This document shows, piece by piece, positions 1-64,000 of a stretch of DNA of 64,000 bases; position 1 is the first letter of the stretch; each line of letters starts with the position of its first letter. Position numbers and translations under genes: made by a program. The notes under the pieces are model-generated. The model was not told the DNA's origin. It worked only from the letters and a program-made list of their open reading frames with translations, and searched no databases. Source of the stretch: Candidatus Bathyarchaeia archaeon (GTDB lineage: Archaea > Thermoproteota > Bathyarchaeia > Bathyarchaeales > Bathycorpusculaceae); NCBI GenBank assembly GCA_038883795.1, contig JAVZLK010000004.1:14496-78495 (forward strand). Direction: 5' to 3'.

Positions 1-2
1 AT

Positions 3-761
3 TTAATAAGGGCAGATGACTCAGCGGGTACAGTAATTATAGGCTCGAGCAATCTTACAAGTGCTGGATTCTTAAGAAACTTTGAAGTTAACATCGCACT
101 TGAATTAGACCTACACAATAAAGACGAGAAGGCGATCTTTAAAGGATTTGTCACAACGTTTAAGGATCTTCTGAAGGAAAGAAGCACACGTCCTCTCACG
201 CTGAAACTGCAGTCAGAGCTTCAGAAGAAAATAGAGAGAATCACTAAAACTGTCACTGAGACAAGGCATGGTCCAAGGCTTTCCGAGGGTTTCGAAGGCA
301 AAGATCACGGTTGGGAAATTCCCGTATTCGAAGGTAAGAATGCCTTCCTGATGACACTATCATACAACGACGTTTCTGGTGTACGGGGTGATCAGTATAT
401 AAGAATTCCTGTGGTTGCTGTAATTTCAAATCCTAAGTTCTGGGGTTGGCCAAAGTTATTCTCCCCTTCTGCCAAAGGATATCCTGAACGTCTTGTCGAC
501 GTTTTTTATAAAGGAAAGAGTTACCGATACAGATTTTATTTTGCAAAGATACCTGACGAATTCCGACTGGTTATGCCACAAATATACAACCTCGGAGCAG
601 CATATGAAGGAAATATCCTTAAGATTTCTAAAGGACCAAACAGGTATTCTTTGAAACTTATTTCGAAGACGGATAAGAACTTTGGGCAATACATGAAATA
701 TTGCACGGAGATATGCCCAAGAGGGCGGGCGAGAGTTCCAAAAAGGTGGGGTTACATTTAA
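3..761 (+). CDS. PLD/HKD-superfamily nuclease, C-terminal part (5' end outside window), with B3-like putative DNA-binding tail (BfiI/NgoFVII-like architecture)
   Basis: Frame 3 is open from nt 3 and runs straight into the listed 351..761 ORF. The first residues LIRADDSAGTVIIGSSNLTSAGF fit the distal half of the HxK(x)4D(x)nGSxN motif; the H and K would lie just upstream of the window. The tail LSYNDVSG..DQYIRIPVVAV..FWGWP resembles the B3/EcoRII-N type pattern. Confidence 0.55.
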   Translation, partial: LIRADDSAGTVIIGSSNLTSAGFLRNFEVNIALELDLHNKDEKAIFKGFVTTFKDLLKERSTRPLTLKLQSELQKKIERITKTVTETRHGPRLSEGFEGKDHGWEIPVFEGKNAFLMTLSYNDVSGVRGDQYIRIPVVAVISNPKFWGWPKLFSPSAKGYPERLVDVFYKGKSYRYRFYFAKIPDEFRLVMPQIYNLGAAYEGNILKISKGPNRYSLKLISKTDKNFGQYMKYCTEICPRGRARVPKRWGYI

Positions 762-783
762 ACGTAGAGGAAGGCCCCAGTGT

Positions 784-2211
784 TTGTATAACTGTGGATT
801 AAGAGAAGGATACCATCTCAAGGATTACCAAGAACCTTTGGTTAATGAAGCGCTTAACGAATTTGAATTAAAGGAAAAAAAGAATGTTTTCATCTCTCTT
901 CCTCAAGGCACTGGAAAAACAATAATTGCCTTAGCCACCTTGTCAAGGCTCATTAATGATGGCAAGGTAAAACGAGCGCTTGTCTTAATTCCCAGAAGAG
1001 TTTTGGTCAATCAGTGGGTAGACAGAGCACAAGAGATGTTCTATGGGCTGGGTCTAATAAAGAACCCAACACTATCGAAAGAACAAATAGGAAAGATAAG
1101 AGGATGGGTAAAGCACTCAGGTGCCGTTGGCATCGCCATGACCATGCAATCCTTCAAAAACATAATCAAAAAAGAATATTTTACAGAAAAAGACTTCGAC
1201 ATGGTTATCGTAGACGAAGCCGCCGACCTCGTCGTCTCCAGAGATTTCATTGAAGGCTTCAGAATGTCAAAATACCTGAAAGGCTTAGAAAAATGGAAAA
1301 TTCCAAAACTCTTCATATTACCTTACCATGTCAGAGAAAAGAAAATAATCGCACTAATAAAAAAATTCGGAACCAATTCCGCCCTAATCCGAAAAATGAT
1401 ATCAGAGACTAAATTAATGTGCACCGTACGAGACCCAATAATCATAGAGGACCCTATCATCAACATCTTCGTCGAAAAACTACAAGACGACTACAAAAAA
1501 ACCAAAACAAACGTGCACAGAATACTAACAAACCACGGAATCGAAGGCTACAGAGAAAACATCGAAACCCTTCTCAACCCCGAAACCCTCGACCGACTCA
1601 AAAAAGCCTATGGACTCGACGAAGAAACATGCCAACAAATCCAAGTACTAATAACCAAATACATCCTTGTACAACACATCCAAAAATGGTTCCTCTACTC
1701 TGGCAGATCAGAACTTGCTCGCAGTATACTCTCGGCTCAAAAAGACGTAAACAAATGGCTAAACTACGAGGACAAAAAACTAAATAAACTCATAGAAGAA
1801 GTCAAAACCCGCCTAAATCAAGGACAAAAAATCTACATCTTCTCACAATACGTAGCCACAGCCGAACTATTAACCACACACCTAACGGAAAAACTATCGC
1901 TAAAACCAAGAGACATCACACTAATCACAGGCGCCGACGAAGCAGACGCACAATTCGAAAAACTCAGCAGCTACAAAAAAGTAGGCAAAATCCTCGTAAC
2001 CACTCCAGTTTTTGACAAGGGCACAGACATTCCCCAAGCCGACGTAATTATCGTCTACACACCACCCCCCAGTAGCGAAAAACTACTCCAAGTCGTCGGA
2101 AGAATAAGAGGCGGCGAAGTCGTATTCTTGGCATACAAAGGCTACGAAGAAGAATCAATCAACCAAATAGCTGACATCTTGAGAAAATCATTCGCATCAA
2201 CTGCAGGGTGA
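784..2211 (+). CDS. Superfamily-2 helicase (DEAD/DEAH, ResIII-like)
   Basis: Walker A LPQGTGKT, motif II VIVDEAAD, C-terminal helicase lobe with motif VI QVVGRIRG. TTG start is uncertain. Lies 22 nt after the PLD gene. Confidence 0.85.
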   Translation: MYNCGLREGYHLKDYQEPLVNEALNEFELKEKKNVFISLPQGTGKTIIALATLSRLINDGKVKRALVLIPRRVLVNQWVDRAQEMFYGLGLIKNPTLSKEQIGKIRGWVKHSGAVGIAMTMQSFKNIIKKEYFTEKDFDMVIVDEAADLVVSRDFIEGFRMSKYLKGLEKWKIPKLFILPYHVREKKIIALIKKFGTNSALIRKMISETKLMCTVRDPIIIEDPIINIFVEKLQDDYKKTKTNVHRILTNHGIEGYRENIETLLNPETLDRLKKAYGLDEETCQQIQVLITKYILVQHIQKWFLYSGRSELARSILSAQKDVNKWLNYEDKKLNKLIEEVKTRLNQGQKIYIFSQYVATAELLTTHLTEKLSLKPRDITLITGADEADAQFEKLSSYKKVGKILVTTPVFDKGTDIPQADVIIVYTPPPSSEKLLQVVGRIRGGEVVFLAYKGYEEESINQIADILRKSFASTAG

Positions 2212-3113
2212 AAAAAATGGACATAATCGCCATATCCGACATCTACTCAGACATGCACACAATCCAAGAATTCATCCAAATCGCAAGCCAGACCACAGAC
2301 AACAAACCAATAATCGTCATAACTGGAGACATCGGAATAAGAACCACATCAACACACTACAAACAAGACATAAACAAAATAATCGATTCACTTTCAAAAA
2401 TCAGCAAACAAATCCTCTACATACCAGGCGACTCCGACAACAAACAACTCGAAATAACCTCATCCAACGCCAAAAACTTGGACAGACAAAACTATGTTAT
2501 AGACGACGGAGAAGTAAAAATCGGCTTATTAGGGCTCGGAGGAGCCCCAACACACAGCATGAGAAGCACTGATCTCTCGCCTTATTTATGGGATGAAAGC
2601 ATTCCAATGGTTGCTGAAGACCTCCTAACAGAACTGAAGATAAACATAGAGAAAATAGCACAAGCACAACCAGACCACATAATCCTAATTACTCATTCCC
2701 CACCATACGGCATAGCCGATCGTTCAAAACCAATAACCCTACAAGAAATGCTCGTCTTAGAAGACATATTAGAGGAGCTAAAAGGAGAAACAAAAACAGA
2801 AACCGAAGAAAACACCAAAAAGACACCAACAAGCATAAGACACCTCGGCTCCAGAACTATAAGCAATTTCGTCAAATACTACAAACCAGACATCCACATC
2901 TTCGGACACGTACACAAGGAAGGCGGTAAAACCGAAACCCAAGAAGCAACAAAATTCTTCAACATAAGCCACTTATCCCCACTACCCTACAAACTCACAG
3001 GAAGAAAATACCTACACCTAAAAATAACCAAACAAAAAATCACCGCAACTTTCGACCACGCAATAACAGAAAGGAACATACCATTTAGTGAATTTGTCGA
3101 AAAATACCTATAA
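2208..3113 (+). CDS. Calcineurin-like metallophosphoesterase
   Basis: Motifs ISDIYSDMH, ITGDIG, ITHSPP, FGHVH; motif III is divergent (IPGDSDN). GTG start overlaps the helicase stop (GTGA at 2208-2211); an alternative ATG is at 2217. Contains a K/E/T-rich insertion. Confidence 0.75.
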   Translation: MKKMDIIAISDIYSDMHTIQEFIQIASQTTDNKPIIVITGDIGIRTTSTHYKQDINKIIDSLSKISKQILYIPGDSDNKQLEITSSNAKNLDRQNYVIDDGEVKIGLLGLGGAPTHSMRSTDLSPYLWDESIPMVAEDLLTELKINIEKIAQAQPDHIILITHSPPYGIADRSKPITLQEMLVLEDILEELKGETKTETEENTKKTPTSIRHLGSRTISNFVKYYKPDIHIFGHVHKEGGKTETQEATKFFNISHLSPLPYKLTGRKYLHLKITKQKITATFDHAITERNIPFSEFVEKYL

Positions 3114-3185
3114 TGGGATGAACAACAATAAATCCTAACCTCCGAAAACCCCCTTACATTATTGCCTCTTCAAGCAAAGTATTAT

Positions 3186-3560
3186 TTAGTCTTCTTCGCG
3201 CCCAGGCGTTAGGTATCTATACAAAAACGTAATGATGCTTCCAAACGCTGTTCCAAAAATGAAAGCAACCGTCTCTCCGCCCAACTTCCCAACAAGAGCC
3301 AATGCACTTGTCACACCAACTATCAAGAACATAAGAGCTATGAAACCTATCGTTGTCGAAAGAGCAAGTTTTGTCTCAGCCTTAATCTCCTCAGGATTCC
3401 CGCTTATTCTAAACGCAATCGACTCCAAAATCTTGCCCATAGGCTCAGGATATTTATTTAATAGATCCTTAATTATGTCAAGCACTTTATCAATCGTTTG
3501 TTGCTGTGAACTCGGTTCTGGCTTCTTTTCTTTATCAGACTTCCTTTCAGAATTGCTCAT
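3186..3560 (-). CDS. Small membrane protein, hypothetical
   Basis: ATG ORF with charged N-terminus and two C-terminal hydrophobic helices. TTTATAT-like element about 30 nt upstream on the minus strand. Confidence 0.5.
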   Translation of the reverse strand: MSNSERKSDKEKKPEPSSQQQTIDKVLDIIKDLLNKYPEPMGKILESIAFRISGNPEEIKAETKLALSTTIGFIALMFLIVGVTSALALVGKLGGETVAFIFGTAFGSIITFLYRYLTPGREED

Positions 3561-3674
3561 GACAACACCAACTTTTTATTTGCTCATTTTTGATATAAAT
3601 CTTCAAAACTATATGAAATTCTCCTTTTCGCATAGACAATAATGTAGCTGATATGAAAAAGCTTTGCGCCGAAC

Positions 3675-4307
3675 TCAGCGAAGGAGATATGGAAGTATCT
3701 TAGTCAAATCTTTGTCTTCAATTACTGCATCTGCTGCCTTCTTTACTTGCACATCATCTGTATTGAAAGCGATGCTAAACCCAGCATCTCTAAACATTGG
3801 AACATCAAAAACGGTATCCCCTATGACCACGCATTGCTGTAAAGTCGCGTCCTCCATCAAAACAAGTTCTCTTAACACTGCGATTTTATTCAGAGGATTA
3901 ACTATTTCTTCACCTTCTCCAGTGAGAGCTCCATTTTCATCAATAACTATTCTATTAGCAAACACATAGTCAATTTTGAGTTCATGCTGGATGCGTTCTG
4001 CAAGAATTGAAATTCCCGCACTGATAATGGCTGTTTTGTATCTCGCTTTTTTAAGTTCAGCAACGGTGATATTTGCTCCAGTCATCAGTGGGACTTTTGC
4101 CAAGATGTTTTTAATGACGCTAACGTTCGTTTTGCCCCAAAGTGCGATGTCTTTTCTCATAAATTCGCTGTAATTAATCTCATGGTTGAGAAATTGTCTT
4201 AGATTCTCTGTGTTATCTATATTGAATTCTCTGTGGACAAATTGCCAGCTACTATCAATGTCAACCAAGACTCCATCCATGTCAAAAACAACTATTCTTA
4301 TATCCAA
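3675..4307 (-). CDS. HAD-superfamily phosphatase (phosphoserine phosphatase SerB-like, subfamily IB)
   Basis: Motif I VVFDMDGVLV, SAG motif II, distal GDTVFDVPMF motif. Confidence 0.75.
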   Translation of the reverse strand: MDIRIVVFDMDGVLVDIDSSWQFVHREFNIDNTENLRQFLNHEINYSEFMRKDIALWGKTNVSVIKNILAKVPLMTGANITVAELKKARYKTAIISAGISILAERIQHELKIDYVFANRIVIDENGALTGEGEEIVNPLNKIAVLRELVLMEDATLQQCVVIGDTVFDVPMFRDAGFSIAFNTDDVQVKKAADAVIEDKDLTKILPYLLR

Positions 4308-4329
4308 TCTGCAAACCTACGACACTTGC

Positions 4330-4764
4330 TCAATTAACAGCAACAGAGTTAACGAAGTATGCTAACACGAAACCGAAAAATATCACGCCTAAATAGACGG
4401 TCATTGCACATATCCAGTGAAGGAGCGTAAGTTTAGGGCTCGTCAGCTTTGTAGTGATCTGAAGTTTGTCTTTATACTTAGGAATACTCTCAATTTGCTT
4501 TGCATGCTCTACTGAGATAAGCATTAGCTTGTAATGCAGTATATCTAAGAGGAAAATTGGAATTAAATATATTGACCCGAGAGCTATTATCAATGAGGTA
4601 GCAGTAACACCCCATACTCTGATATTCTGAGTATATTGAAAAGACGCCAAACCAATTGCTTGAATAGCGGTTCCTATTGGAATACCTTGTAACCTTAGGC
4701 GAATTGTTGCATCATCAAAATGCTTTATTCTGTCCTTTGCCATCTCCCAATCTTTCAACACCAA
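4330..4764 (-). CDS. Membrane protein, hypothetical
   Basis: Four hydrophobic segments; no recognisable motif. Confidence 0.45.
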   Translation of the reverse strand: MVLKDWEMAKDRIKHFDDATIRLRLQGIPIGTAIQAIGLASFQYTQNIRVWGVTATSLIIALGSIYLIPIFLLDILHYKLMLISVEHAKQIESIPKYKDKLQITTKLTSPKLTLLHWICAMTVYLGVIFFGFVLAYFVNSVAVN

Positions 4765-5047
4765 ATCCGTTTCTTTCTCTTCCAGACAAAAACCTCCAAA
4801 CAGGCTGTTCTATCTTTATCTTATATTAGCTTTTTCTCTTAGCACGGTGTACGACTTGACGAAGACGAAGTCTACGAACTGAACGGAATGATTCTATGCT
4901 GGGGCTGCTACAACGAAGAGGAAGACTTACGCACAATAGAAGAAAAATGGATAGAATAACTGCCTTCAAAAAGCCTCCCAAGCTTTTTCGACAAGTCGCT
5001 TCCAGGCTCATACCTTGCTTAATATAAAGTGCATAACTCTCAATTAA

Positions 5048-5806
5048 TTAATCAAGCTTATCGATCCGCTTAACCCTTTCAGCTATTGACGGATGAGTCT
5101 CAGACGGTTCTTCCAAGCTCTTTCCATTCGCAAATTTCAACAAGGCTGACTTAATGTGCCCTTTACCAACAAGTTTAGCAGCAAACCTATCAGCGTCCAG
5201 TTCAGTATACCAGTTTATAGGAATCATAACCAAAAACACAAAAGCTAACACAGAAATATTCAACATAACCGTCAAAATAATCTGCGTTACAGATTCAGAA
5301 AAGAAAATCGGCGAATATAGCTTAGACCAACTCAACATCAAAACAGTAAAAAGAAGGACAAACCAAACAATTCTGACAACCACATGCCTTCTCTTCATAT
5401 GCCCCAACTCATGAGCAACCACAGCTTGACGCTCATCAAAACTCAGCTTCTTCAGCAAATCTATTCCAAGCACCAGCGACTTTCCCATAACATAAGCAGT
5501 ATCAGCTCTCACTATCCCAAGCTCCTTAACCTCAACACCAGCTCTCTTGGACAAACCCAAAATCTCAGCAGAAACCGGAAGCTTAACCCTACTTTTATGT
5601 AATGCAAACTGTCTAAAAGTCAAAATAAAATGAGACGCGGCAACAGGCAAGAAAAAAGCACTCGCCACAATAAACACAACGAACGCTACAAGCTTGACAA
5701 TCATAAACGGAAAAGTGCCAAAAAGAGTCATCGCCAAAACAACAAGATAATACAATGCAAACCTTTTCCTGAAACTTTTGATAAAATTCCAAAATTCACG
5801 CAGCAT
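5048..5806 (-). CDS. M48-family (HtpX-like) membrane zinc metalloprotease
   Basis: HELGHMKRRH (HExxH) flanked by TM helices. Likely start is MLREFWNF (ATG at 5804-5806), 4 nt after the stop of the upstream RHH gene, with GAGG upstream. Confidence 0.8.
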   Translation of the reverse strand: MLREFWNFIKSFRKRFALYYLVVLAMTLFGTFPFMIVKLVAFVVFIVASAFFLPVAASHFILTFRQFALHKSRVKLPVSAEILGLSKRAGVEVKELGIVRADTAYVMGKSLVLGIDLLKKLSFDERQAVVAHELGHMKRRHVVVRIVWFVLLFTVLMLSWSKLYSPIFFSESVTQIILTVMLNISVLAFVFLVMIPINWYTELDADRFAAKLVGKGHIKSALLKFANGKSLEEPSETHPSIAERVKRIDKLD

Positions 5807-5810
5807 ATCA

Positions 5811-6020
5811 CTACCTCTTTTTCGTGATTTTCTCCTTTGTTTCCTGCTGCAACTTCGAAATCTCATTTAAGTTTGAAACAACCTCTTCAGGAAATTGAAA
5901 ACCTTTGCTAACCAAGAACTCTATCAATTCGCTGCGGCTCATTCCAAGAGCTTTCGATGTCTTATCTATTTTCTCAACACTTTCTTCAGAAAGCGCGAAG
6001 CTTATAATCTTCTTTGGCAT
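5811..6020 (-). CDS. Ribbon-helix-helix (CopG-like) DNA-binding protein
   Basis: N-terminal beta-strand-like KKIISFALSEESVEKID followed by the helix pair GMSRSELIEFLV. Tightly coupled to the M48 peptidase gene. Confidence 0.6.
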   Translation of the reverse strand: MPKKIISFALSEESVEKIDKTSKALGMSRSELIEFLVSKGFQFPEEVVSNLNEISKLQQETKEKITKKR

Positions 6021-6170
6021 AATAAATTATTAATCTTAATAGCCATATAAAACTTACGCTGCAAACTCTTCTTGTTTGGTCTGCAACTTAGAAGTCTTTA
6101 AAGATCATCAATTTATGCATCCAAAGTTATGTATTTATGCTGAAATTGCTTATTTGTAACTGGGAATAAC

Positions 6171-9100
6171 TTGATTTCGAAAGAAGATATCGAGAATATG
6201 GCGGCAGAAATCGCTGCAGAGTACGCACATTCTCCTATAAGACTTATTGAAGATTCCAGATCTGAAAGGAATATTGCAGAGAGTGAACAGGGAAGATATG
6301 TCCTCGAGCTTCTACAAAATGCAGATGACGCACAAATACCAGATACTTCAGATGACACTATCAAAATTGGGCAACCTGAAGTTGTTTTTTTGGTCACAGA
6401 TAAATATCTCTATTGCGCGAACGGTGGCTTTCCAATATCAAAAGAAGGACTAAGGTCAATTTGCCGTGCCTTCTTAAGTCCTAAGAGAAAAAACGCTCCG
6501 GTGATCGGTTTTAAAGGTATAGGTTTTAAATCAGTCTTAGCGTTAACGGAACAGCCTGAAATTTTTTGGTCGGATGGAGGTGTTTACTTCTCGAGAGAAC
6601 GAACTTTTGAATATTTAAAACTAAAAGCACCCAATGCCTTAGCTGATGTAAATCCTGATGAGGTGCCAATCCTTAGATGCCCTCATCCCATCGATCTGAA
6701 TTTAGCGCTCAAAGAAGACCCAACTCTCAAGAGTTTACTAACCAATTCAGCAACAGTGTTTCGATTCCCGCTGATCAATGACACAACCAGACAGAATCTC
6801 GTTAACAGGCTTAATGATATTAAAGCTTCAACGGTGCTGTTTCTAAATAATCTTAAAACAATCAAGATCGTAATTGATGGAGACGTCAAAATCTACAGGA
6901 TTTCAAAAGAGAACGCTAAATTTGATGAGGGAAATGGTGTCACTTATGACATTGCCCATGCGCACATACAAGATGAGGAAAGCAAGTCTAACTGGATAAT
7001 AATTTCGGGTATTTATAAACTTCCTCTTGAAATAAAAAAACGATTGTCGCTTACTTGGAAGGATACTGATTATATAAGAATATCTTATGCCGTTGAAGTG
7101 AATGATTTAGGCAAACCTATTCCGTGTTCAGAGTACCCCCTTCTGCATGTGTTCTTTCCTACGGAGGAACGAATTCCGTTTCGAATACTCATACACGGAA
7201 CTTTCAAAACCAATGTGGATAGACGTCTTTTGACCCAAGAAGATCCGTTGAACGACTACGCCATAACAAAGTCTATTGAACTACTTAGAGACAAAGTATT
7301 ACCCCTAATATCAGAAGAACTCGATGACCCAGGCAAAATTATGGATTTTCTTCAACCTCCTAAAGACTTAAACATATCAAGCACGGAAGGGAAGATATGG
7401 ACTGAATTGTGCGAAGACCTCAGAAATCATAAATTTGTGCCAAACCGTCGCAATAACAAAAAGCTTTCTCCACAAGAAGTGATCTTGTCCCCTATCCCAC
7501 GTGATGTGGAAGTTTTCAAATATCTCACTGAAAATAAACTAACTGACAGGTTTTGCTATGATACTATTGACATAAACGAAGACAGACGGCAAACATTGCA
7601 AAACTTTGGCGCAAAGGTTTTAGAAGTGACAGAATTGCCTAAATTTTTCGAGGATAACTTTACCCATGAAATCAAATGGGTTGCAAATATGTATGCACTT
7701 TTGGATAACATTTCAAGCTATTTAGAATCTATCAATCCAACGCAAAAGAAAGTATTTATTGAAGAGATCAAAAAGAGAAAATTGCTTCTTCTCGCAGGCG
7801 GTGAAACAGTAGCCGCGGAATTGATAACCCATGAAGGGGCGATTTTCTTCCCTCCGACAGCAGCTGTGCCAACTCCCCCCAAAGGATTAAATTTGCGTTT
7901 TCTGGAACGTTCAGTAATAGACGAGTATCTAAAAATCATTTCGAAGACGGTGAGACAGACATTCTTCGTAAGAGATCTCGAAATCGAGGAATATGCCGCA
8001 ATTCCAGTAATTACGAAGATTATCCTTCCTGCCATAAGAGAATTCTGGCAGCAATGGCCTACTAAAAAGATCTTTGAACCAGAAAAAGTATTGCAGTTTC
8101 TTTACGCTCTTTTAGGCGATGATCTGCCTAAAGATGAACGGTTAAAGGCGATAAGTCTAATGCCAGTCCCCGTAAAGGGTGAGCCCTATTATGCTCCTGC
8201 ATGTGATACATATGCGTCGAAAGAATGGACTGGAAATGATAGCCTCGAATTCATTTATGGTTCCGAGTCTGCCTTCTTAGCTCCTCCCGATAACATGTTG
8301 AATGATGAGCTATTTGGAAAAATGAAATTGTTTTATCAATGGCTTGGAGTAGCTTGGCTACCACGAATTATCTCACAATTCAAGGATTTTGAAGAAAACA
8401 AATGGCGTTCATGTCGTTGGACATATGAAAAACGCTTTGAAAGCCCCCACTCTAAACTTCCGAATTGGGAAAAGTATTGCAAAACGGTTTACGAAGAATG
8501 CGAACCTCTTGGCGGCGAAAGCCCATTTCAAAAATATGAAACATTGTTAGAAACCTCTTGGGCTCTTGATAGATTTGACAAAATAGTAACAGACCCTGAG
8601 AAATCCAGAAGGCTTTTGTCAATACTCGCTGCCAACTGGGACACGCATTACTCTAAATTTGTAAAGTGTACAGTTCTTTGGCGCACCAAGTCGCAACAAT
8701 ACTACCGATTTTCGGAGGTTACTTCGTACTTCTTTTGGCAATTGACCCGTAGTTCATGGGTACCGTCATCAAAATTTGATATTTGGTCGTTCAGAAAACC
8801 CTCTGAGCTGTTCATCAAAACAGAATCTGTTTACAATGAACTTGGCGATCTAATACCGTATGTTGAAGTTAGTACAGATGGAGAACGCATACTACTTACA
8901 AGGCTTGGAGTAAAAACGAGTCTTGATGACTTAACAGCAGAAGATTGGTGGCGCATAGCAATAGACATACCTCGATTATTAAATCCTGATGAAAGAGTTG
9001 TACGGCCTCTTTACCGAAAAATGATGCAAGTAAAAGACATAGAAAAAGAGAGTAATAACAGAACAGATTTTATGTCAAACGGTAAGCTTTTGGCATTAGT

Positions 9101-10463
9101 AAATGGTAAACCAGAATTTGTCGATAGAGACGAAGTTTGGTATGTTGAAAGTGAAGAATTCAGAAGACTGTTTGGTAAACACATTCCAATATTCATTATA
9201 CAGCATGAAGAGAGAAGAGGAGCCGCAATAAAGAGAACTTTTGAGATAAACGTGCTTGAGGATTATCTGCACCCAGAATTAGAAATTGGTGAAGAAGACA
9301 AACCGACATCAGATATGTTAAATCAGTTTTTGGATAGTGTTAAGGCATTTTTAGTAGCAAGAGTCTATGCACAAAGACCAAGCAGAGAAGACGAAGATGT
9401 CTCAGCTATAAGGCGACTTAAATTGAAGACCGTTAAGTCACTAAAAGTAAGTTATAACCTAAATCTCGGAGACAAAACAATTGAAGTCGCATCCGATAAG
9501 GGAACATACTTGGATAAACAGAACAGCATCATTTTTATCGATGCTGGAAGATTCCATGTAAAAGACTTGAAAGCTATAGAAGAAGATCCAAAGTTAGCCA
9601 GTGAATTGGGCGTGCAAATTGCTTATTATTTGGGTATAGACCTTGCTAATGATTTCATGCTTTTGATAAAGAGCAATGACGAGTTGAGATACGAAATTTT
9701 GGACAGGGCGAACGTTTCGAAAATGGACATTGAAAACTTTAGGATCTCTTTAAAGCAGGAAGCGGTACCAAGACTTCCTATTGTTACCGCTATACCTACC
9801 GTCCAGCAAACTCCGCAGCTCATGGTTCATATAACATCAACGCCAACTATTAGCGAAAATTTGCCACAACCTCAAATTAGACCTTTGGAACTTTGGACGC
9901 CATCAGAATTAGGTTTCAAAGAACCTATCGAGATGACCCCAACTCCCGAAATGAAACATGCTGCATCCGGCTCTGGTAGTGGAAGTGGAACATCACATCC
10001 TGCTTACATAAGCGATCAAGAAGAACGCAAGAAAGTCGATCAAGCAGGTATTGACCTTGTGAAAGCATATGAAAAGCATAGACATGAACAGGAACATAAC
10101 TGTTCTCCCACAATAGAATCACGAGAGAAACAGAGCTGTGGTTATGATATCATTTCAGAATGTGACGTGGAAACCAGGCGTATAGAAGTGAAATCCTCGA
10201 AAGGAGACATGCAAGTTGTCGAACTTACTGCACTCGAATGGGATGCAGCTCGAAATGCAGAAAATCGTGACAATCATTTTCTTTACAGAGTGAGGTATTT
10301 GGATAAAAGAAGCGGAAAAGAACCTGAGATAGTGATAATAAGAAATCCATATTCTGCATTAATAGGAGAACCAACAAGGTTTAAAGTGCGCCTTAATAAA
10401 CTGCAAGGCAAGATGCAAATTGTCCAATTAACGAGATCAGAAAAAGAGCCAAATGCTCAATAG
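6171..10463 (+). CDS. Giant sacsin-like GHKL (HSP90-like) ATPase with C-terminal DUF3883 (PD-(D/E)xK-like) domain
   Basis: N-terminus has YVLELLQNADDA and GFKGIGFKSV. Linker is GSGSGSGTS. C-terminus GYDIIS..RRIEVKSSKGD..ELTALEWDAARN..HFLYRV fits the DUF3883 pattern. Start may be ATG at 6198. Confidence 0.7.
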   Translation: MISKEDIENMAAEIAAEYAHSPIRLIEDSRSERNIAESEQGRYVLELLQNADDAQIPDTSDDTIKIGQPEVVFLVTDKYLYCANGGFPISKEGLRSICRAFLSPKRKNAPVIGFKGIGFKSVLALTEQPEIFWSDGGVYFSRERTFEYLKLKAPNALADVNPDEVPILRCPHPIDLNLALKEDPTLKSLLTNSATVFRFPLINDTTRQNLVNRLNDIKASTVLFLNNLKTIKIVIDGDVKIYRISKENAKFDEGNGVTYDIAHAHIQDEESKSNWIIISGIYKLPLEIKKRLSLTWKDTDYIRISYAVEVNDLGKPIPCSEYPLLHVFFPTEERIPFRILIHGTFKTNVDRRLLTQEDPLNDYAITKSIELLRDKVLPLISEELDDPGKIMDFLQPPKDLNISSTEGKIWTELCEDLRNHKFVPNRRNNKKLSPQEVILSPIPRDVEVFKYLTENKLTDRFCYDTIDINEDRRQTLQNFGAKVLEVTELPKFFEDNFTHEIKWVANMYALLDNISSYLESINPTQKKVFIEEIKKRKLLLLAGGETVAAELITHEGAIFFPPTAAVPTPPKGLNLRFLERSVIDEYLKIISKTVRQTFFVRDLEIEEYAAIPVITKIILPAIREFWQQWPTKKIFEPEKVLQFLYALLGDDLPKDERLKAISLMPVPVKGEPYYAPACDTYASKEWTGNDSLEFIYGSESAFLAPPDNMLNDELFGKMKLFYQWLGVAWLPRIISQFKDFEENKWRSCRWTYEKRFESPHSKLPNWEKYCKTVYEECEPLGGESPFQKYETLLETSWALDRFDKIVTDPEKSRRLLSILAANWDTHYSKFVKCTVLWRTKSQQYYRFSEVTSYFFWQLTRSSWVPSSKFDIWSFRKPSELFIKTESVYNELGDLIPYVEVSTDGERILLTRLGVKTSLDDLTAEDWWRIAIDIPRLLNPDERVVRPLYRKMMQVKDIEKESNNRTDFMSNGKLLALVNGKPEFVDRDEVWYVESEEFRRLFGKHIPIFIIQHEERRGAAIKRTFEINVLEDYLHPELEIGEEDKPTSDMLNQFLDSVKAFLVARVYAQRPSREDEDVSAIRRLKLKTVKSLKVSYNLNLGDKTIEVASDKGTYLDKQNSIIFIDAGRFHVKDLKAIEEDPKLASELGVQIAYYLGIDLANDFMLLIKSNDELRYEILDRANVSKMDIENFRISLKQEAVPRLPIVTAIPTVQQTPQLMVHITSTPTISENLPQPQIRPLELWTPSELGFKEPIEMTPTPEMKHAASGSGSGSGTSHPAYISDQEERKKVDQAGIDLVKAYEKHRHEQEHNCSPTIESREKQSCGYDIISECDVETRRIEVKSSKGDMQVVELTALEWDAARNAENRDNHFLYRVRYLDKRSGKEPEIVIIRNPYSALIGEPTRFKVRLNKLQGKMQIVQLTRSEKEPNAQ

Positions 10464-10517
10464 TATTGAGCAAGCTTTTGCTCAATACTGCTTATAAATG
10501 CTCAACGTAATTGAGCA
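10454..10517. repeat. Array of five TGCTCAAT(A) motif copies in alternating orientation, forming three nested palindromes
   Basis: Read directly: TGCTCAATA (10454-10462), TATTGAGCA (10464-10472), TGCTCAATA (10479-10487), TGCTCAA (10499-10505), TTGAGCA (10511-10517). AGTATTGAGCAA-GCTT-TTGCTCAATACT is a perfect 12-bp palindrome. Confidence 0.8.
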
Positions 10518-10644
10518 GCCTGATTGCCAAATCATAATAACAGTTATAACGAAAAATAACCAAAGAGTACATCCTAACAAGCGTGCCAATAAATTCAACC
10601 AAAAATAGAGAAAAAAAGGAATCTGTGAGTGATAGTCAAGTATT

Positions 10645-10797
10645 TTAGTAGCGTGAAAACCTGTATGCGCAGTTTCGGCACAGATACCGCTGAACCTCTC
10701 CTTGACGAGTATACCTGATACCATCCTTATACACGCGTTCGCAACCACACATAGGACACTTAACAGCCTTCTCATCCGCCACCGATTTCACCTCCAT
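10645..10797 (-). CDS. Orphan zinc-ribbon ORF (50 aa) resembling the N-terminal zinc ribbon of IS1/IS1595-type transposases; not in the ORF track
   Basis: Own translation: MEVKSVADEKAVKCPMCGCERVYKDGIRYTRQGEVQRYLCRNCAYRFSRY*. CPxCG...QRYLCxxC matches the InsA-type pattern. GGAGG lies 8 nt before an in-frame GTG. No transposase body follows in any frame. Confidence 0.45.
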   Translation of the reverse strand: MEVKSVADEKAVKCPMCGCERVYKDGIRYTRQGEVQRYLCRNCAYRFSRY

Positions 10798-10922
10798 TTG
10801 CTAATTTACCGCTCATTTGAGAAAAATTCTAAAAAAGAGGGATTTGCGGGAGAGAATTCGCCGTTTTCTCTGAAAATAGGGCAACCCCGCGCTGTGTTTA
10901 TTTTTGTTGGGGTTGCTTTTGT

Positions 10923-11008
10923 GTTTTTTGTTATGGGGTAAAGGTTCTTGAGTTTTTGGTTTCGTTTGCTGGAAATGTTTTAAATTATTGTGTGGTTTTT
11001 TGTTATGG
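10923..11008 (+). repeat. Direct repeat GTTTTTTGTTATGG x2
   Basis: Identical 14-mers at 10923-10936 and 10995-11008, inside a G/T-rich non-coding stretch. Confidence 0.7.
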
Positions 11009-11070
11009 TTTTTTGGTCTAGATTATTGTTCCATGGGTGTTTATATGTGGTTGTTGTTAGACATATTGTT

Positions 11071-11128
11071 TGGTTAGGCAGTTTAGCCGGCTAGTTGCAC
11101 TGTGATGTGGTTAGGCCGCGGCTTAGCC
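11071..11128 (+). promoter_or_regulatory. Two copies of a bipartite motif TGGTTAGGC-N(3/6)-TTAGCC upstream of the fibre locus (candidate operator)
   Basis: TGGTTAGGC at 11071-11079 and 11108-11116. TTAGCC at 11083-11088 and 11123-11128. Followed by the inverted repeat CGTGCC(11129-11134)/GGCACG(11143-11148). Confidence 0.35.
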
Positions 11129-11148
11129 CGTGCCGAGGGTGGGGCACG

Positions 11149-11157
11149 TTAAATATA
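11149..11157 (+). promoter_or_regulatory. TATA-box-like element TTAAATATA
   Basis: Ends 24 nt upstream of ATG 11181. GGAGAAGGAGAG lies between the element and the ATG. Confidence 0.3.
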
Positions 11158-11180
11158 CCCAAAAGAGGAGAAGGAGAGTG

Positions 11181-11789
11181 ATGAAAGAAATGGATACTAA
11201 GAAGTTGATGGCTACGTTTGCAATATTAATGATAGTTTTAGGCGTTGCAGGATTCGCTTATGCGCACTGGAGCGAGAAATTATACTTGATTGGTACGGTT
11301 AATACTGGTAGTGTATGTGCTGAATGGTCTTTTAGTGCCGAATTGATTAATAATACTAAGCCAAATTATGGACCTGTTGCCACACTCACATACAATTTTA
11401 GTGATACTGACCAAGATGGTTGCAATGACACGTTGACTGTGACTCTTAACAACGCTTATCCAAGTTTGACAGTTGAAGGAATGATTGACGTTCACAACTG
11501 TGGAACAATACCAATAGGAATATATGACTATGATTGGACTATATCAGGCGATCAAAGAATTGTGGGCGCTGTTGAACTCAAAAATGTGGACTTTTACTTG
11601 AAGGCGCCAAACGGCACAACATACCCAATAACAGTGGACATTGAAGATTGGATTAGAACAGAGAACCAGATTGACCCATGTTGGTCGCTTGTATGCGAAT
11701 TCGAAATACACTTCACAGAAGCCTTACCAGAAAATGCAACAGCAACAATTAACGCATGGATAGAGTTCTGGAACTGGAACGAACTCTAA
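11181..11789 (+). CDS. Secreted TasA-like fibre subunit candidate, paralog 1
   Basis: Signal-like h-region followed by GFAYAHWSEKLYLIGTVNTG. Shares DQDGCNDT, NxxYP, HNCGTIP, QIDPC and NWNE blocks with the next gene. Many N-x-S/T sequons. Track start 11130 (GTG) is probably too early. Confidence 0.55.
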   Translation: MKEMDTKKLMATFAILMIVLGVAGFAYAHWSEKLYLIGTVNTGSVCAEWSFSAELINNTKPNYGPVATLTYNFSDTDQDGCNDTLTVTLNNAYPSLTVEGMIDVHNCGTIPIGIYDYDWTISGDQRIVGAVELKNVDFYLKAPNGTTYPITVDIEDWIRTENQIDPCWSLVCEFEIHFTEALPENATATINAWIEFWNWNEL

Positions 11790-11807
11790 ACGGACAGGTG
11801 ATAACCA

Positions 11808-12449
11808 ATGACGCTCTTAAAGAAGTCTAAAACAGCAGTGCCCGCAATTGCCGCCATCGCATTAGTAGCTTTGGCAATTGTAGGCTTCACATACGCTCAC
11901 TGGAGCGAAACACTATGGCTAAACGGCACAGTAAACACAGGCAACATGTGCGCCGAATTCAAACCTCCAATAACACGCACGGATACTGGACTTGACTGGA
12001 GCTGTGGAGAAAACTTCACAAATCCTGACCCACATCAGATTGATAAAGACATAGGAAGCAGCAATGCATACTTTATGGATGTAAACCAAGACGGATGCAA
12101 CGACACAATAGTAATAGAATTAAACCATGTTTACCCATGTTACTATGAACACATGTCATTCTGGATACACAACTGTGGAACAATACCATGGAGAATATGG
12201 CGTGTAATATTTAACCCAGGAAACGTAACACTATACGATCGCGGATACTTAAACTTAGATTTAAATAACGATACAAAAGCTGACATAGAAATATACTGGG
12301 GCAACAACTTCGGCGACCAAGTAGACCCATGCAGTAAAGTAGACTTAAGCTTTGAACTTCACATTCTGCAACCAATTCCACAAAATTCCACACTGACATT
12401 CACAGTCACCATTGAAATGGTTAACTGGAACGAATATCCACCGCCATAA
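11808..12449 (+). CDS. Secreted TasA-like fibre subunit candidate, paralog 2
   Basis: GFTYAHWSETLWLNGTVNTG, NQDGCNDT, HNCGTIP, QVDPC, VNWNE. A clear paralog of 11181..11789. Confidence 0.55.
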   Translation: MTLLKKSKTAVPAIAAIALVALAIVGFTYAHWSETLWLNGTVNTGNMCAEFKPPITRTDTGLDWSCGENFTNPDPHQIDKDIGSSNAYFMDVNQDGCNDTIVIELNHVYPCYYEHMSFWIHNCGTIPWRIWRVIFNPGNVTLYDRGYLNLDLNNDTKADIEIYWGNNFGDQVDPCSKVDLSFELHILQPIPQNSTLTFTVTIEMVNWNEYPPP

Positions 12450-12480
12450 ACAACTTTGAAGAAACACACACAAATCCCCC

Positions 12481-12485
12481 TTTTT
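12481..12485 (+). terminator. Oligo-T tract after paralog 2 (possible archaeal terminator/attenuator)
   Basis: CCCCCTTTTTAG, followed by TTTAATTTAT before the peptidase gene. Confidence 0.25.
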
Positions 12486-12520
12486 AGTTTAATTTATGTG
12501 CACCTTGCGGAATAGGAAAA

Positions 12521-13837
12521 ATGAAGTACATATTCGGGATTCCCGTTCTAATCTTAACCGTTTACCTACTCACAAACCTATTTGTTCCATATGTCTTCGG
12601 GGGCGAAATGATATTTATTATGGATGCCCTCTTATGGGCAATTATAATCCCGCTTACAATTTTAATTTCAAAACTAACAAAAACAAACCTTCTCCAAACG
12701 GATAAAACCCTAATCCAACTCGCCACAATAATCGCAGTATTCCAAGTTTTCCTTTCAGTTTTTATGGCGTTTTTCATTGGTTTCGGCAAAAACGCCCTCA
12801 CATGGACGCCAAGGGCATTAGCCATATACTTCCCATTCTTACTCACGCCTTTCTTGGCAACCGAAATTTCACGGGCTTACCTCGCCCAAACAGTAAGCAA
12901 ACACAAACCAACCATGGCAATATTGCTCATAAGCATATTCTACACGCTTTTAACGCCAACAATACCCTACTATTTAGACTTAACATCGCCCCTCGCCATA
13001 GCAGAATTCCTAATCCGCACACTCATCCCAACCCTCGCCACAAGCCTATTAGCCACATACTTCGCCTATCTAGGCGGCTTACCCGCAAACCTAACGTATA
13101 TGGCTGTTCCAGTCTTCTTCACATGGTTCAGCCCCATACTTCCAAACATTCAATGGCAAACCCAATCCATATTAACCGTAACAGCCACAACCATAGGCTT
13201 CATAATCCTAGACCAAACAGTAAAACCTTTACCAACAGCCAAAGAACGCCGAATCCACCGCATCCGCCTAACCAGAAAAGGCAAAAGCCAAACCATATAC
13301 TGGACAGCCATCGCCCTAATAGCCGTAATCGCAGTATGGTCAACAACAGGCTTACTGGGCTTCACACCAACAATAATCGCAAGCGGAAGCATGCAGCCAA
13401 CACTTAATCCAGGCGACATAGCCATAGTAATAGCAACACCAGCAAAAACCATCAAAATAGGCGACATAATTCAATACCAAGCAACCGCACAAGCACCAAC
13501 AATACACCGCGTCATAGACAAATACACATCCGGCGGAACCTTATGGTTCATAACCCAAGGCGACGCTAATAATGCTCCAGACAACCCCGTAAACGAACAA
13601 CAAATAATGGGCAAAGTAGTCTTAACAATACCAAAACTTGGCTGGATAAGCATATACCTAAAAGAATTCTTCGCAAGCGCCTACACGTTCTTCACAACAA
13701 CATTGCCAAACGCCATAACAGAAGGCACAGCATTCACATTAAAAAACGGAGTCTACATAACAACAGCCCTCGCCCTAACCGCGTACTCATACTTACTACT
13801 CACATACCACGCAACAAAAAAGGAGGAAAAAACATGA
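12521..13837 (+). CDS. Archaeal-type (SipW/Sec11-like, S26) signal peptidase I fused to a ~250-aa N-terminal polytopic membrane domain
   Basis: C-terminal half has SGSMQPTL, GDI, IHRV and TQGDANNAPD boxes plus a terminal TM helix. N-terminal half has about 7-8 hydrophobic helices with no motif I recognise. Confidence 0.8.
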   Translation: MKYIFGIPVLILTVYLLTNLFVPYVFGGEMIFIMDALLWAIIIPLTILISKLTKTNLLQTDKTLIQLATIIAVFQVFLSVFMAFFIGFGKNALTWTPRALAIYFPFLLTPFLATEISRAYLAQTVSKHKPTMAILLISIFYTLLTPTIPYYLDLTSPLAIAEFLIRTLIPTLATSLLATYFAYLGGLPANLTYMAVPVFFTWFSPILPNIQWQTQSILTVTATTIGFIILDQTVKPLPTAKERRIHRIRLTRKGKSQTIYWTAIALIAVIAVWSTTGLLGFTPTIIASGSMQPTLNPGDIAIVIATPAKTIKIGDIIQYQATAQAPTIHRVIDKYTSGGTLWFITQGDANNAPDNPVNEQQIMGKVVLTIPKLGWISIYLKEFFASAYTFFTTTLPNAITEGTAFTLKNGVYITTALALTAYSYLLLTYHATKKEEKT

Positions 13838-14715
13838 AAAAACTGCTAATCACGCTAGCCCTAACAATAATCACATTAACAACAATAGGCTACAGCTACG
13901 CATGCACAAATGGCGGAATAAGCATAAACTGCTACTGCAACTGCGACGTCAAATTCACATGCGTAAAAACATGGGACAACGAAATAGAAAAAGACGTAGC
14001 AAACATAACCGCCAACATAATAGGCTGCACAGGCGACACAATAAAAGCCTACATAATAAATGCCTACCCATGCTACATGGCATACATAAACTATACAATC
14101 AAAAACACAGGATGCCGACCAATCCACTTTGAAAACCTAACAATAATCAACCCCAACCCAGAAGCTTTAGAAATAACAACAACAAACCACACATGCACAT
14201 GGCTCCAACCATGCGAAAAAATCAGCGGAATAACAACAGTCCACATACTCCAACCAGCAAAACAAAACTGGACCTACCAATTCCAAATAAAAATAGGCTT
14301 AAAATGCCAAGAAGGCTACCCACGCACAATAGGCTTCTGGAAAAACCAATTCGACAAAGCCCTATGCAAAGGCGGCAAACCCCAAATAGACCTAGACACC
14401 CTCGAAAACTACCTTAACCAAATAAGCGCAAACTCGCCAATCTATGAATTCACGGGAAACCGCACCCAAAAATTCCAAAACGCCTCAAAAATCCTCAGCC
14501 CACCATGGAATTCAAACATGAAAGCAAAACTCCTAGCCCACCTCTTGGCTTTGTGGCTAAACTATGTGGCTGGATGGACAGAAGGCTACAAATACAAAGG
14601 CATGACCGCCTGGGAAATAATCCAAGGCTCAGAAAACGCCCTACTAAACAACCAAACAAACAAGTATGAATACTGGAAGAACATGTGCGACGGCTTCAAC
14701 AACCTAGGAGGATGA
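13834..14715 (+). CDS. Cys-rich secreted protein, fibre-locus paralog 3
   Basis: Signal-like N-terminus ending IGYSYA, then CTNGGISINCYCNCDVKFTC. NAYPCY and KNTGCRPI echo paralogs 1/2. Start overlaps the peptidase stop (ATGA). Confidence 0.45.
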   Translation: MKKLLITLALTIITLTTIGYSYACTNGGISINCYCNCDVKFTCVKTWDNEIEKDVANITANIIGCTGDTIKAYIINAYPCYMAYINYTIKNTGCRPIHFENLTIINPNPEALEITTTNHTCTWLQPCEKISGITTVHILQPAKQNWTYQFQIKIGLKCQEGYPRTIGFWKNQFDKALCKGGKPQIDLDTLENYLNQISANSPIYEFTGNRTQKFQNASKILSPPWNSNMKAKLLAHLLALWLNYVAGWTEGYKYKGMTAWEIIQGSENALLNNQTNKYEYWKNMCDGFNNLGG

Positions 14716-14719
14716 TAAA

Positions 14720-15475
14720 ATGAGAAGGTACAGAAGAAACACGCCAATCAACAAAACCGTAAGCATAACCTTCCTAACACTACTATTAGCTCTAGCAATA
14801 ACAGGCTACAGCTATTCACATTGGACAGAAAAAATCCACATTCAAGGAACAATAACAACAGGCGCATGGGAAGAGAAAATCGCAAGCGTCCGCATAATGA
14901 AAACCCTAAACGGCTCCTTCACAGACCCCTATACAGGAAACGACATATCAACACCTACAAACCTAATCCACGTAGGAACCAACAAAAGCGCTGGATGGCC
15001 GACAAAATTTCAACTAATAATCACAGTCGAAAACAATGGCACAGTACCCATAGAAGATGCAGTACTAGATGTAATAGAAAATACTGTTGAACCAATAAAC
15101 GCCACACCAAGCAAAGGCACAGTAGAATGGTACTACAACCATACCACCGGCGGCGAATTCGTCCAAAACTTCCTAAATTGGACAATAGGAACACTCGCAC
15201 CCGGCGAAGTGGCAACCCTTGAAATATGGATACAAACACTACGCAACCCGACAGGAAAATATGAACCAACAAGCGAAAACCAACTTCTCGAAATTAACAG
15301 AGGCGCCAACATAACCGCAACCTCAGAATTAGGAACCCTCTTCGCGAGAACAGAAAACATAACCCTTACAATAGTAGACGATGGCACTCTTGGCAACAAC
15401 ATAGCAGTAATAACGCCTACATTACCATACTCTACTCCATGGGCAAGTGACACAAAAACAGAATACACGCCATAA
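14720..15475 (+). CDS. Secreted protein, fibre-locus paralog 4
   Basis: ITGYSYSHWTEKIHIQGTITTG N-terminus matches paralogs 1/2. ITVENNGTVPIEDA is an Ig-like/CARDB-like segment. Sequon-rich. Confidence 0.5.
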   Translation: MRRYRRNTPINKTVSITFLTLLLALAITGYSYSHWTEKIHIQGTITTGAWEEKIASVRIMKTLNGSFTDPYTGNDISTPTNLIHVGTNKSAGWPTKFQLIITVENNGTVPIEDAVLDVIENTVEPINATPSKGTVEWYYNHTTGGEFVQNFLNWTIGTLAPGEVATLEIWIQTLRNPTGKYEPTSENQLLEINRGANITATSELGTLFARTENITLTIVDDGTLGNNIAVITPTLPYSTPWASDTKTEYTP

Positions 15476-15582
15476 AGCAACACCTTTTACAAATTTTATA
15501 AAACAATATTGCCAAATTTGTAGTAAAACCTTTTAAAAAGAAACAATATTCAATACGATAAAGTATAGGTCGCAAACTATAC

Positions 15583-16593
15583 ATGAGAAGACCACCAAAA
15601 ACGATAATCCTCATTACCCTCTTCACAATTCTAACCCTAATCGCATTACTAACCCTTTGCATAGCACATCAAACCCCAACAGAAGAGACCACAACCCAAA
15701 TCCTCTGCACATACAGAAGCACAGCAGACTACGATTACACGGCAACACTAGACCCAAACAACATAATCTACAACGGCAAAACAACACTAAAACCAGGAGA
15801 AGGCACCATATACACAAAAATAACCCGCCAAATCAACCTAACCCTCACATACACATTCCACACGAGCATACCATCAGAAGCCACAATAACATACACCACA
15901 ACTAAAACACTAAGAGCATCAGCAATAGAATACCAAATAAGCCAGACGCAGCCCCAAACAACAAACGAAAAACAAATCCAAATTGAACTACCCCAAATAA
16001 ACAAAACAGAAACAGACCCAATAATAGCCAGAATCGCCTCAGAAATGGGAATAAGCTCAACCCCATACTACACAATAGAAATAACAACAACATTCACCAT
16101 AAACGCCAACACCACCATCAGCCCAATACATCAAACTTTTACGCCAACCCTTACAATAACATTCCAACGCACAGACCAAGGAGAAATAACAACAATAGGC
16201 GATTTATACCAAACAAAAACAGAAACAATAACAGAAAACCAAACAATAACCCGCCAAGACATAATAAACCAACGATACGCATCATACAGCCTAACCACAA
16301 TAGCCCTAGCAGGACTAGCCTTCTCCACATACTTCCACACAAAAACAAAACCCCAAACAAAAGAAACCCCCCTCGAAAAACTCATAGCCCCATACAAAGA
16401 CCTAATAATAGAAGCCGCAGAACCACCAAAAACCCCGCAAGAAACCACAATAATAAAGGTAGAAACAATAAAAGAACTAGCAAAAACAGCAGAAATCCTG
16501 GCAAAACCAATAATCCTAACAAGAAAACCCCAGCCAACACTAATAATAATAGACCAAAACACCACATACCAACACATAATAGAAACCAAATAA
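15583..16593 (+). CDS. T/Q/I-rich bitopic membrane protein, hypothetical
   Basis: N-terminal TM helix, long Thr-rich ectodomain, second TM helix (YSLTTIALAGLAFSTYF), K/P/E-rich tail. Confidence 0.45.
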   Translation: MRRPPKTIILITLFTILTLIALLTLCIAHQTPTEETTTQILCTYRSTADYDYTATLDPNNIIYNGKTTLKPGEGTIYTKITRQINLTLTYTFHTSIPSEATITYTTTKTLRASAIEYQISQTQPQTTNEKQIQIELPQINKTETDPIIARIASEMGISSTPYYTIEITTTFTINANTTISPIHQTFTPTLTITFQRTDQGEITTIGDLYQTKTETITENQTITRQDIINQRYASYSLTTIALAGLAFSTYFHTKTKPQTKETPLEKLIAPYKDLIIEAAEPPKTPQETTIIKVETIKELAKTAEILAKPIILTRKPQPTLIIIDQNTTYQHIIETK

Positions 16594-16678
16594 ACGGCTA
16601 TCCACCATTTTGCACACGCATGAGCATAAGCAACACTTTTACCTTCTAAAACAAAAATAACAATAAAGGCGAAAATAA

Positions 16679-18580
16679 TTGTCAACAATAAGCAACACCC
16701 TAAAAAGAACAAGCGACATCCTAAAAAACGGAGCTACAAAACAAATTCTAGAATACGAAAAAAGCTTCTCAACCATAAAAAACCTCTATAACGCTTTACT
16801 CTCAAACCTAATAAAAACAAACTTCAACCAAAAACAAGCTCACCAAACAGCAAAAAACTTCTTCCAAACAACAAACCTACGCTTCGCAGGAATAGACGGA
16901 ACCATGTACTCAAAACCCCTCTTCGATCTAGTCATATTCTTCGGAGGAGCATACGCATCAACAGGAACCGTAACTCTCCAAGAAAACAACAAACCAAAAA
17001 TAGAATACGACGAAAAAACCCTTCAACAGACTGCAGGCATATCAAGCGTAGTCCCCATATACGTCAACGAAATCCCAGACATAGACCAAACCTTCTTCGC
17101 TACGGAACAGCCAGAAGAAATAAGCCTAAACAAGCCGTTAATGGATGAAACAATAATAAACAACGCCACCATCGCCAACTGGATAATGACTTTCGCAGAA
17201 TATTACTTGGCTTATAAGCTTGCCACAGACCAAAACCAAAAAACCCACATAATCCTTTTAGACAGAAGCCTTTCCATAGAAAGGGCAAGCCTCCTCTATG
17301 ATACGTCAAAACGGGAATTATGGGAAAAGAAAAGCAGCATCCTAGGCTACAAAATAGACAACGAACCCATAGACATCAACGACCTAACCATAGCAAGACA
17401 ATACGTTTACAACCCAGCCTTAGGCTTACCGCCACCAAGGGCAGACTATCTACGCTATGCAATAATCCAACTAGCAAAACAAAAAGGAGGCTTAACAGAA
17501 GCTCAAATTCTTAAAGAGTTTGGCATAACAGACGAGAAGAGAGCAAAAAGAGTGAAAAGATACCTTGGACATTTGGTAAAAAGGGACATTTTAAAAGAGA
17601 AAAATGAAGTTTACACACTGAATCCAAAATATGCCACAACATGGGAACGCATCAAAAAACTTGTAACAAGCCTCGGCGACCGCTTCTTCTTTACAAAAAC
17701 CTCGGAAACAACAAGCCTCATGAAAATCTTGAAGGATGGAAAAGAGCATTGGTTGACAACTCTTGACATTGCTTTTCTGACGCTTTTCACTTTGCAAACG
17801 CTCATGGAAGAATGCTGGAATAGGCATGTTTTGCTTATAGGCATAACGAAAGATACGGCGGCAAGGGATTTCAAAAGGCAGCTCATTCCAATAATGAATA
17901 ATGAAGGCTTGTTGAAGGCAAATGTTACGCCTGAAGAGTTTGAAAAACTGCCAAACACGGACCGCATGATTCTCCAATCCACAAGCATTTTCAACCCGGA
18001 AGAAATTAAGCCTCCGTGGAGCCTTATTGAGTATGATTCAGCTTACAGAACAATGATTCCAGATAGGCAGGGCAGAAAGGGATACGTTTCAGGTGCCATA
18101 AAAAACAAGATAGGCTTAGAAAAAACTTTCTTAAAAACCTATGTGCAGTTAAGCCAAGCAAAAACAGATCCGCTTTTGCGCAGTAACGTCCTCTTGGTGG
18201 ACCGTTTGGTCTATCCAGAGTATGATTATAAGCCAGAAAATGTTGTGGAGTTTTGGAATGAGCTCAGCGATGGAACAAGAGAAACCGTTGAAACCATCTT
18301 ATTTGTGGATAAGGAAGTTCCTAATGAGATTCAGAATTTGGTTATGGTTGTTTTGGAGGCTATGGCACCGTCTAGCATTCCAGAAGCCTTCGGTCATAAC
18401 AAGCCTTTGTTCATCGCAGATAAAGTTGCAAAGTGGAATTATAACCAGTTCAAGCGTATAGTAGATACGACGGCTGATTGGATACTCAATAACCATAAAT
18501 TGAGAAAGTTCATATTTTACATGAGCACCTTTAGGGAGAGGAGGGCAACAATTGAAGCGGCAAGAAGAGAACAATTTTAA
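16679..18580 (+). CDS. NurA-like nuclease-fold protein
   Basis: FAGIDGT (NurA DGS-like motif I), IILLDRSLS, LIGITKDTAA, NKPLFIADKVAK. Overlaps the HerA-like gene. Confidence 0.5.
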   Translation: MSTISNTLKRTSDILKNGATKQILEYEKSFSTIKNLYNALLSNLIKTNFNQKQAHQTAKNFFQTTNLRFAGIDGTMYSKPLFDLVIFFGGAYASTGTVTLQENNKPKIEYDEKTLQQTAGISSVVPIYVNEIPDIDQTFFATEQPEEISLNKPLMDETIINNATIANWIMTFAEYYLAYKLATDQNQKTHIILLDRSLSIERASLLYDTSKRELWEKKSSILGYKIDNEPIDINDLTIARQYVYNPALGLPPPRADYLRYAIIQLAKQKGGLTEAQILKEFGITDEKRAKRVKRYLGHLVKRDILKEKNEVYTLNPKYATTWERIKKLVTSLGDRFFFTKTSETTSLMKILKDGKEHWLTTLDIAFLTLFTLQTLMEECWNRHVLLIGITKDTAARDFKRQLIPIMNNEGLLKANVTPEEFEKLPNTDRMILQSTSIFNPEEIKPPWSLIEYDSAYRTMIPDRQGRKGYVSGAIKNKIGLEKTFLKTYVQLSQAKTDPLLRSNVLLVDRLVYPEYDYKPENVVEFWNELSDGTRETVETILFVDKEVPNEIQNLVMVVLEAMAPSSIPEAFGHNKPLFIADKVAKWNYNQFKRIVDTTADWILNNHKLRKFIFYMSTFRERRATIEAARREQF

Positions 18581-20429
18581 CAGTTTCTGCTTCACAGATT
18601 TTGATGGAAGATTCCGCGCTAGGCTGGCAGCCGTCATACCAAGGTTTTTTGCTGCTGCTGAAGAGACTAAGCTTGCTGGCACAAGCGCTCGCTATCAATG
18701 TCGAATTAAGGTTGAGTATCAGAAGGATTTGATGGGCCTTTTGGAAGAGGGCATGCTTTTGGCTGTTAAGAATTTCAAGCAGTGTGGAGAAGGCGAAGAA
18801 CGTTTTACGCTTATGGAGATTAGCCGTGTTTGGCCTGAACATTTTGGTTTGAGGGGTTTGTCTGATCATGGTTATTATCCTATGCAGTTTGAGATTATTG
18901 AGCAGTCTGAGGAGGATTGGCAGACTGACGATAGGTCTACGATGATGGTTCAGATAGATGCCATACCAATAAATTATGATTTGATTGTTAATAGAAAATG
19001 TGAGTTTGAGTTTGTTAAAGGCTTCTCCTACCCAGTTGTGGGCAGCCCAGCCTATCTTTTAAACGGCGAAATGATAAATCGCATGTATAACCAGAAAATC
19101 GCTGAAAAGTTGGGAATAGACCCATCCAAAACTGTCAGTGACGCCCGTGCGGACCCGAGGCTTGGTTTAATAAAAATGTTTCAGGCAAGTGAAACTATAA
19201 TTCCAATTTATGTAGATTTTGAGAAGCTTGTGCGCTACCATTTCGGCGTTTTCGCCTTCACGGGCGGTGGAAAAAGCAATTTGATGTCGAATATTTTGAG
19301 AAGATTATTGTATCATACTGAGCAAACGAAGGTTGTGGTTTTTGACATAAGCTGCGAATACGTTTTCCTTTTACTTGACATTTTAACGGATCCAGCGATT
19401 TCTGCGAAGGTTATTATGGAAAATAGGATAGATTCGTTAGAGCAATTTTTCAATTCTGTTGTTAAACCACGAGAGTACGAGACTGACGAGCGGATTAAGA
19501 AGGGACTTAAATGTATAATGGACCAAGGCAGACTTTTCTATTACAAAAGACCACGGGGGAAGGTTCCAACTTACAGCGAGTTTATGGAAGAGCTGAGCGA
19601 CCAAAGGAAGGGTTCTGCTGACAAGCCAAATTACATGAATGCCATTGACGAGATTCGTGATGCCATATTAGAGTATATTGAAGAGCATGGGCTTATGGAA
19701 AATCAGGAAGTCAGCGAAGACTTTGTTAAATATATAGACGAAATATCGAGAGCCAAAGTGGAGGAGTTTAAGGTTCACGAAAAAAGCGGTTTGTATGCTT
19801 GGGCAACAACGCGGAGCATGCTTTTGGATAGGATAAAAAGGCGCAATGAAAGGGAAGAGAAGGAAACGGGCGGATTAGCCATAGAAAAAATTCGGGAGTT
19901 GCTTGAAGACAAAACAACGAGGCTTATTTGCATCTCAATTTCGGACCCATTCACGATAAAGGATTTGGTGATAACGCTTACGCAGGATTTGCTTGTTAGG
20001 AGAAAACGCAAATTCCAAGTTAAACCATACATCCTCCTCGTTTTCGATGAAGCACAAGAATTCATACCAAGCGGAGGCTCTGGCATCGATGCCAAATGTT
20101 CTGGGCATGTGGAAACCTTGCTAAGGCAAGGACGCAAATACGGCTTAGGCGTTTGCATCGCCACGCAACGCATAGCCTACTTGAATACGAATGCCCTACA
20201 ACAGCTTCACACATATTTTGTTGGCACTTTGCCAAGACCATACGACCGCCAACTTGTAAGCGAAACTTTTATGATAGATAAGGGCATCTTAGAGAAAACT
20301 TTGGAGTTTGCGCCTGGCGAATGGCTATTGTCAAGTTATATAGCGACTGGAATGGAGAACGTGCCAATATTCATAAAGGCGGACAACGCAGAAAACGAAA
20401 TAGAAAAATATCTTAAATCAAACGCTTAA
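18552..20429 (+). CDS. HerA/FtsK-superfamily (DUF87-like) ATPase
   Basis: Walker A FTGGGKSN, Walker B LLVFDEAQEF, RKYGLGVCIATQR. Start codon uncertain (TTG 18552 or downstream). Confidence 0.75.
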   Translation: MKRQEENNFNSFCFTDFDGRFRARLAAVIPRFFAAAEETKLAGTSARYQCRIKVEYQKDLMGLLEEGMLLAVKNFKQCGEGEERFTLMEISRVWPEHFGLRGLSDHGYYPMQFEIIEQSEEDWQTDDRSTMMVQIDAIPINYDLIVNRKCEFEFVKGFSYPVVGSPAYLLNGEMINRMYNQKIAEKLGIDPSKTVSDARADPRLGLIKMFQASETIIPIYVDFEKLVRYHFGVFAFTGGGKSNLMSNILRRLLYHTEQTKVVVFDISCEYVFLLLDILTDPAISAKVIMENRIDSLEQFFNSVVKPREYETDERIKKGLKCIMDQGRLFYYKRPRGKVPTYSEFMEELSDQRKGSADKPNYMNAIDEIRDAILEYIEEHGLMENQEVSEDFVKYIDEISRAKVEEFKVHEKSGLYAWATTRSMLLDRIKRRNEREEKETGGLAIEKIRELLEDKTTRLICISISDPFTIKDLVITLTQDLLVRRKRKFQVKPYILLVFDEAQEFIPSGGSGIDAKCSGHVETLLRQGRKYGLGVCIATQRIAYLNTNALQQLHTYFVGTLPRPYDRQLVSETFMIDKGILEKTLEFAPGEWLLSSYIATGMENVPIFIKADNAENEIEKYLKSNA

Positions 20430-20434
20430 AATTT

Positions 20435-21196
20435 TCAGGTTCTTATGGAGAGATACGTCTTATATGATTTGAAGCCTACTTTTGAATATGCACGTATGGC
20501 TGGGGCGTTATCTGCTATTACATAGATTATTGCTATTGGAGATCTTTTGAAAATTTTTTGGACAAGAGCAGACACGATAGATGTAGCGTAACCTCTATTT
20601 CTGTAATGTTCATCAGTGGCTACAACTCCAATTAGGCTTGCAAAATCCACGAATCGAGCATTGCCAACAGAAACCAGTCTACCTTCTTTTCTTATGCCAA
20701 GCCAGAAAACGTTTTGCCATCTCTGCTTCAACTGTTCTGCATTAGTTTCGCCCCACCACTCAGGATCGCATCGTCTCATTAATGCTGCAACTTCCTCAGC
20801 GTCTTCAACATTTAGCCTTATGGGAGTTTCAGTTATTTGAATGCGCTCGTCTCCGCGGTTCAAGCACATCAGCACCATGTTCTCTTTAACGCGTGGCTTA
20901 AATTTCTGACAAATGACATCTTCGCAGTCTGGTGGCGCCTGCAATTCAACCTTCTCAAGATTAGCATATTCAAGTAACTTCTGCACAGCTTCCCGACTGC
21001 CTCTAAACTGGACAATATAATCAGAAAAAATTAGCAGCAAACCTAATACTTCCCTTCTCTCCACTGCCAGAAATATCTTTGTCTGTTCCCTACGTTGAGT
21101 CCAATCAAGTATGAAAAAATAGTAATCTAACTGGTCGCGGTTTACATATTCCCAGAACGTCTGCTCGTAACCTTCAGTCACAGAAACAATTTTCAT
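20435..21196 (-). CDS. GNAT-family N-acetyltransferase
   Basis: Motif A RNRGYATSIVSAL. Likely start is MKIVSVTEG (ATG at 21194-21196). Lies 22 nt downstream of porB on the same strand. Confidence 0.75.
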   Translation of the reverse strand: MKIVSVTEGYEQTFWEYVNRDQLDYYFFILDWTQRREQTKIFLAVERREVLGLLLIFSDYIVQFRGSREAVQKLLEYANLEKVELQAPPDCEDVICQKFKPRVKENMVLMCLNRGDERIQITETPIRLNVEDAEEVAALMRRCDPEWWGETNAEQLKQRWQNVFWLGIRKEGRLVSVGNARFVDFASLIGVVATDEHYRNRGYATSIVSALVQKIFKRSPIAIIYVIADNAPAIRAYSKVGFKSYKTYLSIRT

Positions 21197-21251
21197 AAAT
21201 ACAGTCTCCGAACAGGTAATAAGGCGCAATGTGGAATAAAAGTTTAAGAAT

Positions 21252-22247
21252 TTATACTGCTGCCTTTGCAGGTTGCGTCATTCCGCATTTTTTGAGCAGT
21301 TTATTCCATCTTTCATCTGTTATTCTTTGTATTTCGTTAAGCATCTTCTCGAATTGTGGCGTAAACAAATGCCTAAACCGTCCTTGCACTTCCAAATACT
21401 CCTTAACGGGCTTTTTCTTTTGTGGACTCAAAGCCATAACCTTGCTTGGTGCCGAAAGCTGATATTCGCCGTTTACTGCTTCCCATAATGGGAATATGCA
21501 TGTTTCCACAGCCAAACGCGAAAGCTCTATGGTTTTTGCTGGGTCGCTTCGCCATCCGCGTGGGCATGGCGCAAAAACGTGCAGAAAGGCTGGTCCATTC
21601 ACTTCTAAGCCTCTTCTCACTTTTGTTATTAGGTCCCGCCAATAATATGGCGATGCTGTAGCCACATATGGCATTTCATGAGCCACCATAATATCTGCTA
21701 TAGGCTTTTTAGGCTCCAGTTTTCCTGGTATTACGGTGCCCGCTGGCGATGTTGTTGTTGAAGCGCCTAGGGGCGTTCCGCCGCTTCTTTGGATTCCAGT
21801 ATTCATATACGCTTCATTATCGTAAAGCACAAACAAGAAGTCATGTCCCCTTTCCACTGCGCCGCTGAGTGCTTGGATGCCAATGTCGTATGTGCCGCCG
21901 TCTCCAGCCAAAGCAATAACGTCTATATGCTCATGCTTTATTCTCCCCTTCTTCTTTAGCACTTTTATGGCTGCCTCAATTCCAGAAGCGTTTGCAGCTG
22001 CATTTTCAAAGGCTGTGTGAAGCCATGGCAAAGCCCAAGAAGTGTATGGGTATATGGACGAGACCACTTCCATACAGCCAGTGGCATTAGTTACTATGGT
22101 TGGTCCCCTAACAGCTTTCATTATGAGCCTTAAAACTGTTGCTGGTCCGCAGCCTGCACATGCTCTATGTCCAGACAAGAAGAGGTTTGGTTTTTCGGCT
22201 ATGTCTTTTGCGGTGAATTTCCATTCAGAAAACATTTTTTCACTCAT
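21252..22247 (-). CDS. porB: 2-oxoacid (pyruvate-type):ferredoxin oxidoreductase beta subunit (TPP-binding)
   Basis: CxGCG N-terminus, GDGG TPP motif, and gamma-delta-alpha-beta gene order. POR versus VOR cannot be told apart by eye. Confidence 0.88.
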   Translation of the reverse strand: MSEKMFSEWKFTAKDIAEKPNLFLSGHRACAGCGPATVLRLIMKAVRGPTIVTNATGCMEVVSSIYPYTSWALPWLHTAFENAAANASGIEAAIKVLKKKGRIKHEHIDVIALAGDGGTYDIGIQALSGAVERGHDFLFVLYDNEAYMNTGIQRSGGTPLGASTTTSPAGTVIPGKLEPKKPIADIMVAHEMPYVATASPYYWRDLITKVRRGLEVNGPAFLHVFAPCPRGWRSDPAKTIELSRLAVETCIFPLWEAVNGEYQLSAPSKVMALSPQKKKPVKEYLEVQGRFRHLFTPQFEKMLNEIQRITDERWNKLLKKCGMTQPAKAAV

Positions 22248-22254
22248 CTCTTTT

Positions 22255-23487
22255 TCACTCCCTTAAACCAACATAATTTACCAATTTTTCAACACGTCCT
22301 GTTTTGATTATCCTCCGCAAATCCTCATAAATACCACGTATTTGAGCTGGGCTTGTGTCTCTTCCACCTAAACCATAAACATAATTCACTACATGAGGAC
22401 GCTCTCTAACATCGTAAAGCGCATGCCGAACCTCATGGAAAACTGGTCCGCCGTGGCTTCCGAAGCTGAGGCTTCTATCCATGACAGCCACAGCTTTCAC
22501 ATTTTTAAGCGCTTCAACGATTCCTTCGACTGGTAGGGGTCTGAAAGTGCGCATTCGCAGCAGTCCTGCTTTTATGCCTTCAGCCCTAAGCTCGTCCACA
22601 ACAGCCTTAACCGTTCCAGCCGTAGAACCCAAACATACCGTGGCGATTTCTGCATCATCCATGTGGTAGAGCTCTAAAAGCCCATCTCCATAATGTCTTC
22701 CACTTAGTTGGGCATATTCCTCATGTACTTGTCGTATCACCGTAAGCGCATTTTTCATGGCTTCTTCTTGCTGCCGCTTAAACTCAAAATAATAGTTTGG
22801 CAAAGCTATGGGTCCCATAGTTGTTGGATTTTCTGGGTCAAGCCTAAAAGGCACCATTTTTCCTTCGTGATTCTCTACTAGTGGGAATTGGCGAATTCCA
22901 ACAAACTTTTTCACTACATCATCTGGGAGAACTTGCACATTTTCCAGCGTGTGGCTTAAAGTGAAGCCGTCCAAACCCACGATGGCTGGCAACAAGACTT
23001 CTGGGTTTTCAGCTATTTTGAAGGCTTGAATTACAGAGTCATAAGCTTCTTGAGCATTTTCAACATAAATTTGTATCCAACCACTATCCCGTTCAACCAT
23101 GGTGTCGGAATGATCGCCGTGGATGTTTAATGGTGCTGACAAAGCCCTATTAGCGATTGCCATAACCACTGGCGCACGGCATCCAGAAGTTACAAAAAGC
23201 ATCTCATGCATCAAAGCCAAACCAGCAGAAGCCGAAGCCGTAAAAGCCCTTGCACCAGTCACAGAAGCCGCAAGACACGCAGTCAAAGCACTGTGCTCTG
23301 ATTCTGTGCAGACAAATTCTGTTTCAACCTCGCCATTGGCCACATATTCGCTGAACTTTTCAACAATTATTGTTTGAGGCGTAATGGGATAAGCAGCCAC
23401 AATGTCAACATCAGACTGCTTCACGGCATAAGCAACAGCCTCATCCCCGTTTAGGGCTAAAACCTCCTGTTTAACAATACCCTTCAT
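22255..23487 (-). CDS. porA: 2-oxoacid:ferredoxin oxidoreductase alpha subunit
   Basis: NGDEAVAYA..YPITPQT N-terminus typical of the family; operon context. Confidence 0.88.
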   Translation of the reverse strand: MKGIVKQEVLALNGDEAVAYAVKQSDVDIVAAYPITPQTIIVEKFSEYVANGEVETEFVCTESEHSALTACLAASVTGARAFTASASAGLALMHEMLFVTSGCRAPVVMAIANRALSAPLNIHGDHSDTMVERDSGWIQIYVENAQEAYDSVIQAFKIAENPEVLLPAIVGLDGFTLSHTLENVQVLPDDVVKKFVGIRQFPLVENHEGKMVPFRLDPENPTTMGPIALPNYYFEFKRQQEEAMKNALTVIRQVHEEYAQLSGRHYGDGLLELYHMDDAEIATVCLGSTAGTVKAVVDELRAEGIKAGLLRMRTFRPLPVEGIVEALKNVKAVAVMDRSLSFGSHGGPVFHEVRHALYDVRERPHVVNYVYGLGGRDTSPAQIRGIYEDLRRIIKTGRVEKLVNYVGLRE

Positions 23488-23505
23488 TTTTATTACTCAT
23501 CCTCC

Positions 23506-23784
23506 TCATCCAAGCTTCATTTCAATAGCCTTTGTTGGGCACTCGTTGGCGCATATTCCACAGCCTTTACAAAAGTTAAAGTCAAACTCAATATCCTCCT
23601 TCTCGGGATTCCAGTGAATTGCGCCATCGGGACAGAAAAGGACGCATAGAAGGCATCTTGTGCATTTTTCTGGGTCTCTAATGGGCATGTATGTTTTCCA
23701 ATCTCCAGTTAAAAATTCTGTGCTCGGTTTCCAGCAAACTCCTGCTGGCGCAATTTCTTTCCAACCTTTCTCTTTAGCCGTCAT
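23506..23784 (-). CDS. porD: 2-oxoacid:ferredoxin oxidoreductase delta subunit (2x[4Fe-4S] ferredoxin)
   Basis: CTRCLLCVLFCP and CKGCGICANECP clusters. ATGA overlap with the gamma subunit stop. Confidence 0.88.
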   Translation of the reverse strand: MTAKEKGWKEIAPAGVCWKPSTEFLTGDWKTYMPIRDPEKCTRCLLCVLFCPDGAIHWNPEKEDIEFDFNFCKGCGICANECPTKAIEMKLG

Positions 23785-24350
23785 TCAGATTTCACCCTCT
23801 CATAAGCTTCTTTTATAACTGCAAAATTTTTCTCAGCCACACCCAACCTAAAACGCTCCTTAATGACTTTTTCTAGGCTTTCCAATTTTACCAGCTGGGT
23901 TACGCGGGCTACAGCGCCTAGCATGGCTGTGTTTGTTATGGACATTCCTAAAATGTTTATGGCGATTTCCGTAGCTGGAACAGTCCAAACCTTGCCTTTA
24001 TTCATATTAAGTGTTTTTCGCATTTCCGCTGGATCATCCTTAGAGTTAATTATGATTGTTCCTTCTTCATTTAATCCTTCGGTGACAGAAACCGTTTTCA
24101 GCAGTGTTGGGTCCAAAACCACTACAACGTCGGGATTATAAACTGCACAGTGTATGTTGATTGGCTCTGTGCTTATTCTTGTGAAGGCTGTTACTGGTGC
24201 GCCCATTCTCTCTGGACCAAACTCTGGAAAGGATTGGATAAACTTCCCCTCATAGATGGCTGCACGAGCTAGGAGTTCGCTGGCTGTCCATGCTCCTTGT
24301 CCACCTCTGCCATGCCATCTAACTTCCAAGATTTTTTTCAATATGCTCAT
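23781..24350 (-). CDS. porG: 2-oxoacid:ferredoxin oxidoreductase gamma subunit
   Basis: GRGGQG motif. Likely start is MSILKKILEV (ATG at 24348-24350) rather than the track start 24431. Confidence 0.85.
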   Translation of the reverse strand: MSILKKILEVRWHGRGGQGAWTASELLARAAIYEGKFIQSFPEFGPERMGAPVTAFTRISTEPINIHCAVYNPDVVVVLDPTLLKTVSVTEGLNEEGTIIINSKDDPAEMRKTLNMNKGKVWTVPATEIAINILGMSITNTAMLGAVARVTQLVKLESLEKVIKERFRLGVAEKNFAVIKEAYERVKSE

Positions 24351-24545
24351 TCTCCATGAGTCTTCCAAGCTAATTGGGAAATCTAACATATACATTTTTC
24401 TATACCGCGCGAAAGAAACGGGACAAGGCATATCAAATTTTAAATTTTCAAATTATTCAATGAAACAGCAATATTGTAACCATAATTCTTAAGTGGTAAA
24501 ATTTTTCAATTAAATTTTTTAGACAACCAAGGGGCTGCGAAAATA

Positions 24546-26042
24546 ATGCCAGAAGCGGCAGCCAACACGGTGCTTTTGACGGCAGACAAAACATTAATGA
24601 GCGATTATCATCGAAACATATTTTTGGGTTTTGGAACATGCGCCCCGCCGAATGTTATTCCAAACTGGCTTTACAGTTGGCTTTTCTTCCCACCAATAAA
24701 AACAAAAAATGGCATACCAATCGCAGCTCCATATGGACTAAGGAAAATTGAAGCTCAACTTTTAAGCGAAGGCTTCAACGTATTAACTGTTGCACCAGAC
24801 CACCTTAAAAAGTACATAGACAAGGCAAAGGTTTTGGGTATATATGTCATGGACCCCTTCGGTTTGGGTCCAGCCTCAAGCACCTTCGCCTACATCCTTA
24901 AGAAAGAACCCTTTTTAGCGCAGCATTTCCGAGCCCTCTTAGATAAGCCGGAAGTCAGATGGGCTAAAAAGCATGGATTAAAGATTATTGTTGGCGGTCC
25001 TGGTGTTTGGCAGTTTCGTTATAGGCCAAAGTTTGTTGAAGAGTATGGAATAGACTGCATAATTGAGGGAGAAGCGGAAAAAGTCATAGGAAAAATTGTC
25101 CACGCAGCCCTTAACGGTGAAGAACTTCCAAAATATTATGAGGTTGGCATTAAAGAGGTGCCAGCCTTAAATGAGATTCCAGAAATTGTGAATCCTTCTA
25201 TTGATGGATTGGTGGAAGTTGGGCGTGGATGCTGTAGGGGATGCGAATTCTGCAGCGTAACATTAAAACCCTTAAGATGGTATCCCTACGAGAAAATACT
25301 GCGAGAAATTGACGTGAACATGAACTTTGGAGACATTAACTGGGCTTGCCTCCATGCGGAAGACGTTATGCTTTACGGCTCAAACAACACTATACCAAAC
25401 GATGAAAAGCTCATTAAACTCCATCAATTGGTTTTAAAAAAGTGTGATGGAATAAGCTGGAGCCACTGTTCCTTAGCTGCTATCACATCAAAACCAAAAC
25501 TTTTCTCGCAAATCGCCCAACTCATACTCCAAAAACAACCTTGGTGGGGTGCTGAGATTGGAATAGAAACGGGCTCGCCAAAACTTGCAGAAAAAATCAT
25601 GCCAGCAAAAGCCCACCCCTTTAAGCCGCAGGAATGGCCAGAGGTTGTCCGCGCCAGCATGGGCTTGATGCATGATAATAAGCTGATTCCAGCTTGCACA
25701 TTGATTGTTGGCATGTTAGAAGAAACAGAAGAAGACATAATCAAGACCATAGAATTGGTAGAAGACCTTAAAGGTGTTAGAAGCTTAATCGTGCCTTTAT
25801 TTTTTGTTCCCTTAGGCAGGTTGAAAGATAGAGAATGGTTTAAGGGAACCCAAATGACCGAACTGCATAAAGAATTATTAATCACATGCCTAAAACACGA
25901 CTTTTACTGGATAGAAAACCTAATAGACTTGGCTTTTGCAGGAAAATGGTACGCACACTTACTTCATCCATTTTACAAAGGTTTCGTAAAAATTGTTAAG
26001 AATAGAGCCATAAAGGCTGGAATAACAATAAAAACCAGCTAA
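24546..26042 (+). CDS. Radical SAM protein
   Basis: The Cys cluster GRGCCRGCEFCS contains CxxxCxxC. Subfamily not assignable by eye. Confidence 0.7.
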   Translation: MPEAAANTVLLTADKTLMSDYHRNIFLGFGTCAPPNVIPNWLYSWLFFPPIKTKNGIPIAAPYGLRKIEAQLLSEGFNVLTVAPDHLKKYIDKAKVLGIYVMDPFGLGPASSTFAYILKKEPFLAQHFRALLDKPEVRWAKKHGLKIIVGGPGVWQFRYRPKFVEEYGIDCIIEGEAEKVIGKIVHAALNGEELPKYYEVGIKEVPALNEIPEIVNPSIDGLVEVGRGCCRGCEFCSVTLKPLRWYPYEKILREIDVNMNFGDINWACLHAEDVMLYGSNNTIPNDEKLIKLHQLVLKKCDGISWSHCSLAAITSKPKLFSQIAQLILQKQPWWGAEIGIETGSPKLAEKIMPAKAHPFKPQEWPEVVRASMGLMHDNKLIPACTLIVGMLEETEEDIIKTIELVEDLKGVRSLIVPLFFVPLGRLKDREWFKGTQMTELHKELLITCLKHDFYWIENLIDLAFAGKWYAHLLHPFYKGFVKIVKNRAIKAGITIKTS

Positions 26043-26094
26043 TAACTAAACTTAAATATCACTCAAAACTCAAAATCACAAGGCAACACAGGGA

Positions 26095-26168
26095 GCCGCC
26101 GTAGCTCAGTTCGGTAGAGCGGCTGGCTGTTAACCAGTCGGTCGTAGGTTCAAGTCCTACCGGCGGCG
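26095..26168 (+). tRNA. tRNA-Asn (anticodon GTT)
   Basis: Hand-folded cloverleaf: acceptor GCCGCCG/CGGCGGC, D arm GCTC/GAGC, anticodon loop CTGTTAA, T arm GTAGG-TTCAAGT-CCTAC. Confidence 0.9.
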
Positions 26169-26310
26169 CCTCTAAAATTTATAAGGTTTCGCTCTGTTAA
26201 ATTGGATACCCTCTCTAGAATTTTCATTAAAATTAGAGAATGCGAAAAGAGAAGTTTTATCATAATTTATAAGTCATGAGGAGAATATAACATTAAAAGG
26301 AGGACAGTTA

Positions 26311-26640
26311 ATGAAAGAGGATTTTTCTAAGCTAATTTCTATAAAGAAGTGTCCAATTTGTGGAGGAGAACTCGAGAGAGGATATATATTTTCATCTTCT
26401 ACCATTCGCTGGGATTTGGAGAAGCCTAAATTTTCATGGGTTTGGACGTTTAGAGATATTGTACCTTTTTGGAATGCTCCAGCCTTAAGATGCGAACAAT
26501 GTGAAATTGTAATTTTCGATTGGGAAGAATATGTGAGTTCAACAACGCCAAAGAGCTTTATGAAGAAATGCGTAAAATGCGGCAAGGAAATCCCAATAGC
26601 TGAACTACAATGTCCATACTGCGGTTCCAAGCAAAATTGA
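26311..26640 (+). CDS. Zinc-ribbon protein, hypothetical
   Basis: CPICGG..CEQCE and CVKCG..CPYCG pairs. GGAGG lies upstream of the ATG. Confidence 0.45.
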   Translation: MKEDFSKLISIKKCPICGGELERGYIFSSSTIRWDLEKPKFSWVWTFRDIVPFWNAPALRCEQCEIVIFDWEEYVSSTTPKSFMKKCVKCGKEIPIAELQCPYCGSKQN

Positions 26641-26696
26641 CAATATTCACGCATTGCATCCTTCTTTAGCGACCAAAAACGTTAAGCAAGAAAAGC

Positions 26697-27029
26697 TTAT
26701 GTCTTATTGATTTTTGCTTCTTTTCTGATCATCGAGACTTGCGTGGACATAAGCGGCGTTGGCATACTTGCCACTATGGGACGTTTTTGTATATGCTTAT
26801 ATCCACATTCACATTTGAAGCCAATTATTTCGCCTCCACGTTTTATTATTTGCCACTTTCGTCCATTACAGCTGATGTCTTGTTTGTGAATTTTCCACAG
26901 AAGTCTTGCTTCATATGGCGTGAGAGGGGCATAATGTTTTGCTGATGTGAAATACCATGTTGCATAAACTACAAATATTGTCCACAAGGTGAAGGCAAGT
27001 ATTTCTAGTGGTTCGAACATTTTTCTCAC
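26697..27029 (-). CDS. Small membrane protein with Cys/His cluster, hypothetical
   Basis: One N-terminal TM helix, then CNGRKW..FKCECGYKH. Confidence 0.4.
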   Translation of the reverse strand: MRKMFEPLEILAFTLWTIFVVYATWYFTSAKHYAPLTPYEARLLWKIHKQDISCNGRKWQIIKRGGEIIGFKCECGYKHIQKRPIVASMPTPLMSTQVSMIRKEAKINKT

Positions 27030-27145
27030 GTGTTTTTGTGTTCTACATATATACGATATGTCCTTTGTTTGACATATCTAAGTTGAGAATATTATCTCTT
27101 ACGATATAAGCATTATGTAAGATTCCGAATACTAAACCCTAAAAC

Positions 27146-27619
27146 CTAAAACTGTTGAAGAACATCTCGCTTCTCCATAATATACCCACAATAATGACAC
27201 TTCAAAATAAGCGGCTCTTCACTTTCAACATAAAATTTAGCCACAACAGGTTCATTACTATTGCTTATACAAGCAGGATTAGCACATTTAATAATGTCCT
27301 CAATAACCTTTGGCAACTGAACCCTTTGTTTAGCCACAACATTATAATCACGGATAATGTTAATTGTGGCGTGGGGCGCCAACAAGGCAATTTTATGCAC
27401 TTCTTGGGGGTTTAATTCCCTGCCCTCAATCTTGACAATATCCTTAACTTTAAAACGCTTACTTGGAACATTAATGGCAATTGTAATAATGCCCTTCTCT
27501 CTTCCAGTTATTCCCAAAATTCTAGCCACATCTAAGGCGTGACCGCCAGTTATATGGTCAATAACAGTGCCATCCTTAATTTTTGAAACGTGCAGCATCG
27601 TATCGCTCATGCGTACCAT
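27146..27619 (-). CDS. pyrI: Aspartate carbamoyltransferase regulatory subunit
   Basis: KIKDGTVIDHI N-domain and the zinc domain CANPACISN..CHYCG. Confidence 0.9.
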   Translation of the reverse strand: MVRMSDTMLHVSKIKDGTVIDHITGGHALDVARILGITGREKGIITIAINVPSKRFKVKDIVKIEGRELNPQEVHKIALLAPHATINIIRDYNVVAKQRVQLPKVIEDIIKCANPACISNSNEPVVAKFYVESEEPLILKCHYCGYIMEKRDVLQQF

Positions 27620-27704
27620 CTCTCTGTGAAGAGGCTATAATCTAAACAAGCATAAAAGATTTTAACTGTTCTGGCAGTGGTTGCTGATAAAAGTTATTTA
27701 GTAG

Positions 27705-28652
<948 letters not shown>

Positions 28653-28661
28653 CATTCGAAA

Positions 28662-30875
28662 TTAGACTGATGCAAAACGGTCAAAGGACGTCAGTGTGTC
28701 TATTGCTCCACATGATGGGCATTTATGCAAAAGTCCGAACCAGCTTCTTTTGCAGTTGAAGCAATAAGTCAGTTTGCAGTCATAAGTGAAAAATTCAATG
28801 CTGTAACCCTCGAAAATTTGTTTGGTTAAAGCCATAAGCTCTTCAGGTTTATGTTCAGCATCTCCAAGCTCTATTATCGTTAAGCTTCCACCAGAATAAA
28901 GCCTCTGCATTTCCTGTTCAAATCTTAAGGCTTCTGGACTAATTTTTCCATCACTTAATGTTAGTTTGCTGACTGTTGAATAGTATGGTTTTTCCCTTGT
29001 TCCCGAGAATCGAATTTTCGCTACGCCGAATCTTTCAATGTCTAATCTTGCCAACCTTTCGGAAGCTTCAAAATCGGGTAATTTCGCTGGGACTAAGTTT
29101 TTTTCGCGTCTTCTGTCAATTTTGTGTGTATAATCCAAAATGTTTTGCATAATTTCTCTGGTAAAATCAAATGTTCTTTCATCTTCGCCAACATTTTTTC
29201 GGCAAAAGGCTTCGATTGTTTCTTTTAATCCTGCCAAATTTATTATGCAAGAACAGTTCTCATTTCTAAAATATCGGTCACCATTAATGTTTTGCAGTAG
29301 AAATGGAAGCAAACCTTTACCATGCTGTTTAATGGATTTATGCTTGATTTCTAAAGCCCGCGATGCCAAATCAAGCCTCTCTTTTAACGTCTGAAAGAAT
29401 TTTGCCTTATCCCCTTCGCTTTCATATGCAATGCGTGGCAAATTAAGAGTTACATGGGCTAATTTTCCCGTGCGCAAAGTATCTATTTCCCAATCCCCAT
29501 CCAAACTCGCCCCTAGCCTAAATCCAGAGGCGGAGAAAACACTTTGCCTTTCCTCTTCTTTTAGGAGATTAGCAAAATAGGGTATTCCCCTTTCTGAAGC
29601 CAGTTGATGCGCCTTAAAAATTATGGCCTCCGCTTTCTCGTCTGCGAAGGCTTCTGGGCGTATTTTCAGAATAAGTTTTGGATTAAGTAAGGGCTTACTT
29701 GCGCTTTCTTCAATAAATATGTCGAGGAGAAGGGAAGCCAAATTTTGACTTTCCTCAAAGAAATCTCGATAATTACCCGCTAATTTTCCAGAGACTCCCA
29801 CAGCTGGCTTGTTTGCAATAAAACCTGGAAGCGTCGGCTCAAGGCTTATGGAAACGTTCGCATGCTGATTTAGATTAATAATGAATAAGCGTAAAGCTTC
29901 CTTAACCTCTGAAGCGCCTAAGCCTTTTACAAAGGGAGCGAGAAAAACATTAAAATACTCAAGGGTTTGCGTTTCGCATATTTCCTTGGACGAATGCAAA
30001 AGAACATTAAAAATGAGGGAAAGGGCTGTTTCCAAATTTTTAGGAGGAGGGAAAGAAAATTGAGAAGCATTTATTTTCTCTAATTTCAAGCCATTCTGGA
30101 AGAAAAATCTCAAATCATGCACAATCTCGCTTGGCTTCAAAATCCAAGAACCAAGCCCACTTATGTGCATTGAACCGGACAAGTGGGCGTCTGCAATATC
30201 CCTTGGAAAAACGTTTAGAAGCGTAAACTCTTTTAAAACAATGTCGCCAGCCGTTTCATGAATGTAAACCGGCCACTGGGGAGTTTTACTTTTCAAGTCG
30301 ACAAGGGCTGCAACGTCATAGACTGGAAGCCCCAGCCTTGTGAGTTTGTGACGGTAATCTTCCAAGCCTTTTTCAATCAAAATTGCGTTTACAACCTCCC
30401 TCACAAGGGGCGCCGTCAAATACTTGGGCTTTGACTTAAGCAGCCTTTTTTCTGCTTCTTTGGCAACCTTTTGCGCCAAATCAGCAGGCATCTTCGTCTC
30501 TCTTATGAGCGAATTAGCTATTTTGCTAACATCAAACTCCTCAAGTGTGAATTTGGAAGTGCGGACAAGCATGCTTCTGGGCTTGAAGGCTCTCTTTTCA
30601 ATTCGCTCCGCCACCTCAATAACCATCTCGCCCAAATCCGTTAAACAATACTTTTTTGCTTCCACGTCTGCCTCAATCAAATCCGCCTTCAACAAAAACT
30701 TCAAGTGATAAGCAAACCTTCCAGCATCCCTTGTGGGGTTCATCTTCAAAGAACCCATCAACTCAGTATAGGAAAGGGGACCCCTATCAAAAAGCAAATT
30801 CAAAATCTGTAGCCTAACTGGTGAAGAAACAGCTTTGAGTATCCTAACTCCCCGCACACGATGTGGAACAGACAA
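28662..30875 (-). CDS. Class III (anaerobic) ribonucleotide reductase NrdD-like protein with N-terminal wHTH and ATP-cone; C-terminus lacks a recognisable glycyl-radical motif
   Basis: ArsR-like wHTH SSPVRLQILNLL..LSYTEL. ATP-cone-like LEEFDVSKIANSL. NrdD-like blocks HISGLG, VTLNLPRIA, PYYSTVS. Zinc ribbon CFNC..CPSCG. Ends ..SFDRFASV* where RxxGY is expected. Confidence 0.65.
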   Translation of the reverse strand: MSVPHRVRGVRILKAVSSPVRLQILNLLFDRGPLSYTELMGSLKMNPTRDAGRFAYHLKFLLKADLIEADVEAKKYCLTDLGEMVIEVAERIEKRAFKPRSMLVRTSKFTLEEFDVSKIANSLIRETKMPADLAQKVAKEAEKRLLKSKPKYLTAPLVREVVNAILIEKGLEDYRHKLTRLGLPVYDVAALVDLKSKTPQWPVYIHETAGDIVLKEFTLLNVFPRDIADAHLSGSMHISGLGSWILKPSEIVHDLRFFFQNGLKLEKINASQFSFPPPKNLETALSLIFNVLLHSSKEICETQTLEYFNVFLAPFVKGLGASEVKEALRLFIINLNQHANVSISLEPTLPGFIANKPAVGVSGKLAGNYRDFFEESQNLASLLLDIFIEESASKPLLNPKLILKIRPEAFADEKAEAIIFKAHQLASERGIPYFANLLKEEERQSVFSASGFRLGASLDGDWEIDTLRTGKLAHVTLNLPRIAYESEGDKAKFFQTLKERLDLASRALEIKHKSIKQHGKGLLPFLLQNINGDRYFRNENCSCIINLAGLKETIEAFCRKNVGEDERTFDFTREIMQNILDYTHKIDRRREKNLVPAKLPDFEASERLARLDIERFGVAKIRFSGTREKPYYSTVSKLTLSDGKISPEALRFEQEMQRLYSGGSLTIIELGDAEHKPEELMALTKQIFEGYSIEFFTYDCKLTYCFNCKRSWFGLLHKCPSCGAIDTLTSFDRFASV

Positions 30876-30980
30876 AGGCTCAGCCTCCAGCCCGGTAAAG
30901 GCAATTAGCGAAATAAGGGTTTAAAAGGTAAGAACACTTTATCCTTATATGCTTTTCAATCACTAAAAATCTTAAAGAGG

Positions 30981-31058
30981 GGGGCTGTCGGCTAGCTTGG
31001 TCTAGGCTTGGAGACTCGGGCTCTCTAGACCCCGGTTCAAATCCGGGCAGCCCCACCA
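30981..31058 (+). tRNA. tRNA-Pro (anticodon CGG), CCA encoded
   Basis: Acceptor GGGGCTG/CAGCCCC, anticodon loop CTCGGGC, T arm CCCGG-TTCAAAT-CCGGG, 3' ACCA. Confidence 0.88.
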
Positions 31059-31068
31059 AGCTTTGAGT

Positions 31069-33021
31069 TTAAACCTCTGAAAGAGGGAGCAAGGTCAAAA
31101 TTCTGAAGGCTGTTCCTCCAAATAGGATGGCGAAGGTTATCTCGAAAATTGTTATGTATACTGCTTTTTTCCATCCGAACTCTTTGGTTAAGGCTGCAAT
31201 TGTTGATATGCATGGTATGTAAAACATGGCTACCAGTGTGAAAACAACCATTTGGACGGGTCCGAATCCTGGAATTTCTGCGAAATTTGTTGTTCCAAAA
31301 AGCGTTGCAAGCATGATTAACGTTAATTCTTTCCTTAAAACGCCAAAAATTAATGTTATTCCCGTAATTGCGGGCAGTCCAAGCCATGCGACTGTTATGG
31401 GGCTTAACAAGTTTGCGATTGGCTCAAGTAAACCCAATATTTCGATAAGTTTTATGGTGATGCTTCCAACAATTATTATTGGAAAAGCTATTTTTATGAA
31501 CTCAGCCAGCCTAAACCATGCTTGCTTTAAAATTGTCTTTAAATGGGGCAGTCGGTAATCAGACATTTCCATAATTAGGGCTGTGGGTTCGCCTGGCAAT
31601 GCTTTAAATGCGAGTCTTCCAAGGATGAAGATTATGGCTAGGTTGAAAATGTAAAGGGCTAATGCGTATTGAACTCCTAAATATGTGCCAACTAAACCGA
31701 GGATTATGACTGTGCGGGCTGCGCATGGAACAAGCGTTGTTACAAAGGCTGCGAGAAGTCTTTCCCTTTGGGTTTCCATTATTCTACATCCCAAACAGGC
31801 GGGAACGTTGCATCCATAACCGAGAATTAGCGGGATGAAGGCTTTTCCATGCAGTCCCATTTTGTGCATTATGTTGTCCATTAAGAAGGCGATTCGGCTC
31901 AGGTAGCCCGAATCTTCAAGGAAGTATAGTATAATGTAAAATGGGACTATGTAGGGCAGTGCTATTGTGACGCCAGCAAGGATGCCTTCCAAAGCGCTCC
32001 AAACTATTTTCCCAAAAATTTCTGTTCCAAAAAAGCTTTCAAAAGCGGGTCTCCAGTTGTAAAATAAATTGTTTAATGCATCTGAGGTGTATCCTCCGAA
32101 GGTGAAAATTGAATAGAATATTAAGAGCAGCGAGAAAGCCATTATTGGGTATCCCATGACCTTATGGGTTGTAATGTTGTGAAGTTGCTCCCCAAACTTT
32201 GGCTTTATTGGAGAAACCAGTTTTTGGGCTTCTCTGGCGATGCAGCCAGCAATTTCGTAACGCTCCGAAGTTATCACCGTTGAGCAAGAATGTCCATGAA
32301 GCTTTTCGATTTCTTTTGCAAGTTTTTTGGCTGCAGAAACTATTTTTGGATTAACTTTCGCGACTTCCCTCTCTATTTCTTCGTCTCCTTCCAGCAATTT
32401 GATTGCTACATATCTTGGCGGATACCAAAATTGGATGGGTTCAACCATTTTTGTGAGTTCGGCTATTTTCTTTTCAACCTCTTCCCCAAACCTCACTGGA
32501 ACACGATTTGCCGCTAATCCTTTTTCAGCCACTTCTATTGCTTTTTCTAAAAGTTGAAAGACGCCAACCCCTTTTATGGCAACGGTTGGGATGACTGGTA
32601 TTCCTAAAAGCTTCTCCAGTTTTTCCACATCTATTTGAATTCCTTTTCTCTTTGCCATATCCATTTGATTTAATGCTATAACCATAGGGGTTTCCAATTC
32701 CATAAGCTGCAGCGTAAAGTAGAGGTTTCTTTCAAGAACCGAAGCATCCACAACATTTATTACAACATCTGGTTTTTCCACAGCAATATATTTTCTTGAA
32801 ATCAACTCTTCTAGGGAATAGGTTGAAAGCGAATAAATTCCGGGCAAATCAATAATGTCTATAGTGTAGCCCTTAAAGTGAAGCGTGCCCTCCGCTTTTT
32901 CAACAGTTTTTCCAGGCCAATTGCCAATATGCTGATGCAAACCAGTTAGGTAGTTGAATATGACGGATTTTCCAACATTGGCGTTTCCAGCCAAAGCAAT
33001 GAGCAGTTTCTTCTTAGCCAT
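31069..33021 (-). CDS. feoB: Ferrous iron transporter FeoB
   Basis: N-terminal G domain GNANVGKS, DLPG, NQMD, followed by a polytopic membrane domain. Confidence 0.92.
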   Translation of the reverse strand: MAKKKLLIALAGNANVGKSVIFNYLTGLHQHIGNWPGKTVEKAEGTLHFKGYTIDIIDLPGIYSLSTYSLEELISRKYIAVEKPDVVINVVDASVLERNLYFTLQLMELETPMVIALNQMDMAKRKGIQIDVEKLEKLLGIPVIPTVAIKGVGVFQLLEKAIEVAEKGLAANRVPVRFGEEVEKKIAELTKMVEPIQFWYPPRYVAIKLLEGDEEIEREVAKVNPKIVSAAKKLAKEIEKLHGHSCSTVITSERYEIAGCIAREAQKLVSPIKPKFGEQLHNITTHKVMGYPIMAFSLLLIFYSIFTFGGYTSDALNNLFYNWRPAFESFFGTEIFGKIVWSALEGILAGVTIALPYIVPFYIILYFLEDSGYLSRIAFLMDNIMHKMGLHGKAFIPLILGYGCNVPACLGCRIMETQRERLLAAFVTTLVPCAARTVIILGLVGTYLGVQYALALYIFNLAIIFILGRLAFKALPGEPTALIMEMSDYRLPHLKTILKQAWFRLAEFIKIAFPIIIVGSITIKLIEILGLLEPIANLLSPITVAWLGLPAITGITLIFGVLRKELTLIMLATLFGTTNFAEIPGFGPVQMVVFTLVAMFYIPCISTIAALTKEFGWKKAVYITIFEITFAILFGGTAFRILTLLPLSEV

Positions 33022-33315
33022 TTACCGTTCTATCTCCACGAGAATTTTCTCTGCCATGCCTCTGCCAATGGCAAGCCTTGAGCCTCTCACAAGAATTTCT
33101 AACGGTCCATGGAAAGGGGCTGATTTTACTACGGTTACTTTTGTGCCCGGAGTTAAACCCATGTCCATGAGTCGCTTTTCAAATCCCCATCTTCCACGTC
33201 CTCTTCCCCTTCCTCTGCCGTGTCCTGCCTTTACAGAAGTAACTATTCCAGTCTCTCCATCCTTCAGTGCGGTCAATGGAACTTCCCGTTTTTCCATAAA
33301 ATCACAACCTTTCAT
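33022..33315 (-). CDS. feoA: FeoA-family protein with a (GR)5 insertion
   Basis: SH3-like FeoA pattern (LKDGETGIVTSV..RLMDMGLTPG..LAIGRGMAEKILV), interrupted by GHGRGRGRGRGRWG. Abuts the feoB start with no gap. Confidence 0.8.
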   Translation of the reverse strand: MKGCDFMEKREVPLTALKDGETGIVTSVKAGHGRGRGRGRGRWGFEKRLMDMGLTPGTKVTVVKSAPFHGPLEILVRGSRLAIGRGMAEKILVEIER

Positions 33316-33983
33316 TTTAACTGTTTAACTTGGATGACCGAGGCGACTTGACGACTTATTGCATGGCGATTTGAACCCACCTTTACGGTGATTGGGCCAC
33401 TCATGGGAGCTTTATCCAAAATCTCTATGGAGGCTCCGGGCACAAGACCCAGCTTACCCAAATATTGAAGCAATTCCACATGTTCTTCTGTTATTTTCAC
33501 TATCGTTCCTTTCCTTCCTGTGGCAAAATCGGTTAGAGGCAGCGATTTTTCTTCTATTATTCCACCGCATGCTGTGGGTATGGGGTTTCCGTGGGGACAG
33601 GTTTTTGGATGTTTAAGCGCTTTCTCTAAAGGTTTGATTATTTCCTTTGTTATGCCATGTTCCAACTTGCAAGCTGCATCGTGAACCTTCTCCCATTCTA
33701 TATGGAGGATGTCCACAAGCAAACGTTCCGATAAGCGATGCCTTCTTATAACTTGTAAGGCTATTTTTCTACCCTTTTCCGTAAGCTTAACGCCTTTGTA
33801 AGGTGAATGCGTCAAAAATCCTTCCTTTTCGAGGCGTTCCACAGTGTTTGTAACTGTTCCAGGCACAACCCCAAGCATTTTAACGATATCACTGGTTCTG
33901 GCGGCTCCGCTCTTTTCCTCCAGCCTATAAATACATTCGAGATATTCTTCTGTGGCTGCTGTGATTTCTTCGTTTTCAGACAT
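33312..33983 (-). CDS. DtxR/IdeR-family metal-dependent repressor with C-terminal FeoA/SH3-like domain
   Basis: EEYLECIYRL..ARTSDIVKMLGVVPGTVTNTVERLEKEG HTH, and the metal-site region RHRLSERLL..H. Likely start is MSENEE (ATG at 33981-33983). ATGA overlap with feoA. Confidence 0.85.
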   Translation of the reverse strand: MSENEEITAATEEYLECIYRLEEKSGAARTSDIVKMLGVVPGTVTNTVERLEKEGFLTHSPYKGVKLTEKGRKIALQVIRRHRLSERLLVDILHIEWEKVHDAACKLEHGITKEIIKPLEKALKHPKTCPHGNPIPTACGGIIEEKSLPLTDFATGRKGTIVKITEEHVELLQYLGKLGLVPGASIEILDKAPMSGPITVKVGSNRHAISRQVASVIQVKQLK

Positions 33984-34089
33984 TTTACGAGCTCTCCAAA
34001 TTAAAATTACGAGAAGTCGTATTTTAACTTTCTCAAAGCATAAATCTTTTATGCGGTCGCCAAAAAACATTCAATTCGAGGAAAATTTT

Positions 34090-35067
34090 ATGTACGAACC
34101 CATTACTGCGCTTAAAGAAGTTGATGGTGTAGAAATAATAAGTTTGATGGACAACTCCCTAGATTTCCTATCCACGATAGAAAAGGCTGAGGTTCGACAA
34201 GTTCGCGATTGGATAAGAGAAAGAAAAGGAGAAAAATGGGTGAGAGCACATTTTCGCTTACCCATAGCCGAGCATGGACTTTCTTTTTTGATTCGCATCT
34301 TCCAGGGCAGAAACGTTCACACACTACTGTTTGACACAGGCAGAAGCCCAGAAGGTGTTATAACTAATGCTGAACGAATTGGTATAGACCTTTCTGAAAT
34401 AGAAGCCATAGTGATATCTCATGGTCACGATGACCATTTCGGCGGGTTGCTGACGGTTTTAAAGGCAGCTAAAAAGAGAGATTTGCCCATTATAGTGCAT
34501 GACGACATGTTCAAAACTAGGGGAACAGCCCAAAAAGATGGAACGATTAGGAAAGATACGCCCTTTCCATCAGAGGATATGGCGAAGCCAGCTAGATACG
34601 TTAAAACTAAAAAGCCTTACCTTATTGCTGATGGTGCTGTGCTTGTCACGGGCGAAATCCCATCTGAAACGGATTTTGAGAAAGGTTTACAACGATATAA
34701 GATTTTAATTGATGGAGAGTGGAAGCCTTATCCATGGATGTGGGATGACAGGGCAATTGCCATAAACATTAAACGGAAAGGGCTTGTAGTGCTATCTGGA
34801 TGTGCTCATGCTGGCATAATAAACACGATAAAACATGTGCAGCGTATAACTGGAGTTGAAAGAGTTCATGCGGTTATGGGAGGATTCCACTTAGCTGGGA
34901 AAGAATATGAGCCAAGAATAAACCAAACAGTTGAGAACCTAAAAAACATAAAGCCATATTTGATTGCGCCATCCCACTGCACGGGTTGGAGAGGAATCTA
35001 CGCCATAGCCCAAGCCATGCCAGAAGCCTTCGTCTGGAACAGTGTTGGAAACCTATACAAATTTTAA
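34090..35067 (+). CDS. Metallo-beta-lactamase-fold hydrolase
   Basis: HGHDDHFGG (HxHxDH). Likely start is MYEPITALK at 34090; the track start 33952 overlaps the dtxR 5' end. Confidence 0.75.
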   Translation: MYEPITALKEVDGVEIISLMDNSLDFLSTIEKAEVRQVRDWIRERKGEKWVRAHFRLPIAEHGLSFLIRIFQGRNVHTLLFDTGRSPEGVITNAERIGIDLSEIEAIVISHGHDDHFGGLLTVLKAAKKRDLPIIVHDDMFKTRGTAQKDGTIRKDTPFPSEDMAKPARYVKTKKPYLIADGAVLVTGEIPSETDFEKGLQRYKILIDGEWKPYPWMWDDRAIAINIKRKGLVVLSGCAHAGIINTIKHVQRITGVERVHAVMGGFHLAGKEYEPRINQTVENLKNIKPYLIAPSHCTGWRGIYAIAQAMPEAFVWNSVGNLYKF

Positions 35068-35106
35068 AGACAAGTTTTATAAGAGACAATGCCGTGAAAT
35101 AGCTGC

Positions 35107-35132
35107 ATTGTGCAAACCTGTTTTTGCACAAT
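35107..35132. repeat. Perfect 10-bp inverted repeat ATTGTGCAAA-N6-TTTGCACAAT
   Basis: Read directly. Lies between the MBL gene stop and the small zinc-ribbon ORF. Confidence 0.7.
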
Positions 35133-35158
35133 AAAAAGTTAAGGAGATGAAAGAGTAT

Positions 35159-35299
35159 ATGTCAGGAAGAGAAATGCATAAGGCAGTTTGTGCTGATTGT
35201 GGAAAGGAATGCGAAGTCCCCTTCGAGCCTGACCCAAATAGGCCAGTTTACTGCCGAGAATGCTGGTCAAAAAGAAGAAATCAAAGAAGGAGATATTAG
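35159..35299 (+). CDS. CxxC-x17-CxxC zinc-ribbon small protein (46 aa); not in the ORF track
   Basis: Own translation: MSGREMHKAVCADCGKECEVPFEPDPNRPVYCRECWSKRRNQRRRY*. Exactly 17 residues separate the two CxxC pairs. AAGGAG lies upstream. Confidence 0.6.
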   Translation: MSGREMHKAVCADCGKECEVPFEPDPNRPVYCRECWSKRRNQRRRY

Positions 35300-35441
35300 T
35301 CCTAGACTAAAATACTCTTCTTATTAACCATAATTTTCTAAATTTCTAGCTTTTTCCATGTAAGTTTTCAAATTAAACTCTGCGTTTGCTTGCATAACTT
35401 TTAAAAATAACTCATCAATTGTTAAGCTGGGTGCCACAAAA

Positions 35442-36173
35442 TTGAGTTTTGCAGTTGAAGCAAGGGACGTCGTTAAAGTCTTCGGCGCTATCCACGCACT
35501 GGATGGATTAACATTCCAAGTTAGACAAGGAGAAATTTTCGGTCTTATAGGTCCAAACGGGGCTGGAAAAACCACAGCCCTCCGCATAGTTTCAACTCTA
35601 TTATTGCCAACCTCTGGCACAGTTAAAGTTTTCAACTTAGACGTTGTTAACCAAGCAGATGAAGTTCGCAAGATAATAACCTATCTTCCAGAAGAGGCTG
35701 GAGCCTACCGATATCTCTCAGGTTGGGAGTATCTGGAGTTTATGGCGAAATTCAACGCCAAAGACAAGGATGACGCTAGCGCAATGGTTAATGAAGCGGC
35801 TCAAATATCTGGTTTGGGCGAGCGCCTTAAAGACAAGACTAAAACCTATAGTAAGGGGATGAAACGTCGGCTTTTAGTAGCAAGGGCGCTTATGCTTAAG
35901 CCTAAACTAGCAATTTTAGATGAACCCACAAGCGGTTTAGACGTTATCCACTCCTACCATGTTAGAGAAATAATAAGAAATTATGTTAGGAAACACGGCG
36001 TAACAGTGCTTCTTTCAAGCCACAACATGCTGGAAGTGGAACACCTATGCGACAGAGTAGCCCTAATCAACAAGGGCAAACTCGTGGCCGAAGGAACCTC
36101 CCAAGAGCTTAAGGAACAGTTCGGATGCATAAATTTGGAAGAGGTTTTCGCAAAGGTGGTTAAAATTGCTTAA
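35442..36173 (+). CDS. ABC transporter ATP-binding protein
   Basis: GPNGAGKTT, signature-like YSKGMKRRL, Walker B LAILDEPTSGLD. Confidence 0.9.
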   Translation: MSFAVEARDVVKVFGAIHALDGLTFQVRQGEIFGLIGPNGAGKTTALRIVSTLLLPTSGTVKVFNLDVVNQADEVRKIITYLPEEAGAYRYLSGWEYLEFMAKFNAKDKDDASAMVNEAAQISGLGERLKDKTKTYSKGMKRRLLVARALMLKPKLAILDEPTSGLDVIHSYHVREIIRNYVRKHGVTVLLSSHNMLEVEHLCDRVALINKGKLVAEGTSQELKEQFGCINLEEVFAKVVKIA

Positions 36174-37461
36174 AGGTTTTGGCAACTTCCTCCTAAAAGA
36201 GCTTAAAGAGCTTATTAGAGACCCTAAAGTTCTCTTAGGAATGATTGTTATACCGCTTATCATGTTCCCAGTCATGGGTGGAATAATGAGTTACGCCGTA
36301 CAAACAGCACAGGAACAGGCTATAAAAGCTTCGTTGATAGTTGTGGACAACGACTGTGGAAACTGGTCCCACACTTTTATTGACTTCCTAAAAGGCTTGA
36401 ATGTCACAGTTTATATTGAAAATAACATAAAATTAGATAACGAAAAGGTTCTAGAGCTGTTGTCGAGATACAATACGACACAGATTCTGGAAATTCCCGG
36501 AGGGTTTAGCGAAAATGCAACCATCCACTTTAGCAATCCAACCGTAAAAGCTTCCCTAAGGTTTTACGGCATCCTTCTCGGAACAAGCGTTTTTGAAAGT
36601 GTCGGCTCATCCATTGTTGACTTTTTGGTAGGCCAGTTTAACCGTGCTATAGCTCCGGACGTTTTATACTCTGAAAAGGCGACGGTGATTAAGGGTGAGA
36701 TTAAGTATGGTGTTGACCCAGCCGCAGTTTCTGGGATTTTGATGTCGCAGTCTATAGTTTTGCCAGTCACAGTAATTATTCTGTTTATGTCTGCTGTTCA
36801 GATTGCTGCCACTTCAGTGGCTATGGAAAAAGAGGAGAAAACCCTTGAAACGCTTCTGACGCTGCCCATGGATCGTCTTGTGATTCTCTGGGGGAAGCTT
36901 TCCAGCTCTATCATTGTTGCGGCCATCGGTGCCGTGGCTTTTATGGTTGGTTACAGTTATATGATGGGCTCTGTTATGGCTAGAATTCCAGAGGGCTTAA
37001 ACTTGGATTTGGCTGCTTTGGGGTTGATGCCATCGGTTTTTGGTTATCTACTTTCGGGTTTATCGCTTTTCGTTACGATGCTTTTAGCTTTGGCTTTGGC
37101 TGTCATAATGTCTGCTTTTGCCGAAGACGTTAGAAGTGCCCAGTCCTTTGTCAGCTACATTTACCCTCTGGTTTTCATTCCATCCATCGCTCTAATGTAC
37201 TTGGACATTAACACTTTGCCTCTCGCTTTAAAATTGGTTTTATTTGCCATTCCCTTTAGTCATCCCGTCATAGCATCAAAAGCCGTTATAATGGGCGACT
37301 ACTGGATAGTCGTTTTCGGCATAGTTTATGTCTCAGTCTTCACGCTGATCATCATGTATGCAGCTTCAAGACTATTTGCAACTGAGAAAATCTTAACAGC
37401 AAAACTAAAGTTTAAGGGGTTAAGAAAACGCAGACAAGTAACAGCTGAAGAGTTGGCGTAA
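36166..37461 (+). CDS. ABC-2-type transporter permease
   Basis: Overlaps the ATPase gene by 8 nt. N-terminal TM helix, large loop, and five C-terminal TM helices. Confidence 0.75.
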   Translation: MLKGFGNFLLKELKELIRDPKVLLGMIVIPLIMFPVMGGIMSYAVQTAQEQAIKASLIVVDNDCGNWSHTFIDFLKGLNVTVYIENNIKLDNEKVLELLSRYNTTQILEIPGGFSENATIHFSNPTVKASLRFYGILLGTSVFESVGSSIVDFLVGQFNRAIAPDVLYSEKATVIKGEIKYGVDPAAVSGILMSQSIVLPVTVIILFMSAVQIAATSVAMEKEEKTLETLLTLPMDRLVILWGKLSSSIIVAAIGAVAFMVGYSYMMGSVMARIPEGLNLDLAALGLMPSVFGYLLSGLSLFVTMLLALALAVIMSAFAEDVRSAQSFVSYIYPLVFIPSIALMYLDINTLPLALKLVLFAIPFSHPVIASKAVIMGDYWIVVFGIVYVSVFTLIIMYAASRLFATEKILTAKLKFKGLRKRRQVTAEELA

Positions 37462-37497
37462 AGTTTTTCCATTAAAACCACATTACTCTGCAGTTAG

Positions 37498-38610
37498 ATG
37501 TTTAAAATGGGCATACAACAAATTGAAGTTTTCCCTGTAACCCTACGCTATAAAGAACCCTTTAGGATTGCTCCAGAAGCCCACACAGAAAGCCACAATG
37601 TCATCGTAAAAATAGTTACTGATTACGGCGTAATAGGTTGGGGTGAGTCTTCACCATCAGAAAGGGTAACTGGCAAAACTTCAGAAACCGTCCTTAACGC
37701 TATTGATAAAATTGCGCCGAAACTTATTGGAATGTGCCCCTTAAGGATTGAGCAAACAGTTGAAGTTATGGACTCGATTGTAAAGGATAATCCAGCCGCA
37801 AAAGCAGCCATAGACATAGCTTTACATGACATTTTAGGAAAAACAGCCCGCAAACCCCTTTTCATGCTGATGGGTGGATACCGCACAGAAGTGTTAACTG
37901 ACATTACTTTAGGAATTAAGTCTCCAAAGGAAATGGCTAAAGACGCCAGAAAAGCCGTTAAGAGAGGTTTTAAAGCCTTAAAAGTGAAGGTTGGCATAAA
38001 CCCAACAGAGGACGTTGAACGCTTAAGGCTTATCCGCGAGGCGGCTGGCGAAGAAGTTCAAATAAGAATTGATGCAAACCAAGGCTGGACACCAAAGCAA
38101 GCTATAGAAGCCCTAAACAAAATGGAAAAATTCAACATCCAATTCGCCGAACAACCAGTCCCAGCAGAAAACATGAAAGGCCTAATAGAAGTAAAACGGA
38201 ACTCGCCAATACCCATAATGGCGGATGAAAGCGTCCACTCTCCAGAAGATGCCATACGCCTAATACAAGCCGGAGCCGTAGACCTAATAAATATTAAGCT
38301 AATGAAAAGTGGAGGAATACTCAAAGGGAGAAAAATAGCTGAAATCGCCGAAGCCGCTGGCATACCGTGCATGATAGGATGCATGGGAGAATCCGAAATA
38401 GGCATAGCTGCAGGAGCCCATTTGGCTGCCGCAGTAAAAAACATACAATACGCAGACTTAGACTCAGACATTCTTTTAAGAGATAAACTTGTCAAAAAGG
38501 GTGGAACAAAAGTCAAAAATTCCATGCGAACATTTCCAAAACAAAATGGTTTAGGCATAAAAGAGTTGGACGAAAGCTTGTTAGGAAAGCCCAAAAAGAT
38601 TTACAAATAA
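37498..38610 (+). CDS. Enolase-superfamily enzyme (dipeptide epimerase / muconate cycloisomerase-like)
   Basis: KVKVG, IRIDANQGW, FAEQP, IMADES, INIKLMKSGG. Confidence 0.8.
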   Translation: MFKMGIQQIEVFPVTLRYKEPFRIAPEAHTESHNVIVKIVTDYGVIGWGESSPSERVTGKTSETVLNAIDKIAPKLIGMCPLRIEQTVEVMDSIVKDNPAAKAAIDIALHDILGKTARKPLFMLMGGYRTEVLTDITLGIKSPKEMAKDARKAVKRGFKALKVKVGINPTEDVERLRLIREAAGEEVQIRIDANQGWTPKQAIEALNKMEKFNIQFAEQPVPAENMKGLIEVKRNSPIPIMADESVHSPEDAIRLIQAGAVDLINIKLMKSGGILKGRKIAEIAEAAGIPCMIGCMGESEIGIAAGAHLAAAVKNIQYADLDSDILLRDKLVKKGGTKVKNSMRTFPKQNGLGIKELDESLLGKPKKIYK

Positions 38611-38646
38611 CTAATTTTTACTAAAATTAAAGGAGTAAATAACAAA

Positions 38647-39636
38647 TTGGTTTCTCTTAGGGCTTTAGCCCCTTCATTAACACGTATCACTATTGCTGCT
38701 GCAGTTGGAGCGGCATTACATATAGGACAAGGCAGCCCAGACTTGATAGATGCAAAGGCTGTGGAATTTTCAAGGGCTGTCCTCGCTCAAACAGACGTTG
38801 AAGGCGAAGTCATATCATGCGAAGGTCCAAAAGACAATGCCCCAGCTTTTATGAAAAGAGAAAGAGTTGGAACTCGAAAAGGTCCTAAAGTGGAGTTTGT
38901 CATAGACCCTGTGGACGGAAGCACAGCCGCATCGAAAGGCAGAAAAGACGCCATCTCTGCCCTTGCTTGTGCACCCGCTGGCTGCTTTCAAGTTCTTCCA
39001 GACGACGGATACTATTTCAAAGTGGCAACCGATTATCGCTCTATTGGCAAAATCTCCCTTGACATGTCCATCGAAGAGATAGTGCGCACAGTCGCCAACG
39101 AAAAGAGTTTGCCCCTTGAAAACTTCACAGTTATAATGTTGGAACGAGAAAGACATTTGGAAATTCTTAAAACTCTTAGAAAATTGGGTGTGAGAATAAT
39201 TTTGATTCCAGACGGGGACATAGCAGCAGCCGTGGCCACATGCATCCCAAGCTCAGGCGTCGACCTCCTATTAGGTGCGGGTGCTGGACCAGAAGCAACC
39301 ATAGCAGCAACAGCCGTAAAATGCCTAGGCGGAACGATGCTCGTAAAAGTTTGGCAAGACAAAAGAGACGACCCAAAAAGGCTGGAAAGACTAGAAAAGG
39401 AAGGCGTTGACGCAGAAAAAGTTTACAATCAAGATGAGTTGGCAAAGGGCAACGAACTGGTTTTTGCCGCCTCAGGCGTAACAAAAGGCGAACTTTTAGA
39501 CGGCGTCCGCTTCATCCCAAACGGAGCCATAGTGAACTCCATCTGCATGAGACTACCAAGCGGAACGGTGGAAAAATCAGAAACAACATTGCGATTTAAA
39601 GCCCACCCCATATACAAACACTTCATAATAAAATAA
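38647..39636 (+). CDS. glpX: Class II fructose-1,6-bisphosphatase (GlpX-like)
   Basis: VIDPVDGST, LLLGAGAGPEA, SGVTKGELLDGV. TTG start. Confidence 0.7.
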   Translation: MVSLRALAPSLTRITIAAAVGAALHIGQGSPDLIDAKAVEFSRAVLAQTDVEGEVISCEGPKDNAPAFMKRERVGTRKGPKVEFVIDPVDGSTAASKGRKDAISALACAPAGCFQVLPDDGYYFKVATDYRSIGKISLDMSIEEIVRTVANEKSLPLENFTVIMLERERHLEILKTLRKLGVRIILIPDGDIAAAVATCIPSSGVDLLLGAGAGPEATIAATAVKCLGGTMLVKVWQDKRDDPKRLERLEKEGVDAEKVYNQDELAKGNELVFAASGVTKGELLDGVRFIPNGAIVNSICMRLPSGTVEKSETTLRFKAHPIYKHFIIK

Positions 39637-40073
39637 CTGTCAAAAGCATGTGCATACAAAACTACGAGATTAATTTTGTATTTTAACCAAAAAGGGAGAA
39701 TAGTTATAATAATTATGGTTGACGCCTGTGATTTTTCTTTGTTAACATTGCAAGTAAAATTATAATGACTTGTATAAACGACATCATAGCGGGGGTGAAT
39801 TCGGGAATAATTATATTACTGAATAAATATGCAATGTAAGTTGGGTCATGTTGAATCTCTAACCCATCCCAAACAGGATAACAGATTCTGTAAAGTAATG
39901 CTGAAGCGTTGCAGTCTAACTCAGTTTTCCGCCAATGTCACCCATGGAGGGAAACAAGGCGCTAATGTTTAAGTTATTCTCACCAGAAGAGCCAGCGCGC
40001 AATAGGATTAAAATTTATCTTAAAAAGGTATAAGCTAAACTTCCAGCATCCTATACTTATACAAAAATTTAAG

Positions 40074-40148
40074 TGGGCCGGACCGGATTTGAACCGGTGA
40101 CCTTCCGCACGTCAAGCGGATGTCCTAACCGAGCTAGACTACCGGCCC
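40074..40148 (-). tRNA. tRNA-Val (anticodon GAC)
   Basis: Reverse complement folds as: acceptor GGGCCGG/CCGGCCC, anticodon stem-loop TCCGC-TTGACGT-GCGGA, T arm ACCGG-TTCAAAT-CCGGT. Confidence 0.9.
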
Positions 40149-40260
40149 GCTGGCTTTTGCATTCTTATTTGATAATTTTTCTTTTAAAATAGGTTTTCGG
40201 TTTTATAGCGAATAAGTAAACATTTTAAGATGGAGCGGATTAGATGAGCATGCCTATTAA

Positions 40261-40348
40261 GCCGGGATGGCGGAGTGGATAACGCGCAGGCCTTGAGAGC
40301 CTGTGGCCCTTTGGGGCCGCGTGGGTTCGAGTCCCACTCCCGGCGCCA
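40261..40348 (+). tRNA. tRNA-Ser (anticodon TGA), long variable arm, CCA encoded
   Basis: Acceptor GCCGGGA/TCCCGGC, anticodon loop CTTGAGA, variable arm TGGCCCTTTGGGGCCGC, T arm GTGGG-TTCGAGT-CCCAC. Confidence 0.9.
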
Positions 40349-40359
40349 AAATATTTGAA

Positions 40360-42608
40360 TTATGTTTGAAATATTGAAGTTGGGCTTTGTTTTCTGTGCT
40401 TTTGCTTTGCGAAAACTATGGTTATTATAGAGAGAACTGGAAACAGTGTTAAGATAATGGCTTTTGGAAACTCGGAGACTATGGTTACTTGGTGGTTTGA
40501 ATGAGTATAGTTTATGTATATATATGCGTGTGCCGTGTCTGTCCAGTTTCTGAAGGGCCATGGTTCACCGTTTAAGAGGACTGTGTAGTTGCTTTGCCAA
40601 AATTCTTGGATGATGATGTTTGGAATGATTATTCTGCAGAAGCCATTTGTGGGTTGCAAGCCGCTGACGTTGAAGCTTATTATTTTTTGGTCAGCGTCTA
40701 TCTGAAAGTTTGAGAGTGTTGAGTTGCTTATGATGTCAATGGTGTATGGTATTTGGTTCCATGTTCCAGCCTCAAAAACGTTTATTGGTCCCATTAGGGG
40801 GTATCTATCTGTATTGTTCTCGTTGATGCCATAAGGAGAGTCGCTTATCCCGTCGCTTCCAATTTCATCTTGATTGAGCCCACTTTTTTCATCAACGCCT
40901 GTGTGGTCGCTCCAGTAGTTTCCGCCAGAAGGATAGCCGTTATCCCAAGTGTTTGGAGCACCATCGCTGCTGACTTGTTGAGTATTGTTTAGGAAATTGT
41001 TATGGTATATGATGTTGTTTTCCGATTCTTCCAAGCGTATGCCTTCAGTGTTGTTTGCTATGGTGTTTTCATATATGATGTTGTCGTTTGTTTCAGAATA
41101 TGCATAAATTCCATATTCATTGCTTGTTATGTTATTTTGATATACAATGTTTTTTGAGGCGTTGGAAAATTCGATTCCGTATTCGCCGTTTGCCAGGTTG
41201 TTTGCGTATATGAGGTTTTCGGATGAGTCGCTAATGACAATGCAAGTGTAGGATACTGAAATTTTATTTTGGCTGATGATTGCGCTTGAATAATATAGGT
41301 CAATTCCGCAGTCACCGCCTCTAATTTCATTTTTAAATATCGTGCAGTTTGAAGAGTAACCCAGTTCTATGCCAATATTTCCATTTTCTTCTAGTGTATT
41401 TTCGCTGATTGTGTTGTTTAGGGAACTTTTAAGGTAAATGCCACCATGATTTCTTTGAAAACTGTTTTGGGTTATCGTGTTATTTGATAATTTGAGGAGT
41501 CGTATTCCAACATCGTTGCTTGTTAAATTGTTATTTTGAATTTTCGAATTATTTGTATAAGCTATTAAGATTCCTTCTCTGCTTTTTGTTAGATTTTGCC
41601 CTTCAATTGTGATGTCTGTTGAGTTTATTAGGGCAAGATAACCAATTTTGGGATGTGTTGAAGCGTTAATGGTTAGGTTTTTTGGTTAATTAAGTAGTAG
41701 ACTGGTTTGCCGTCCACAAGATTTGATGTATCAATAGAATGTAGATAATAATCCAGCTCTTCTCCTCCCACACTTAATCCATAACCATTATCATTCAGCA
41801 AATTATCAGACAAGAAAATGTTTCTGCATTCATAGAGGCTTATTCCATCCGATTCTTGGGCTGTCACATTGTTTTGGTAAATCTTCGTATTATTGCAATT
41901 AGAAAGCTCTATCCCCCTAAAACTCTCAGTTATGTTGTTTCCATAAATTTGGTTATCCGCTGATATATAAAAGGCGATGCAAGCACCAGTTTTTGAAAAC
42001 GTGTTTTCGGAAATGGTAGCATTATATGAATAAACAAGATTCATACCACGATTAAGATTGCTCGTAATATTATTTCCAGAAATTGTGTCATTGAAAGAAT
42101 ACCTGAAACTGAGACCTACACTGCTTTCTGCTATTTGGTTTCCAGAAATTATGGTTTTAGAAGTATTATAGCCTAAAAGACCATAGTCATAGTTATCGAG
42201 AATGCTGTTTTCAAAAATTTTTATGTCGGATGTTGAGCTTAGATTAATGCCAACCCAGAAATCCTTCACGATTACGTTTGCAATTGTAACATTGCTTAAA
42301 TTTTGTAAAGAAATTCCAACGGACAAATAGAGTTTTTTGCCTTGGACTGCGAAACCATTTCCGTCAATGATTATGTTGCTTCTTTCCACAACTATCGGGT
42401 AATAATTCGTGCCATTAAACGTGTAAGTGGTATTATCATATGTGGTAACGTTTGCCTCTGGGGGTTCAATTGCACCATTGGCCCTAATATAAATTGTTCC
42501 ATTTGTCGCCTCGGTTGGTTGAATATCGTTTACAATCCTCAACATGCTGACAAATAGCAGCGCCAACATTATCCAAACAATTGCACTACTTTTCAACACA
42601 TATTCCAC
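40360..42608 (-). pseudogene. Parallel beta-helix (PbH1/NosD-like repeat) surface protein, ~750 aa, split by a frameshift at an A6 run; C-terminal TM anchor
   Basis: The N-terminal ORF 41673..42608 (signal/TM plus NxxISGNxI-type repeats) stops at TAA (41673-41675). My translation shows the -1 frame is open from 41685 down to 40360 and continues the same repeats (NLTINASTHPKIGYLALINSTDITIEGQN...IRLEESENNIIYHNN). This joins the listed 40360..41034 ORF. That frame has no start codon before 41034. Confidence 0.7.
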
Positions 42609-42794
42609 CTTTTCCCTCTTATGATTTTAAGCCTTCAGAATCCGACTAACCAGCCCGTCGCACCTACATAGGAGCGCAAAGCCAATAAGCCAGAAACGAA
42701 GGCTATATGCCTCAAGAATTCTTCTTAGACGCTTTTAAAATTTATGGATAAAAATTCATGGCATCTATTTCAATAAAAAGGGTTGGTTAGGTGG

Positions 42795-44873
42795 TTATAG
42801 GCCTAAAAGTTTTAGGAGGTTGTAGTTTGCGATTAGCACGGCGAATAGTGAAGCTACTAGGGACATGACTGTTATCATCGTGTTTAGGGATGGTCCTGCT
42901 GTGTCTTTGAATGGGTCGCCTACTGTGTCGCCTACTACTGCTGCTTTGTGGGCTTCTGAGCCTTTTCCGCCGTGTTCTCCTGATTCTATTAGTTTTTTGG
43001 CGTTGTCCCATAGGCCGCCCGCATTAGCCATCAGCAAAGCGAAGAGTAAGCCGCTGAATATCGTTCCAGCCAGGTATCCGCCTAGGGCTTCTATGCCGCC
43101 CACAAAGCCAACAATTAGTGTTACGCTTATGGCTACGAGGCTTGCTGGCATAAGCTCTTTTATGGCGCCCACCGTAGCAATGTCAACGCATCTGGCATAG
43201 TCGGGTTTTACGCCTTCTTTGCCTTCTCTTAACCCTGGAATCTCGTTAAACTGTCGTCTAATTTCTTCAATCATTCGGAAGGCATTTCTGCCCACGCCAA
43301 GCATAACCATAGCTGAGAATACTGCTGGCATGGCTATGCCTATCAATGCACCTAACAAAACCAGCGGGTTCATGAGGTTGAATGATGGGTTTACACCAGC
43401 GCTTTGGGCTCTTTCTTGGAATGCAGCTAAAAGCGCAATGACGGTAAGTCCTGCTGCGCCTATGGCGAAGCCTTTTGTTATGGCTTTGGCTGTGTTGCCC
43501 GCAGCATCCATTTCGTCTGTTACTCGTATGACTTCTTCGCTGAGTCCGCCTTGCATGGCTATACCCCTTGAATTGTCAACTATTGGACCGTAAGCGTCAT
43601 TTGATACTATAAGCCCGACTATTGAAAGCATTCCAACCGCTGCCATTCCAATGCCGTATAGGGCGTATTTGTCGCCTAGGGGTGCGCAAAGGAAATAGGC
43701 GATGGCTGAGGCTACGCCTATTCCGATTAGCGGTGGGAAGACGCTGTGTAAGCCATAAGAGAATCCAGTTATGATGTTTGTGGCGGTTCCTGTTAAGGAT
43801 GCCTCAGCTGTTTTCTTGACTGGTGGTTTATCTTCTGACGTGAAATAGTCTGAGGTTGTGCCGATTATTATTCCAGCTATTAAGCCGACAACTGTTGCGC
43901 CCCAAATTCTCAAATCATAATCCAAATAGTAAGATGCCAAAAAGGTTAAAACCGCAAAGATTATGCATGTGATATATGTGCCCATGTTAAGGGCTCTTCC
44001 AGGATTGCCATGTTTGCCAACCCTAACTAATAGTGCGCCCAAAACTGCTGCTATAATGCCTAAACCAGCAAAAACCAATGGAATCTGCGTGAATTTTCCA
44101 GCCGAACCAGCAATTATGTCGATGGCTTCTCCTAGAATCATTACTGCGACTATGCTTGCCACGTAAGAGTCGAAGAGGTCTGCGCCCATTCCAGCCACAT
44201 CGCCCACGTTGTCGCCTACGTTGTCGGCTATTACTGCTGGGTTTCGTGGGTCGTCTTCTGGAATGCCCAACTCCACTTTTCCGACCAAGTCTGCGCTTAT
44301 GTCAGCGGTTTTTGTGTATATGCCTCCCCCAGCCTTGGCAAAAAGAGCCAATGAGCTTGCGCCGAAGCTGTAGCCCAAAACTATTTCTGGATTACCAGTG
44401 ACAGCGTAAACTATGCTTATTCCAAGTAAACCTGCACCCACAACGGCCAAGCCCATTACTGCTCCGCCTCGGAAGCCTATTGGAAAAGCTTTATTCAATC
44501 CTTCCCTCGCTGCGCTAGCTGCTTTTGTGTTAGCCTTTGTTGCAATGCGCAAACCTAAAACGCCAGCAAGGGCTGAACAGAAAGAACCGAATATGTATGC
44601 TAATGTTAGTTCAACATTTTCTATTGGTTTTTGAGTTTGCCATATGGGTTCTGGCAGAAAAATGCACAATAAAACGGCTACTACGGCTACGAATATTGCT
44701 AATACGGTATATTCTCTTCTTATAAAAGCGTTGGCTCCCTCCTCTATTGCAGCGGCAATTTCTTGCATCCGTTTTGTGCCGCTGTCCTGTCTTTTCACAT
44801 AGTAATAGAAGTATGCGCCAACCATAATGGATATCAAAGCTGAAATTGGAGCTATTATCCATGGCTCAAACAT
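42795..44873 (-). CDS. hppA: Membrane-bound proton/sodium-translocating pyrophosphatase
   Basis: 692 aa polytopic protein with GDNVGD, DNVGDVAGMGADLF and GDTVGDPFKDT motifs. Confidence 0.93.
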   Translation of the reverse strand: MFEPWIIAPISALISIMVGAYFYYYVKRQDSGTKRMQEIAAAIEEGANAFIRREYTVLAIFVAVVAVLLCIFLPEPIWQTQKPIENVELTLAYIFGSFCSALAGVLGLRIATKANTKAASAAREGLNKAFPIGFRGGAVMGLAVVGAGLLGISIVYAVTGNPEIVLGYSFGASSLALFAKAGGGIYTKTADISADLVGKVELGIPEDDPRNPAVIADNVGDNVGDVAGMGADLFDSYVASIVAVMILGEAIDIIAGSAGKFTQIPLVFAGLGIIAAVLGALLVRVGKHGNPGRALNMGTYITCIIFAVLTFLASYYLDYDLRIWGATVVGLIAGIIIGTTSDYFTSEDKPPVKKTAEASLTGTATNIITGFSYGLHSVFPPLIGIGVASAIAYFLCAPLGDKYALYGIGMAAVGMLSIVGLIVSNDAYGPIVDNSRGIAMQGGLSEEVIRVTDEMDAAGNTAKAITKGFAIGAAGLTVIALLAAFQERAQSAGVNPSFNLMNPLVLLGALIGIAMPAVFSAMVMLGVGRNAFRMIEEIRRQFNEIPGLREGKEGVKPDYARCVDIATVGAIKELMPASLVAISVTLIVGFVGGIEALGGYLAGTIFSGLLFALLMANAGGLWDNAKKLIESGEHGGKGSEAHKAAVVGDTVGDPFKDTAGPSLNTMITVMSLVASLFAVLIANYNLLKLLGL

Positions 44874-45030
44874 CCTTTCACCTCAACGGAATCTTTCTAT
44901 TTATTTTAAATACCTTTAGAGTGAAGTACAAAATTGCTTATAAACTTATTTCCCAAACATGTGTCCTTTTTAGAAAAGATTATATCTAATGATTTTTAAC
45001 ACAATAGAAGGTCTATTGGATAAAAGAAGG

Positions 45031-47796
45031 ATGGTGATTAAAACGTCAAAGCCATGGCATGCGATGGAAATTGAAGAAACTTTAAAGGCTTTGAACACTT
45101 CGGAGAATGGCTTAACCCAAGAGGAAGTGCAAAAGCGCCTACAAGAATATGGACCTAATGAGCTTAAGAAGGAGAAGGGAATATCGCCAATAAGGCTTTT
45201 CATAGAACAGTTTACAGACATACTTATCATAATATTGCTAATTGCCACAGGGCTCTCCATATACTTAGGCGAAATTACCGATGCCATCGTCATAATCGCC
45301 ATCGTCCTAGCCTGCGCAATTCTGGGTTTTGTAGAAGAATACCGTTCGGAAAAAGCTTTAGAAGCATTAAAGAAGATGACGGCGCCGACAGCCATGGTTT
45401 TAAGGGATGGAAAAGAGGTTAAGGTTCAAGCAAGCGAAATCGTTCCAGGCGACATAATCCTATTATATACAGGCGACAAGGTTCCGGCTGACGCCAGACT
45501 TATTGAGGCAATCAACCTAAAAATGGATGAAGCACCATTAACCGGAGAGTCCACACCCGTAAACAAGAGTGTGGATCCCTTACCTGAAGAAACTGGGCTT
45601 CCTGAAAGGCGAAATTTTGTTTTTACTGGAACGGCTGTTGTTTATGGGCGTGGGAAAGCTGTTGTTACTTCAACTGGAATGAACACTGAGTTTGGAAAAA
45701 TAGCTAAAATGGTTCAAGTAACAGAAGAGGAGGAGACTCCTCTTGAAAAGCGTATGGCTTCTGTTGGGAAATGGATTGGAATTTTATGCATAGCCGTTTG
45801 CCTAACGGTAGCAGGCATAGGTATAGCGGAAGGACGCAATCCTCTTGACATGATTTTGTGGGGTGTAAGCCTTGCTGTTGCTGCAGTTCCAGAAGCATTA
45901 CCCGCCATAGTAACAGGCGCCCTCGCTGTTGGCATGTACCGCATGGCTAAGGTAAACACAATCGTCAGGAGACTTCCAGCTGTTGAAACATTGGGATGTA
46001 CAAGCGTCATCTGCGCCGACAAAACTGGAACAATGACCAAAGGCGAAATGACTGTTCAAAGGATATACGTAAATGACCAAACAATCAAAGTTTCAGGAGT
46101 AGGCTACGAACCACAAGGCGAATTCATATTCGAAGACAAAAAATTGGATCCAGCACAAGAAGAGGAACTTGTGGCGCTTTTAAAGATTTCAGCGTTGTGC
46201 AATGATGCAAAGTTGGAAAAGGAAAAAGAAAGTGGGAGATGGATAATTAAAGGCGATCCCACAGAGGGAGCTTTGGTTGTTGCTGCAGCCAAGGCTGGAT
46301 TATGGAAAGAAGAATTGGAAAAAGAAACTCCAAGGATAGGTGAGGTTCCGTTTTCTTCTGAAAGAAAACGCATGACCACCGTTCACTTTACATCTAAAAA
46401 GAAAATGGCTTTCATGAAAGGAGCACCTGAAATAGTTTTGGAAAAATGCACAAGGATTCTTTCAAAGGGAAAAGTGCGCAAAATAACAGAAGAGGACAAA
46501 GAAAAAATACTGAAAGTAAACGAAGCTATGGCAATGCAAGCATTGAGAAATTTGGGCTTCGCCTACAAGGAATTGCCAGAATCTGCAACAAGTTTTGATG
46601 AGAAAATTGAGAATGATATGACTTTTGTTGGAATAATGGGGATGATTGACCCTCCAAGGGAAGAAGTGAAGGATGCAATTTCGCTTTGCAGAAACGCCGG
46701 AATCAAGGTTGTTATGGTAACTGGTGACCACAAACTTACTGCGGTTGCTGTGGCAAAAGAACTCAACTTAATAGGCGAAAATGAATCGTCGAGTCAAGTG
46801 CTTACTGGTCAAGAGTTGGACAAAATAAGTGATGAACAGCTAACCCAAATGGTTGAAAACGTTGTGATTTATGCTCGTGTTTCGCCTGAACATAAAATGA
46901 GGATTGTTAAGGCTTGGAAAGCGAAAGGATATGTTGTTGCAATGACTGGTGACGGCGTAAACGATGCACCAGCCCTAAAATTGTCAGACATAGGTGTCGC
47001 CATGGGAATCACGGGTACAGAAGTAACGAAAGAAGCTTCAGACATGGTTTTAACAGATGACAATTTTGCATCAATTGTTAAGGCTGTCAAAGAAGGACGC
47101 GAAATCTATGATAACATAAAGAAATACTTAACCTATTTGCTCCGATGCAACGTTATGGAAATCCTCGTAATGTTCATAGTAATGGTAAGCGTTCCGTACT
47201 TGGCAGGTTCAGCCTATCAAGTAGGCGAAGATCCGAAACTTTCTCCAACAGTTGCCTTGACCGCAATACAGCTTTTATGGGTTAATTTGACAACGGATGG
47301 TTTACCAGCCTTAGCCTTGGGGATAGATCCAGGCGATCCAGATTTGATGGAAAGGAAACCTAGAGATCCAAATGAGAGCGTTTTCACACGCGACGTTAAA
47401 CTATATCTGACATTAGTGCCCATTCTAATGACTGTGCTGCTTCTATACGGCTATTTTATGCATCAACCGTGGTTAGGCGAATACAACTTGCTTGAGGCTA
47501 GGACGCAGTTGCTTACGGCCATGATCTTAATGGAGTTGGCAAATGCCATATCCGCCCGTTCACTAAAATATACCGTATTCAAAGTAGGTGTCTTCAAAAA
47601 CAAGTTCCTTTGGGTTGCAATTCTCTCATCTTTAGGACTTCAACTAATGGTTCTTTACACACCAGTTCTTCAAGACTTGTTTGATGTGCACGCTCCAGAA
47701 CCCATAGACTGGGCAATCGCAATATTATTTACAGCAATAGTCTTCGGCTCGTTAGAAATAGGAAAGTATGTTGCAAGTAAGAAACGGAAGGCGTAA
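45031..47796 (+). CDS. P-type cation-transporting ATPase (type II, Ca2+/cation pump-like)
   Basis: TGES, ICADKTGTMT, MVTGD, TGDGVNDAPAL. Likely start is MVIKTSKPWH; the track start is 44989. Confidence 0.92.
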   Translation: MVIKTSKPWHAMEIEETLKALNTSENGLTQEEVQKRLQEYGPNELKKEKGISPIRLFIEQFTDILIIILLIATGLSIYLGEITDAIVIIAIVLACAILGFVEEYRSEKALEALKKMTAPTAMVLRDGKEVKVQASEIVPGDIILLYTGDKVPADARLIEAINLKMDEAPLTGESTPVNKSVDPLPEETGLPERRNFVFTGTAVVYGRGKAVVTSTGMNTEFGKIAKMVQVTEEEETPLEKRMASVGKWIGILCIAVCLTVAGIGIAEGRNPLDMILWGVSLAVAAVPEALPAIVTGALAVGMYRMAKVNTIVRRLPAVETLGCTSVICADKTGTMTKGEMTVQRIYVNDQTIKVSGVGYEPQGEFIFEDKKLDPAQEEELVALLKISALCNDAKLEKEKESGRWIIKGDPTEGALVVAAAKAGLWKEELEKETPRIGEVPFSSERKRMTTVHFTSKKKMAFMKGAPEIVLEKCTRILSKGKVRKITEEDKEKILKVNEAMAMQALRNLGFAYKELPESATSFDEKIENDMTFVGIMGMIDPPREEVKDAISLCRNAGIKVVMVTGDHKLTAVAVAKELNLIGENESSSQVLTGQELDKISDEQLTQMVENVVIYARVSPEHKMRIVKAWKAKGYVVAMTGDGVNDAPALKLSDIGVAMGITGTEVTKEASDMVLTDDNFASIVKAVKEGREIYDNIKKYLTYLLRCNVMEILVMFIVMVSVPYLAGSAYQVGEDPKLSPTVALTAIQLLWVNLTTDGLPALALGIDPGDPDLMERKPRDPNESVFTRDVKLYLTLVPILMTVLLLYGYFMHQPWLGEYNLLEARTQLLTAMILMELANAISARSLKYTVFKVGVFKNKFLWVAILSSLGLQLMVLYTPVLQDLFDVHAPEPIDWAIAILFTAIVFGSLEIGKYVASKKRKA

Positions 47797-47862
47797 CCGG
47801 AAAAGCATATATCCCTAACCCATTTTTATGTAAGGCTTTCACAACAAAAGAAGGATTAAAGC

Positions 47863-48516
47863 ATGAGTGAAAAAACTGCAAATCCAGCTCCGCTTGGGCT
47901 TTTAGGCTTTGGAATGACAACGATCCTCCTAAACTTTGTCCACAACGCCCGCTTAGGACCAGTTGACGGCATGATTCTTGGAATGGGGATATTCTACGGC
48001 GGTTTAGCCCAAATTATTGCTGGCATATTAGAATATAAGAAGGGCAACACTTTCGGCACAACAGCCTTCACATCCTATGGACTATTCTGGCTATCCTTCG
48101 TAGCCCTAAACTGGCTTGGAACAGCTAACGTGGCAGCGATGGGCGTATGGCCATTCTCTTCTTACGGACCAGCTATACCACAATACACTACGCCTTGGCT
48201 TGTCAGTCAAGAAGCCTTTATGGCTTATTTCTTCATGTGGGGACTTTTCACTTTTATCATGTTTTTCGGCACTCTAAAAACCAATAGGGCATTACAATTC
48301 GTTTTCCTAAGCCTCGCAATCCTATTCTTCCTCCTCGCAGCCAAATCTGCGCTTCTAGCCTACACATCTCTTACATCAGCAGACTTGGAATTGTTTACAC
48401 GCATAATTGGGGTTGAAGGCATAGTCTGCGGATTAAGCGCCTTCTACTTGGGTTTAGCAGAAATCCTAAACGAAGCCCATGGAAGAACAGTATTGCCAAT
48501 ATGCCCAGTAAGCTAA
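47863..48516 (+). CDS. GPR1/FUN34/YaaH (SatP-like) acetate/succinate channel family protein
   Basis: N-terminal [14 protein letters not shown] signature and six TM helices. Confidence 0.8.
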
Positions 48517-48629
48517 ACTTTTTTGCCCCTTTTATTTTTGATATAAACCAACAATAATTCCATATTTTCCTAACCTAAACCTATAAATATGGTAAATAAT
48601 TTTTGTAAAGAAAATCCTCAAAAGGTGAA

Positions 48630-50681
48630 ATGAAAATGTCCAAGGAAGGAATAGAAGTCTACAAAGAATTTGAAGCTAACATAATTCCGCCCAGTTGGAA
48701 AGACCGTGTATGGGATAAAAGCGACTTTAAAAAATGGTATGAAAGCACGGTAAACAATAAAAAAGCCATGGAGGAATGGTGGGAAAAGTGGGCGAACGAA
48801 ATTTTCTGGTTCAAGAAATGGGACAAAGTGTTGGATGACAGCAACCCCCCATTTTACAGGTGGTTTGTGGGTGGAGAAACAAACCTAGCCTATTTGGACA
48901 CGGACTGGCAGATTGAACAGGGAAGAAAGAACAAGCTGGCTCTGATTTGGGAAGGTGAACCATGGGATGAAACCCTTGAACAGCCAAAAGAGGTTAGAAA
49001 ATTCACATATTATGACCTATACAGAGAATCCAACGTAATCAGCCACGCCCTAAAAGAGAAACTCGGCGTCAAAAAGGGCGAAATAGTGACATTATATTTG
49101 CCCATGATTCCAGAACTACCCTTCTACATGCTTGCCCTCCAAAGACTTGGAGCAAAACACAGCGCGGTCTACAGCGGTTTTAGTGCTGATGCTTTAGCCA
49201 CAAGAGCCATGGATGCAGGTTCAAGAATAATCGTCACTGCTGACGGATTTTATAGAAGAGGGAGAATAATTAGCCTTAAACCAATAGTGGATGAAGCCCT
49301 AAAAATATGCGCACAAAGCGGCGTTAAAATAGAAAAGGTTATAGTGGTTAGAAGGGCTGGCAATGAAATACCTTGGAATACCCAAATAGACGTTTGGCAT
49401 CATGAACTGATAAAGGATGTGCCAAAAAATGTGAAGGTTCCAGCTGAAAGATGCGGCTCAGAAGATTTCTCCTATATCCTCTACACTTCTGGCACAACAG
49501 CCGCACCAAAAGGCGCACAAATTCCTATAGGTGGATATGCAGTCGGATTGTACGCTACTATGAAGTTGATATTTGATGTTAAAGACACTGATATTTACTG
49601 GTGCACAGCCGATATCGGATGGGTAACTGGGCACTCCTACATTGTTTATGGTCCGTTTCTAACTGGTTTGACATCAATAATGTATGAAGGCGCGCCAGAT
49701 TTCCCAGGACCCGATAGGTGGTGGAGCATAATTCACCGTTATGGAGTTACACTCTTCTACACAACGCCGACAGCCATTAGAATGCTTATGAAGTTTCCAG
49801 AAGAACTCGTCAAAAAATATGATCTATCCACAGTTAGGATTTGCCACTCAGTGGGCGAACCCATAAACCCAGAAGCCTTCAAATGGTACTTCAAAAACAT
49901 TGGAAGAGAGGACATAATCGCCTCAAGCACTTGGTGGATGACGGAAACAGGACAAATGTTGACGGGGCATTTTCCAGGGTTAGGAAAAATATTTCCATTA
50001 AAGCCCGGAACAAATGGTTACCCATTCCCAGGCGTCACATTAGAAGTTCTCGATGATGATGGAAATCCATGCCCGCCTGGAGTTAGAGGCTACTTAGCAA
50101 TAACTTCGCCTTGGCCTGCAATGCTTATGACGCTTTATAAAAATCCCCAAAGGTATGTGGATGTTTATTGGTCAAGGTTTAAGGGCAAAACCTACTTCTA
50201 CACTGGAGATTTCGCAATAAAAGACAAGGATGGATATTTGTGGATATTGGGGAGGGCGGACGACGTCCTTAAAGTTGCTGGTCATAGGATTGGAACTGCT
50301 GAAATTGAATCTGCAATGATTAAGCATCCAGCCGTTGCAGAATCAGCATGCATTGGCAAAGCCGACCCAGTTAAAGGCGAAATACCCTTCATATTCACAG
50401 TCCTCAAACATGGCTATTCGCCAAACCCGAAGCTTGCGGATGAGTTAAAAATGCATTTGAGGGCAACCATTGGTCCCCTTGTGGCTTCAGATGCTGTCAT
50501 AGCCTTTGTTGATTCTGTGCCAAAAACAAGAAGCGGCAAAATCATGAGGAGGCTGTTGAAGGCAATTGTTAGTGGAGCAGCCATAGGCGACGTTACAACG
50601 TTGGAAGATGGGGTGGCTGTGGAAGAAGCAAAAAGGGCTTATGAGAGCGTGAAAGAAGCTTTAGAACGCGGCAAAACCTAA
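48630..50681 (+). CDS. acs: AMP-forming acetyl-CoA synthetase
   Basis: YTSGTTAAPKG, YWCTADIGWVTGHSY, GDFAIKDKDGYLWILGRADDV, PKTRSGKIMRR. Confidence 0.93.
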   Translation: MKMSKEGIEVYKEFEANIIPPSWKDRVWDKSDFKKWYESTVNNKKAMEEWWEKWANEIFWFKKWDKVLDDSNPPFYRWFVGGETNLAYLDTDWQIEQGRKNKLALIWEGEPWDETLEQPKEVRKFTYYDLYRESNVISHALKEKLGVKKGEIVTLYLPMIPELPFYMLALQRLGAKHSAVYSGFSADALATRAMDAGSRIIVTADGFYRRGRIISLKPIVDEALKICAQSGVKIEKVIVVRRAGNEIPWNTQIDVWHHELIKDVPKNVKVPAERCGSEDFSYILYTSGTTAAPKGAQIPIGGYAVGLYATMKLIFDVKDTDIYWCTADIGWVTGHSYIVYGPFLTGLTSIMYEGAPDFPGPDRWWSIIHRYGVTLFYTTPTAIRMLMKFPEELVKKYDLSTVRICHSVGEPINPEAFKWYFKNIGREDIIASSTWWMTETGQMLTGHFPGLGKIFPLKPGTNGYPFPGVTLEVLDDDGNPCPPGVRGYLAITSPWPAMLMTLYKNPQRYVDVYWSRFKGKTYFYTGDFAIKDKDGYLWILGRADDVLKVAGHRIGTAEIESAMIKHPAVAESACIGKADPVKGEIPFIFTVLKHGYSPNPKLADELKMHLRATIGPLVASDAVIAFVDSVPKTRSGKIMRRLLKAIVSGAAIGDVTTLEDGVAVEEAKRAYESVKEALERGKT

Positions 50682-50696
50682 CAACCTATTCTTTTC

Positions 50697-53381
50697 TTAT
50701 GCCAATTCCATTATTGCTTTGGAAGTTTCGCTGTCCACTGGTTCAATTCTAAAACCCTTTTTCGTGCATAAGTGAATCATTTTCGCATTGTCTGAAATTA
50801 CAAAACCATAAATCGCCTTCAACTTCATTTCTTTACCAATCTCAATAATATAATCAATCAATTTAGACCCAAGTCCAAGCCCTTGCCACTGGTCTCCCAC
50901 GACAACGGCGAACTCACCATTCTTTCTGCCGGGCTCAAGAGAAAGCAAAGCAACCCCTATAATTTTTCTTTGGTCTTTTTGTATTTCTGCAACTATGGCG
51001 ATTTCACGGTCGTAATCTAAGTTGCAATATCTCGTTAAAGTTTCGTGGGTTACTTCTCTAAAAACTTGGAAAAACCTAAACCTCATGGTTTCTTCTGAAA
51101 GGGAGCAGTACAATTCACGCAGGAGCGCTTCATCTTCTGGTTTTATTGGGCGAAGAATAACCTCTGTTCCATCTTTCAAAGTCCACCGTGTAACATACTT
51201 TGTTGGGTATGGCGCAATAACAAGGTGTTCATGAGAGCGGGGTTCATGCAAAATTTTTTCTGGGTCTATGACTATTCTGGCATCCACAGCCAAGGCAGTA
51301 TTCTCATCAACTATTAGGGGATTTATTTCTATCTCCTTTATCTCAGGAAAGTCTATGACGAGTTGGGAAAACTTTACCAAAATTTCTTCCAAAAGCTTAA
51401 CATTAAAGCGTCCTTCGCCCATTTCCGCAAGTTTGCAAACTTTGGTTCTTTCCATAAGTCTCCTTGCAAGCACCTGATTTAAGGGTGGAAGCCCAATGTT
51501 TACGTCTTGGAATAATTCTGTGGCGGTTCCTCCCATTCCAAACATTATTATGGAGCCAAACTCCTTATCCTTTTTTGAGCCTATTAGCAGTTCGCAAAGT
51601 TTTTTCTGAACCATGGGTTGAATAATGACGCCTTGAAATTCTGCTTCTGGACTGTACTTTTTAACCCTTTCAGCCAGTGTTTCGAAAAAGGCTTTGGCTT
51701 GTTCCGGTGACCAAACGTTTAGGATTACTCCTTCAACCTTTGACTTGTGGGTTATTTGGGGCGAAAGTGCTTTCATAACTATGGGGCATCCGATTTCAGC
51801 GGCTATGGCTTCTGCTTCCTCTGGAGTTTTTGCAACTAGGGTTTTTATTGTTGGGATTTGGTAGGCTTCAAGAAATTGTAAAGACTCATGCTGGTTTAGG
51901 ATGGTTCGCCCTTCGTTGTGGGCTTTCCTTAAAACTTCTTTAAGAAACGTTGGAATCGCCAATTCCATTGTAAGCTCTTCTGGAGTCTGATACAGAAGTT
52001 CCAAGTTTTGAGTATAACTATACATATACATGAAGGTTGAAACCGCCTGCTCTGGAGTCGGAAACACGGGGATCCTATTTTTTCGCAGAATTTGTCCAGC
52101 CCTTCGGCATTCCACTTCGCCCATCAATGAGGTGAGAATGGGTTTGTTGGTTTGTTTTGACGATTCCAAAATTATTTTTGCAATGGCTAAGGGTTCGGTG
52201 GCTCCTTGCGGCGTGTAAATTATTAAGAAACCGTCACTATTGAGGTCTTGGAGGCAGATTTCAATAACTTTTCTGAACCGTTCTGGAGTAGCCTCTTCTA
52301 AAATGTCTATGGGATTCATAATGCTGCAGTAAGGAGGCAAGGCCTTCTTTAAAGCATCAATAGTCTCTGCGCTTAAGGAGGTTAGTTTTCCACCTTTGGC
52401 TATTAGAAAATCTGCAGCCATAATTCCGGGACCGCCCGCGTTTGTGATTATGGTTAGGTTTGGACCTTTTGGGTTTGGCTGCATCGCCAATGTTTCTGCG
52501 CAGTTGAATAGGTCGGTTATGGCTTCGACACGGACTATTCCAGCCCTTCTAAAGGCTGCGTCATAAACTGCATCTTCTCCGCAAAGGGCTCCAGTGTGGG
52601 AGACTGCTGCTTCAACGCTTCTTGGAAATCTTCCAGCCTTCACGACAACTATGGGTTTTACCCTTGCGAATCCCCTTGCTGCACTCATGAATTTTCTTGA
52701 GTTTCTGATGGATTCTATGTAAAGCACTATGCTTCTTGTTTGGGGGTCTGTTCCAAAATAGTCGATTAAGTCTCCAAAATCAACATCAATCATCGAACCC
52801 GTGGAAACTACAGCGCTGAATCCGATGTGGGCTTCTGAAGCCCAGTCAACTACTGAAGCGCATAATGCTGCGCTTTGGGATATGAAAGCTATTTTTCCAG
52901 GCATAGCCGCTTTGTTTGCAAAGGTGGCGTTCAACCCTATTTTTGGTCTCATTATTCCAAAACAGTTCGGTCCAAGAATCCGCATGCCATATTTATCCTT
53001 AATTTCAAGAATTTGCCTTTCCAAAGCTTCTCCTTCTTTTCCGGTTTCTCTGAAACCAGCGGAAATAATTATTATTCCTTCAACTCCAGCCTTTCCACAT
53101 TCTTCAACTATTTGTGGGACAACATGGGCTGGTGTTGCTATTATGGCGAGGTCTACATGCCATGGAATTTTTAGGATGCTTGGATAAGCCGTTATACCTT
53201 GAACAGTGATTCTAAAGGGATTAACTGGATAAACTGTTCCAGTAAATCCAACTCCGATTAGGTTTCTAAAAAGTCTGGCGCCAACAGATCCTTCTCTGTC
53301 TGTTGCTCCAATTACTGCTATCCTTTTTGGGTTGAAAATTTTGTCGAGGTTTTCTGTTCCCACTCCCAAGGAATCCTCCAA
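50697..53381 (-). CDS. Pat-like protein: ADP-forming acetyl-CoA synthetase-type domains (CoA-binding, ligase, ATP-grasp) fused to a C-terminal GNAT acetyltransferase
   Basis: PKRIAVIGAT CoA-binding N-terminus, ATP-grasp middle region, C-terminal GNAT motif A QWQGLGLGSKL. 894 aa. Confidence 0.82.
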   Translation of the reverse strand: MEDSLGVGTENLDKIFNPKRIAVIGATDREGSVGARLFRNLIGVGFTGTVYPVNPFRITVQGITAYPSILKIPWHVDLAIIATPAHVVPQIVEECGKAGVEGIIIISAGFRETGKEGEALERQILEIKDKYGMRILGPNCFGIMRPKIGLNATFANKAAMPGKIAFISQSAALCASVVDWASEAHIGFSAVVSTGSMIDVDFGDLIDYFGTDPQTRSIVLYIESIRNSRKFMSAARGFARVKPIVVVKAGRFPRSVEAAVSHTGALCGEDAVYDAAFRRAGIVRVEAITDLFNCAETLAMQPNPKGPNLTIITNAGGPGIMAADFLIAKGGKLTSLSAETIDALKKALPPYCSIMNPIDILEEATPERFRKVIEICLQDLNSDGFLIIYTPQGATEPLAIAKIILESSKQTNKPILTSLMGEVECRRAGQILRKNRIPVFPTPEQAVSTFMYMYSYTQNLELLYQTPEELTMELAIPTFLKEVLRKAHNEGRTILNQHESLQFLEAYQIPTIKTLVAKTPEEAEAIAAEIGCPIVMKALSPQITHKSKVEGVILNVWSPEQAKAFFETLAERVKKYSPEAEFQGVIIQPMVQKKLCELLIGSKKDKEFGSIIMFGMGGTATELFQDVNIGLPPLNQVLARRLMERTKVCKLAEMGEGRFNVKLLEEILVKFSQLVIDFPEIKEIEINPLIVDENTALAVDARIVIDPEKILHEPRSHEHLVIAPYPTKYVTRWTLKDGTEVILRPIKPEDEALLRELYCSLSEETMRFRFFQVFREVTHETLTRYCNLDYDREIAIVAEIQKDQRKIIGVALLSLEPGRKNGEFAVVVGDQWQGLGLGSKLIDYIIEIGKEMKLKAIYGFVISDNAKMIHLCTKKGFRIEPVDSETSKAIMELA

Positions 53382-53471
53382 AATTACCCTAAGTATAGCA
53401 TATACGATTGTGTTTTAAAGTATTTCTAGTGAATATGTCTATCGCTAATCTTTTAAAGTCGAAACTTTGTT

Positions 53472-54794
53472 TTACGGGTAGACTCTTGTGATGGTTCTTG
53501 GGAAAGGAATGGTTTCACGTATATGCTTCAGCTTACAAATCCACATGACGGTTCTTTCAATTCCTAGCCCAAATCCTGAGTGGGGAACTGAACCATATCT
53601 TCTCAAATCCAAATACCACTCATAAGCTTCTCTTGGCAAGCCAAACTCTTCTATCCTCCGCTCTAACAATTTCAAGTCGTGGATTCTTTCGCTTCCACCA
53701 ATTATCTCGCCATACCCCTCCGGAGCCATCAAATCCGCGCAGAGCACAACTTCTGGGTTTTCTGGGTCTGGTTGCATGTAGAAGGCTCTGGCTTTTGCTG
53801 GATAGCGATGCACAAAAACTGGTTTTTCAAACTGCAACGATATGAATTTTTCATGGGGTGCTCCTAAATCTTCTCCCCACTCAATATTGTAACCAGCCTT
53901 CTGCAGTCTATCCACCGCTTCCGTATAGCTTATCCTCTCAAAGGGCGGCTCAACCTTTCTCAAAGGCTCCAAATCTCTTTTCAAGAATTCTAATTCTCTT
54001 TTTCTCCTTTCCAGAACCCGCTTGACAATGAAGGTTACCATTTCTTCTTGAAGTTTCAAGTTATCCTCAAAAGTGTAGAAAGCCATTTCAGGCTCAACCA
54101 TCCAAAACTCCGTCAAGTGTCGTGGAGTCTTTGACCTTTCTGCCCGAAAAGTTGGACCAAAACAGTAGACTTTGCCAAAAGCGGCGATGGTGGCTTCAAC
54201 ATAAAGTTGTCCGCTTTGAGTTAGAAAGGCTTTATCACCAAAATAGGGTGTTTCAAAAAGTGTGGTTGTTCCCTCAACAGCTGACGGTGTGAGAATTGGC
54301 GAATCTGTTAGGGTAAAACCATTCTCGTCAAGAAAATCTCTGCAAGCCTTTATAATTTCAGCTCTCACCTTTAAAATGGCAACTTGCCTTGGGCTTCTTA
54401 TCCATAGATGCCTAAGGCTTGCTAAAAAGTCGATGCCATGGGATTTCTTACTTAAGGGGTATTCTGGCATTGCCAAATGAACAATTTTCAAATCCTTAAC
54501 TCTCACTTCGTAGCCGCCCGGTGCTCTCTTGTCTTCCTTAACTATGCCTTTAACAATAATTGAGGATTCTTGGGTTAGCTTATCCACGTCCTCGAAGGTT
54601 TGTGGAGCCACGTCTTCCTTGTGGACTGTGGCTTGTATCATTCCGCTTCCGTCTCTAATTATTAGGAATTGGACTCCTCCGCTGGAGCGTCTCGTAACTA
54701 CCCAACCCTTTATTTCAACTTCCTTTTCTGTCAGTTTTCCATCCAAAACTTCGCTAACGCTCATGATTATCATTCTCAACCGCTTATTTCTCAA
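53472..54794 (-). CDS. asnS: Asparaginyl-tRNA synthetase (class IIb)
   Basis: [40 protein letters not shown]. Start is probably one of the internal Met codons (MIIMSVSE). Confidence 0.82.
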
Positions 54795-54900
54795 ATTTTA
54801 ATGTCAACACTTGTTTTTAAGTATTAAATTTTTGAAATTAAACAGACAATCCTTAAATCGCCCTTCCTCGCCCATAGTATGTATCTGCGAAGGTTATTAG

Positions 54901-55446
54901 ATGAAAAAGGCTGCGCCGGAAAAGTTTGAGGTTCATTATTTGATGGAGAGTGTAGCCTTCGGATTAACAGACGGCATAATATGTTTTCTCGGCATAATCG
55001 TCGGCGTTGCAAGAGCCACCCTAGACCCAAACCTTGTAATAATAGCGGGCATTGTTGGCGGAGTGGCTGATGCCCTCGGAAACTCTGTAGGCTTCTTCGT
55101 TTCCCAATCAACGGAAAGGGCAGTTCAAATTTATGGGGTTGAGCAAGGAACCGAAGGCAGAGTTCATACTAAAAAGGAGGTTAGAATGAGCGGAGTATTC
55201 TCCTTCATAGCCACCATAATCGCCCTCTTCTTCTTGATTTCGCCATTCAAACTTGTAAACGACATACTCTACGCTACAGTCCTCTCTTTCATAATTGGCA
55301 TCATATTAGCCTTCATTCTGGGCAGTTACGTTGGAAAACTAACAAAAGAAAACCAATTCAAGTGTGGACTAAAATACGCTTTCATAACCATTGCTGGAGC
55401 CCTAATCTCCTACTTCATAGGAGAAGCCCTCCACATAATCATATAA
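54901..55446 (+). CDS. VIT1/CCC1-family membrane protein (putative Fe/Mn transporter)
   Basis: FGLTDGIICFLGIIVGVA and GGVADALGNSVGFFVSQSTE patterns; C-terminal TM helices. Confidence 0.5.
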   Translation: MKKAAPEKFEVHYLMESVAFGLTDGIICFLGIIVGVARATLDPNLVIIAGIVGGVADALGNSVGFFVSQSTERAVQIYGVEQGTEGRVHTKKEVRMSGVFSFIATIIALFFLISPFKLVNDILYATVLSFIIGIILAFILGSYVGKLTKENQFKCGLKYAFITIAGALISYFIGEALHIII

Positions 55447-55463
55447 AAATTAGGCTGAAAGCT

Positions 55464-57302
55464 TCAGCGAAGCTTAATTTCTCTTATAAACCCCAAGTTT
55501 TCCAGGCTGTTCATTTGCACCTTTGCTTCGGACACCGTGTACAATACATTATCAATGTAAAGCGCCCTTGATATATAATAGTAGGCATCATTCTCTTGGT
55601 GAGTAACATTACCCCTTAAAACGAGTCCTTCATCCAAATTTATTTTGAAAACGTAGACACCATACCATGGGAGAAAATTGTATTCTAGATGTGGGTCTTG
55701 GTAATAAATTGTCACTGGAATAGCTAAAAGCTCCTTCGTTTTATTGAAGAGAAACGCCTTATGCTCTGTCAAAGCCAAAGTGTATGACCAATAACCATCA
55801 ATTTTATACTCCGTTATGTTCCTTGGAGCTGTAACATTGCTAACGTCATAGACGGAAATTTTCACGTTACTTCCATCCATCCCTAAGCCTATAATGTGAT
55901 TTCCATCGTAGGGATGCAGATAGCTTGTAAAACCTGGAATTTTTAAGTAGCCTAAAACTTTTGGTTCACTAGCATTCTCAACATCTATTACGAAAAATGG
56001 GTCTCTTTGAACTACAGAGGTTGAAAGGTAACAGCGATTTCCTATAAATCTAGCCGAGTTCATGCGCTCATTAAAGGCAAGGGTTATGTTTTCTAATCTT
56101 CCAACAATGCTTAAGTTCATATCTAATATGAACAAGTTGTTTTGGATGTTTCCGTTCACCCATTCACTAGTGGCTATTCTGAAGTAACCATTATGCTCAT
56201 CCATTGAGAATTGGTTAAGCGGATGTCCTAAGACGGAGCCTACGGCTTCTGGAGTGATAGTGCTGTTTTCTATGCGTATTCTATATATGGTTGTGTTTTG
56301 GTAGTTTTCTGGGAATGTTATGTAAACATTGTTTAAAGAAACATACATGCAGCTTGCTCCGCCCAGCATAATTGGCTTGTATGTTGCTTCTTCCGTGGCG
56401 TTTTGCATGTTGAAGGCAACAATTGTTGTGTACAAATAGTACTCATCAGAAGCATTATAATAGTAGATTTCGGTGGCGTCTATTTCTTTGGTTCCTTCCT
56501 TTGTGTAAATTTTCGGAAGAATAACCATGCCATCGATGAGGTAGGCTGGTTCGCTGACAACAAAATAGACGTAGTCGCCTATCATTCTTGAATTGAAGTA
56601 GCTGCCACTTATCGTGAAATTTTTTAGGAAAACCGGGTTCGCTTTGTTTGAAATGTCATATAAGTCTATGAAAGTTTTCATGTTTAGGCAATAATATGCA
56701 AAATACTCATATGGGAACTTTAAAGGAATAAAATACTGGCATCCTAAAACCGCTAATCTATCGCGGCTTACAAAGATTCCCACAAGATAAGTGTCATTAT
56801 AGGTTATTTTCGAAACTAACTCAGCTTCTTCTGGCGGATAAGCCTTTAAAATAGAGACATCGCTTCCTGACACCACATAGATGTATCCTCCATCGGTTTT
56901 TACGATGTCTGCTTCGTCCACCCCAGCAACCTGAACGTTTGTTGTTGAATATTCGACATTTGTGCGCACTTCAAGTCCTAATGGATATATTCCTAAAATT
57001 TCAAAATCAAAAGGTCCATAGAATATAAATGGGGAACTATTAGATAAGAAACTTTTAAGCTCGTCTAGGGATGAGAATGTCCTTAAGGCTGTGAGCGATG
57101 GGGTGGGTGAAGGCTCCGTGGGTGGGGTAGGTTCAACGGGTACTGTTGGCTGGGTGGGTTCTTCATATTGTGGATTAACCCCCAGATTATAGCATACTGA
57201 GCTTAATAATATTGCTAGGAGAACAGCGGCAAAACCGTAAACGTATGCACGCTTCTTAATTTCCTTCTGCATCCCAATCGCCATTAAACAAAGCGTTATC
57301 AT
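55464..57302 (-). CDS. Secreted/anchored beta-propeller domain protein
   Basis: N-terminal TM helix, Pro/Thr linker, and TNVQVAGVDEADIVKTDGGYIYVV, typical of the bacterial/archaeal Beta_propel family. Confidence 0.6.
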   Translation of the reverse strand: MITLCLMAIGMQKEIKKRAYVYGFAAVLLAILLSSVCYNLGVNPQYEEPTQPTVPVEPTPPTEPSPTPSLTALRTFSSLDELKSFLSNSSPFIFYGPFDFEILGIYPLGLEVRTNVEYSTTNVQVAGVDEADIVKTDGGYIYVVSGSDVSILKAYPPEEAELVSKITYNDTYLVGIFVSRDRLAVLGCQYFIPLKFPYEYFAYYCLNMKTFIDLYDISNKANPVFLKNFTISGSYFNSRMIGDYVYFVVSEPAYLIDGMVILPKIYTKEGTKEIDATEIYYYNASDEYYLYTTIVAFNMQNATEEATYKPIMLGGASCMYVSLNNVYITFPENYQNTTIYRIRIENSTITPEAVGSVLGHPLNQFSMDEHNGYFRIATSEWVNGNIQNNLFILDMNLSIVGRLENITLAFNERMNSARFIGNRCYLSTSVVQRDPFFVIDVENASEPKVLGYLKIPGFTSYLHPYDGNHIIGLGMDGSNVKISVYDVSNVTAPRNITEYKIDGYWSYTLALTEHKAFLFNKTKELLAIPVTIYYQDPHLEYNFLPWYGVYVFKINLDEGLVLRGNVTHQENDAYYYISRALYIDNVLYTVSEAKVQMNSLENLGFIREIKLR

Positions 57303-57342
57303 TCTATTTTATTCTAATCTTTAGTACAGCCTAAAGCAGAAA

Positions 57343-57801
57343 CTAGAATGGTTTCAAAGACCATATGCGTATAGCTTCATACCAAAATATTGCCGAAATT
57401 ATGGCTCCAAAGAAGATTATGAAAAGGTTTTCTCTTGTGAAACCTTGCATTAAAAATAGGAGATAAGCCACATAGAAGGTTGTGGAGAAAACCGCGTAAA
57501 AGAAGTATCTTGGAAATAGGATTCTGCCCAACTTTACAAAGTGTCGAAGCACACCGATTTTGACTTCGCCAACCAAAGAGTAGTGTCCACCAATATCATG
57601 TTTCTGCACCAAGCCTAATTCACGTAATTGTTCAAGGTGGTGCTGTGCTACGCTTGGGCTGCTGAAATGAAGGGCTCTTTGAACTTCGCGAACACTCATT
57701 GGTCTACCGCTTTTTAATAGAAGCCAATAAACTTTCCAGTCCTTCCCCCTAAGCGCATATTCAAATTTGGCTTCATCCTCCTCACTCAATGGGCGACACA
57801 C
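57343..57801 (-). CDS. Winged-HTH protein with two C-terminal TM helices
   Basis: PMSVREVQRALHFSSPSVAQHHLEQLRELGLV, followed by two hydrophobic helices. Confidence 0.55.
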   Translation of the reverse strand: MCRPLSEEDEAKFEYALRGKDWKVYWLLLKSGRPMSVREVQRALHFSSPSVAQHHLEQLRELGLVQKHDIGGHYSLVGEVKIGVLRHFVKLGRILFPRYFFYAVFSTTFYVAYLLFLMQGFTRENLFIIFFGAIISAIFWYEAIRIWSLKPF

Positions 57802-57868
57802 TTCTCTAAATTAAATCCATAACATGTGAGGCTTATAAGTCCAATTTTTAGAACAAAAACCGACCATG

Positions 57869-58441
57869 TTAACTGAAATGCGCAGTAATTTCTTTTTCTA
57901 TCTCCACTACTGGTCTGTTTGCGTTTATAATGTTCCACTCATCAATTAATGCCAAATAAAGAGCTTTACGCCTAATCTTTTCCAATTCTTTCAAGCTTTC
58001 AAACATTTCCCGCCTTTTTCGTCCTTGCTGTATTCTTTTATAAGCCTCCTCTGGTGTAACGTCCAGGAAAAACATGAAATTTGATGTTGGCACAATGGCT
58101 GCGAAGAAGTGGTAGGCTATTCTGTGTAATGGTGATGGCAGATAGGCGGTTCCCATAAGGTAACGGACAAAAATTATGTAGTCAAATTTCCTCCAAGAAT
58201 AAAGCAAAATTGAACGGATAACATCAACCATGTAAAAGAGGGCTGCTGCAAAATGGGCACTTCTACCCCTCAAGTAAAGAAACTGTTTTGCTTTTATTCC
58301 GAAAAAATTGTCGTTTGAAGGGTGAAAACGCAAATAAACCCTTTTTCCACCACTTTTTAGAAAGTTGTAAAGCCTAAAGGCTTGGGTGCTTTTTCCAGAA
58401 GCATCCAAACCGTCTATGGCTACGAAAACCAACCCTTTCAT
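57869..58441 (-). CDS. P-loop kinase of the thymidylate kinase family
   Basis: VAIDGLDASGKST P-loop and VRYLMGTAY (DRY-like region). ATGA overlap with the upstream gene. Confidence 0.55.
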   Translation of the reverse strand: MKGLVFVAIDGLDASGKSTQAFRLYNFLKSGGKRVYLRFHPSNDNFFGIKAKQFLYLRGRSAHFAAALFYMVDVIRSILLYSWRKFDYIIFVRYLMGTAYLPSPLHRIAYHFFAAIVPTSNFMFFLDVTPEEAYKRIQQGRKRREMFESLKELEKIRRKALYLALIDEWNIINANRPVVEIEKEITAHFS

Positions 58442-59154
58442 AAACCTCCATTCAAAAGGAAGAAGGTCAAAGCGCCGAAGGCTGGCACAGTTAAATTGTC
58501 AAAGCCTAAGGGTGTAAACCCTTCAACCAAAGTTGTGACTGCAGCCACAGCAACCGCAGAGAAGACCTTATCGACAAATGAGAATGGCAATATTAGCGAG
58601 AAATAGAAGAGGCTTAAAGCGAAGACGATAAAGCTTGCAAGGAACATGGCAGCAGAGCCTTCAAAGCTTTTTTCTGCAAAAACTCCATATTTCCTCTTGC
58701 CAAACTTTTCTCCAACAATAGAAGCTATGGCATCGCCGTAAGCCATAGGCAAGATGCCCGCCGCCAAAACCATAACATACTGTTTAGAGGCGAAAAGCAG
58801 AGCCAAAACTGTGTAGGATATGGCATAAAAAACTAGTCCCAATTGATGACCTTCTTCGGTTATGTCTGCAAGTCCCTTCATTTTTTTGCTTAAATTTTTG
58901 AATGGTGAATAGGCGGATGCGAAAAATGTTATGGGTATAAATGGGGCTGCAACAAGAAATGGGTAAATGTTGGATGTGAAGAATGGGATTATGAAGGGAA
59001 GGTTTCCAATCATTATGTGCAAGAATTTTCGGGAAGCCTTTCGCTGTATGCCTAAAATTTTCTCCATTCTGCCAGAAACAAAAATTATTAGCAGTATGTA
59101 AAAATAGCATAGAAGCATCAAAAGAACGTTTGTAAAAACCTCATCACTAATCAA
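58438..59154 (-). CDS. CTP-dependent polyprenol (dolichol/phytol) kinase / cytidylyltransferase-family membrane protein
   Basis: SRKFLHIMIG and YGDAIASIVGEKFGKRKY motifs; polytopic. Confidence 0.5.
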   Translation of the reverse strand: MISDEVFTNVLLMLLCYFYILLIIFVSGRMEKILGIQRKASRKFLHIMIGNLPFIIPFFTSNIYPFLVAAPFIPITFFASAYSPFKNLSKKMKGLADITEEGHQLGLVFYAISYTVLALLFASKQYVMVLAAGILPMAYGDAIASIVGEKFGKRKYGVFAEKSFEGSAAMFLASFIVFALSLFYFSLILPFSFVDKVFSAVAVAAVTTLVEGFTPLGFDNLTVPAFGALTFFLLNGGL

Positions 59155-59163
59155 GGTTTCACC

Positions 59164-60012
59164 CTAAAAGGCTCCAGCAATAAAAGCTAACAATCCAATG
59201 AGAAACCATAAAAGAACAATGTTTTTGACCTTTCTGGCGTTTTCCCTCGAAAAGTCTTTAAGAAGCATGACTGTGGAAGCCAAAAGTCCAAAATCAGTTA
59301 TAGCCACGAGGGGAAAGAACCCAAAAGAAACGTTTCCCAAAAGCCCCGGAATCGGACTTAAAAGTACCGCAGAAAAATAAAATAATGCAGCAGTTATGGC
59401 TGCTCTTTTTTCTCCATAAAGAACAGCCAAAGTTTTCACATTCTGTGTTCTATCCCCCTGAACATCAACTATTCCCTTGGTTATTTCTCTGCCAGTGTTT
59501 GACAGGAAAACCATTAAAACGAAAATCAAAACATTCGGTACAACATTATTAACTGCGGCTACACTTCCATAAATAAATGGTAATGCTACGCATGTGCTAA
59601 CGAGAAAGTTTCCGGGCAAACCGCTACGCTTTCCAACAGTTGTATATGTTACAAAGATTGTCCATGCAATTATGGCTATTAAGAAACAGAGAGGGTTTGT
59701 TAAGAATGCACTTACAAAACCTATGATCGTAAGTGCTGATGCGAAAATTAGGGCGTTTTTTGGCTGGATTAAGCCGCTTGGAATTGGACGTTTCGGCTCG
59801 TTTACAGCATCAATTTCCCTGTCATAATAGTCATTTATAGCCATGGACGCAGCGGTTAAAGCAAAACCAGTGATAAACCCGTATGTGAGGTTTTGCCAAC
59901 TAACGCCTAAAACATTTGGGTTTGCTAGGGCTGCGCCCACTATGACAGCAAAGCCCATCATTAGACAGTTTATTGGACGCATTAAACGAAGATACCCGCC
60001 GACTTTTCTCAT
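59164..60012 (-). CDS. UbiA-family prenyltransferase, digeranylgeranylglyceryl phosphate synthase-like
   Basis: NDYYDREIDAVNEPKRPIPSG. About 280 aa with 8-9 TM helices. Confidence 0.8.
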   Translation of the reverse strand: MRKVGGYLRLMRPINCLMMGFAVIVGAALANPNVLGVSWQNLTYGFITGFALTAASMAINDYYDREIDAVNEPKRPIPSGLIQPKNALIFASALTIIGFVSAFLTNPLCFLIAIIAWTIFVTYTTVGKRSGLPGNFLVSTCVALPFIYGSVAAVNNVVPNVLIFVLMVFLSNTGREITKGIVDVQGDRTQNVKTLAVLYGEKRAAITAALFYFSAVLLSPIPGLLGNVSFGFFPLVAITDFGLLASTVMLLKDFSRENARKVKNIVLLWFLIGLLAFIAGAF

Positions 60013-60132
60013 GTTTTAAACCTTGCCATAACATTTAGCTTCTCTTTAAAGTTATAAAATTCACGATTAAATTCGAAAGTTTAATACGTTTGGCATAAGT
60101 AAACCATTCTAAAGTCTATTGGTGATAGGCTT

Positions 60133-61404
60133 TTGAACCCTAACTATGCCCCAGAAAGGTTAAGAGTGATAATTCCTGTTGGAGGAAAAGCCACAAGACT
60201 ACTACCGCTTACTGCTGAAACGAGTAAGGCTTGTCTGCGCATACTCAACAGACCCTTAATAGAATTTTCCCTCCTATCCCTAGCCAACCAAGGAATTAGA
60301 AACTTCATTTTCGGGGTGAAGGGCTACACAAACTATAGGGATCTACATGACTATTTTGAGTCAGGTTATGGATTCTCCGCCAGATACGGCATAAAGCCCA
60401 GAGTTCATATAAAATATCAACCAAACATAGAAGATTTGGGAAGCGCAGACTCCGCAAGAATAAACATGGAATACTACAACGTTAGGGATCCAGTTTTTGC
60501 TGTGCAAGGCGACAACATTTTTGACGTGAACTTGAAAGAGCTTGTGGAGTTTCACCAGAAAAAGGGCGCCATCATGACCATAGCCTTAAGGGAAGTAGAA
60601 GACGTGGAAGGTTATGGAATAGCAGACATAAACAGAGATATGCGAATCTCAAGATTTGTGGAAAAACCAGCGCCAAAAGATGCTCCATCAAATCTTGCAA
60701 ACACTGGTTTGTACATGGTTTCGCCTGAAATAAGAAAAATCTTCAAAGAGGAAGGCGTTAAAAAAATAATTAAGGAAAGGCAGCGCCTAGATTTCGGCTA
60801 CGATTTCATTCCTTACCTGATACAAAGCGGAAGACCAGTTTATGGTTACACTTTAAAAGGAAGCTGGTATGACGTCGGCAACCCAAAACGTTACCTACAA
60901 ACAATGCAGGACATGCTTCAAGGGCGTTTCTCTTCATTGACAGGTTTTGGCGGAAGAATAAGCGAAGAGGAAAGAATTTGGGTTCAGGGAGAAAGCACAG
61001 AATCAATGAAGAGGAGAAAGGAAATCATAAAGAAAATCAAGCAAGGAAAAATAGAGGTTAAAGGCGCTGTCCTCATTGGGAGACACTGCCAAATAGAAGA
61101 TGGCGCAAGAATAGTGAATTCATGCATTGACAATTACACTAAAATTGGCAAAGGCGTTGTTATAGAAAATTCCGCCATCATGGACAGAGTTATAATTGAG
61201 GAAAAGGCGGAGATAAAAGAAAGCATTATAGGACGTCACGTAACAGTTCTCTCAAGCCCCAAAAAGCAAACCAAGATAGAGGCTGTTTCCGTTGTCGCCG
61301 ACGACGTAACCATAGCAGAAGGCTGCAAACTGACAGCAACAAAAATCTATCCACACCAGTTCGTAAAGGGAGAATTCATAAATCAAACGTTAATGCCTGG
61401 CTAA
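60133..61404 (+). CDS. Sugar-1-phosphate nucleotidyltransferase with C-terminal left-handed beta-helix
   Basis: IIPVGGKATRLLPLT, and hexapeptide-like repeats near the C-terminus. Start may be GTG at 60166. Confidence 0.8.
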   Translation: MNPNYAPERLRVIIPVGGKATRLLPLTAETSKACLRILNRPLIEFSLLSLANQGIRNFIFGVKGYTNYRDLHDYFESGYGFSARYGIKPRVHIKYQPNIEDLGSADSARINMEYYNVRDPVFAVQGDNIFDVNLKELVEFHQKKGAIMTIALREVEDVEGYGIADINRDMRISRFVEKPAPKDAPSNLANTGLYMVSPEIRKIFKEEGVKKIIKERQRLDFGYDFIPYLIQSGRPVYGYTLKGSWYDVGNPKRYLQTMQDMLQGRFSSLTGFGGRISEEERIWVQGESTESMKRRKEIIKKIKQGKIEVKGAVLIGRHCQIEDGARIVNSCIDNYTKIGKGVVIENSAIMDRVIIEEKAEIKESIIGRHVTVLSSPKKQTKIEAVSVVADDVTIAEGCKLTATKIYPHQFVKGEFINQTLMPG

Positions 61405-61472
61405 ATTCTCAGCAAACGTCAACTATTCATCACAAAAGTTTTATTAACTTATATAAGCCATATTTCAGAGCC

Positions 61473-62489
61473 ATGTTACATATGAAATTTCGCATAATTG
61501 GTTTGTTCTCAATATGTTTAATAATATTCGCTGTTGCTTGTCGCCAAGTTTCCGTTGTCTATGCGCTAAATGGAGCGCAATTAATGGAAAATGTAGCTAT
61601 TTCCGTTAACTGCACAACCGCCCAGCTGCACATCACAAGCATGGTTGCATCCAGCGACGCTTCGCTTGTAAACTTCACGAGTGGCGTAAACATGAATGAC
61701 CCAAACTTAATAAATGCAACCACAATTAGCGCCATATTTTCAGCAGATGGATCTTTTCTAGGATACCTTTTCAACAACACTGATCCAACAACTGCCACAT
61801 CAATTGCGGACTCGATTACTCCGGGTGTATCCACAGCCTTTAATACTGCTTTCACGTATCTTTCAACCGGCACATACGAAACCTTTGCCAATGTAACATA
61901 CACTGGACCAGCAAAAGCCAATTTGCAGTCTTATACGGAATGGTTAATAACTCAGTGTCTGGCTTCTGATTTAGGAGGATTTTCGTTGACATTTTCACCG
62001 ATGTCTCAAGCGCCGCATGCTGTAGTTGTTGTTAGCGCAATGAAAGACAGCGGTGGGTTTGACTGGGAATATTCAATGATGGTTGGCTATTATACAAGCA
62101 TTACACCCGGCTCTGGCAACCATACCATTGACGTTCTATATTGGCTTAATGTAGAATCCCTTGCGCCTTCATCATACGCTTCTGAACCCGAGATTGGTTA
62201 CGACTCAATGGTTTCGCTTACAATTTATTCAAACCAAACAATCAGTTATGTTTCATGTGAACCAGGATTGGCAGACTTTCCTGGAAATCGAGGGTGGACA
62301 TATTATCAGTATGAACCAACAAGTTTAGTGGCTTACTTCGGCTTTGGCGATGATTCCTCACCAGTCAGTCCATTAACCTTCACCTTTTCAGGATTAGTAG
62401 TTCCAGAGTTCTCGACTCCAGCCTTACTTGCCATGTTCACATTAGCCGCAACAATAGCCCTAATTGCAAGAAAGCGTCTCTTAAAGTGA
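61473..62489 (+). CDS. Secreted surface protein with PEF-CTERM-like sorting tail
   Basis: N-terminal signal/TM helix. Ends VVPEFSTPALLAMFTLAATIALIARKRLLK* (PEF, TM helix, basic cluster). Confidence 0.6.
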   Translation: MLHMKFRIIGLFSICLIIFAVACRQVSVVYALNGAQLMENVAISVNCTTAQLHITSMVASSDASLVNFTSGVNMNDPNLINATTISAIFSADGSFLGYLFNNTDPTTATSIADSITPGVSTAFNTAFTYLSTGTYETFANVTYTGPAKANLQSYTEWLITQCLASDLGGFSLTFSPMSQAPHAVVVVSAMKDSGGFDWEYSMMVGYYTSITPGSGNHTIDVLYWLNVESLAPSSYASEPEIGYDSMVSLTIYSNQTISYVSCEPGLADFPGNRGWTYYQYEPTSLVAYFGFGDDSSPVSPLTFTFSGLVVPEFSTPALLAMFTLAATIALIARKRLLK

Positions 62490-62498
62490 AGAACAAAA

Positions 62499-62972
62499 AT
62501 GATTATTGACTTAAAAGAAACCAGAAAAAGAACAGTACCCGTGAACCAGTACATAGATAGCTTAAAACAGACTTTCAAAGAAAAATTTCTGGCGAGAAAG
62601 CATACATACAAATTGAACCAAGAGGCAATAAATAGAATTAAGGAATTTGCAGACAAATATCTCATAGTTGCCTTCTCTGCAGAATGGTGCAAAGACTGTG
62701 CAGCAAACATTCCAGTCTTAGCCCGCATATCCGAAAAAACCGGTTTAGAAGTTAGAGTGTTCGGAGGTTTAATGAAGGATCCGTTAAGTCATGAAAGAAA
62801 ATGGAGGATTCCACCTTCGCCACCTGAAGTAGAAACGTTTAACGTGGACAAGATTCCATTGATAATTTTGTTTGATAAGAATGGAAAAGAGATTGGAAGA
62901 ATAGTTGAAAATCCACGCGAACCAACGCTGGAAGAAGAATTGCTGAAAATTATTTTACAACAGCATCAGTAG
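62499..62972 (+). CDS. Thioredoxin-fold protein
   Basis: FSAEWCKDCAANIP (WCxxC). Confidence 0.7.
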   Translation: MIIDLKETRKRTVPVNQYIDSLKQTFKEKFLARKHTYKLNQEAINRIKEFADKYLIVAFSAEWCKDCAANIPVLARISEKTGLEVRVFGGLMKDPLSHERKWRIPPSPPEVETFNVDKIPLIILFDKNGKEIGRIVENPREPTLEEELLKIILQQHQ

Positions 62973-62986
62973 ATAAGCTAGAAGAA

Positions 62987-63544
62987 TTAGGCTTTAAACC
63001 ACTTGAATATTAGGTATCTTATTTTCTCCTTTTCCATGTCTGGCACTGCTATTATGAACCGTTTCCGAACAGTTGTTGCAAGCCTTCCAGCCTTCACAAT
63101 CTCTGTCGCCGTTATTTCTGAAGAAGCGCTTTTAACAGAAACCATGTAAGGCGCATGTTCAATGCCTGGTCCATGCTTGTAAACGGCAAAGTCGCATCCA
63201 AACTTTATTCCAGGCGTAACAATCAAGCCATTGTCACGTAAGTCTCGGTAAACAGCATACTTTTCATCAAACTCCTCATATAATTGCCTAGCTTTTTGAC
63301 GCAACTTTTTGAGGCCGACTTTCTTCTTTGCTGGTCCTTCATAAATGCTTATGATTCCTTTTTCGGCAAGATATAATCCTTCCATCAAATCCAAAATTAG
63401 TGGGACCTCAAATTCTGGAATTTTAGGTTTTGGAATGCCTAAGGGTTTTCCGTAAAAGCCCTTCTTATAGAGTTTAGACCCTTCCTTGGGGTTCCAAACG
63501 ATTAAGAAGTTTTCAATGAATTCGACATCAATTTTTTTAGGCAT
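62987..63544 (-). CDS. endA: tRNA-splicing (tRNA-intron) endonuclease
   Basis: GIKFGCDFAVYKHGPGIEHAPYMVSV catalytic-domain pattern; 185 aa. Confidence 0.85.
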   Translation of the reverse strand: MPKKIDVEFIENFLIVWNPKEGSKLYKKGFYGKPLGIPKPKIPEFEVPLILDLMEGLYLAEKGIISIYEGPAKKKVGLKKLRQKARQLYEEFDEKYAVYRDLRDNGLIVTPGIKFGCDFAVYKHGPGIEHAPYMVSVKSASSEITATEIVKAGRLATTVRKRFIIAVPDMEKEKIRYLIFKWFKA

Positions 63545-63560
63545 TAGAATTTTCGCCTTT

Positions 63561-64000
63561 TCACATTATGAAAGAAAGGATTCTAGCGGCGTCTGCTGCA
63601 TCTTCAGCCTTGTCCGCTGAATCTTCCAATAGTTGTAGAACATCTCTTAGAAGGATTAGGGCTGGAAAGTCCAGTTTGCTGTTTAATAGTTTTATTTCTA
63701 ATTCACGGTATAACTCATCAACTGCCCTTTCTGCAACTTCAACTTCCTTGGCTTTTTCCATGGCTTTAGATGAACCGTAAGTGAGAACCATGGCGGTTTC
63801 TCTAAGCTTAAGCACGGCCTCTAAAACGGTTTCTGAAAGCTTCAGTAAGTCCTTTTTTATGTCCATGGGAACATTCCAGTTGTGCTCCATAATTTCCACT
63901 AGGCGGAAGGCTATGCCCTCTGAGAAGTCCGCAATCTCGCTTGTGAGGTTTGTAAATCTTAAGAAGTCTTCTCTGCTGAGGAGGATGGCTCCTATTTCGG
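63561..64000 (-). CDS. DUF47/PhoU-like protein (5' end outside window)
   Basis: The frame stays open upstream of the listed start to the window edge (..EIGAILLSREDFLRFTNLTSEIADFSEGIAFRLVEIMEH..). All-helical with a DELYREL pattern. Confidence 0.5.
   Translation of the reverse strand, partial: EIGAILLSREDFLRFTNLTSEIADFSEGIAFRLVEIMEHNWNVPMDIKKDLLKLSETVLEAVLKLRETAMVLTYGSSKAMEKAKEVEVAERAVDELYRELEIKLLNSKLDFPALILLRDVLQLLEDSADKAEDAADAARILSFIM

Follow-up and report, generated by a model that had tools for sequence, protein, structure and literature searches.

The closest known relative of the gene cluster described here is the AbpX system, represented by the AbpX fibril of Pyrodictium abyssi (PDB 9sj2/9rhp) and the abpX locus of Zestosphaera tikiterensis (bioRxiv 10.64898/2026.01.04.697558). 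According to this work, the donor strand of AbpX carries a Trp clamp (W2) and a calcium-binding Glu (E4), and the members of the AbpX family are acidic, with a pI of about 4 and about 15% Asp and Glu (bioRxiv 10.64898/2026.01.04.697558). The AbpX loci encode a peptidase with 10 transmembrane (TM) helices, minor and tip subunits, and a DUF5305 protein (bioRxiv 10.64898/2026.01.04.697558), and the DUF5305 protein has been described as an accessory of the peptidase in both AbpX and Tafi loci.

We analyzed a window, that is, a whole stretch of 64,000 nucleotides of DNA from a metagenome-assembled genome of an uncultured Bathyarchaeia archaeon. A locus of six co-directional genes, g1 to g6, lies on its + strand at 11190-16593 (Table 1). 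Judging from sequence comparison, we estimate with a probability of about 80% that this locus is an AbpX-type cassette for an extracellular matrix fibre of the TasA superfamily, provided with its own 10-helix signal peptidase. The core of the original prediction, a dedicated peptidase with a multi-subunit fibre, is upheld by the AbpX matches of g1 and of the g1/g2 profile, by the homology of g4, and by the conservation of the cassette. In contrast, the view that no described system shows the HW(S/T)E motif, the fusion of the peptidase to a membrane domain, and the multi-subunit layout no longer holds, since all three have been described for AbpX loci. The AbpX-type system was already described in a preprint of January 2026, and the present locus is not a new system.

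The six genes are tightly spaced, as had been noted. The distances are 18 nt between g1 and g2, 71 nt between g2 and g3, 4 nt between g4 and g5, and 107 nt between g5 and g6, and g3 overlaps g4 by 4 nt. The locus had been drawn from 11071 to 16593, but only the part from 11190 is occupied by the genes; the segment 11071-11189 is noncoding and constitutes a conserved leader. We chose 11190 as the start of g1, because in one related locus (L005) the earlier ATG is followed by a stop codon and because the distance to the Shine-Dalgarno sequence is suitable. The GTG at 11178 (the GenBank start) and the ATG at 11181 are also possible.

Table 1. Positions of the features of the locus in the window
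Feature	Position	Strand	Evidence
TATA-like box GTTTATATG, putative promoter	11039-11047	+	kept about 23-30 nt before the first GGTTAGGC in related loci
Conserved 5' leader, about 118 nt, candidate structured RNA	11072-11189	+	
Leader closing helix, GGUUAGGC paired with GCUUAGCC	11072-11079 with 11121-11128	+	
Leader hairpin CGUGCC-GAGGGUGG-GGCACG	11129-11148	+	
Extended Shine-Dalgarno sequence AAGGAGAGUGAU	11171-11182	+	
g1, AbpX-like fibre subunit, likely major	11190-11789 (possible starts 11130/11181/11190)	+	match to AbpX chain 9sj2, E 1.4e-6
g1 donor strand HWSEKLYLIGTVNTG (W2, E4, L6, L8, G10, V12)	11265-11309	+	aligns with AbpX W2-I12
g2, second AbpX-like subunit, minor or co-major	11808-12449	+	35% identity to g1
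Oligo-T tract (T5) after a C-rich run, candidate partial terminator	12481-12485	+	shared by the window and the seven related loci compared
TATA-like box TTTAATTTAT	12488-12497	+	
g3, signal peptidase with fused membrane domain	12521-13837	+	
g3 eight-helix N-terminal membrane domain	12521-13270	+	hydrophobic helices predicted
g3 ER/archaeal-type S26 signal peptidase domain (S290, H329, D348/D354)	13283-13663	+	
g4, AbpX-like beta-sandwich (aa 39-158) and six-helix domain (aa 166-289)	13834-14715	+	
g5, signal peptide, AbpX-type donor strand, and DUF11-like beta-sandwich body	14720-15475	+	
g5 donor strand HWTEKIHIQGTITTG	14819-14863	+	
g6, DUF5305 membrane protein	15583-16593	+	PF17231, 46.8 bits (cut-off 29), E 3e-12

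The survey of gene neighbourhoods that had been proposed found the fused peptidase again beside donor-strand genes and the cassette conserved as a unit. Across Bathyarchaeia the order of the six genes is kept with unrelated flanks, on long contigs from other samples, and among related loci of archaea and bacteria the peptidase adjoins genes with [AG]-[WF]-[ST]-[DE] donor strands.

The signal regions of the four secreted products were said to end in Y-[AS]-Y-[AS]. Four such ends are present, but the more exact consensus is [FY]-[AST]-Y-[AS]: FAYA precedes HWSEKLYLIGTVNTG in g1, YSYS precedes HWTEKIHIQGTITTG in g5, and the other two ends are FTYA before HWSETLWLNGTVNTG and YSYA before CTNGGISINCYCNC. 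Three mature parts indeed begin with H-W-[ST]-E, that of g1 at a predicted His (11265), and the many N-glycosylation sequons noted in the mature parts of the four proteins number 5, 6, 8, and 8. After the predicted cleavage site an AbpX-type strand is present in g1 (HWSEKLYLIGTV), g2 (HWSETLWLNGTV), and g5 (HWTEKIHIQGTI), in the same register as in AbpX, with W2, E4, L6, L8, a small residue at position 10, and Val or Ile at position 12. The pattern HWSE-L-x-L-x-G-x-V reproduces the AbpX donor strand, with its Trp clamp W2 and calcium-binding E4. The H-W...G-T-V strand is the best-conserved part of the family of g1/g2-like subunits.

The match of g1 was to chain 9sj2_C of the solved P. abyssi fibril. 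The E-value against AbpX was 0.018 for g2 alone and 8e-15 for a profile of 23 g1/g2-like subunits (residues 1-139 of 163), and the search of the PDB with g1 and with the g1/g2 family profile gave no significant match besides the AbpX fibril. The blocks DQDGCNDT, HNCGTIP, Q[IV]DPC, and NWNE are common to g1 and g2, as originally read. Both mature proteins are acidic, with a pI of 4.05 and 14.4% Asp plus Glu for g1, and a pI of 4.35 and 13.1% for g2. With respect to the calcium site, g1 keeps E4 and also D49/D51/D55, the equivalents of AbpX D46/D48/E52; the equivalent of D46 is Asn in g2, and D18, one of the four intra-protomer calcium ligands of AbpX, is Cys in both g1 and g2. A Cys in the calcium loop accompanies C18 in 30 of the 35 sequences possessing C18 and never occurs without it, and this co-variation suggests a disulfide. 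Many relatives in Bathyarchaeia have Lys at position 4 and Glu at position 3; because of this Lys, the calcium dependence may differ among them.

The original prediction looked to TasA/camelysin, the SipW-cognate signal, and AbpA for relatives. None of these profile checks succeeded, and the closest relative proved to be AbpX instead. That is, Peptidase_M73 of Pfam gave no match at E <= 1 with any of the four secreted proteins, the profile search of the PDB with the g1/g2 family returned no TasA chain at E <= 1, and sequence profiles of g1/g2 did not detect AbpA. The SipW-cognate signal model TIGR04088 scored 17.0 bits with g2, just under the cut-off of 19, and gave no match at E <= 1 with the other three proteins.

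The description of g3 as an S26 peptidase fused to a polytopic N-terminal domain of about 250 aa was confirmed. The protein has about 10 helices in total: eight in the N-terminal 250 aa, the anchor of the peptidase, and the C-terminal TM helix with which the gene ends. A comparison with the model of archaeal signal peptidase I had been suggested, and g3 scored well above the cut-off (TIGR02228, 94.2 bits against 51.85, E 7e-27); human SEC11A/C in the PDB also matched g3 (E 9e-14). The residues S290, H329, D348, and D354 are invariant among 14 homologues. We rejected the possibility that g3 is an orthologue of SipW, since its score with the equivalog model NF046067 was 58.3 bits against a cut-off of 190. 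The eight-helix domain possesses the invariant polar residues N91, E115, S117, R118, N190, N209, and D231, and searches of Pfam and the PDB gave no relative of it. The domain was found in 399 clusters at 50% identity (E <= 0.001), and an S26 domain follows it in all 7 of the Pfam-scanned matches of at least 388 aa. Outside Bathyarchaeia, the fused peptidase is present in further archaea as well as in Chloroflexota and Clostridia.

The four secreted proteins were regarded as paralogs. This holds for g1, g2, and g4, which are homologous, but g5 is paralogous only over the signal peptide and the donor strand. The first 156 residues of g4 are homologous to the g1/g2 subunit family (hhalign 99.9%, E 3e-34), and the profile of the g4 family matched AbpX with an E-value of 0.0012. 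In an AF2 monomer model (pLDDT 85), g4 consists of an eight-strand beta-sandwich, an unstructured N-terminal segment, and a helical domain. Foldseek gave no informative neighbour for g4, and the six-helix domain had no structural neighbour in the PDB. The N-terminal strand of g4 is degenerate and Cys-rich, and CTNGGISINCYC lacks the AbpX strand feature; the pI of 8.2 is also outside the acidic range. From this degenerate strand and the extra six-helix domain, we think that g4 is likely the end cap or tip. Alternating hydrophobic residues persist in the N-terminal segment, so that g4 might donate a strand after all.

The homology of g5 to the subunits is confined to aa 10-52. We therefore rejected g5 as a jelly-roll paralog: its donor strand is joined to a different, DUF11-like beta-sandwich body (aa 96-184, 27.7 bits, cut-off 24.6). 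Because only the signal and the donor strand are shared, g5 is likely an initiator or anchor comparable to TapA and AbpB, both of which have been proposed as donors of the first strand. A membrane anchor is absent from g5. As for g6, the Thr/Gln-rich composition that had been noted is real (21.7% Thr and 6.5% Gln), but the protein is not strictly bitopic, since hydrophobic segments occur both at aa 8-22 and at aa 237-251. A homologue of g6 adjoins the peptidase in 20 related loci, and we propose g6 as an accessory subunit of the signal peptidase.

The locus shares several features with the AbpX loci: besides the homology of g1/g2, the amphipathic W2/E4 donor strand, the acidic mature protein, and the Asp-rich loop of the calcium site, it clusters a ten-helix signal peptidase I, a DUF5305 accessory, a minor subunit that resembles AbpX, and a tip-like protein. 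The differences are as follows. The host belongs to Bathyarchaeia, which are absent from the text and one supplement of bioRxiv 10.64898/2026.01.04.697558. Here there are two near-equal shaft paralogs, Cys replaces D18, the tip-like protein has the six-helix domain without a structural neighbour, and the locus includes g5, with only a donor strand and a DUF11-like body, as well as the conserved leader before the first gene. AbpX has been solved as a fibril; the analysis of the Bathyarchaeia locus covered sequences and predicted monomer structure.

The tapA-sipW-tasA operon of Bacillus subtilis likewise has a dedicated ER/archaeal-type peptidase, a jelly-roll subunit of a donor-strand-exchange fibre, a strand-supplying accessory (TapA, to which g5 would correspond by analogy), and an aromatic residue in the P2' position. 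Unlike the Bacillus proteins, those of the present locus gave no Peptidase_M73/TasA HMM match and stayed below the SipW equivalog cut-off; moreover, the eight-helix domain is missing from SipW, and DUF5305 is not encoded in the Bacillus operon. The haloarchaeal Tafi system consists of the TafA/TafE pilins, the TafD peptidase, and the DUF5305 protein TafG, and has relatives among the gene clusters of Thermococcales and Archaeoglobales. It resembles the present locus in its dedicated signal peptidase, whose requirement (TafD) has been shown genetically, in its DUF5305 partner, and in its several donor-strand pilins and tip/anchor proteins. However, TafD has four TM helices and an extra C-terminal domain in place of an N-terminal eight-helix domain, and the pilins of Tafi, which are exported by Tat in haloarchaea, fall into another, DUF1102-like clade. 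The AbpA/AbpB bundling pili of Pyrobaculum calidifontis are also N-glycosylated donor-strand-exchange fibres of the TasA superfamily with a TapA-like accessory proposed to start the filament, but their operon has no dedicated peptidase. Chaperone-usher pili (Fim, Pap) offer a functional analogy only, in that a two-domain subunit with only a groove stands at one end and a subunit with only a strand at the other; they differ in fold family, without homology, and the present locus has neither a periplasmic chaperone nor an outer-membrane usher.

It could be argued that the four secreted proteins are monomeric adhesins or binding proteins, at the surface or associated with the S-layer, which have a special signal and their own peptidase and do not polymerize. 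The non-fibre domains of g4 and g5 fit such proteins, and the sequon counts are typical of glycosylated surface proteins. However, g1/g2 are homologous over most of AbpX, which was solved as a fibril, and the exact donor-strand pattern, the most conserved part of the subunits, has no role in a monomer. We thus consider this explanation improbable.

Much less credible still is a cluster of type IV pilus-like pilins of the archaeal adhesion or Ups-like kind. A weak match of g4 to the UpsA model NF046073 (22.6 bits, E 9e-5) and the label "archaellum component FlaG", which one database source gives to a homologue of g4, point in that direction. The score is far under the cut-off of 130, though, and the matching part of g4 falls within its AbpX-homologous domain. 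In addition, the cleavage context follows the -3/-1 rule of signal peptidase I and not that of class III (PibD), a signal peptidase I is encoded in the locus, and no assembly ATPase or platform family was matched among the six proteins. Since the window stems from a metagenome-assembled genome, the fusion in g3 or the whole gene set might also be an artefact of assembly or annotation. This was refuted by conservation: the full-length fusion spans more than 120 independent protein clusters (56-100% identity) and is carried by 35 species genomes from many studies, the eight-helix domain is found in about 400 clusters, and long contigs of other samples carry the six genes in the same order.

If the locus encodes an AbpX-type fibre, it would work as follows. 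Sec would export the pre-subunits g1, g2, g4, and g5, and g3, probably aided by g6, would cleave them after [AST]-Y-[AS], so that H-W-[ST]-E-x-[LI]-x-[LI]-x-G-T-[VI] becomes exposed at the N-terminus. The exposed strand would enter the open jelly-roll groove of the next subunit with Trp as the clamp, and Glu and the Asp-rich loop (DQDGCNDT) would probably bind calcium. By such strand insertion the acidic g1 and g2 may polymerize into a thin fibril. At one end g5, which has the donor strand without the subunit fold, would supply the strand for the groove of the first subunit, acting as the initiator or anchor, and at the opposite end g4, with the fold, a degenerate strand, and the helical domain, would serve as the tip. 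A strong promoter, the leader, and the Shine-Dalgarno sequence before g1-g2, together with the oligo-T after g2, may result in an excess of shaft subunits over accessory proteins.

Concerning these signals, GTTTATATG probably drives g1-g2 from a transcript start near 11072. The T5 tract and the TATA-like box reported after the second subunit gene were both found, and a C-rich run followed by T4-T6 occurs at this position in the window and in 7 of the 7 related loci compared; we take it as a candidate partial terminator. The leader has GUUAAAUAUACCC downstream of its hairpin, followed by the extended Shine-Dalgarno sequence. It is nearly identical even between loci with no more than 30-45% identity in their g1 proteins, and metagenomes yielded 56 unique copies; the copy in the window scored 121.8 bits with the covariance model. 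In the closing helix, 99% of the cells are paired and both-side changes occur in 5 of the 8 pairs; divergent members retain the helix but not its sequence. The leader also precedes other fibre-subunit genes in this lineage. It is probably a structured RNA and is a new item relative to the AbpX description.

The leader and the eight-helix domain fall outside what has been described for AbpX and could represent new biology. We put forward, as a tentative and rather unlikely reading, that the leader, with its 5'-terminal helix, the invariant hairpin CGUGCC-GAGNGUGG-GGCACG, GUUAAAUAUACCC, and the extended Shine-Dalgarno sequence, is a new class of cis-acting RNA and that the eight-helix domain is a membrane assembly platform. 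If this is true, the leader would be dedicated to fibre genes of the TasA superfamily in Bathyarchaeia, and would control matrix production either through binding of a regulator or ligand or through mRNA stability and translation. The eight-helix domain would then couple the removal of the signal peptide to donor-strand polymerization, as the "usher" of chaperone-free fibres.

The fibre cassette consists of six ORFs, called g1 to g6 in window order, which run in the same direction on the + strand with short spacers between them. Their coordinates are collected in the table. The window comes from a metagenome-assembled genome of Candidatus Bathyarchaeia, and g3, g4 and g1 are each 100% identical to a GenBank entry, located on a 116,794 bp contig and labelled "signal peptidase I" and "hypothetical protein." Every motif quoted in the original prediction was found in the sequence. 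Neither a second subunit gene nor a second S26 peptidase was found elsewhere within the window. In the region at about 12000-18000 the base composition differed strongly between the strands (GC skew -0.28 to -0.31, AT skew +0.24 to +0.44). Its coding strand is enriched in A and C, which fits the Thr/Gln/Asn/Ile-rich products, and the bias gives rise to long spurious ORFs in other frames.

Features of the fibre cassette, its leader and its neighbours (positions in the window, or in the locus named; L numbers are loci from other genomes or metagenomes compared with the cassette)
Feature	Position	Strand	Remark
g1	ends 11789	+	ATG start placed at 11190
g2	11808-12449	+	ORF
g3	12521-13837	+	ORF, peptidase
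g4	13834-14715	+	ORF
g5	14720-15475	+	ORF
g6	15583-16593	+	ORF
g1 mature C18	11316-11318	+	AbpX D18 position
g1 mature C53	11421-11423	+	Cys within Asp-rich calcium loop
g2 mature C18 and C67			counterpart Cys pair
Leader	11072-11189		11039-11189 including upstream box; covariance model match 11057-11196
Leader copy, L001	4663-4795
Leader copy, L002	4654-4797
Leader copy, L004	5638-5778
Leader copies, L005	4720-4848 and 5572-5705
Leader copy, L010	5426-5558
Leader copies, many metagenome loci
g5-g6 spacer	15476-15582
Spurious ORF	12802-13407		example, other frame
TmtA-like gene	6171-10463	+	directly upstream
Downstream gene pair	16679-20429	+	two overlapping genes
Six-helix module, L019	4194-4781		Dehalococcoidia
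Six-helix module, L024	3740-4651		bacterial
Six-helix module, L026	2517-3470		bacterial

The subunits g1 and g2 were compared with AbpX, the solved fibril protein of Pyrodictium abyssi (PDB 9sj2), which belongs to the TasA superfamily and assembles by donor-strand exchange. The E value against the AbpX fibril chain was 1.4e-6 for g1 alone and 0.018 for g2 alone. A profile of 23 g1/g2-type proteins from related loci matched AbpX with an E value of 8e-15 over residues 1-139 of 163, and had no other credible match in the PDB. The secreted proteins have signal ends of the form [FY]-[AST]-Y-[AS], in agreement with the -3/-1 rule for signal peptidase I, and in g1, g2 and g5 the sequence continues with H-W-[ST]-E-x-[LI]-x-[LI]-x-G-T-[VI]-x-T-G. 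The donor strand of AbpX runs from W2 to I12; calcium is bound by E4, W2 serves as a "Trp clamp," and L6, L8, A10 and I12 are buried (bioRxiv 10.64898/2026.01.04.697558). Mature g1 starts with H1-W2-S3-E4-K5-L6-Y7-L8-I9-G10-T11-V12, and these residues match the AbpX strand positions. The donor strand of AbpX is thus what had been described as the "HW(S/T)E variant motif."

The DQDGCNDT block common to g1 and g2 aligns with the calcium loop of AbpX, whose D46, D48 and E52 are matched in g1 by D49, D51 and D55. The mature proteins are acidic, with a pI of 4.05 and 14.4% Asp+Glu in g1 and a pI of 4.35 and 13.1% Asp+Glu in g2; the AbpX family is described as having a pI of about 4 and about 15% Asp+Glu (bioRxiv 10.64898/2026.01.04.697558). 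The position of the AbpX calcium ligand D18 is occupied by Cys in both g1 and g2. Among 125 family members, 30 of the 35 sequences with C18 also possessed the loop Cys, and the loop Cys was never found without C18. Taken together with the AbpX geometry, this co-variation points to a probable disulfide next to the metal site, in place of one metal ligand.

The g3 peptidase matched the archaeal signal peptidase I model over residues 255-381 with 94.2 bits (cut-off 51.85), as had been anticipated, and human SEC11A/C with an E value of 9e-14. Its residues Ser290, His329, Asp348 and Asp354 are invariant among homologues. The first 250 residues contain eight hydrophobic helices, and the anchor helix and the C-terminal helix bring the number to about ten; ten transmembrane helices are reported for AbpX-associated peptidases (bioRxiv 10.64898/2026.01.04.697558). 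The fusion of the peptidase to a membrane domain is genuine and not a sequencing error, as the full-length fusion, which occurs in 35 species-representative genomes, is covered by over 120 clusters (56-100% identity). The archaea carrying it include Bathyarchaeia, Hadesarchaea, Thermoplasmatales, Archaeoglobales and Nitrososphaerota, and the bacteria include Dehalococcoidia/Chloroflexia and Clostridia such as Holtiella and Sedimentibacter. A search in which only the membrane domain served as the query gave 399 clusters at 50% identity. In a Pfam scan of ten domain-bearing proteins, all seven of 388 aa or longer possessed the S26 domain, and the three of 248-277 aa showed no domain. Extra C-terminal extracellular domains (SdrD_B/SpaA-like, CBM96, three LysM repeats) were seen in P0356, P0369 and P0437, three proteins of this comparison, which hints that in bacteria the 8-TM peptidase is placed at the cell wall or matrix.

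No Pfam family was found for the eight-helix domain (14 peptidase homologues, E <= 10), and a PDB profile search with g3 matched the SEC11 part and gave no relative of the eight-helix domain. Its invariant polar residues (N91, E115, S117, R118, N190, N209 and D231) suggest a functional site. The AlphaFold2 model of full-length g3, made from a 14-sequence alignment, had a mean pLDDT of 48.9 and a pTM of 0.25; at this quality it was used for the helix count only.

Four subunit paralogs had been proposed around the peptidase. For g4 this holds over residues 1-156, where its family aligned with the subunit family (hhalign probability 99.9%, E 3e-34), and the best PDB sequence match of the g4 family was AbpX (E 0.0012). 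For g5 it does not hold beyond the signal peptide and the donor strand (aa 10-52, E 2e-16); the remainder of g5 matched DUF11 (27.7 bits, cut-off 24.6), and the g5 family profile had no significant match in the PDB. In the N-terminal segment of g4, CTNGGISINCYCNC, the Trp and the acidic residue are gone, and mature g4 is basic (pI 8.2) with 13 Cys. The AlphaFold2 model of g4 (26 homologues, mean pLDDT 85.3) contained a beta-sandwich of eight strands at aa 39-158, together with a six-helix C-terminal domain at aa 166-289 and a disordered N-terminus. When this model was compared with the PDB by Foldseek, the matches were generic beta-sandwiches, none of which reached E <= 0.001, and they gave no clue to the helical domain. 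The labels UpsA and "FlaG" pilin were considered for g4 and rejected. Two-domain proteins of the g4 type are also present in bacterial loci. The six-helix module has the signature GFW[KR]N ... C-D-x-[FL]-N-N-L, and its bacterial copies lie behind an AbpX-like sandwich or, in the Dehalococcoidia locus, are fused directly to a donor strand. Given these varied fusion partners, the module behaves as a portable end-piece.

A chain built by N-terminal strand donation would have an unfilled groove at one end and an unused strand at the other. The protein g5, which has a donor strand and no groove, would occupy the unfilled-groove end, and g4, which has a groove and no competent strand, would occupy the unused-strand end. 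Both proteins are thus candidate end caps. A role like that considered here for g5, giving a strand at one end, has been proposed for TapA and AbpB, and the role proposed for tip proteins at the other end resembles that considered here for g4.

The last gene product, g6, matched DUF5305 with 46.8 bits. Its hydrophobic segments, one N-terminal and a second at aa 237-251, fit the described DUF5305 architecture, in which two helices flank an extracellular beta-sandwich and a cytoplasmic domain is added. Some DUF5305 proteins are fused to signal peptidases, and in the haloarchaeal Tafi loci DUF5305 accompanies TafD, whose gene deletion blocks pilin processing. The g5-g6 spacer, like its counterparts in L001, L002, L006, L007 and L012, contains a conserved box, TTTTAAAAAG (TTTTA[AG]AA[AG]G), and, some 8-10 nt upstream of the start codon of g6, the motif CATAGGTCGCA (window copy GTATAGGTCGCA). 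These two elements suggest that g6 has a separate promoter and leader.

Bathyarchaeia contigs of other sample origin show the same gene order (two subunits, peptidase, g4-type, g5-type and DUF5305 protein) next to unrelated genes, which in L001 are those for ribonucleotide reductase and pseudouridine synthase and in L002 those for ferritin and inositol phosphatase, so that the gene set is kept together while its flanks differ. In distant archaea and bacteria, the peptidase adjoins proteins with a signal end followed by [AG]-[WF]-[ST]-[DE]-x-[IVL]-x-[IV]. In the window, defence-type genes flank the locus on either side. The gene upstream encodes a 1430-aa protein that is sacsin-like at its N-terminus and NOV_C at its C-terminus and that was matched in PADLOC, with an E value of 2.5e-126, to TmtA from the Tiamat anti-phage system; we place this gene outside the cassette because the flanks differ in other genomes. 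Of the downstream pair, one product (633 aa) matched no family and the other is a 625-aa HerA-like (DUF87) ATPase (PADLOC HerA models, E 3.5e-40); the two may be a HerA-based defence pair.

The original prediction had compared the locus with the TasA and SipW system. No secreted cassette protein matched Pfam Peptidase_M73 (TasA/camelysin), and the SipW-cognate signal model detected g2 only, below its cut-off (17.0 bits against 19). The locus thus fails the models of TasA proper and SipW, and also those of type IV pilins; it agrees with AbpX-type loci in sequence, motif, composition and gene neighbourhood. We therefore regard it as an uncharacterised addition to the recently described AbpX-type loci. 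The structural and functional reading of the original prediction was right. Its claim of novelty has been superseded by bioRxiv 10.64898/2026.01.04.697558: the cassette system itself is not new, the family and the locus type having been described in January 2026. Three features of the locus are lineage-specific compared with the described AbpX loci: two paired Cys at the calcium site, a helical module on the putative tip protein, and a g5 of the donor-strand-only kind. Bathyarchaeia are not mentioned in the text and one supplement of that preprint, and our literature search found no paper tying them to TasA-type fibres.

The non-coding leader before g1 (118 nt) is nearly identical among loci whose g1 proteins share only 30-45% identity. 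It is preceded, at a distance of about 23 nt, by a TATA-like GTTTATATG. Its predicted 5' end, GGUUAGGC at 11072-11079, pairs with GCUUAGCC about 40 nt downstream, at 11121-11128, and this predicted closing helix is followed by an invariant putative hairpin (CGUGCC-GAGNGUGG-GGCACG), by GUUAAAUAUACCC and by AAGGAGAGUGAU, an extended Shine-Dalgarno sequence. This last element is complementary, at all but one position, to the 3'-terminal sequence that is conserved in archaeal 16S rRNA. A longer g1 ORF starting at 11130 (MPRVGH...) was rejected, as L005 has a stop in the same frame and the stretch is the conserved hairpin; the leader comparison thus places the true start at the later ATG (MDTKK...).

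A metagenome scan with an 18-nt core gave at least 120 stretches, and 56 unique leaders were kept among the matches listed and the loci compared; the remaining stretches either match by chance or belong to unrelated elements. Among these matches, 47 of the 58 unique downstream ORFs carried [AGS]-[YFV]-[AGS]-x-[WF] by pattern match, and all but two of the 58 resembled secreted fibre subunits by eye, among them a few with the classical TasA-like Y-F/S-F-S-D signal. Some loci have two leader copies, both of which precede a subunit gene.

Folded as a single sequence, the window leader was no more stable than shuffles (z = -0.37), so that the support for a structure comes from comparative data. The hairpin was the search key for the collection, so that the comparative test of pairing bears on the closing helix. 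Among 62 distinct sequences, the closing helix was paired in 99.2% of alignment cells, with changes on both sides in five of its eight pairs. All five whole-structure measures lay above all 500 shuffles, in an alignment that was fitted to the model and hence leans towards structure. L008 (GGUUAAGC/GCUUAACC) and L014 (AGGCAAGA/UCUUACCU) keep the helix with different sequences, and the segment it encloses varies from 0 to about 50 nt among divergent members. We consider this comparative support moderate. The frequent G-U pairs favour pairing in RNA over a DNA palindrome; the leader could be an mRNA-stabilising or regulatory RNA, and an operator acting at the DNA level is a conceivable, less favoured reading. 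The covariance model built for the leader matched Bathyarchaeia-type loci only. Rfam has no family for the leader; its sole match, to SAM-II (SAM_alpha), scored 21 bits where the gathering score is 36, and the pseudoknot loop is reduced from 19 to 6 nt. A SAM riboswitch was rejected.

The T5 tract (12481-12485) and A/T-rich box noted earlier after g2 are present, and a C-rich run followed by T4-T6 was found there in the window and in all seven related loci compared. This oligo-T fits a putative terminator that would lower the expression of g3-g6. Scans for sigma-70 promoters and hairpin terminators, models ill-suited to archaea, gave counts not above shuffles.

Bathyarchaeia are among the most abundant sediment archaea, and their surface attachment and biofilm building are essentially unknown. 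The conserved AbpX-type cassette is a concrete, testable candidate for a matrix fibre of this group and extends the cross-domain TasA superfamily, and its eight-helix peptidase module, with about 400 clusters at 50% identity, is a membrane domain that occurs widely. A candidate capping protein for each predicted fibre end makes the polarity of assembly testable, and the leader offers a handle on the expression of fibre genes in an uncultured lineage.
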